A DNA stretch of 63,711 nucleotides, the filler included, from Octopus bimaculoides (lineage: Eukaryota): NCBI RefSeq assembly GCF_001194135.2. It is 6 parts of 6 records of this genome, joined end to end, with 100 filler letters (N's around TTAATTAATTAA, not from the genome) between each part and the next. Parts side by side here need not be neighbours in the genome. Positions count along the whole stretch, not along the records: positions 1 to 22,681 come from NC_068989.1; 5 more parts are not named here. One strand, given 5' to 3'. The stretch's first letter is position 1. Every line of letters begins with the position of its first letter. The position numbers were made by a program, and so were the translations under genes. This document shows, in pieces, positions 1-63,711 of this stretch. The notes beneath the pieces were generated by a model. It searched no databases, was not told where the DNA came from, and saw nothing but the letters and a program-made list of their open reading frames with translations.

Positions 1-687
1 ACTTGAAAATAACTGGTTAATTAATTCCCTATTGCAATTTCGGCGTTAGGGACCTCTTAAGGGATCCATTCGCCTCGTCAGGGGAAATATTTCTATAGAC
101 AGAAATCAAAACAAGACTTTACCTTGGGGCTAGCATGAATCCCGACCGGCAATAGAAATGTTTTCACCTCTGTCTACACAATCAAGTTTTGAATTCATAT
201 GCCATGCACAGCGTTTATGTGAAAAGATCGGTAATTAACTAAGATGGTAAAGTCTTGTTTTACACAGCTTACACACACATACATATAAAATGCTGTATGT
301 GTGTGTATGTGTGTGTGCGTAGGTGCGTGCGTGTGTGTGCGTGTGTGTTCACCTGTATGTATATATGTATGCGGGTATGTAAATGTATGTGTGTATGTTC
401 TCTTGAGAACTAATAATATTACGTGTTATCTCACTAGTTTGCTAATTATCTCCCTTAGATGCGGCTACCAAACTTTATAAACGTTAAATTGTTTCCCCAT
501 ATATTTATTTCTAAAATAACCGTTAAAGAGTTTTCATTAAAATAAATTCACACATGCATTGAACATATATGCTTTCATTAGTGTATTCAATAAATTTATC
601 AAACAAGCGTTTTATTCCCAGAAACAAGAGCACGAAAATTGTTCTTTAGTTAACAAGGAATAAACGCCTTAAGATTCCATTCCGTCG

Positions 688-2020
688 AAGTTGTTTCAAA
701 TTTTGGCACAAGGCCAGCAATTTTAAGGAGAATGATAAGTCGATTGCAGTGAGTCCAGTATTCAACTGGACATTATTTTGTCGACCCTGGAAGGATAAAA
801 GTTAAGTTCGACCTTGACGGAATATGAACTCAAAACGTGAAGAAATACCGCTAAGCATTTTGTTAGGCATGCCAACGATTCTACCAGCTCGCTGCCGTAA
901 TGCTAATAATAACAATAAGTTCAAGTTTTGCCACAAGGCCAGCATTTTTAGGAGAGCTGGGATTAGTCGATTGCATCGACCCTACTACTTGAATGGTAAT
1001 TTATTTTATCGTCCCCTTATGGATGAAAGATAAAGGTGTGCCCAGCAGGTATTGAACTCAGAATGCAAAGAGCCGGAACAAATATTGTAAAACATTTTTT
1101 TCCGGCGTTCTAACAACTCTGCCAGCACGCCGTTTAAAATATTGATAATTGCTTTAAACTTTGACCCAAAACCAACAATTTTAGTGTAAGTGGGCAATCA
1201 ATTACATCAACCCCGAGAAGGATGAAAGGCAAAGTCGACCTCGCCGGAATTTGAACTCAGAACGTAAAGACGGGCAAAGTACCGCTAAGCATTTTGCCCG
1301 GCATGCTAACGACTCTGCCAGCTTGCCGCCTTAATAATAATCCTTTCTACTAAAGTCACAAGGCCTGAAATTTGGTGGGAGAGGACTAGTTGACTACATC
1401 GACCCCAGTGTTTCACTGATACTTAATTTATCGACCTCGAAAAGATGAAAAGTTAAGTCGACCTCGGCGGAATTTGAACTCAAACGTAGACACGGACGAA
1501 ATGCCGTTAAGCATTTCGCCCGGCGTGCTAACGATTCGGCCACCTCACCGCTTTAATAATAATAATAATAATCCTTTCTACTATACGTACAAGGCCTGAA
1601 ATTTTGGGGTGGAGGCTAGTCGATTATCCTGGACCCAGTGCTCAACTAGCACTTATTTTTATCGCCCCCGAAAGTATGAAAGTCTAAGTCGACCTCGGCG
1701 GAATTAGAGCGTAAAGTCAATACCCTAAAGGTTCCGCGTATCTTGAGCAGGCTTGGCTGACGGCACCTCCGTGGTTGTACCGGCAGTACCACAACTTTCC
1801 AGTAGCACTACTAGGCTAAGCATCTCTGGAAATTATCCATGAACTCCGATCAGAAAGTCCTCCGGATCAGACTATCAAGTTGATCTTGGTCGGCGCCCCG
1901 TTTTCCAAAAATGTCGCTCTTTTCCGCCACTCTATAGAACGCCAAAGTTGACTTTCTTCGACCGCAATGCCCAGCATGCAGTGGGCTGAGTGTTTGATGG
2001 CATTGCAGATGCCAAGTACC

Positions 2021-2059
<39 letters not shown>

Positions 2060-2445
2060 ATGATTGTTTCTTACTTAGCCACAACACCAACAATTTTGAT
2101 TGGAGAGGATTAGCCAATAGTACCGATCCAAATACTTGACAAGTATGAATAAAAGATGAAGTTGACCCCGCGCGAATTGAACTCAGAATATAAGGAGTGA
2201 GAAGAAATCAAACAATTCTGCCAATCCATAATTTCTTGCAATGGGCACAAAACCAGAAATTTGTGTGGAGGGAACAGTCGATTACATTGATCACGTAATT
2301 TACCGACCTGGATTAGTATTACATTTTTATTGAAAAGATGGAAGGCAAAATCCATCTCGGCAAAATTTGGACTCAGAACGCAAAAGGCCACGAGTAGATA
2401 CGGTTAGACATTTTGCCTGATAATCTAACAATTCAGAAAACTACC
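688..2445 (-). mobile_element. Tandem cluster of about 7 tRNA-derived SINE copies (family A)
   Basis: Repeated reverse-complement units with head GGCGGCGAGCTGGCAGAA, B-box GAGTTCAAATTCC and body GTCGACTTTGCCTTTCATCC..GGGGTCGAT..CCTTGTG, separated by (TAA)n. An unrelated segment interrupts at about 1715-2090. Confidence 0.8.
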
Positions 2446-3378
2446 GTATTGAAGAAAAATTCCATTGTGTGTAGCATATATAATAGGATATGCATCGGCA
2501 AGTGAAATCTGAAATGAGAGTTTTGTCCCTTGAATCATCTAATCAACAACTGAGAAATTTACACATGAAAAATTAGATTTCTATTTCTAATTCCTAATTA
2601 TTTTCCCTTTTCTACGCTGAAGTAAAATGATGTGCTAGTGGTAACATGGAATCCTGTATAACCTGTTACATAATTGAGTCGTAGGTCCAATAACTATCTA
2701 GCAATAGCACAGGCACTTAGAAATTCCGGGTGGGTGTCTGGTGTGTTGAAAGACCATTGTGATTGAGGCATTCCTCAGCTTTTAGTAAAGCATGTGTCTC
2801 GGGGACGATAACTATAATATACAATCAGATAAGCAGGGTTTAAAATCGGACATTCTGGGCATCTTTGGTTTGTACTTGAGATTATGATGCTCCCACATTC
2901 CTGAGCCTGCAACCCGTATCGGCAGTAATTATCTTGTCTCAGCTTGTCTCTGATCTATGTCAATAGGATGGAGAGGATTTATATGGTGTCGTGCAAGCCT
3001 TATTGGACTTAAAACTTTGGACAAGCTGACATTTTGTTGACATTTTACTGACATTGCTGACATTTTGCATAAGCACTAGTGGTTTAGCTTTAAACTTTAA
3101 ACTTTTTAACTCTTAAACATTTTTTATTCGAAAATCCTATGCAATAGGAAGGTGGCGCTCATGCACACCTGAGGTGTTGGAAGTATGTGATCAGCGATTC
3201 GGTTGCCGCGTGAGTGTCTGAGCAATTCCCTTTTGAGAAGGCCAGGATGAGGGTGTTCTAGAAAAGGAGAATTAAAAATTTCCTATCTTTTCCTATCTAG
3301 TCATTTTGGCGCGACAGACAGATGTCCACCTTGCACTCGCAAAAACAAAGAAAATTATTTCCAAAATTTGCGTTTAAT

Positions 3379-5430
3379 ATGAATATCTCATGCTGGAATT
3401 TACGTGCTCTGATAGATAACATGAGTGACTGTAGGCCTGATAACATGAGTGAATGTACTGCACTTCTTGGTCTAGAACTAAATCGGTATAACATAGATAT
3501 AGCTGCTCTTTCACAGACTCGTTTGGAAGGTAATTGTCAGCTTAAGGAGATTGGAGGTGGGTACACCTTTTTTTCTAGAAGACATCGAAGGAAGAGCGCA
3601 AAGAGGCTGGAGTTGATATTGCAGTTCAATCTGAAATCCTCAAAAGAGAAGTTTCCTATCCCTATAAATGATCGTTTGATGAGTCTGCGTCTGCATTTAA
3701 GAGTTGAGCGATTTACTACTCTGATATTCTCCTACTCTATCCAAGCTTGGTGAAGATAAATCTACTTCCATGCCCAGCTGAAAGTTGCACTCAGGAAAAT
3801 CCCCAAGTCAGACAAATTCATTCTGCTGGCGGGGTTTCAATACCAGGGTTGGGAGAGATTGGCAAACATGGAACTCTATTGGGTGTTTCGATTTAGGAAA
3901 GATTAATAGTAAGATGAATGAAAGATGAATTGGCCGTTTCGAGTTAGGAAAGATGGATAGTTTCGATTTAGAAAGATTTAGGAAAGGTGAAAGACGATTT
4001 AGGAAAGATGAATAGTCCCATGCTCCTAGAGTTGTGTGATAAATATGGCCTTTATAGTGCAAGCACCCATTTTATGCACAAAAGTGATCACACAATATGA
4101 ATTTACCCGAGATCTAAGGTTTGGCACTTGCTCGATTATGTTATCGTTTACAAGGGCGATATCTATAATATATATAATGTCAAATCGTTTCGTGGATCGA
4201 TGTGTTGGATGGACCATTGCTTCGTACGAGCAAAGGTTCGCATGGTAATTAGAGTGAAAGAGAGAAGAGGCCCAGCTGGGATTCCCCGACGCCTGAATGT
4301 CCATAAGATACATGATCCTACAGTGAAGAAGGTTCTTCAGAAACGTTTATCTTGCATCGAAGACGATACAACTCGGGAGTAGCTTCAAAACCAAGTTTTT
4401 CAATGCATTGCTGAAAGACTGAAATATGCTACAGCCAGCCATAGGGATTGGGTTTACAAAAATGGTTCTGAGGTTCAGAAACTTCTGTCTGCAAAGCGCA
4501 ATACCCACAGTGTATTATTGCACATGTGGAAGCGCAATGGCCCAGTGGTTAGGGCAGCGGGCTCGCGGTCATAGGATCGCGGTTTCGATTCCCAGACCGG
4601 GCGTTGTGAGTGTTTATTGAGCGGAAACACCTAAAGCTCCACGAGGCTCCGGCAAGGTATGGTGGCGAACCCTGCTCTACTCTTCCACCACAACTTTCTC
4701 TCACTCTCTCTTCCTGTTTCTGTTGTGCCTGTAATTCAAAGGGTCAGCCTTGTCACACTGTGTCACGCTGAATATCCTCAAGAACTACGTTAAGGGTACA
4801 CGTGTCTGTGGAGTGCTCAGCCACTTGCACGTTAATTTCACGAGCAGGCTGTTCCGTTGATCGGATCAACTGGAACCCTCGACGTCGTAAGCGACGGAGT
4901 GCCAACACAACAAAAATAATTATTGCACATGGAAGCTATCAGTGGCGCGTCAGAATCTAGCACTATATCATCACAAGCATTCAAAATCCCTCCTGCTGCG
5001 ATCTCTCAAGAAGATGCAGAGCAGCTAGTGGGAAGGTCTTGCACGTGATATTCAAGCTGCCACTGAGCAAATGATTGTAAGATTGTAAGCTCTACCATCT
5101 TATTAAGCAAGTTTATGGATCTAAGAGTTTTGTATTGGTTCCTTCGTTTTCCAAGGAGGGTTCTACCCTGCTTACTAAATCAACAGAAATCACAGGTCGC
5201 TGGATTGAACATTTTCCGGAACTTCTAGACCGTGAGTCAGCTGTAGATGATGTAGTAATTGACACGATTAAAAAAAAAATCCCTGTCATAAACTCCTCAG
5301 ACTCTGCATCCTCAACGGACGAAGTAATAATGCTAATAAGTAAGATAGGTTGAATCTAGGCAAAGCACCTGACAAGGACAGAAATTACGCTAAGGTTTTG
5401 TGCTCTGGCAGTTGTGGTATTGCACAAAAT
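3379..5430 (+). mobile_element. Decayed RTE-clade LINE (APE endonuclease and start of ORF2)
   Basis: MNISCWNLRAL..ELNRYNIDIAALSQTRL..QLKEIGGGYTFF, then HLLDYVIV..D..NVKSFRG..WMDHCFVRAK and RWIEHFPELLDRES. RTE/BovB-like, with many stops and frameshifts. Confidence 0.85.
4527..4918 (+). mobile_element. Full-length tRNA-derived SINE with 13-bp TSD, inserted in the RTE LINE
   Basis: A-box TGGCCCAGTGGTTAGG, B-box GGTTTCGATTCCC, (CAA)/A tail. ATTATTGCACATG duplicated at 4514-4526 and 4919-4931. Confidence 0.85.
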
Positions 5431-8033
5431 GTTCTTGAGAATATTAATGTAGTCAACTTTGAGTTGACATATCAATGACTTATAGGGACACCATATTTTT
5501 TTATGCAACCATTATATACTATAAAGTATATTAAATGCTTTATAAGTCACTAGCTTAAAATCTACACTTATGCAAACTTTTAAGCTTAGCTCCTGCAGAA
5601 AGCTAATTGGGCCTGTGGCCTAAAACTAAGGAGAGCTAAATAGCATGACTATAATACATCAGTAATGACTATATGCCCCTGTAGTGTTTGTTTGATCAGA
5701 GGTTAAGGATGGATGAGAATTAATTCTGTAATGCAATCATTCTATAGTTCCAGTCCCAATTTGAATTCCAGCTGTTGGCCAATTTGTCCCAAAGTTCATA
5801 TCTCAACATAAAATTAACGAAGCAAATGTCATCTATCTCCTCCTTGATCTCTGACATCATCTGACAAACGCCAACCAAGATGGCATAAATCAGCCAAGCT
5901 TTACCTGCTAGAAATAACAACCAAAAATACTTTTAAATCAGATCCCAATGCTGAATGTTCAAGAACGAAATGAAGGACAGATTTTCAATCCCAGGATCAT
6001 CCTGATTCCAAAAAGGATTCCATATGTCTATGTAGAGCAAATGTAGACTGAGATCCCAGACAGACAGAATTTCATGTTTATTATTGTAGAATATTGTGTT
6101 CTACTGTTGACAATCCTCTTTCTTCTTGAACTAGACCCCATATCACCAAACAAGGTGATTTGAAAGCAAGACTTGTATATTTATTTATTTATTTTATTTG
6201 TTTGTTTATTTATGTTTATTTGTTTATTTTTTTTATATATTTGAAACGTAATAAAAGTTAACAATTTAAATGTGAATCAGTTAAAGGATGAATTATTGTC
6301 TACTTTTAATAGTATTTGAATCTGTATACTAACATTTTGAAGATGTGACTTTCAAATGGAAAATTTTAATGACTGCAGATTTCCAATATTTAATGACTAT
6401 AAACTGCCGAGAGATATGAGTGGAAAAGTGTGTGTTGTGTATGTGTATGAAAAGGAGAGAGTGGGAATGAGAGAAAGAGGGGAAGAGGGACGGTGGAGAG
6501 AGAAAGAAAGAGAGTGAGTGTACATATATCATCATCCTCATTATTATCCTTTATCAGACATTTTCCATGCTAGCATGTATTTGACAGTATACATGTGTGT
6601 GTGTGTGTGTTCATGTGTGTGTGTATGTATATATGTATGCACGCACGCACGCGTGCACACACACACACACACATATAAATAAATGTAGGGTTAAGGCAAG
6701 TTAGGCAGATCAATATCATCATCATCATCATCGTCGTCGTTTAACGTCTCCATGCTAGCATGGGTTGGACGATTTGACTGAGAACTGGTGAAACCAGATG
6801 GCTACACCAGACTCCAATCTGATTTGGCAGAGTTTCTACAGCTGGATGCCCTATTAAATACATGAAATACCAAAAATGTATGACCCCTTTAATTCTCTAT
6901 ATCATTTGTATTCTGTGTAAGTCGGACCTTTTAGTATGTATAGATGTATACAATTTTTGTATTCCATGTATTTAATATACTTTATATTATATTGATCTGT
7001 CTAAATTGCTTATCCCTACATTTACTCCTATACCCACTCAAATTTAAATCTCTTGAGCACTCCGAATGAATAAGGTGATGTNNNNNNNNNNNNNNNNNNN
7101 NNNNNNNNNNNNNNNNNNNNNNNNNNNNNNNNNNNNNNNNNNNNNNNNNNNNNNNNNNNNNNNNNNNNNNNNNNNNNNNNNNNNNNNNNNNNNNNNNNNN
7201 NNNNNNNNNNNNNNNNNNNNNNNNNNNNNNNNNNNNNNNNNNNNNNNNNNNNNNNNNNNNNNNNNNNNNNNNNNNNNNNNNNNNNNNNNNNNNNNNNNNN
7301 NNNNNNNNNNNNNNNNNNNNNNNNNNNNNNNNNNNNNNNNNNNNNNNNNNNNNNNNNNNNNNNNNNNNNNNNNNNNNNNNNNNNNNNNNNNNNNNNNNNN
7401 NNNNNNNNNNNNNNNNNNNNNNNNNNNNNNNNNNNNNNNNNNNNNNNNNNNNNNNNNNNNNNNNNNNNNNNNNNNNNNNNNNNNNNNNNNNNNNNNNNNN
7501 NNNNNNNNNNNNNNNNNNNNNNNNNNNNNNNNNNNNNNNNNNNNNNNNNNNNNNNNNNNNNNNNNNNNNNNNNNNNNNNNNNNNNNNNNNNNNNNNNNNN
7601 NNNNNNNNNNNNNNNNNNNNNNNNNNNNNNNNNNNNNNNNNNNNNNNNNNNNNNNNNNNNNNNNNNNNNNNNNNNNNNNNNNNNNNNNNNNNNNNNNNNN
7701 NNNNNNNNNNNNNNNNNNNNNNNNNNNNNNNNNNNNNNNNNNNNNNNNNNNNNNNNNNNNNNNNNNNNNNNNNNNNNNNNNNNNNNNNNNNNNNNNNNNN
7801 NNNNNNNNNNNNNNNNNNNNNNNNNNNNNNNNNNNNNNNNNNNNNNNNNNNNNNNNNNNNNNNNNNNNNNNNNNNNNNNNNNNNNNNNNNNNNNNNNNNN
7901 NNNNNNNNNNNNNNNNNNNNNNNNNNNNNNNNNNNNNNNNNNNNNNNNNNNNNNNNNNNNNNNNNNNNNNNNNNNNNNNNNNNNNNNNNNNNNNNNNNNN
8001 NNNNNNNNNNNNNNNNNNNNNNNNNNNNNNNNN

Positions 8034-8332
8034 GGGCCGACCAAAGCCTTGTGAGTAGATTTGGTAGACGGAAACTGAAAGAAGCCCGTCGTATATATGT
8101 ATATATATATGTATGTGTGTCTGTGTTTGTCCCCCCACCATCGCTTGACAACCGATGCTGGTGTGTTTACGTCCCCGTAACTTAGCGGTTCGGCAAAAGA
8201 GACCGATAGAATAAGTACTAGGCTTACTAAGAATAAGTCCTGAGGTTGATTTGTTCGACTAAAGGCGGTGCTCCAGCATGGCCGCAGTCAAATGACTAAA
8301 ACAAGTAAAAGAGTAACCTCATTAGCTTACAG
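8034..8332 (+). mobile_element. SINE family B (3' part)
   Basis: GGCCGACCAAAGCCTTGTGAGT..GAAACTGAAAGAAGCCCGTCG..CGGTTCGGCAAAAGAGACCGATAGAATAAGTAC..GGTGCTCCAGCATGGCCGCAGTC. The same sequence recurs many times in the window. Confidence 0.8.
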
Positions 8333-8811
8333 CCCTTTCTGCTGTAAGATGTAATGCTCTCATAGCCATGTGCTCGTGCATCACCTTATACTTTCATTGG
8401 AGCTTCAAAACTGAAGTACAACTATGAGTGCATTGCATCTTTTAGCAGAAACAGCTGTAAGCTAATGAGGTTCAATACATAATTTATAGTTTCCTCCTCA
8501 TTTATATAGTCTCTCACTTTGCCCTGTACTCAACTAACTCCTTTCTCCAAAGTATATGTATATTGATTTCAAATTTCAAATATAATCAGACCAAAAATTA
8601 TGCAACTTTAACCACAGTAAAGTTGATGAACCCCCAACTAAGTTGAAATTGGAGTGCTTGGGTAATTCCTTAGTTCTAACTATCTTCCTCTCTCTTTTGC
8701 TCTCTTACTGCCTCTATCTCTCCCTCTATCTATCTATCTGTCTGTCTGTCTATCTATTTATTAATCAACTTATCGGTTTCTCTCTCTATTTCTCTATCTA
8801 CCTATATATAT

Positions 8812-8865
<54 letters not shown>

Positions 8866-8884
8866 CATACAAATATGAAATACA

Positions 8885-9070
8885 AATATGGCTGTGTGCT
8901 TAAGAAGTTTGCTTTCCTACCACATGGTTTCAGGTTCAGTTTTACGGTGTGTAGCACTTTGGGCAATTTGGCTTCAACTATGGCCTCAGATCAACCAAAA
9001 ATCTTGTAAGTGGATTCGATCAATGGAAACTGAAAGAAGCCCATCATATATATACATGCATACATATATA
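8885..9070 (+). mobile_element. SINE family B (5' part)
   Basis: TGGCTGTGTGCTTAAGAAG..GGTTCAGT..GGGCAA..AACTGAAAGAAGCCC; same head as 20319-20520. Confidence 0.7.
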
Positions 9071-9090
9071 CGTATATATATACATATAAC

Positions 9091-9200
<110 letters not shown>

Positions 9201-9639
9201 GGATGGATGGATAGATAGATAGATAGATATAGATATATATATATTGCCTGGTGTAGCCATCTGGTTCACCAGTTTTCAGTCAAATCGTCCAACCCATGCT
9301 AGCATGGAAAGCGGACGTTAAACGATGATGATGATGATAATGATGATACATATATATATATTATGTATGTATGTCTGCATGTGTGGGTATGTAGGTGTCA
9401 GTGGGTGTGTGTCTTCTTGTCTTGACATTGCATGATGTTTATAAATGAGTGTCACTGTCAAACAAGCAGAGTCATTGATTTCCAATGATCTGCTTGGACA
9501 TGTCTGGCCAAGGGGGAAATATTACCTTGCTTGGAAACAGGTGAGGATTGGTGACAGGAAAGGCAGCCGCCCATACATAAAATGTACCTTAACAAACTCC
9601 ATCTGGAAAAGTGGATGCTAAAACAATTAGTTGTGAAGG

Positions 9640-9644
9640 GTTTG

Positions 9645-9676
<32 letters not shown>

Positions 9677-9708
9677 GGTGGTGAAGATGATGATGATCAC
9701 CACCACCA

Positions 9709-9741
<33 letters not shown>

Positions 9742-9840
9742 CCATCGTCATCATCATCATCATCACCGCCACCACCACCACCACCACCACCACCATCATC
9801 ACCACCACCACTACCAACAACAGCAATAACAACAACAACA
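9640..9840. repeat. Compound trinucleotide microsatellite (GTT/GGT/GAT then CAC/CAT/CAA) just 3' of the BMP stop codon
   Basis: Visible directly. It generates the poly-H/T/V ORF artefacts. Confidence 0.9.
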
Positions 9841-9901
9841 TCCTAATTGTTTTTAACAGCTACGCATGCAGTAATGCTAGATACAGCTTCAATGAAACAT
9901 T

Positions 9902-10575
9902 TTACAAACACGCACACTGGACAGCCACCATGTCACCAAACCGTTTTGATATGGTTACATTATGTTTGTCTCGATAAAGCATAGTCAATGCACTCGTTTG
10001 GACGGGAACACAAAATGGCGCTGGAATACTAGGGTCGAGAGTAGCAACAATTGCATATTTGCTGCGCATTAATGCATGGTTAGTTGCGTTAATTTGCTCC
10101 AAGTTTGTTGGACATTTTCCAGAACAATAGTTAGCATTGTATCCTACAGGTGCATAAATTATATTATGCCAACCAATTTCTGCAAAGCTAACATACCATG
10201 AAGTTAAATGGCAATTGACTTGAACTGATTCTGAAGAATTCGATGGTGGTGTTGTACTTGCATTTATAGTGCCATTAGCTCTCGTTGTTGTATCTTGGAG
10301 TGGTATTTCTGATGCAGATTGTACACGACGTTTCTTGCGAAGATTATTGCTGCTTATATTAAATGGTTCAATGTTTTCGTATATAACCAAAAGAGGGCAC
10401 TTCCTATTTGTTCTTTCAAACAAGCAGGAATCATTTTGGGGATTCAGCAAAAGAGAAGATTCTATAGTGAAGTTTAATAAGGTCTTCTTCAGAGCAAAAC
10501 TTTGCAAAACCATATCAGTGACGTTCATTACATAAAAGGAAGAATTGCTTCTCAGGGAAACTTGGACAAAAACAC
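9902..10575 (-). CDS. TGF-beta/BMP-family ligand, coding exon 3 (end of prodomain, furin site, mature cystine-knot domain)
   Basis: Acceptor tatattttcag| at 10576, phase 1. Contains CPLLVIY, RKKRR (10339-10325), then CHLTSWYVSFAEIGW..YAPVGYNANYCSGKCP..NATNHA..PAPFCVP..SALTMLY..DMVAVQCACL-stop. The three exons total 1251 nt = 416 aa plus stop. Confidence 0.95.
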
Positions 10576-11269
10576 CTGAAAATATAAAGCAAATGATACC
10601 TGATTAAAAGTTATGTAAATTTGGGAGTCAAACAAAAGCATTTCTTTATTTCTATGAAAGATTACACTTTAGAGTGGAAAAAGAAGGTAGCAAACTGGCA
10701 TAATTATTAGCATGTTGGACAAAGTGCCTTGTGGTATTTCTTCTGATTTTTTACATTCTGAATTCAAGTTCAGCTGAGGCCAACTTTGCTTTTCATACCC
10801 CTGGAGTCAATAAAATAAGTTCCAGATAAGTACTGGTGTTGGTGAGATCAACTAGCCCCTCCCCTCAAAATTACAGGCCTTGTGCTTAAATTAGAAATCA
10901 TGACAGAGAGAAAAGCCTCAGAATGTTATGATGTTCATGTCTTTCCCAATGGTATTAATGATGTAGGTAAATTTTAAATAAGTCCTGAGTTTGATTTTAT
11001 TTCAATGTAGACAATTAAAAACAATAGAAGAGATACAAATAATACAGAGATATAAAAGGAGTTATTGGATGCTATAGAAATATAAATGGAGACATAAATC
11101 CTATAGAATATAAAGGAGACATGAATACCTTAGAAATATAGTGATATGAATGCTATAGGAATATAAAGGAAGTAACAGAAATCATAGAAAACTAAAACAA
11201 GACTGCTTCCCTAAATCAAAAAACAAAACACTTGATTGTCATGAAAAGTAAGAAAAATTTTGTGAATAG

Positions 11270-12420
11270 AGTTTTAATCCTCAACTCAAAATAATCTTAA
11301 CAACTCGATGAAAATATTTAGAAATTAATGCAATGCCAACAGTAAAAGAAGTAGAAGAATTTTGGGAAGGATAGTGTACAGTGAACAAATCACAATGCAA
11401 TAAGATTGTTCAAATGTGAACAATGGCAGTGGTGTTGGAGGGTTGGGGTTAGATCAATACAAGAGGTAAGCTGAGATGCTACAAAACACAAATGACTGGA
11501 AAGGACCAGGAAATGAAAAGGAATCAGTTTTTTTCAGAATAAATATTTAATAGGAATGCATGAGGCACTAGCAAAAGATATTTAATAACAAAAAAGACTT
11601 GGAAACAACACCAAAGTGGTTAACTGAGTGGAAAACCATTTTCATCCTTTGTATAAACTACACAGCCATATCTTGCTTTCTTCAGCTTACAAAACCTTAA
11701 CTGCAAAATAGCAAATGATAGATAAACAAGTGGAGAAAGAAAAACAACTTTTTTCCCGAAGAGTAGGAGAGATGCTACAAAGATTCAGTTAACCATAAAG
11801 ATAAATTACAATAAAAGAATAGTCATATTTGAAGACTATTGAAAAAGAAAGAGAGGTCTGAGAATGTGGACTGATTCCCAGAAGGCTTTTAGTATTATCC
11901 TCCCCATGTGAATCTTAGAAGCCTTAGGCCTGAGTACCAATGATAAACAAAAAATAAAATTTAAACACATTATAAGCAAATAATATTTTGTAGATAAAAC
12001 AAAATAAAGAATAATAAAAACTGCTCCCAAATCTATTAGAAGGATATTCTAAGGGAACTCCATATTGCTTGCTATATTTTTTGTTCTTTTTTTTCTCTTT
12101 CTTTGCTTGACACTAATACCTTTACCACCATGTTTAATCAAACCGGACTTGAATACAAGGACTACAGGTAAAACAGCTGTAAACACTAATACAAAGTGTA
12201 CACTGATTTACCTGACAAATTGATATGAGATATGCATTTGAAAAAGGCATTGAGACAAGTCTGAAGACAGGGAAATTAATTAAAAATACTAATGTCAGGC
12301 AAGATAAAGAAATAGGAGAATAAGAGTTAGACTATGCAAAAGACTTATGACTACTTAGAAATCAATGACAAGACGAAGTACAATACATAAATAAAAGAAA
12401 AGGTTAGAAAACAATATTAC
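11270..12420 (+). mobile_element. Highly decayed R4/Dong-like LINE RT fragment
   Basis: Scattered motifs MPTVKEVEEFW, NDWKGPG, a degenerate RRIF-GxS/LxLIPL region and a YDYLEI-like segment. Confidence 0.5.
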
Positions 12421-12422
12421 AG

Positions 12423-12449
<27 letters not shown>

Positions 12450-12460
<11 letters not shown>

Positions 12461-13140
12461 TTAATGTCTGTTTTCCACACAGGCATGAGTTAAGACAGTT
12501 TGACAGGAGCTGGTCAGCTGAAGAGCTGCCCGGGCTTCATGCCTGTTTTGGCATGGTTTCAATGGCTGGATAACCTTCCTAACACCAACCACTTTACAGA
12601 GTGTACTGGGTGCTTTAATGTAGCACCAGCATGGATGCCTTTTTATGTGGCACCAGCACCCATGAGCCCACAAGATTAGGATCGTTTAGCTGAAGAGGGA
12701 TGCAGGGGACATACTTGTATGCAAGGACAACCATGATTTCACTTAGCTTGACTTGCCTTCTCAAACACCACAAACTGCTAGAAGCCTCAGTCCCTTGTTA
12801 TCCCCTCTGTGGGGCCCAACATCTGAAGATCCTTTCCCTCTACTTCATCCCATATCTTCCTGGGTCTACCCCTTCCACACATTCCCTCCACAATGAGAGA
12901 TTGGCACTTCTTGATGAAACTGTCTTCATTCATATGCATTACATGACTGTACAAGCACAGTCTTCTCTCTTGCACACTCATATTCCCAGTTTTCCTCTCA
13001 AATCACTTACACTCTATCAAATAGCCTTTTCATGTCCTCTATATCCAGGGCCCACATCTCACTACCATGTAGAAATACTGTTTGTATGCATGCAACATAC
13101 AATCTTCCTCTCACTCAATGAGTGAATCTTTGTTGGCAAC
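12450..13140 (-). mobile_element. RTE-clade LINE 3' end with (CAT)n tail
   Basis: Minus-strand VQERRLCLYSHVMHM..VEGMCGRGRPRKIWDEV, homologous to 50100-50260. Confidence 0.8.
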
Positions 13141-13742
13141 TTCTGTTTACCTCTGTTGGTATTTTTTTCTATCATCACTACAATAGCCTCTTGAATTAGT
13201 TCGCTGCATAGCTTTCCTAGAACACCCATTTTCTCCTCCTTCTTATGTCAGTGTTACTGTGTCTCATCATCAAAATCCCATTCTAAACATTTCTATTTCA
13301 ATCCTTTCATCTTGGAACCGAAAAAAAGTTGGAATCCCTTGGAATTCCTTCCCACCTACACTTTCCTAGCAGACACTGAACAATAACTGTTGAAGTAGAG
13401 AGCATCAGCCCTTTGATTTCATCCCTTCCAGAGGGCAAGCAAATTTCAATTGCACTGACTCTTTTGTTAATCTATAATTTAAAAATATTCAACATAGACT
13501 GACATTTTAAATATATATATATATAGTAAATAGATTAATAGTGAATATATGCTGCCACTGCCACCACCACCACCATTATCATCCCCATCATTGTCATCAT
13601 CTTCTTCATCGACGTCATCATCATTACTGTTTCCCACCACCACTTTTATGTTAACATAAAAATCATTCTATTAATGCAAATTGCTAAAAGCTCATTAATC
13701 TAACTGTTATTTCTTCTTTCCTTTGTAGATAATTATACTTAC

Positions 13743-13943
13743 TGTCAATTGGTTGTGATCCATCCATCGCCATGGAAATAGTCATGTTAACATCTGATGT
13801 TATACTTTTAAGTTGAGATCCTGTGGAATCTAATGGCTCTAATGTTGAAGAACATCGAGAGAGAACTAATTCCACATGAGTTATTGTTTCATTAAGAGGT
13901 TGGCAACTTACATTGAACACCAAATTTTGCAGTGTAGATTTTT
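13743..13943 (-). CDS. TGF-beta/BMP-family ligand, coding exon 2 (prodomain)
   Basis: Acceptor ttttttcccccaaacag| and donor A|GTAAGT. 201 nt, phase 1 at both ends. Encodes EKSTLQNLVFNVSCQPLNETITHVELVL, matching the prodomain LxFNVSxxPxxExITxAEL pattern. Confidence 0.88.
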
Positions 13944-16771
13944 CTGTTTGGGGGAAAAAAATGGACAAAAGTCAATAATCATTAACATCATCATCAATAT
14001 TTTAACATTTACTTTTCCATACTTACAAGTGCAGGATGAAGCTTGTTGAAGCAGATAGTCTCTGACTTGATGCTCCTCCTACTCTCTTGTCAACCCTCAC
14101 CTGTTTGTGAACGAGGTAATATTTCTCCATGGCCTGACATAATTTCACAATGGATAATACTGAGCTTTATAAAGGAGATGACAAAGGACCGAGATATCTG
14201 GCACCTTGCTGTACTCAGGAAGACCTGGCCACCACAGTAGAATTGATACTGGTGTTGGCTCCGCATAAAAAGTTCTCATGTTGGTGCCACATTAACCTTT
14301 GGCACACTGTAGGTACATCATGTCACCAAATGAGTTTTCTCCCTTCTAGTAAGGGGACAATGGCAGGGGAAACACCTCTAGAGAAAAGGCAGTGTGCTAA
14401 AGGTTAAAAGCCCTGATACTCATGCCACATAGAAAGCACCCAGTACACTTTGTTAAGTGGTTAGTGTGCATATAAACACACAGCACATACACTCATACAT
14501 ATGTATATATACATGATGAGGTAAAAGTCACGCACCATAGGGATAATTAAAAGTATAATTACACAGGAAAATTTTATTTGCTAGTTATTTAATTGCTATA
14601 AGTACTGTTCAAAATGCCACCACTTCCTTTTTTCATAACATATTTCAATTCTGTATCATGACAGCATCCCTATCTCTATCATGACCTTGAGGATAGAAGA
14701 AAAATTACATCAGATTTTCTGCTCTCATATCTGAGAAAGCAAAGCAGGAAATAAATGCCTTCTTGTATTTGTGAGGGCCTGCATTCTAATTCAAAATGCA
14801 TAATACATTGTAGTTATTATTGGTGTGCATTTCAAATTATGCCTGTCTCTGTTACAACTACTTACTCTTTATTTGGTTACTTGCTGCATTACATGTCAAG
14901 CAATATTAGATATTTCCAGTAGCATATCAATTTTTACTACACGAAGGGTTAAGGCTAGCTGCTCACTCAACCTTTCTCCATTAATATAGAAAGAAATGCT
15001 TTGTGTGCTCCCTGTGATATATGTCTATATATATCAAACAGAAGCCAATTTTGTGCAGTGGTACATTATCCATGTGCTTTTATATTTGATCCAGCATGAA
15101 CTTCATTTTAGATATTTACATGAACTAGTGTCCCCTATCCAAAATTTTTATGGGAATAAATAAAAACAAAAGCTTATTATGATGAAATTACATTGGATCT
15201 TGGCAGTCATGTTTGCAGCTCATTGCTAACACAATGTCCTACTCAACCCAATTCTTACAAACATTTTGTTAAAAATGTGTTTAATTTATTTGTATTGTTC
15301 CACAGCCCTTCTAAACACCCAGTGATCCCCCCCCCCTTGTGTTTATCTTATGATCTGACAATGATCACAAGGTGGTGTTACTGCTCCTTAGGTTAAGAAG
15401 TTCTGTGTTAGAGTGACAGATGAGAAACTTTGTTATCTCTGTACCAGGTTTATGAGTATTGCTGAAAGCATCTGGGATAATACTGCTGCCAAGTTTTTTT
15501 TTCAGCATTTACCTTTCCATTGGGAAACAATGGAATCATAGAAATAAGATACTATCAAACACAGGCATCTGTTAGTATTCTCTAAAAAGCCTTATCCAGA
15601 TCTAAGCTATGTTGAGGAAATTTTCAGCTGCAGATCTTGGGTTTCATTGGGCATTCAGAGCCTCCTCCCCTAGATAGTCACTCTTAAAAGACGAGATGGT
15701 CACAGCTGGACTGCCCCTGATCATAGGTCTGTTCTATCAGGGTTGACCTGAGGCAAAACAACAACAACACTCATGTCTGTGAAAGGGGATAAACAAGAAA
15801 ACTAATTGGAGTGTTGTTGTTTTGTTAATGATTTCTGAGGTTGATAACTTTATATTTGCTGTATCAAAGAAAACTCTTGATCAGTCTTCCTTAGTGGTGC
15901 TCATTCAACACAATCTGATTTCAACCTGATTATATTGACGATTGGGTTGAAAGAAACCTGTGATATTCAATTTATGTATATTTTCCGATTGATTACATTC
16001 ATTAAATAAAGATTTCTTCTTTCTTCTTTTTTCTATTATTCAGGTCTTGTCGCTAATGATAGTAGTAGATTTTTTTCTCTCCCAAAGCTATTTATTTGTA
16101 CTCAATCCACCTCGTTAATTAGTCGAAACGGAAAGTTGTTTGGATAAGTATTGATTACACAATCTGCCCAAGTGTTGTGAGCTCAAATCTGCAGCTGAAA
16201 CCTTATTGTACATAAGCTCAATACATTTGCTGTTTGGAAATATCAATGTTGCCAGCAATAGACTAGCAGTGTGTCCAAGGGAGAATAATTTCTTATCTGG
16301 ATGGATGAAAGGCAACAGGATAAAGCCTTTCTGCACCATAGATAAGCTGGTGCATTCTTTGAAACAGTCATATTAACTTCATATTTAAGGTTAAGAGAAC
16401 CTTTAATAGAATCTGATGACTACAATAATAAAGATCAAGATACTTTTCATCCTCATTCCTTTCAATTAACAGTGTATGATCCTGTGAAGAAGACTTGATG
16501 GTCACAGCTTACTCAATAGATTTCCTCAGTTAATGCTAACTTGGTGCTAAACAACTGTCATCAATAAAAAACCAATTCTTTTATGAGAAAGGATAATTCT
16601 GCTGAAGTATTGATAAATTTATATCCAGTTTGAAAGTTATCATAGACTTATGAAGCCAGATGAGAATGATAAAATAGATTTATTGTTTTATTAAATCTGA
16701 GAAGATACTGAAGCCAGTTACTTTGATGAAATTGAGAGGCCTTCATTATATTAAATATTCATATCAGTCCT

Positions 16772-17145
16772 GTTGTCAGACATAGCGTCTTCCAGCAGCC
16801 ACCCTCTTGACCCAGGCCAACACTACCTCCTCCAAGCACTTGATGTAGATCTCCATGTTCAGCCTGAGGCCGTATGGGAAGATGAATGGAAACATAACGT
16901 TGTCATCATTAGTGATCACTCCAAACACCATGATGTTGACTGGTTGTTTGATTTTTATCACTCTCAGTACATGGCCTCACATTGCGCAATCCTCAGATTG
17001 ACATCCAAACACTCTGAAATATTCGTATTGGAGCTTCCGGCATGAATGCCAAGCAGTACAGCATGTCGTTTCCAAATTTCTGGCAGAGTGAATTGTGTCA
17101 TGGTGTTGTTTTTTTCACAGATGGTGCCCAACTGACCCTACTATA
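16772..17145 (-). mobile_element. Tc1/mariner-superfamily transposase fragment
   Basis: PVNIMVFGVITNDDNVMFPFIFPYGLRLN..YIKCLEEVVLAWVKRVAAGRRYV; same family as 33696-34440. Confidence 0.75.
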
Positions 17146-17229
17146 CTGAGTAGTTGACAAACTCAAAACAAACAATGTGCATGCATGAAATAAAAAATAT
17201 AAAATGGCAACAATTTACCCATCACATCC

Positions 17230-17260
<31 letters not shown>

Positions 17261-17321
17261 ATACACATACATATATACACATATGTATTTATATATATGT
17301 ATATATATGTATGTATATATA

Positions 17322-17359
<38 letters not shown>

Positions 17360-17440
17360 NNNNNNNNNNNNNNNNATATATGCATATATATACATACATA
17401 TACATACATACATACATACATACATACATACATACATACA

Positions 17441-17473
<33 letters not shown>

Positions 17474-20200
17474 GTGTGTAGCCTTTCATAAAAACACATA
17501 CATGTTTACACATAACCAATGATCTTTTGAACTTTCTTGAAAATGATAGCAAATTATAGTTCTGTGTATGTAGTGTGATAAGAGTATAAAGGAGATATCT
17601 TCAGTTACTATTGCTGAGAGACAGAAAACTTTGCAAATAATGGCAGCCATATGAGTTTTACAAGCTGTTATTGTGATATCTCCATTGTCTAGAAAGTCTC
17701 TTGTAAGTATTTATTAACTAAATAAAGGAAATACGGTACATAAGAAATACAAATATAGCCGAATGAAATCTACTTTACTAGCTGCTAAATTATCAATAAG
17801 TAATTTGAGTGAAAAAGGAATAAAACATTTTTAGTGTGGTGTTTGTGTTGTTAAATAATTATTGAAGAATAATAATGTTTGATAGGCTGTATGTTATGTT
17901 CATAATGGCCTCACAATGATTTAGAATTTTGGCACAAGGCTAGAATTTCAAGGAGGGGACTATATCAATTACTCTGACCCCCCAGTACTCAACTTGACTT
18001 ATTTTATCAACCCTGAAAGAATGATATTCAAAGTCAGCCTCAGTAGAATTTGAACTCAGAACGTAAAGTTGGATGAAATGCTTCTAAGCATCTTGCCAAG
18101 CAGCTAATGATTCTGCCAGCTCACCACTTTCTTGACCACACTAATATCGGGATTAGTTCTCATACTCATTTATTAACAAGGAACACTTGCATTTACATAT
18201 ATAGAACAGTTGAATAAATAGAACAACAGTCAAGCAATATCAAATGGAATAAGTACAAGTTTCGTTGCATAATATACTAATTAGTAATATGGAGAGTTTA
18301 TAATTATTGAGAATGAATTAAGTTGAAAGAATGAGAACACCTTATCCCAAAACTTACTTTGAAAAACTCCTCATGTCATTCTGTCTGGGAATTCAAAATC
18401 CCAACTTCTTATAATGCCCAGTGGTATTCCTAGAATGCTCAACCAGGCTATTTGATCAGAAGATTCCAGTTTATTTGGTTATAAGTCATGTTCATATAAG
18501 GGTTAATTCATTTTGTGGTACCACAATTAATTTTTCATGACTGGCCTTACCTTTTATAACAATATGGTAGGCTGTGATCTATGAGCTGGAGAACTTGAGT
18601 ATCATGGTTCAAAATACAGAAGAAGCTTCAATATACATTTAAGAAATAAAATGGATTTTCAAAATAGCAGCAGAAAACATAAACACCTAAGTATGTTAAC
18701 AGTAGTTTTTTTTTTGATTGGATAATAATTTTCAAAAATGCATTTAGTTTGGTTTTCTCTTTATTCTAGATGCCATTATTTTGGAAGATTACTGCATATA
18801 TGAACAAGTTGAAGAAGATTCTATATTTCACTGTTTAAGAATTGTGAAATTAAAATGCTCTCTGAATTAGGCATGAAAGTTATAGGAAGGGAGAATGTAA
18901 AGTTGAGGCACTTTGCTTCTCTTCTTGTCAGTACTTAGGCAGATATTTGTAGTTCATAAGAGATGAAAGGTCGACTAAAATTCAAAGAGAAATGATAAGT
19001 TCTTCACTCTTCACTGAGTTTCATTTTATTCCTAAGATAATGATCAGATTAACAACATCACTTTCTCTCTCTCTCTATCTATCTCTTTCTTTATTGATCT
19101 ATGACATTCATTCTGGATTATTTCTTTAAATTTAGGATAAATTTCAGAATCTGAGGAAACTAGTGAAGGTCTGTGTTAGTAACAAATAGAATTAGTTCAT
19201 TGAAGTTGTTCAATGAGTGGAATTCTGCGAGAAGTGGAGAAATTGATATTTCAAGTTCTTTGTATTAGTCTGAAAGTGAAGAAAGAGAAGGAGAGAGAGG
19301 GAGAGAGAGAGAGAGAGAGAGAGAGGGTGGGAAGAAAGTGATATTGTTAACCTCAGCAGTTATCTCTTCTATTCACTTATTAAAGTAGAGCTAAATTACT
19401 AAAGCAGAGCTAAATTACTAAAGCAGTGCTATGGCACTCACTCCACTGACTCAGTGTACACAACTGAGTCTGACATTCCTGTGGGTCACTGTGAGGAGGA
19501 AGTTCATTTCACTCTGATATATATTGTGTTTTTAACACTGCACATCTATCATCTCAGATAAAAACCACAGCATCATGCCTAGAAAGCTATATGTGATTGA
19601 TTTTGAGTTTTTACATGACCCCCTCTGCCTGCTATAAATAACAGCCAAATCTCCTCAAATCTCACTCTACTGTCTTCAATAATAGGAGGACACATTGAAT
19701 AACATAAACCAAGACATTCTCCTAGAAAGATGGCGTGGTCACTTCTGGAAAGTTTTTGAGTATAGATTTGCTCAGTCAGCGCAGACACGAAGATAAACTT
19801 CAACAATAATGATATTGATCTATTTTGATCCGATACAAGAACAGTTTTCTTTCAGAGGAAGTGTTTATTCAACTGTATCAGAACACGATTCAGATGTAGA
19901 GACAATACCAAAGTAGATAGTGGAGCACAATGCAGTCCTTGGATCTGTCTGTTGGTTCCTGTCAAACCATTCAACCCATATCAGCATAGATCACAAACAT
20001 TAAATGATAATGATGGTAATGAATGATGATGATTGCAATGGTGGTGGTGGTGGTGGCAGCGGCAGTAGCAGTGACAGCAGTGGTGGTAGCAGCAACAATA
20101 AGAGGGGAAAGAGTGATGTAGCTGATGAGGAGGAAGAGGTGGTAGAGGAAGAGAATGATGATGATCATCATCATATCTAAAGAGGCAAAACTAAATAACA

Positions 20201-20310
20201 TATCACGGCCATATCATGCTGAGAGCACCAGTTCTCGTCCGATCACCGAAGTTAAGCAACGTCGTTAGATGGGTGACCGCTTGGGAAACAAACCTAGGTG
20301 CTGTAAACAT
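20201..20310 (+). pseudogene. 5S rRNA pseudogene with internal deletion
   Basis: ACGGCCATATCATGCTGAGAGCACCAGTTCTCGTCCGATCACCGAAGTTAAGCAACGTCG-TTAGATGGGTGACCGCTTGGGAA..GGTGCTGTAAAC closely follows invertebrate 5S rRNA. About 15 nt between box A and box C are missing. Confidence 0.88.
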
Positions 20311-20318
20311 CCAACATA

Positions 20319-20492
20319 TAGGCGCAGGAGTGGCTGTGTGGTAAGTAGCTTGCTTACTAACCACATGGTTCCAGGTTCAGTCCCACTGTGTGGCACCTTG
20401 GGCAAGTGTCTTCTACTATAAGCCTCAGGCCGACCAAAGCTTTGTGAGTGGATTTGGTAGACGGAAACTGAAAGAAGCCCATTGTATATATG

Positions 20493-20520
<28 letters not shown>
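20319..20520 (+). mobile_element. SINE family B 5' part (tRNA-like head)
   Basis: GGCGCAGGAGTGGCTGTGTGGTAAG (A-box), GGTTCAGTCCC (B-box), CCTTGGGCAAGTGTCTTCTACTATAGCC core. Confidence 0.85.
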
Positions 20521-20539
<19 letters not shown>

Positions 20540-21928
20540 NNNNNNNNNNNNNNNNNNNNNNNNNNNNNNNNNNNNNNNNNNNNNNNNNNNNNNNNNNNNN
20601 NNNNNNNNNNNNNNNNNNNNNNNNNNNNNNNNNNNNNNNNNNNNNNNNNNNNNNNNNNNNNNNNNNNNNNNNNNNNNNNNNNNNNNNNNNNNNNNNNNNN
20701 NNNNNNNNNNNNNNNNNNNNNNNNNNNNNNNNNNNNNNNNNNNNNNNNNNNNNNNNNNNNNNNNNNNNNNNNNNNNNNNNNNNNNNNNNNNNNNNNNNNN
20801 NNNNNNNNNNNNNNNNNNNNNNNNNNNNNNNNNNNNNNNNNNNNNNNNNNNNNNNNNNNNNNNNNNNNNNNNNNNNNNNNNNNNNNNNNNNNNNNNNNNN
20901 NNNNNNNNNNNNNNNNNNNNNNNNNNNNNNNNNNNNNNNNNNNNNNNNNNNNNNNNNNNNNNNNNNNNNNNNNNNNNNNNNNNNNNNNNNNNNNNNNNNN
21001 NNNNNNNNNNNNNNNNNNNNNNNNNNNNNNNNNNNNNNNNNNNNNNNNNNNNNNNNNNNNNNNNNNNNNNNNNNNNNNNNNNNNNNNNNNNNNNNNNNNN
21101 NNNNNNNNNNNNNTTATCTGTACCAGTAAATTCAGAATGTGTTTTGTCTTTTTGTTTTGTTTTTTGGGAGGTGGGGATGGGGTTAGATCCAGAAAGTGAA
21201 AGATAATAATTACATAGAATAATTAATATGTAACTTGTTTTATATGTTAAAATCATTAAACTTAAATAAATTATTTAGAACAGTGGTTTGTAACTGGTGT
21301 CCATATGTCCCTTGAAGGTCCATATAAGACTTTGTCGTTAAAATTTACCTGCAATAACTTATTTGAGAGAACAATTGTACAGAAGCTCTTTATGAATGGT
21401 GAATCAATGTGAAGAGAGTTCTAGCTTGGGAAGTCGTTATATGTTATATTTCTACAATACACAAAATGTTAAAACAATTTTTTAATAGAATTCTTAATAA
21501 TATTTTACTATAAAAATATAACAGGATTTTTTAAGCATCAAATTGATATGAGGGTCCAGTTGAGGGAAATAGGAATCAAAAGGGTCTATAGGTTAAAAAA
21601 TTATTGAGCAAAACCGATTTAGAATATTGGCAAGCTCATTGGAGCCTCAGGAAAATGCTTGCTGTGTTTGTTCCAGGTCTTTACTTTCTGAGTTCAAATT
21701 ATATGGAGGTCATCTTTACCTTTTGTCTCTGCAGGGATCTATAATGTCAAGTACTGGGGTTGATGTGATGAACTAACTGCATCCCCATGTAAATTGTGCC
21801 CAAATGAGAAGCAATAATAGTTGGCCACTTTATGTGCCTAAAGCAAAAGATTCCCAATATTTGATATAAACACAAAATTACAATGACTCCCAGATTCAAT
21901 ATTAGAAAATAATTTAAGAATTACATAC

Positions 21929-22304
21929 CATCAATGATGTAATATCCACGAATAGCTTCACGAGGTGATGACTTCCAATGAATATTCTTTTGTTTCTTTG
22001 ATGTCATATACTGGTATAAACGGATCATATAATCTGGTGCTGAAGTGTGGTTACTCCAAGTTGGACTTACTTCAGAATCGAGATTGGACAGCAAATAATA
22101 TTCTACCATTTGATGAAACATTCGCAGATCAGCATGGCTTTTTGGCTTTGAAGTAGTTGTCTCAGTTGTGGTTGTTCCACAGTTAGTGCAGCTTGCCACT
22201 GTAGTTGAGCTTCTTGCTCTAGAACTGTAAAATCTTTGTGTATTTTCATTTTGTTCACTTGAAACAAATGCACAGAGTAGTATTACCAGAAGTCTAATAA
22301 GCAT
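21929..22304 (-). CDS. TGF-beta/BMP-family ligand, coding exon 1 (signal peptide and N-terminal prodomain)
   Basis: ATG at 22304 gives MLIRLLVILLCAFVSSEQ (signal-peptide-like). Later APDYMIRLYQ and EAIRGY resemble the BMP prodomain P-x-YM-x-x-LY and xxRSF motifs. Donor G|GTATGT at 21929/21928 is phase 1, matching the next exon. Confidence 0.88.
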
Positions 22305-22625
22305 AATATATTCAGAGGTATTTTGCTGCACTAACTTATCTTTTTGAATTTGATAATAAAATATATAATTTTTGTACAGTATCCCCTCGCATATAAATAT
22401 CAGAAATATATAAGAATATAAAAAATTGACTGTAATATTGACTTGCATTCAACAAAAACTTCAAATCATTAGTCTATATCATCACAGTAAAATGTTTTTT
22501 GTATGAAAGCATATCATTGTGTTTTATGTTTTAAGTGATGGTAGTAACCAGTCAAATATTATATGGTCTTGAAATGATGTCTGCTGGTTATTATAACTGT
22601 ACACACACACACATATGTGTATGTA

Positions 22626-22657
<32 letters not shown>

Positions 22658-22681
22658 AAAATAAATAAATATATATATATA

Positions 22682-22781
22682 NNNNNNNNNNNNNNNNNNN
22701 NNNNNNNNNNNNNNNNNNNNNNNNNTTAATTAATTAANNNNNNNNNNNNNNNNNNNNNNNNNNNNNNNNNNNNNNNNNNNN
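22682..22781. other. Synthetic assembly linker 44N-TTAATTAATTAA-44N
   Basis: Exactly 100 bp with stops in all six frames. Identical structure at five sites in the window. Confidence 0.9.
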
Positions 22782-22946
22782 CATACATATATGTGTGTAT
22801 GTGTGTGTGAGTCTGTTTGGCAAAAAAGATGACCATCCCGAAATACAATAATATATATATATTAATAATAATATTGTATAAGCTTAAAGCTTGTAAGCGA
22901 TCAATGTGCATTGACTAAGGAAAATAGTCTAATATTGGACATATGT

Positions 22947-23004
<58 letters not shown>

Positions 23005-23170
23005 ATGTTTGTATGTGTGTATATATATATATGTATATATTATTATTTTATTATTACTTATATTGTTATATATGTATATATAATCTCCGCGTTTGCGTCT
23101 GTGCATGGTTGTGTATAACTTTACATGTACGTATTTACGCGCATGCGTGTGCGCATATTTATCTTCAATA

Positions 23171-23227
<57 letters not shown>

Positions 23228-23609
23228 TATTATTATTATCATTATCTATATCGCGATGATTTTTCTATAGATTAACACATCGTTGCTTTTAGTCTTCCAT
23301 AATTTGATTCATTATTCGTCAACAACAAAGGCAAGAAGTCTCGCTACGTTATTCGTGTCGATGGTTTTTCACTAAGAAATATGGCCGTGTACTTAAGATA
23401 ATTCATTTTACTGCTTGCTACTTTTTATATCAATGTTCTCATTGATGCTGCTGTTGTGATGATCGTTGTTGGGGTGATGGTGGTGATGGTGGTGGCGGTA
23501 GTTATGGCTGTTGTTCTTTGTTTTTTTTCTCTGTGGTTGTTATTGTTGATGTCATTGTTCTTGTTGTTGTAAGTGTTTGTTATTATTTTTTTTTTTAGTC
23601 TCTTATTAT

Positions 23610-23880
23610 TTTACTTGTTTCAGTCATTCGACTGGGGCCAAGCTGGGGCACCGCCTTGAAGACTTTTAGTCGAACAATTCAATTCCAGTTCATTTTTTTT
23701 TTCCAAGCCTGATACTTACTCTATCACCCACCCCCTTTTTTGCCGAATCGCTAAGTCACGGGACGTAAACAAACCAACAAGCCTGTCACTTACTCTATCA
23801 CACCCCTTTTTGCCGAAGCGCTAAGTTACGGGACGTAAACAAACCAACACCGGTTGTCAAGTGGTATTGTGGGACAAACA
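23610..23880 (-). mobile_element. SINE family B 3' part with an internal tandem duplication of about 70 bp
   Basis: Reverse complement of the family B tail. CAAGCCTG..TTACTCTATC..GCCGAA..GGGACGTAAACAAACCAA occurs twice (23704-23777, 23778-23848). Confidence 0.7.
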
Positions 23881-24399
23881 CAAACACAAAGATACTCATG
23901 TGATCTTTTTCCGTTGTTTGTAGTTGTGGCTTTTGTTGTAGTTCTTATTTTTGTTATTATTGTTCTTGTTATTGTGATTTTTGCTTTTGTTGTTGTTGCT
24001 GTTGCAGTTGTCATTGTTGTTACCATTGTTTTGTTGTTTTTTTCTTATGTAGTTCAGTGCCAATTTTTTAAATCTATATACCGGATTGTTCCAGAGGAAA
24101 TAGTCGAGTTCAAACCCTTCGCAAAGACTCCATGACCGACGATAACCGTTTTTAGTATTTTTCCCTTTCTCTCTTAACATTTTGCAAGAATAAGAGGTGT
24201 ACCAGAAGAGAAATATAAAGGCTGAGAAGGAGAGACATATTGGTATGAGTACGCTTGAATAAAAATATAATAAGGATAGAATCTATCGGGCTTTTTTTTA
24301 ATCTTTATAAACGTAGGGTACCTGGGATGGTATTGTGATAGATACAACGTTATTTGAAAGGACATGATGACCATTTATAGAATGCATTAGATAATCTTT

Positions 24400-24840
24400 T
24401 CTACTCTAAGTACAAGGCCCAGAATTTTGGGGAGGGGGCAGTCGATTTGATCGACCTCAGTACGCAACTGGTACTTAATTTATCGACCCCGAAAGGATGA
24501 AAGGCAATGTCGACCTCGGCGGAATTTGCACTCAGAACGTAAAGACAGATGAAATACCGCTAGAATTTCGCCCGGTGTGCTAACGTTTTCGTATATATGT
24601 ATATATGTGTATATATATATGTATGTGTGTATAAGTTTGTGTGTCTGTGTTTGTCCCCCTAACATTGCTTGAAAACCGATGGTGGTGTGTTTACGTCCCC
24701 GTAACTTAGCGGTTCGGCAAAAGAGACCGATAGAATAAGTACTTGGCTTACAAAGAATAAGTCCTGGGGTCGATTTGCTCGACTACGGGCGGTGCTCCAG
24801 CATGGCTGCAGTCAAATGACTGAAACAAGTAAAAGAGTGA
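24400..24840. mobile_element. SINE A (minus strand) back-to-back with SINE B 3' half (plus strand)
   Basis: Family A reverse complement at 24400-24590 and family B tail at 24600-24840, joined at a TA/TG microsatellite. Confidence 0.75.
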
Positions 24841-25005
24841 AAAAGTAAAAAATAATAATAATTGATTTTTCGTTCTTTTTTTATAGTAATTCATACTTGA
24901 CTAAAAATGTTTTTATTACTTCACACTTTACTAAATATTTGTGATTAGTATTTCATACTTTAGTATCCGTGGTGTGATGATGCCTTTATTTGTTTCTCTT
25001 TTAAG

Positions 25006-25129
25006 GTATTACGCAATCATTTACCCTATAAAAGCTAAATATGTCTGCACTGTAAGTCGAGCCAAAAAAGCGATTCTCTTTATTTGGATTTTATCATTTT
25101 TTTTGGCTTCACCAATAATCATTGGCCGG
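25006..25129 (+). CDS. Class A neuropeptide-type GPCR exon (end of TM3, ICL2, TM4)
   Basis: Acceptor tttctcttttaag|G. Encodes (R)YYAIIYPIKAKYVCTVSRAKKAILFIWILSFFLASPIIIGR, i.e. the [DE]RY motif tail and the TM4 Trp. Donor CGG|GTAAGT, phase 0. Confidence 0.9.
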
Positions 25130-25975
25130 GTAAGTAAAATATTTTCTTATCTAATGCATTTCCTGCTTTAAGCCCTCAGCTAAGCCTAGGGTGCAATTAG
25201 CTAAATGCACTTTATTTCAAGCATTCGACCGCGTCGAAGAACCTGAGGATGATACTGTCCCTTCCTCCCGCCAATTACGGAGCTTCTGTCCCAATGGTCA
25301 CAAGTGCTTCCCCCTTGCTTTAAATGGTCCCTGCTTTATTCTACACATTTTATCTTTTATTGTCTGATTTTGAAGTTTGTTGCTTATTTAAAAAAAAAAT
25401 TGAACTTATTTTCTGTAAAGCATTTTAATAACACTGACCAAACAACAAAATTACTGACTTAGGAGCTATTTAGAATTAGTACCTGTTGTAGGTGATGATG
25501 TGGACGTTATTGATGATGCTGGTGATGCTGGTGGAGGTGGTGAACTGATGGTGGTAGTATTTCTTGAATTTCAGTCAGATATAAATTGTAATGCATTGGC
25601 CCTTGTATAAAACGTATATGAATACAATATGTATTTTTCATCGGCTTAACAGAAGGCTCATTCAAAGACTACTATTATATTAGAGCTATCAGTCAACGTC
25701 ATGTTGAATAAATTACTACATCATCAAAGCACACTTTTCCAAAAGAATAATTGGTGCAGTCAACCGATATTCTATCATCTGTCTCGGACATAGCCACGCC
25801 ATTCAATAATACCTTGAGACACTGCAGTTTATATTTAAATGAGAAATATCATATCATAATCCACCCCACACAAATGTTGAACAGAAAGACAGAGCTAATG
25901 CAGACTTGCAGAGTAAGATAATTATATTTTCTCTCTCTCTCTTTCTCTATCGATCGATCTATCTATCGCTCTCTT

Positions 25976-26031
<56 letters not shown>

Positions 26032-26249
26032 GAATAATAATCAAGCAAAACAGTGCCAGGGTTAGACGCGTCGTGTCCCAGCGCCATGTTGACCATTGTT
26101 TCAACGATATACGAATAAAATCCAGTTGAAGTTCACTGCGTCCTAACAGATTTATGTGTGCATGTGTGTATGTATGTGTGTGCCTCTGTGTGTGTGTGTT
26201 TGTGTGTGTATGAGTGTAATTACAATTCATGGAATTATACATTAGCTTC

Positions 26250-27090
26250 GGTGTTCTGCATACGCCTCATTAATTATTAATCTTCTGTGTTTTCACGAGC
26301 TAGATATGGACGACGGTTGCCCTTAAACTTTGACAGGGCTTCCGAGACTGGCAGGAAGAAAAGGAGTATTTATTAGTCCCTTTCATTCATTTGTTTTCTT
26401 CGTGTGTAGGCGGTCAATGTCTGCACGTGAATGAGGGGCACCATGCATTGTTTTTTTTGTTTTGTTTTGTTTTTTATCTTACTGACGAAATCTTTCAGTT
26501 CATCATTTGTCCACTTCAGAATTCCAGCGCCATACCTAACTACTGCGACAGTGTGCGAGTTTATTGCCGAAATTATGTTTCTAGCATTCAGATTTGAATC
26601 CAATATTCTTCTCAATCCCCGCAAATACTCTATCGTTGTCTCGTCTTGCATATCATCATGCTTAATTCCACCTGCCTCGAGTATTCCCAGATACTATTTT
26701 TATCTGGATTCAGGTTCAATTTCGTACATGTACCTTCAGTTCTGACAAACTTTTCCTCGCGTCATCACCATCACAGCACGTTTTGAAAGTCCAAACTCCA
26801 TGTTGATATCATTTGAGAAATTCTGCATAGACGGGATTAGACAAACCAGTCTAGTCCAGTTAATTGTCCCAAGGCTCAACATCCTCCCCAAGCCCACAAA
26901 AGGCAACAGTGGCAGCAGCAACAGCAGCAGCAGACAAACTAACAGACTGAAGTCTGCCAATCCTTTTCGGGCAACAACTCCAAAACCAGCAATGATAGCA
27001 GCAGCAACAGAGCCACCGTGACTATTCTTAAATACACAAATCATATTTGAGAACCAATGATTATATTTTACCAATAAATTCAACAATATC
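26250..27090 (-). mobile_element. R4/Dong-like LINE reverse transcriptase C-terminal fragment
   Basis: FSNDINMEFGLSKRAVMVMTRGKV and EYLRGLRRILDSNLNARNIISAINSHTVAVVRYGAGILKWTNDEL. Confidence 0.8.
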
Positions 27091-27854
27091 TCTCTTTTAT
27101 TTTTTCTTTCATTTTCTTATTTTAGAAAGATATCTTGTAATCGCTTATCTTCCTTCGGCGCTAATCTTATTTACGTTTTCAAACGTATTTTTAGACTAAC
27201 AGTAAAGAATAGAAGAAAATGTTTAATAAAAAAAAAAAAAAGAAACTCTATTTCGTTGCAAATCATACCGAGGCAAAAAAAATACCCGATTGATTTTCAA
27301 CATTAATTTCTCAACTTAAATTTGGCAGAAACCTCCTTCATAAATCATAAATCATAAATCATAAAGTATCAAAGGTTGATTAGTTTTACTAACTTTACNN
27401 NNNNNNNNNNNNNNNNNNNNNNNNNNNNNNNNNNNNNNNNNNNNNNNNNNNNNNNNNNNNNNNNNNNNNNNNNNNNNNNNNNNNNNNNNNNNNNNNNNNN
27501 NNNNNNNNNNNNNNNNNNNNNNNNNNNNNNNNNNNNNNNNNNNNNNNNNNNNNNNNNNNNNNNNNNNNNNNNNNNNNNNNNNNNNNNNNNNNNNNNNNNN
27601 NNNNNNNNNNNNNNNNNNNNNNNNNNNNNNNNNNNNNNNNNNNNNNNNNNNNNNNNNNNNNNNNNNNNNNNNNNNNNNNNNNNNNNNNNNNNNNNNNNNN
27701 NNNNNNNNNNNNNNNNNNNNNNNNNNNNNNNNNNNNNNNNNNNNNNNNNNNNNNNNNNNNNNNNNNNNNNNNNNNNNNNNNNNNNNNNNNNNNNNNNNNN
27801 NNNNNNNNNNNNNNNNNNNNNNNNNNNNNNNNNNNNNNNNNNNNNNNNNNNNNN

Positions 27855-27931
<77 letters not shown>

Positions 27932-29695
27932 CACACAGACATGTGTGGCTGTGTGATATGCCTGTTTTCCAATCACATGGTTCCGGGTTCACTCCCATTT
28001 CGTGACATCTATTATAGCCTCAAGATCAAGAAGTATTCTTAAAAGAGAAAAGAAGCATGGTGATTCCTTGCCCAAGTGACTTTATCTTATCGCCCATCAC
28101 TTGCTATGCGCTCATAAATTAGTTTGATAAATGAGCTCTCATTGGCTGTATGCAAATGAGTTCATAACTGGGGTCCGGAACTCTCGTGGGAAAAGAAATT
28201 TCGCGAACCGGCCGAATGAATTTGCCCAAGCGCGTGTGTATGTGAGAATGGTGTGTATAAGTGTGTATGTATGGATGGGGGTATTACGTAAGTATGCGTA
28301 TGTGGGGGCGAGCTGAAAAGTATGTGGACCTGTATGCGTGTATGTGTGTAAGTGATCCAGTGCGCACATTATGTGGAGTGATATGCGCTACATGTACTGG
28401 TGTGTATGTGTGTGTGCGTATGAACGAGTGTACGTATGCGTGCGGTTAACATGCAGGTAGGTAGGTAGGTAGGTAGGTAGGTAGGTAGGTACATATTTTT
28501 TGCTTTTCCCGTTGTTGATGCCATCACTTAAACCTAGATCAGTTTGACTGGACAGGATTTTGATCAAAAACATTCCTTCCGGAATCATCTTGCACTTCTT
28601 TCCTGCATTGTGTTATTAAGGGCTATATTAACCAATATATCTGTCCTGCTTTGAAGACAGGAGAGTGACTTCATTCGAGGGAGATTTGGCTGCCTTTCCT
28701 AGCAAAACGCACTCGTTTCCGAAATGTAAATATAACAGGTCTCTTGAAATTGCTTTTGAAGAAAGTTTTTCTTTGAAATATTTTACCAATATTCCTTTCG
28801 TTCAACTGTACTGATGCATTATATATCTCTTTCAAATACATCCGCCTCATGGCGATCTATAGTATTGTGAAAACATAGCGCTTCCTCGAAATCTGATGCA
28901 TTTTGAGCTCTATTATTCGTAATATCCGTGATGTCATTGCAAAATTGATGAAGTCAAATATTGATTTATGTCTTAATAACAAAAAATAAACTAGATTTTC
29001 TTAATTTCATTTTATTTTTGAAATGCTATTTGATATGATATTTTTATGCATTTTAAAAGAACCTCGTGAAAAATGATACTCGGAAATGGAATTATGAAGT
29101 ACTGCACAAAACATATTTGAAAAAGAAATTGAGAGAGAAATTGTGAGTCAACAACATAAGATAAAGAACAGTTTTCTTATGCGGGCCTTCATCTTGATAA
29201 GTTTTTCTTAAAACTACAAAACAAATACGCTAACATCTTAAAAACAGGACATGTTGGACGAATTTTAAAATGTTAGCACTTTGAGGTGTGAATCTTACAC
29301 AGACTGGATAGAATAGGCTGGATACATCAGCTAACAAACGCCGCAGTACAAAAGCTGAAAGCCTATATATAACTATTGTCGAGAATCAAATTCACAAAGC
29401 TTATCATATTTCGGGTATAAGGTGGAACCACGAATCGTTACCCAAGACCATCCTCACAGAAAGTATGGAGAGGTAGTGAGAAAGCGGATGACAAAGACGT
29501 TTGTGGACTGAATAAGTCAAAGAATCGGACTGGAAATGAAACCATGTCTGATTGCACGCATGAAGTACATGCAATGGGGCATCCAATCCGACGCCAGTCC
29601 TGGATGATACTAATCAAGCACCCACTAATAAGAATTAATCTCTACATGGGCGCTCACACACTACCTTCTTGAGAAAGCGAAGAAAAGTTATCCAA

Positions 29696-29935
29696 AAGGC
29701 GGCGAGCTGGCAGAAACGTTAGCACGCCGGGAGAAATGCCTAGCGGTATTTCGTCTGCTGTTACGTTCTGAGTTCAATTTTCCGCCGAGGTCGACTTTGC
29801 CTTTCATCCTTCAGGGGTCGATTAAATAAGTACCACTTACGCATTGGGGTCGATATAATCGATTTAATCCGTTTGTCTGTCTTTGTTTGTCCCCTCTGTG
29901 TGTAGCCCTTTGTGGGCAATAAAGAAATAAGAAAT
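29696..29935 (+). mobile_element. Near-intact SINE family A
   Basis: AAGGCGGCGAGCTGGCAGAAACGTTAG (A-box), GAGTTCAATTTTCC (B-box), ending CCCTTGTGGGCAATAAAGAAATAAG. Confidence 0.85.
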
Positions 29936-31360
29936 TATCCAACGGGAACCTTTTCGGCAAAAAGGAAGGGGAAAGGTGTGTTGGCTGTGCTGAATGCTTT
30001 TGATTATAGATGTACTCAATCAAGGCTGGCCTGGAGCGACATAACAATACCAGCAATAGCAGTTCTGCTTACGACAGATTATATTCTATTCTATTCAGGA
30101 ATAGTTTAAATTACGTTGATATATTTTTAATCGCCCAGCATGTAGTTTCTGATTTTTTTCTTCTTCTTAGTACTGGTTACGTAATTACATTCAACAAATA
30201 ATAAATGATTGAGAAAAAAAAACCCTCTTTATTTGAAAGATAATTTGTCGTTCAATGACAGACAATAGTCGATTCTTCAATATGGTAAATTACCACAATA
30301 TTTTTTTGAATAACAAACAAGATTTTAATGAGAAAGAAAACGATGTTGCTGGTAAATGCTGAGGTTGATTTATTGGAAATCCGGCATTTAAAAAAAAAAA
30401 AGAAATACGATGTTTACAACGACTCCATGATCTGGAATAGAAATGTTGATAATAAAAACAAAACATGCCCAAGGAAATATTCGTTATGGAAATAACTGAA
30501 TAATACACTAATTTAGTATTGGATATAAATTTTGAAAAACTAACACAAAGTAAAAGAAGAGGATGAAGAAAGAGGACAAAAAATATGAGTTTGTTTGGCA
30601 TAAAATAGCATTCATTGCTTAAAATAATAAATGGAGTTGTCGACCTATCCTTATTTCACCCAAAGATATCTTGGTCAAAATATATTTTTTGTGCATGTAG
30701 CTAGTTCGCATTTAAATCTTAATTATGCTACATCAATATTAAAATGGCTGCTTTATTTTGACTAAAGTGCCATAATTAAACAATGATCAAAATTGAATTA
30801 ATTGAATATAACAATCATTTACTATCCTAATTATATCATAATGAGAACATATTTACTCAGAAAAGTTGTTAAATATTTAATTGGTGCTAATTAGTCGCAG
30901 GTTTTTACTATCAACAGTAAAGTAATATATCACAGGCCAGAATACATTTTGTTAATGAAAATTATTATTTCTAATTTTTGGTACAAGACCAACGCTTTCG
31001 AGGGGAAGGGGCAAGTCAGTTACATGGACCCCAGTGCCCAACTGGTACTTATTTTATAGATCTCAAAAGGATGAAAAATCAAAGTCGATCTCGATGACAT
31101 TTGAACTCAGAACGTAAAGAGCCAGATAGAATTCTGCTAATCATTTTGTCTGGCGTGGTAACATTTCTGCCAGATAACCACCTTTAAGGGTTTCGAATTT
31201 TGGCATAAGACCATCAGTTTTAGGGAAGGGGGATAGTCGGTTACATCCACCTCAGTGCTCGACTGGTTCCTATTTTATTGAACCCGGAAGAATGATAGGC
31301 AAAATCGACCTCAGCCGAACTTGAGATCAATGTGAAAAAACTGGAAGAAATGCCATTAAT

Positions 31361-31468
31361 TACGAGGTGGTCTCAAAACGTTCTCGGACTACTTAGGTTA
31401 CAGCAGAGGTAAATAAGTTATTTTTATGAAGCATAACTTGTCCGGAAAGGTTTTGATACCATCTCGTA
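31361..31468. mobile_element. Miniature mariner-type MITE
   Basis: Imperfect TIRs TACGAGGTGGTCTCAAAACGTTCTCGGAC / GTCCGGAAAGGTTTTGATACCATCTCGTA with TA ends. Confidence 0.65.
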
Positions 31469-32834
31469 TTTTGATACCACTTCGTGTTAACGTTTCTGTC
31501 AGATCACCGCCTTCATTAATCAAAGTTCCCGCTTGATCCAGTGAAGAAAGAATATGACAACTGTATGTAGCATAGCTTGTATGTGCTACGACATGATGTG
31601 CTTTCAATATAACGAAATTGAAGGCCATTAAATGAATTTCAGAAATTCATTGCCGTGTTACAGTATATATTTGTGATAGACACGATGGAGCACCATGAAA
31701 AATATCTTGTGTGGTGATATATGTCTACATTCCTTAGCATTTCAACTTAAAATATAAAATCTCACCTTGATCTATTTTGTTTTCTGTTAACAATCTGATG
31801 AAAATAAATTAAGTCAGTTGAAATCCTAAAATAAACTATTAAGGTCAATGTATTTGATAACACTATGGAAGGTGATGTCCGGCATGGCTACAGGCCAATG
31901 AATGAACCGTAAAACAATATCGTCTATTAGGCCTAGAAAAAGATAATCTGCTCAAATAAGATATTAATCCAGGATATTGTGCCAAACCACCGTCCATTGT
32001 GCTAAGCAATAATTATTTCTAATTTAGCCATAAGACCCAAGATTTGGAGAAAGGAATTAGTCGATTCTATCAACGTCAGTATGTTACGAGTTCTATATTT
32101 TATCGACGCTGAGAGGACGAAAAGCAACGCTGACCTCAATAAGATCTGCTGTTAGAAGCTCAGCTAATGAGCTGTCCGATGCTCTATCGTCCTTGCTGAT
32201 AAACAATTCTAACTACTACTTGATCATAGGTCTGAGATTTGGAGAAAGGGGTTAATCTATACCATCGAAAGTCAGTATTTTACTTGAACAATATTTTATC
32301 GACTCTGAAAGTACGAAAGATAAAACATAGCTGTGACAAGATTTGTACTCGGACGAAGTTCAAGACCAATCCGATAGTCCATCATCGTCGGTGCTAAACA
32401 ATAACAATAAATACTTAATTACAACTTTAAATCTTGCAAAGTCTTTTTCACATGAGTTTGTGCCGAGATCGCATTTAAAACTATCGAGTACGGCGCTCGT
32501 AACCGAACACTACGCTCAAAATTTCGCTTATAAATGTGTGTCTTGTTTCAACTTGCCTTTCTAAATAAATAACAAACTTACATCATAATTATTCAGACAT
32601 TATTCTTTTTTTTTTTGCCCCGTTCTCGAATCCAAATTTAATCTGTTCTCTTTCTTAACATCATGATTCGGTCATTCAGTGTATTTGGTATGATAAATAT
32701 TCGTCTGCAGAGAAATGTTTTCGTGTTTTTTCACACTGAATGACGCCATGTTCATTGTATGCGTTTTTTTTTCTTGTTTTACTTTTTGGGCTGTCGTTGT
32801 TTTGATGATATTTCCTATACGGAGATTATGGTTA

Positions 32835-32885
<51 letters not shown>

Positions 32886-33150
32886 NNNNNNNNNNNNNNN
32901 NNNNNNNNNNNNNNNNNNNNNNNNNNNNNNNNNNNNNNNNNNNNNNNNNNNNNNNNNNNNNNNNNNNNNNNNNNNNNNNNNNNNNNNNNNNNNNNNNNNN
33001 NNNNNNNNNNNNNNNNNNNNNNNNNNNNNNNNNNNNNNNNNNNNNNNNNNNNNNNNNNNNNNNNNNNNNNNNNNNNNNNNNNNNNNNNNNNNNNNNNNNN
33101 NNNNNNNNNNNNNNNNNNNNNNNNNNNNNNNNNNNNNNNNNNNNNNNNNN

Positions 33151-33195
<45 letters not shown>

Positions 33196-33590
33196 AGTAT
33201 GTATGTATGTATATATAGAAATATATGTATAGATATATATAGATTTAGGTATATATATATACGTATGTGTATATATACGTATGTGCATATGATATATATA
33301 TATATATGTGTGTGTATATATATACGTATGTATTTCCTATAGAGAAGATATAAATAAAACTTACATTCATACATGCATACATATAAAAAGGTATACAAAG
33401 GAGAGACCAGTAAATAAGAAAATATCAACTGATGTCTACACATAACAAAAAATGCTTAGGAGATATCTCAATACACACTCACACACACACATATAAGTTT
33501 AGAAGGTTGTTTGTTATGGCCTGTCGGAGAGTGACCATTGGTTTCGTACCTATAACGCGTTTAGCTATATAGGTGACATGTCTACATGAA

Positions 33591-33631
<41 letters not shown>

Positions 33632-33695
33632 GTCTGCCTCCTTTTTCTTAATGTGTAATATCTCTACATCACTTCAAACACTTTATCCATACACA

Positions 33696-34440
33696 TACGG
33701 GGAGCGGTGAATAACCTGGCGTCTAAATTACGTAAAAATGAAAATAACGCTGACATCTCATTTTAGCAGATATATTTACCAAAATTACATCGAAGTATCT
33801 TGGTTTTTTTCTCTGACGAAAAAAACTTTGACCAGGTTCAAATATCTAACAGAAGAAATGACAGATGGTTATGCGCAAATCCTTCTGAAGTACCCAGAGT
33901 GATGCTCACGAAATTTCCAGCCACTGTGATAGTTTTAAGAGTGGTGAGTAGCTAAGGTCATGTGATGCCTCCCCACTTTTTCCCACATGGTCTTAGAATT
34001 AATGCTGCTGGATACAGTGAGGTACTGGAAACTATTATCAAGCCATGGATTGATGATGTATGCAATGGAAAGCCATTCATGTTTCAATAAGACTCAGCAC
34101 ATTCTCATAAATCCTTAGTCACCCAAGAACGGTTGTCAGACAATCTTTACGATTGTGTAACCCTCTATATATGGCCTCCAAATTCGCCAGATTTCAACGC
34201 CCATGGACTACTATTTGTGGAGCGCTGTTGAAAGAGAGGTTAATCGTTATACTTATAAAACCATAGCTTCAATGAAGACCGCTTTCTCCCGATGATGTGC
34301 AAACTGAATAAGGACCATACAGTGGCAGCATGCGAGCGGTTTCGGTCCCGCATTGAAGCAGTCATCGTAGTCGAAGGCGGTTTCATTGAATAATTTGCTT
34401 AAAAAAAACATTATTAAGACTTAATTGCACAAATGTTTAT
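33696..34440 (+). mobile_element. Tc1/mariner-superfamily transposon remnant
   Basis: KFPATVIVLRVVSS-GHVMPPHFFPHGLRINAAGY..FMFQ-DSA..WPPNSPDFN and MDYYLWSAVE (WPxxSPDxNP.DY motif), with stops. Confidence 0.8.
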
Positions 34441-34528
34441 TCAATTACATATTTATTTAAGCCGAAATATAGTTTTTAATTCTTTTACGTGTTGCAGTCT
34501 TTGATCTCTGCCATGCTGGAGCACCTGA

Positions 34529-34566
<38 letters not shown>

Positions 34567-34584
34567 GCACGCACGCACGCTCGT

Positions 34585-34630
<46 letters not shown>

Positions 34631-34646
34631 NNNNNNNNNNNNNNNN

Positions 34647-34688
<42 letters not shown>

Positions 34689-34727
34689 TGTATATGCATA
34701 TATGTATATGCATATATGTATATATAC

Positions 34728-34766
<39 letters not shown>

Positions 34767-36758
34767 CACATGTAATTAATATATATATTGAGTGTGTATG
34801 TGTGTGTATATATATTGTGTGTGTTTGTGTTTGTGTATATATGTACATTTATGCAAATACAGATATACACATACAGGTATATAAATATGTGCGCGCGCGC
34901 GCGTGAATGTATCTAGATACGTACATACAAAAGGAGACACAATTACGTAGGTCTTCATAGTCGTTATATGAATTCCAGAGAGGAATCTATATTTCTTTGG
35001 TTGAGACCACATCCTATTTCCTATAGGAAGAATTCAAACAATTTTTGAAAAGCAACATCGCACACATATTTACACACGCACATACATATGCATGTATGTA
35101 TGTATGCATGCGTGTGTATGTATATATANNNNNNNNNNNNNNNNNNNNNNNNNNNNNNNNNNNNNNNNNNNNNNNNNNNNNNNNNNNNNNNNNNNNNNNN
35201 NNNNNNNNNNNNNNNNNNNNNNNNNNNNNNNNNNNNNTATATATATTATGTGTGTATGTATGTATACGTACATAACTATAAAATTGCCATTATGATAAAT
35301 ATTTTGGATGTATTTTATTCTGTAAGATAAAAGCATTTTTGCAGTGTAATAACACACAACTACAATGCATTTGCGTTGCACAACGTTCAGAATCTAATTT
35401 GTCAGCCAGTTCTGACAGCTCAGTAAATCCAGTAACAATCTTAAACACATACATGCACACGTACACATACACATACATACACACACAGACACACACACAC
35501 GCATTTATGAGTATATATACTTATTTATACATATAATTACACACACACACACATATATATATATTTATATATATGCTTGTGAGTATGTGTGTGTGTAAAT
35601 ATACACATTTATGTGATTGTGTGTGTATGTATGTACGTGTGTATATCTGTATATATATANNNNNNNNNNNNNNNNNNNNNNNNNNNNNNNNNNNNNNNNN
35701 NNNNNNNNNNNNNNNNNNNNNNNNNNNNNNNNNNNNNNNNNNNNNNNNNNNNNNNNNNNNNNNNNNNNNNNNNNNNNNNNNNNNNNNNNNNNNNNNNNNN
35801 NNNNNNNNNNNNNNNNNNNNNNNNNNNNNNNNNNNNNNNNNNNNNNNNNNNNNNNNNNNNNNNNNNNNNNNNNNNNNNNNNNNNNNNNNNNNNNNNNNNN
35901 NNNNNNNNNNNNNNNNNNNNNNNNNNNNNNNNNNNNNNNNNNNNNNNNNNNNNNNNNNNNNNNNNNNNNNNNNNNNNNNNNNNNNNNNNNNNNNNNNNNN
36001 NNNNNNNNNNNNNNNNNNNNNNNNNNNNNNNNNNNNNNNNNNNNNNNNNNNNNNNNNNNNNNNNNNNNNNNNNNNNNNNNNNNNNNNNNNNNNNNNNNNN
36101 NNNNNNNNNNNNNNNNNNNNNNNNNNNNNNNNNNNNNNNNNNNNNNNNNNNNNNNNNNNNNNNNNNNNNNNNNNNNNNNNNNNNNNNNNNNNNNNNNNNN
36201 NNNNNNNNNNNNNNNNNNNNNNNNNNNNNNNNNNNNNNNNNNNNNNNNNNNNNNNNNTATATATATATATATATATATATCGATATAGACATGGATACTT
36301 TTTTTAACGTGAAGTCTGGCGAACGTTTTCGTTTGTACGATATTTGAATGGTCAACTGAGGAAATATTCACAAGAAACATTTGTAGATTATTTCCGACTG
36401 TTTTTATGTTTTGAGTGGTGAATATAGAAAGTTTATATATACACATGCGCACAAAATGCTCCTCACCACAAAGACATATCCATACAAACATACTCATGCA
36501 CATATATTCGCATGCCCGTCCATGTATGTGGTCGGCTGCGAATACACGTTATAGGAAAGACTCAATGAAGGCCGAAATACGGCTGGCGTTTTCGGTGTCC
36601 GTTGAGAGGGAAATTCTTCGTCTCCCTACCGTAGTTATTGTGGGCACGTCTATAAGAAGGTGTTATCTCAGGACGGGTAACTTTTCCTCTTCAGTAAACA
36701 TTGGTCTAATTAGTATTTTACAAACTTGTTTATTTTTATTATTTACCATTTTTTGCAG

Positions 36759-36961
36759 AGCCATGAAGAAGTGGGTTCCATCAGAAAAGGCTATTGGTGC
36801 ATAGAACACTGGGCATCGGATACCATAGATAAAATATACGAATTTTATATGATGTCTATAATCTTAGTAATTCCAGTAACGGTCATGTCTTTTGCCTACA
36901 CCAGTATCTGTAAAGAACTATGGATTGTCAGCCACACCAGAACGGCTATGATAAACGGGCA
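36759..36961 (+). CDS. GPCR exon (ECL2, TM5, start of ICL3)
   Basis: Acceptor ttttttgcag|, phase 0. Encodes SHEEVGSIRKGYWCIEHW..YEFYMMSIILVIPVTVMSFAYTSIC, with the ECL2 Cys and the TM5 Pro/Tyr. Donor CA|GTAAGT, phase 2. Confidence 0.92.
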
Positions 36962-37412
36962 GTAAGTAATTGATTTTGGCAAAATTCTTCATGTGATGAT
37001 ACTGTTGTTGTTGATGTTGCTGCTATGATACTTGGATATGTTCAAAATGAGAGTAGAGAATATTTTTGGCATAGAGTAATTTGCATAATTAAAATAATAT
37101 TGAGCTAAGAGAATTCGGTTTAACCAATGTCGTGAATATGGACAACAAAGACCATTAATGGTATGCTAAATATTATACAAGAAAATTTGTTCATACAGAC
37201 ATACATACATACATACATACATACATGCATACATACATGCATACATACATACATACATACATACATACTGGGGCACTGGGATATGTAACACACTGCCTAA
37301 GTGCTAGCCATGCAGAATAAGGCTTCTCAAAACCAGAAGGAGAAAGCTGATTCGAAGACTACAGATCCAAGCCACCATTGGAACAGACAGACAGACAGAC
37401 AGACAGACAGGC

Positions 37413-37460
<48 letters not shown>

Positions 37461-37747
37461 GGCGGGCATACAGACAGACAGATAGACAGACAGACAGACA
37501 GACAGATGGGCAGACAGACATATGGACAGACAGACAGACAGACAGACAGACAGTTAGATAATTCAATTATCAGTTGACATTAACTAGGAAGCAATTTAAA
37601 ACCGATTTTGGAAACTTGTCTAAGTGCGTAAGACTGCTTAAAAGATACCCAATAAAATAAGTTTGATTGGTCGATACCTTTTTAAATGTATGAATTCCTG
37701 GCCGTAAACACACATATTTTATGTTTTACTTTCTGAAATGATTCCAG

Positions 37748-37859
37748 AAATGACACATGTCCTACTCAGAGTACAAATCTTTCGGAAAAGGATCCATTCT
37801 ATAAATCCAGGATTAAAATGAAAACGAACACTACAAAAGATGATCAAACACGGAAACAG
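37748..37859 (+). CDS. GPCR exon (ICL3); not in the ORF track
   Basis: Acceptor attccag| (phase 2), donor CAG|GTATCT (phase 0). Open frame (Q)NDTCPTQSTNLSEKDPFYKSRIKMKTNTTKDDQTRKQ. It exactly reconciles the phases of the flanking exons and gives the typical RKQ|VIKML junction before TM6. Confidence 0.85.
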
Positions 37860-37878
37860 GTATCTCGAAAGTTATTAC

Positions 37879-37948
<70 letters not shown>

Positions 37949-37960
37949 GCTATTATTGTG

Positions 37961-38250
37961 AAGGAGCATAGCTCAGTGGTTAGGGTATTCAGCTCGCGAT
38001 CGTAAGGTCGTGAGTTCAATTCCCGGCGACGCGTTGTGTCCTTGAGCAAGACACTTTATTTCACGTTGCTCCCGTCCACTCAGCTGGCAAAAATGAGTAT
38101 TTCAAACGGCCAGCCTGGCCACACTCTCTGTCACGCTGAATCCCCTTAAGGGTACACGTGTCTGTAGAGTACTCAGTTAATTTCACGAGCAGGCTATTCC
38201 GTTGATCAGATCAACTAGAACCCACGACATCATAACCGCCGGAGTGCCAC
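37961..38250 (+). mobile_element. tRNA-derived SINE in the GPCR intron before the last exon
   Basis: TAGCTCAGTGGTTAGG (A-box), GAGTTCAATTCCC (B-box), GTCCTTGAGCAAGACACT core. Its 3' part is shared with the SINE at 4527-4918. Confidence 0.8.
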
Positions 38251-38502
38251 GATAATTATTATTATTATTATTGTTGTTGTTATTATTATTATTAGTAGTA
38301 GTAGTAGTATTAGTATTACTGAGTGAGAGAGCAGCGCATGACATCAAAGTAACACTGGAGTAAAATCAACGAAGTCCAGTGTACCCATCATGTGTGTGTG
38401 TGTGTGTCTGTGTGTATAAAGTATGTATGTATAATATACCTTCATATATAAATATTATAATATACATGATACTAATATGTGACTTCTTTATATTCCTAAC
38501 AG

Positions 38503-63711: not shown

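What the first reader, a model, noticed from the sequence alone, without database searches (positions are those of the whole stretch)
9902..10213. BMP-like ligand lacking the interchain dimerisation cysteine (PAPFCVP instead of PxPCCVP)
Seen: the mature domain has only the six cystine-knot cysteines. The codon at 10015-10013 (minus strand) is TTT (Phe) where BMP2 has Cys78. Established: this Cys forms the disulfide linking the two monomers, and the known natural exceptions (GDF3, GDF9, BMP15, Lefty) act as non-covalent dimers, heterodimer partners or antagonists. Inference: this may be an independently evolved non-covalent or modulatory BMP in a cephalopod lineage. The gene is intact (416 aa, consistent splice phases), so it does not look like a pseudogene. 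Caveat: TGT to TTT is a single-base change.
Basis: partly seen in the sequence, partly recalled or inferred. Interest (0 to 1): 0.8.

Follow-up and report, generated by a model that had tools for sequence, protein, structure and literature searches.

The report
Octopus BMP-like ligand without dimer cysteine
This is an intact Octopus bimaculoides growth-factor gene of the BMP type, kept by selection, that has phenylalanine where most relatives have the cysteine that bonds the two halves of the signalling dimer; the change is real and shared by every cephalopod copy found, but it belongs to an older invertebrate gene family and to a known kind of exception.

Summary
A three-exon minus-strand gene (22304-21929, 13943-13743, 10575-9902) encodes 416 aa, identical to RefSeq XP_014781594.1 ("bone morphogenetic protein 2-A", Octopus bimaculoides). 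The mature domain has exactly six cysteines. Codon 10015-10013 is TTT (Phe380), aligned to BMP2 Cys78.

It is not an error or a pseudogene. Phe is present in O. sinensis, O. vulgaris, another Octopus-like genome, Argonauta hians and two far more divergent lineages (probably squid or cuttlefish). Both TTT and TTC are used. dN/dS of the knot domain is 0.08-0.10. One divergent orthologue occurs as full-length spliced transcripts.

"Independently evolved in a cephalopod lineage" is probably wrong. The gene groups with BMP-like ligands from a brachiopod, an annelid, amphioxus and unidentified animals, not with BMP2/4. Most of these also lack the cysteine, with His, Arg, Tyr, Leu or Ser in its place.

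Features specific to cephalopods are the fixed Phe, loss of the second conserved Trp (BMP2 W31) and further changes at receptor-contact positions.

Most likely it is a secreted, furin-cleaved, glycosylated ligand that dimerises without a covalent bond. Partner, receptors and Smad branch are untested.

It is a new member of a known kind, of moderate interest.

The parts
21929..22304 (-). Coding exon 1 (aa 1-125 plus 1 nt): signal peptide (22304-22254) and the N-terminal prodomain helices
   Evidence: ATG at 22304, GT donor at 21928. AF2 predicts helices at aa 2-15, 56-74 and 91-103. The start matches the O. sinensis orthologue and RefSeq.
13743..13943 (-). Coding exon 2 (201 nt, 67 aa; prodomain arm, includes Cys139 and Cys156)
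   Evidence: AG acceptor and GTAAGT donor. Present in Argonauta and in the probable decapodiform contig L004. Skipped in frame in O. sinensis isoform X2.
9902..10575 (-). Coding exon 3: end of the prodomain, furin site, whole mature ligand and TAA stop (9904-9902)
   Evidence: Acceptor ttttcag at 10582-10576. The same intron position and phase occur in L004 and in the relative on L006.
10325..10339 (-). Furin cleavage motif RKKRR (aa 272-276)
   Evidence: Conserved as RKKRR, RWKRR, RRKR or RRKRR in all cephalopod orthologues.
10214..10324 (-). N-terminal extension of the mature peptide (37 aa). It is Ser/Thr-rich, carries three N-glycosylation sequons, and has no Cys and no basic heparin-binding cluster.
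   Evidence: The extension is 37-76 aa and sequon-rich in all cephalopod orthologues.
9905..10213 (-). Cystine-knot domain (aa 314-416) with six Cys
   Evidence: Pfam PF00019. BMP2 and BMP6 are the best solved relatives. AF2 pLDDT exceeds 90 in the fingers; Foldseek to BMP2 gives TM 0.81 normalised to the target.
10013..10015 (-). TTT = Phe380, in place of the interchain Cys (BMP2 Cys78)
10160..10162 (-). Ile331, in place of the second conserved Trp (BMP2 Trp31)
   Evidence: This column is Trp in 96% of 140 non-cephalopod sequences and I, N or V in all cephalopod sequences.
10058..10066 (-). Arg363-Ser-Lys365 in helix alpha-3. Arg replaces BMP2 Gln64 (a family signature); Lys replaces Leu66 (cephalopod-specific).
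10082..10090 (-). Conserved N-glycosylation sequon NAT (equivalent to BMP2 Asn56)
   Evidence: Aligned to the BMP2 'NST'. Asn, Thr and Asn-His-Ala here are near-invariant columns.
9923..9949 (-). Finger-2 residues Ser402, Phe405 and Ala410 (BMP2 Leu100, Tyr103, Val108)
   Evidence: Ala410 is part of the family signature.

Best explanation
The window carries the Octopus bimaculoides gene that RefSeq names 'bone morphogenetic protein 2-A'. It is a functional gene found across cephalopods. It encodes a secreted pro-protein with a signal peptide, a TGF-beta-type prodomain, a furin site, a glycosylated N-terminal extension and a cystine-knot ligand domain.

The ligand lacks the interchain cysteine, so its dimer cannot be disulfide-linked and must be held by non-covalent contacts. 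I infer that the invariant Phe380, which lies at the position flanking the two-fold axis, packs against the partner subunit as a hydrophobic substitute for the disulfide.

The gene is not a BMP2/4 orthologue. It belongs to a distinct BMP-class family marked by Trp at BMP2 position 19, Lys or Arg at position 64 and Ala at position 108. Its brachiopod and annelid members also lack the cysteine, so the loss is probably older than cephalopods.

In cephalopods the region that in BMP2 forms the type I receptor pocket and the dimer core was changed further: W31 to I/V/N, P50 to N/F, L66 to K, Y103 to F and a pre-helix loop one residue shorter. One type II contact also changed (L100 to S/A/T).

Mechanism, inferred: like GDF9 and BMP15, it works as a non-covalent dimer, either a homodimer or an exchangeable heterodimer with another ligand, and its receptor usage differs from that of canonical BMP2/4.

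Shown: gene structure, the six-Cys pattern, conservation, purifying selection, transcription of an orthologue, family placement. Inferred: dimer state, the role of Phe, receptor consequences.
For: Gene model and identity to XP_014781594.1. Six Cys, with Phe aligned on BMP2 Cys78.

Phe is conserved in O. sinensis, O. vulgaris, the genomic contig L002, Argonauta, the P0007 cluster (three distinct knot-domain sequences) and P0008. Codons are TTT, TTC, TTT, TTC, TTT, and dN/dS is 0.076-0.096 where dS is not saturated. There are exactly six Cys in every cephalopod mature peptide.

Full-length 505-aa CDS lies on 1.6-kb intronless contigs from the sequencing runs SRR8281669 and SRR8281686, read here as spliced transcripts.

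Fold: AF2 pLDDT 76.5 and pTM 0.72; Foldseek matches pro-TGF-beta1 and pro-activin for the whole model, and BMP2 for the mature domain (TM 0.81 normalised to the target).

Family placement: NJ bootstrap for the cephalopod clade is 82% (94% with Scoredist), and for the 17-member family 62% (80%). The sister group of the cephalopods consists only of family members in 96% of replicates, and in 90% after removing seven diagnostic columns. The family HMM scores cephalopod domains at 98-111 bits, against 77-98 for the BMP2/4, ADMP and Vg1/GDF1/3 HMMs. The four-character signature is complete in all 8 cephalopod and 6 other sequences, 3 of 4 in three more, 2 in one, and at most 1 in the other 130.

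Independent six-Cys lineages (mammalian GDF3, Heterodera, P0072, P0135) lack the other signature states, which argues against convergence. The intron 2 position and phase are shared with the relative on L006.

A separate canonical Bmp2/4 exists in cuttlefish: PMC6581508. Six-Cys ligands form stable non-covalent homo- and heterodimers: PMC11210861, PMC4564238.
Against: No biochemical data exist for any member, so dimer state, partner, receptors and Smad branch are all inferred.

Deep nodes rest on about 100 aligned columns and distance methods. Long-branch attraction among fast-evolving ligands cannot be fully excluded, and family support falls to 35-52% when the signature columns are removed.

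The prodomain's best non-cephalopod match is a gastropod Dpp (E 2e-5 to 2.5e-6), which fits a BMP2/4-derived origin.

The replacement residue differs among family members (F, H, R, Y, L, S), so several independent losses within the family remain possible.

The source organisms of P0007, P0008, P0152, P0155 and others are unknown.

Transcript evidence is for the divergent orthologue, not for O. bimaculoides itself.

The roles assigned to BMP2 residues W31, L51, L66, L100 and Y103 are recalled from the BMP2 receptor-complex literature and were not tested here.
Confidence: 0.6

Rival explanations
1. One reading: a cephalopod-specific, fast-evolving paralogue of BMP2/4 (Dpp) that lost the interchain Cys independently within cephalopods. 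Its resemblance to the brachiopod and annelid six-Cys genes would then be long-branch attraction or convergence.
For: RefSeq names it BMP2-A(-like). BMP2 is the best solved relative of the mature domain. The prodomain's best non-cephalopod hit is Crepidula Dpp. Intron 1 lies just upstream of the 'LVFNVS' motif, as in the two-exon Lingula and Ridgeia genes and, from memory, as in BMP2/4. Phe is unique to cephalopods.
Against: The BMP2/4 HMM gives the lowest scores of all subfamily HMMs tested, 77-92 bits. The tree, the signature and the shared intron 2 tie the gene to the other family. Independent six-Cys lineages do not converge on the signature states. The seven-Cys members P0042 and P0155 carry the signature, so it predates the Cys loss.
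Confidence: 0.2
2. The protein is mainly an antagonist or ligand trap, comparable to Lefty, to GDF3 as a BMP inhibitor, or to BMP3. It would occupy receptors or sequester other ligands without assembling an active receptor complex.
For: Residues that in BMP2 line the type I receptor pocket are replaced in all cephalopod sequences (W31, P50, L66, Y103), as is L100 on the type II face. Several natural six-Cys ligands act as antagonists (PMC4564238 lists Lefty and GDF3 in this class).
Against: Helix alpha-3 is present and is about three residues longer than in BMP2, whereas Lefty, from memory, lacks it. GDF9 and BMP15 show that six-Cys ligands can be agonists. No functional data exist. Strong purifying selection fits either role.
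Confidence: 0.2
3. Phe380 is a sequencing or assembly error, or a private allele, of a normal seven-Cys BMP.
For: TGT to TTT is a single-base change, and the assembly has gaps nearby.
Against: Phe is present in all eight distinct cephalopod sequences from independent assemblies and sequencing runs, encoded by both TTT and TTC.
Confidence: 0.01
4. The gene is a decaying paralogue or pseudogene under relaxed constraint.
For: It diverges strongly from canonical BMPs at many near-invariant columns.
Against: ORFs are intact in all species. dN/dS is 0.08-0.10 across comparisons in which dS is as high as 1.3-1.8. The furin site, the six knot Cys and the glycosylation sequon are conserved. Spliced full-length transcripts of the orthologue exist.
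Confidence: 0.02

Closest known systems
GDF9 and BMP15 (vertebrate oocyte factors; non-covalent homodimers and the GDF9:BMP15 heterodimer 'cumulin')
   Same: They are BMP-class cystine-knot ligands with six Cys. The first Cys of the CC pair is replaced, and they are still processed, secreted and active as non-covalent dimers (PMC11210861). From memory, they also have Ala at the BMP2 Val108 position and a non-Gly residue in the terminal CxC.
   Different: The replacement is Ser, not Phe. They keep Trp31 and Gln64. With sequences recalled from memory they show no preferential score against the family HMM (a lead only). No orthology is indicated.
Lingula anatina 'growth/differentiation factor 3-like' (XP_013394129.1), the Ridgeia piscesae hypothetical protein KAK2178947.1, and unnamed relatives
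   Same: They share the sequence family: Trp at BMP2 position 19, Lys/Arg at 64, Ala at 108 and no interchain Cys. They cluster together in NJ trees and give the best subfamily HMM score. Both classes are BMP-like by comparison with solved structures.
   Different: The replacement is His, not Phe. Trp31 is kept in Ridgeia (Lingula has Phe). These genes have two coding exons rather than three. Mature-domain identity is only about 45% or less, and prodomain similarity is marginal.
BMP2/4 / Dpp (the name given by RefSeq)
   Same: This is the best-scoring solved relative (BMP2, 84 bits, about 39% identity). The N-glycosylation site is conserved. The prodomain's best non-cephalopod hit is Dpp.
   Different: It has seven Cys and a covalent dimer. 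W31, P50, L66, L100 and Y103 are conserved in BMP2/4 but replaced here. The tree and HMM tests do not place the gene with BMP2/4. Cuttlefish has a separate true Bmp2/4 (PMC6581508).
Mammalian GDF3 and C. elegans TIG-2 / TIG-3
   Same: These are natural ligands lacking the dimerisation Cys (Val in GDF3, Lys in TIG-2 and TIG-3). They are proposed heterodimer partners or modulators (PMC11210861).
   Different: These are independent losses in other subfamilies. GDF3 (P0124) groups with Vg1/GDF1 and carries only one of the four signature states.

Membership tests
TGF-beta superfamily ligand (Pfam PF00019) | C-terminal cystine-knot domain with the six knot cysteines in canonical spacing (C...CxGxC...C...CxC) | tested here: met
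   PF00019 E 2.3e-24 over aa 313-415. All six knot Cys columns are invariant.
TGF-beta superfamily ligand (Pfam PF00019) | Pro-protein architecture: signal peptide, prodomain, RXXR furin site, mature domain at the C terminus | tested here: met
   Hydrophobic N terminus; RKKRR at aa 272-276. The AF2 prodomain has N-terminal helices plus a beta-sandwich arm. Foldseek matches pro-TGF-beta1, pro-activin A and pro-myostatin at E 1e-13 to 1e-11. The Pfam propeptide model itself scores only weakly (E 0.012).
TGF-beta superfamily ligand (Pfam PF00019) | Monomer fold of two fingers plus a wrist helix | tested here: met
   AF2 gives strands and helix 358-372, with pLDDT above 90 in the fingers. BMP2 TM 0.81 normalised to the target, rmsd 3.6 A.
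Canonical covalent BMP dimer | Seventh cysteine (BMP2 Cys78) forming the interchain disulfide | tested here: not met
   Phe380 occupies this position and there is no other Cys in the mature peptide.
BMP2/4 / Dpp orthology group | Mature domain groups with BMP2/4/Dpp sequences | tested here: not met
   NJ trees and subfamily HMMs place it elsewhere, and the BMP2/4 HMM gives the lowest scores.
BMP2/4 / Dpp orthology group | Prodomain homology to BMP2/4/Dpp | tested here: inconclusive
   The best non-cephalopod prodomain hit is Crepidula Dpp, but it is weak (E 2e-5 to 2.5e-6, 27-31% identity over about 120 aa).
BMP2/4 / Dpp orthology group | Conserved receptor-pocket residues (BMP2 W28, W31, P50, L51, L66, Y103) | tested here: not met
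   W28 and L51 are kept. W31, P50, L66 and Y103 are replaced in all cephalopod sequences. The residue roles are from memory.
Six-cysteine (non-covalent) TGF-beta ligands as a functional class (GDF9, BMP15, GDF3, Lefty, TIG-2/3) | Absence of the dimerisation cysteine | tested here: met
   The class is defined in PMC4564238 and PMC11210861.
Six-cysteine (non-covalent) TGF-beta ligands as a functional class (GDF9, BMP15, GDF3, Lefty, TIG-2/3) | Formation of non-covalent homo- or heterodimers | not testable with these tools
   This needs non-reducing SDS-PAGE, SEC-MALS or multimer modelling. The structure tool here folds single chains only.
GDF9/BMP15 orthology group | Specific sequence affinity to GDF9/BMP15 | tested here: inconclusive
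   No solved GDF9 or BMP15 chain exists to supply sequences. With human sequences recalled from memory, the family HMM gave no preferential score.
Unnamed BMP-class family (Lingula 'GDF3-like', Ridgeia KAK2178947.1, amphioxus XP_066297780.1 and others) | Signature of Trp at BMP2 position 19, Lys/Arg at 64 and Ala at 108, with Cys78 lost in most members | tested here: met
   4 of 4 states in all cephalopod sequences. The drop outside the family is sharp: 130 of 148 sequences have at most 1 state.
Unnamed BMP-class family (Lingula 'GDF3-like', Ridgeia KAK2178947.1, amphioxus XP_066297780.1 and others) | Monophyly with the cephalopod genes | tested here: met
   80% bootstrap (Scoredist NJ) and 62% (Kimura NJ). 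The cephalopods' sister group is family-only in 96% of replicates, 90% without the signature columns. These are distance methods only; no ML tool was available.
Unnamed BMP-class family (Lingula 'GDF3-like', Ridgeia KAK2178947.1, amphioxus XP_066297780.1 and others) | Shared gene structure | tested here: inconclusive
   Intron 2 position and phase are shared with the L006 relative. Lingula and Ridgeia have only the intron that corresponds to octopus intron 1.
Nodal | Specific sequence affinity to Nodal | tested here: inconclusive
   The Nodal/BMP2 chimera in the PDB scores 65 bits against 84 for BMP2. Human NODAL recalled from memory scores lowest with the cephalopod and family HMMs.

The most novel reading that the evidence does not exclude
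The cephalopod gene is the coleoid member of an undescribed, ancient BMP-class family that runs from spiralians to cephalochordates. Its spiralian members gave up the interchain disulfide. In cephalopods the dimer would be held by a Phe-Phe contact at the two-fold axis, and the type I receptor pocket was rebuilt. The result would be an exchangeable subunit that forms heterodimers with canonical ligands such as BMP2/4 or BMP5-8 and so tunes BMP signalling in a way not described outside vertebrate GDF9/BMP15.
Probability: 0.2. Interest if true: 0.65.

Novelty: new member of a known kind. Interest (0 to 1): 0.4.

Why it matters
Ligands of the TGF-beta family that lack the dimerisation cysteine are few, and each known case has unusual biology: subunit exchange in GDF9/BMP15, antagonism in Lefty and GDF3, and cross-subfamily pairing in TIG-2/TIG-3.

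This result adds a well-conserved lineage spanning the cephalopods. It also ties that lineage to related genes in a brachiopod and an annelid, pointing to an unnamed invertebrate family in which the disulfide was lost early.

It corrects a database name. "BMP2-A" suggests an ordinary BMP2/4 orthologue, which this gene is not. That matters for anyone using BMP markers in cephalopod development, where a true Bmp2/4 patterns the limbs.

The invariant Phe together with the lost Trp31 gives a simple structural hypothesis that mutagenesis can test. The biology of the gene is otherwise unknown, so its importance is potential rather than shown.

Tried and rejected
1. A word-indexed homology search with the mature domain alone found nothing. 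The full-length and alignment searches returned only close orthologues plus two fly BMPs. The exhaustive representative search was needed to find the family.

3. I could not identify the source organisms of SRR8281669, SRR8281686, SRR11869384, ERZ21867824 or ERZ25071447. A literature search for the accessions gave only unrelated hits. 'Decapodiform' for P0007 and P0008 is inferred from divergence: dS is saturated against octopods, and the two lineages differ from each other about as much as Octopus and Argonauta do.

4. GDF9/BMP15 orthology was considered because of the shared 'CxLH' start and Ala108. No solved structure exists to supply tool-derived sequences, and sequences recalled from memory showed no preferential HMM score, so I dropped it as unsupported.

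5. Nodal and Vg1/GDF1/GDF3 affinity. The real Vg1/GDF3-like hits (P0010, P0064, P0075, P0081, P0124, P0142) form their own clade and lack the signature. They score only slightly above other groups with the cephalopod HMM.

6. Activin-like affinity was considered because of the 'ANYC' motif and the long helix. Activin chains score far below BMP2 and BMP6 for both the octopus and the Ridgeia domains.

7. Literature searches for this gene, for cephalopod TGF-beta ligand surveys and for the protein accessions found no description of it.

8. A Pfam scan of intronic and intergenic ORF fragments that looked like transposon remnants gave no hits.

9. No ML tree program was installed, and the first bootstrap attempt with Biopython timed out. 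I used my own NJ code with two distance measures instead.
Full report
**The observation.**
Reading the minus strand and joining 22304..21929, 13943..13743 and 10575..9902 gives a 1251-nt coding sequence. All introns are GT-AG, both are phase 1, and the product is 416 aa ending in TAA. It is residue-for-residue identical to RefSeq XP_014781594.1, "bone morphogenetic protein 2-A [Octopus bimaculoides]", so the window comes from that genome and the gene model is already public.

Pfam finds the TGF_beta domain at aa 313-415 (E 2.3e-24) and only a weak propeptide match. After the furin motif RKKRR (aa 272-276) the 140-aa mature peptide contains exactly six cysteines. In the phmmer alignment to human BMP2 chains (E 1e-22), octopus "IPAPFCVP" lies on BMP2 "IPKACCVP". 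Phe380, codon TTT at 10015-10013, therefore replaces the first Cys of the CC pair, BMP2 Cys78.

That this Cys makes the interchain disulfide, and that Lefty, GDF3, GDF9 and BMP15 lack it, is stated in PMC4564238 and PMC11210861.

**Real change or artefact.**
Orthologues carry the same residue:
- O. sinensis, 95% identical, "PAPFCVP"; O. vulgaris; and Argonauta hians, 65% identical, "PEPFCVP".
- A genomic contig from another Octopus-like animal, 92% identical.
- Two much more divergent groups found by the exhaustive search: the P0007 cluster ("PKPFCTP", three distinct knot-domain sequences) and P0008 ("PKPFCSP").

The Phe codon is TTT, TTC, TTT, TTC and TTT in the five loci for which I have DNA, so it has changed synonymously while the residue stayed.

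Nei-Gojobori dN/dS for the knot domain is 0.093 (O. bimaculoides vs L002), 0.096 and 0.076 (vs Argonauta) and 0.094 (L003 vs L004). dS is saturated between the octopod group and the divergent group. All cephalopod mature peptides have exactly six Cys, so no cysteine has moved elsewhere.

The P0007-type protein is encoded as a complete 505-aa CDS on 1.6-kb intronless contigs from the sequencing runs SRR8281669 and SRR8281686. I read these as spliced transcripts. Sequencing error and pseudogene are rejected.

The organisms behind P0007 and P0008 could not be identified. I infer squid or cuttlefish for two reasons: the two lineages differ from each other about as much as Octopus and Argonauta do, and both are about 2.5 times further from octopods in dN.

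**Fold.**
An AlphaFold2 model built on an 87-sequence alignment has mean pLDDT 76.5 and pTM 0.72, with pLDDT above 90 in the fingers. It shows a helix at 358-372 and a prodomain with N-terminal helices and a beta-sandwich arm. Foldseek matches pro-TGF-beta1, pro-activin A and pro-myostatin for the whole chain. For the mature domain it matches BMP2 (TM 0.81 normalised to the target, 39% identity).

**Which family.**
Beyond cephalopods, scores drop from over 200 bits to about 100 bits. No single known subfamily stands out by identity: about 43-45% to many.

Among 148 distinct knot domains, 13 non-cephalopod sequences lack the Cys. Four of these are clearly separate cases: mammalian GDF3 (Val), a cyst-nematode group (Ser), and two unidentified sequences that look BMP2/4-like and BMP5-8-like.

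Seven others resemble the cephalopod genes. They are Ridgeia piscesae KAK2178947.1 (His), Lingula anatina "GDF3-like" XP_013394129.1 (His), and five unidentified sequences (Arg, His, Tyr, Leu, Ser).

Four lines of evidence link them to the cephalopod clade:
1. **Trees.** NJ trees group the cephalopods (82% bootstrap, 94% with Scoredist). They join them to these seven plus two seven-Cys sequences, amphioxus XP_066297780.1 and P0155, at 62% and 80%. The cephalopods' sister group consists only of family members in 96% of replicates, and in 90% after deleting seven diagnostic columns.
2. **Subfamily HMMs.** An HMM of the seven non-cephalopod six-Cys sequences scores cephalopod domains at 98-111 bits. 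HMMs of ADMP-like, Vg1/GDF1/3 and BMP2/4 groups score 77-98 bits, and BMP2/4 is lowest.
3. **Signature.** Four states (Trp at BMP2 position 19, Lys/Arg at Gln64, Ala at Val108, non-Cys at 78) are all present in the 8 cephalopod and 6 other sequences. Three of four are present in P0152, P0155 and amphioxus, two in one sequence, and at most one in the remaining 130. The independent six-Cys lineages have only the Cys loss, which argues against convergence.
4. **Gene structure.** The unidentified relative on L006 has an intron at the same position (within one residue) and phase as cephalopod intron 2. The Lingula and Ridgeia genes have two coding exons, split where octopus intron 1 lies.

Against this, the prodomain's best non-cephalopod match is gastropod Dpp, though weakly. 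All trees are distance-based on about 100 columns.

I conclude, with moderate confidence, that the gene belongs to a distinct BMP-class family and that the Cys loss is older than cephalopods. Both the octopus and the Ridgeia domains match BMP2 and BMP6 far better than activin. A true Bmp2/4 exists in cuttlefish (PMC6581508), so the RefSeq name is misleading.

Tests of GDF9/BMP15, Nodal and GDF1 affinity could only use sequences recalled from memory, and they showed no preference. These are leads, not results.

**What is special to cephalopods.**
At columns conserved in at least 80% of other sequences, all cephalopod genes differ as follows (BMP2 numbering, mapped through):
- Trp31 to Ile, Asn or Val (Trp in 96% of others).
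- Pro50 to Asn or Phe.
- Leu66 to Lys.
- Cys78 to Phe (no other sequence has Phe).
- Leu100 to Ser, Ala or Thr.
- Tyr103 to Phe.
- Gly112 to Ala or Ser.

The pre-helix loop is one residue shorter than in BMP2 and the helix region about three residues longer.

From my knowledge of the BMP2/BMPR-IA complex, W31, P50, L66 and Y103 line the pocket that receives the type I receptor's Phe85, and L100 lies on the type II face. I did not test this. The changes suggest altered receptor use.

The mature N-terminal extension (37-76 aa) is rich in Ser/Thr and N-glycosylation sequons. In octopods it lacks a basic cluster.

Two prodomain cysteines (Cys156, Cys243) are conserved across cephalopods. Their pairing is unknown.

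**Mechanism.**
Shown: a secreted-type pro-protein gene with a furin site and a knot domain that cannot form the canonical interchain disulfide, under strong purifying selection.

Inferred: it dimerises non-covalently, and the invariant Phe packs against the partner near the two-fold axis as a hydrophobic replacement for the disulfide. It may act as a homodimer or as an exchangeable heterodimer subunit, as GDF9 and BMP15 do (PMC11210861), with receptor usage unlike BMP2/4. An antagonist role is the main functional rival. Nothing here decides among these.

**Novelty.**
The gene model is public, and the class of six-Cys ligands is known and described as rare (PMC11210861). I found no paper describing this gene, its Phe, or the family it belongs to, within the limits of the library searched.

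I rate it a new member of a known kind with moderate interest. It corrects an annotation, shows a lineage of six-Cys ligands spanning the cephalopods, and points to an unnamed invertebrate family. It does not overturn anything.

Noticed in passing
window 13743-13943 (exon 2): Exon 2 is 201 nt, so skipping it keeps the reading frame. O. sinensis RefSeq isoform X2 (P0002, 349 aa) lacks exactly this exon ('...YYIIDGVFVQV...'), which removes 67 prodomain residues including Cys139 and Cys156.
   Followed up: partly
window 20201-20301 (+), inside intron 1: There is an Rfam 5S_rRNA match just above threshold (41.6 bits vs gathering 38, E 1.1e-05; 101 bases matched across the 120-position model). It is probably a 5S pseudogene or a 5S-derived repeat.
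   Followed up: no
window 1206-1705; also 18042-18067: A 231-bp unit is repeated 2.2 times in tandem (78% match). Its core 'GAATTTGAACTCAGAACGTAAA' recurs in intron 1, and a similar string lies just upstream of exon 3 (about 10750-10790, minus strand). It looks like a dispersed SINE-type repeat.
   Followed up: partly
window 7082-8033, 17360-17375, 20540-21113: These are assembly gaps (runs of N). Two lie inside intron 1, so that intron's sequence and length are incomplete.
   Followed up: yes
window 9698-9816: A (CAC)n microsatellite, (GTG)n on the gene strand with (GAT)n and (GTT)n runs flanking it, begins about 80 bases after the stop codon. A similar (GTT/GGT)n run follows the stop codon in the other Octopus-like contig L002.
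   Followed up: no
window 22305-22448: UniProt A0A0L8GF51 (464 aa) starts at an upstream in-frame ATG (22448), adding 48 AT-rich-encoded residues. RefSeq and the O. sinensis orthologue start at 22304, which gives a normal signal peptide.
   Followed up: partly
L006 10001-10714 (P0152/P0172, ENA ERZ25071447, organism unknown): This relative has Ser in place of the interchain Cys but a seventh Cys inside finger 2 ('LIYCNVN'). That could be a relocated or free cysteine. It also shares the cephalopod intron 2 position and phase.
   Followed up: partly
library hits P0054/P0117/P0145 (Heterodera and relatives), P0072, P0135: There are further independent BMP-like lineages without the interchain Cys: cyst nematodes (Ser), a BMP2/4-like sequence (Ser) and a BMP5-8-like sequence (Leu). 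Loss of this Cys has recurred many times.
   Followed up: partly
window 3322-5353 (+), 12787-12981 (-), 16776-16961 (-): These short ORF fragments look by eye like remnants of retrotransposon endonuclease / reverse transcriptase and a DDE transposase. Pfam gave no hit at E 0.01.
   Followed up: partly
L001 (Argonauta hians BAAFZT010000031.1): The annotated Argonauta protein (356 aa) starts at the residue equivalent to octopus Met66 and so lacks a signal peptide. The annotated gene starts at that Met, so its 5' end is probably incomplete.
   Followed up: no
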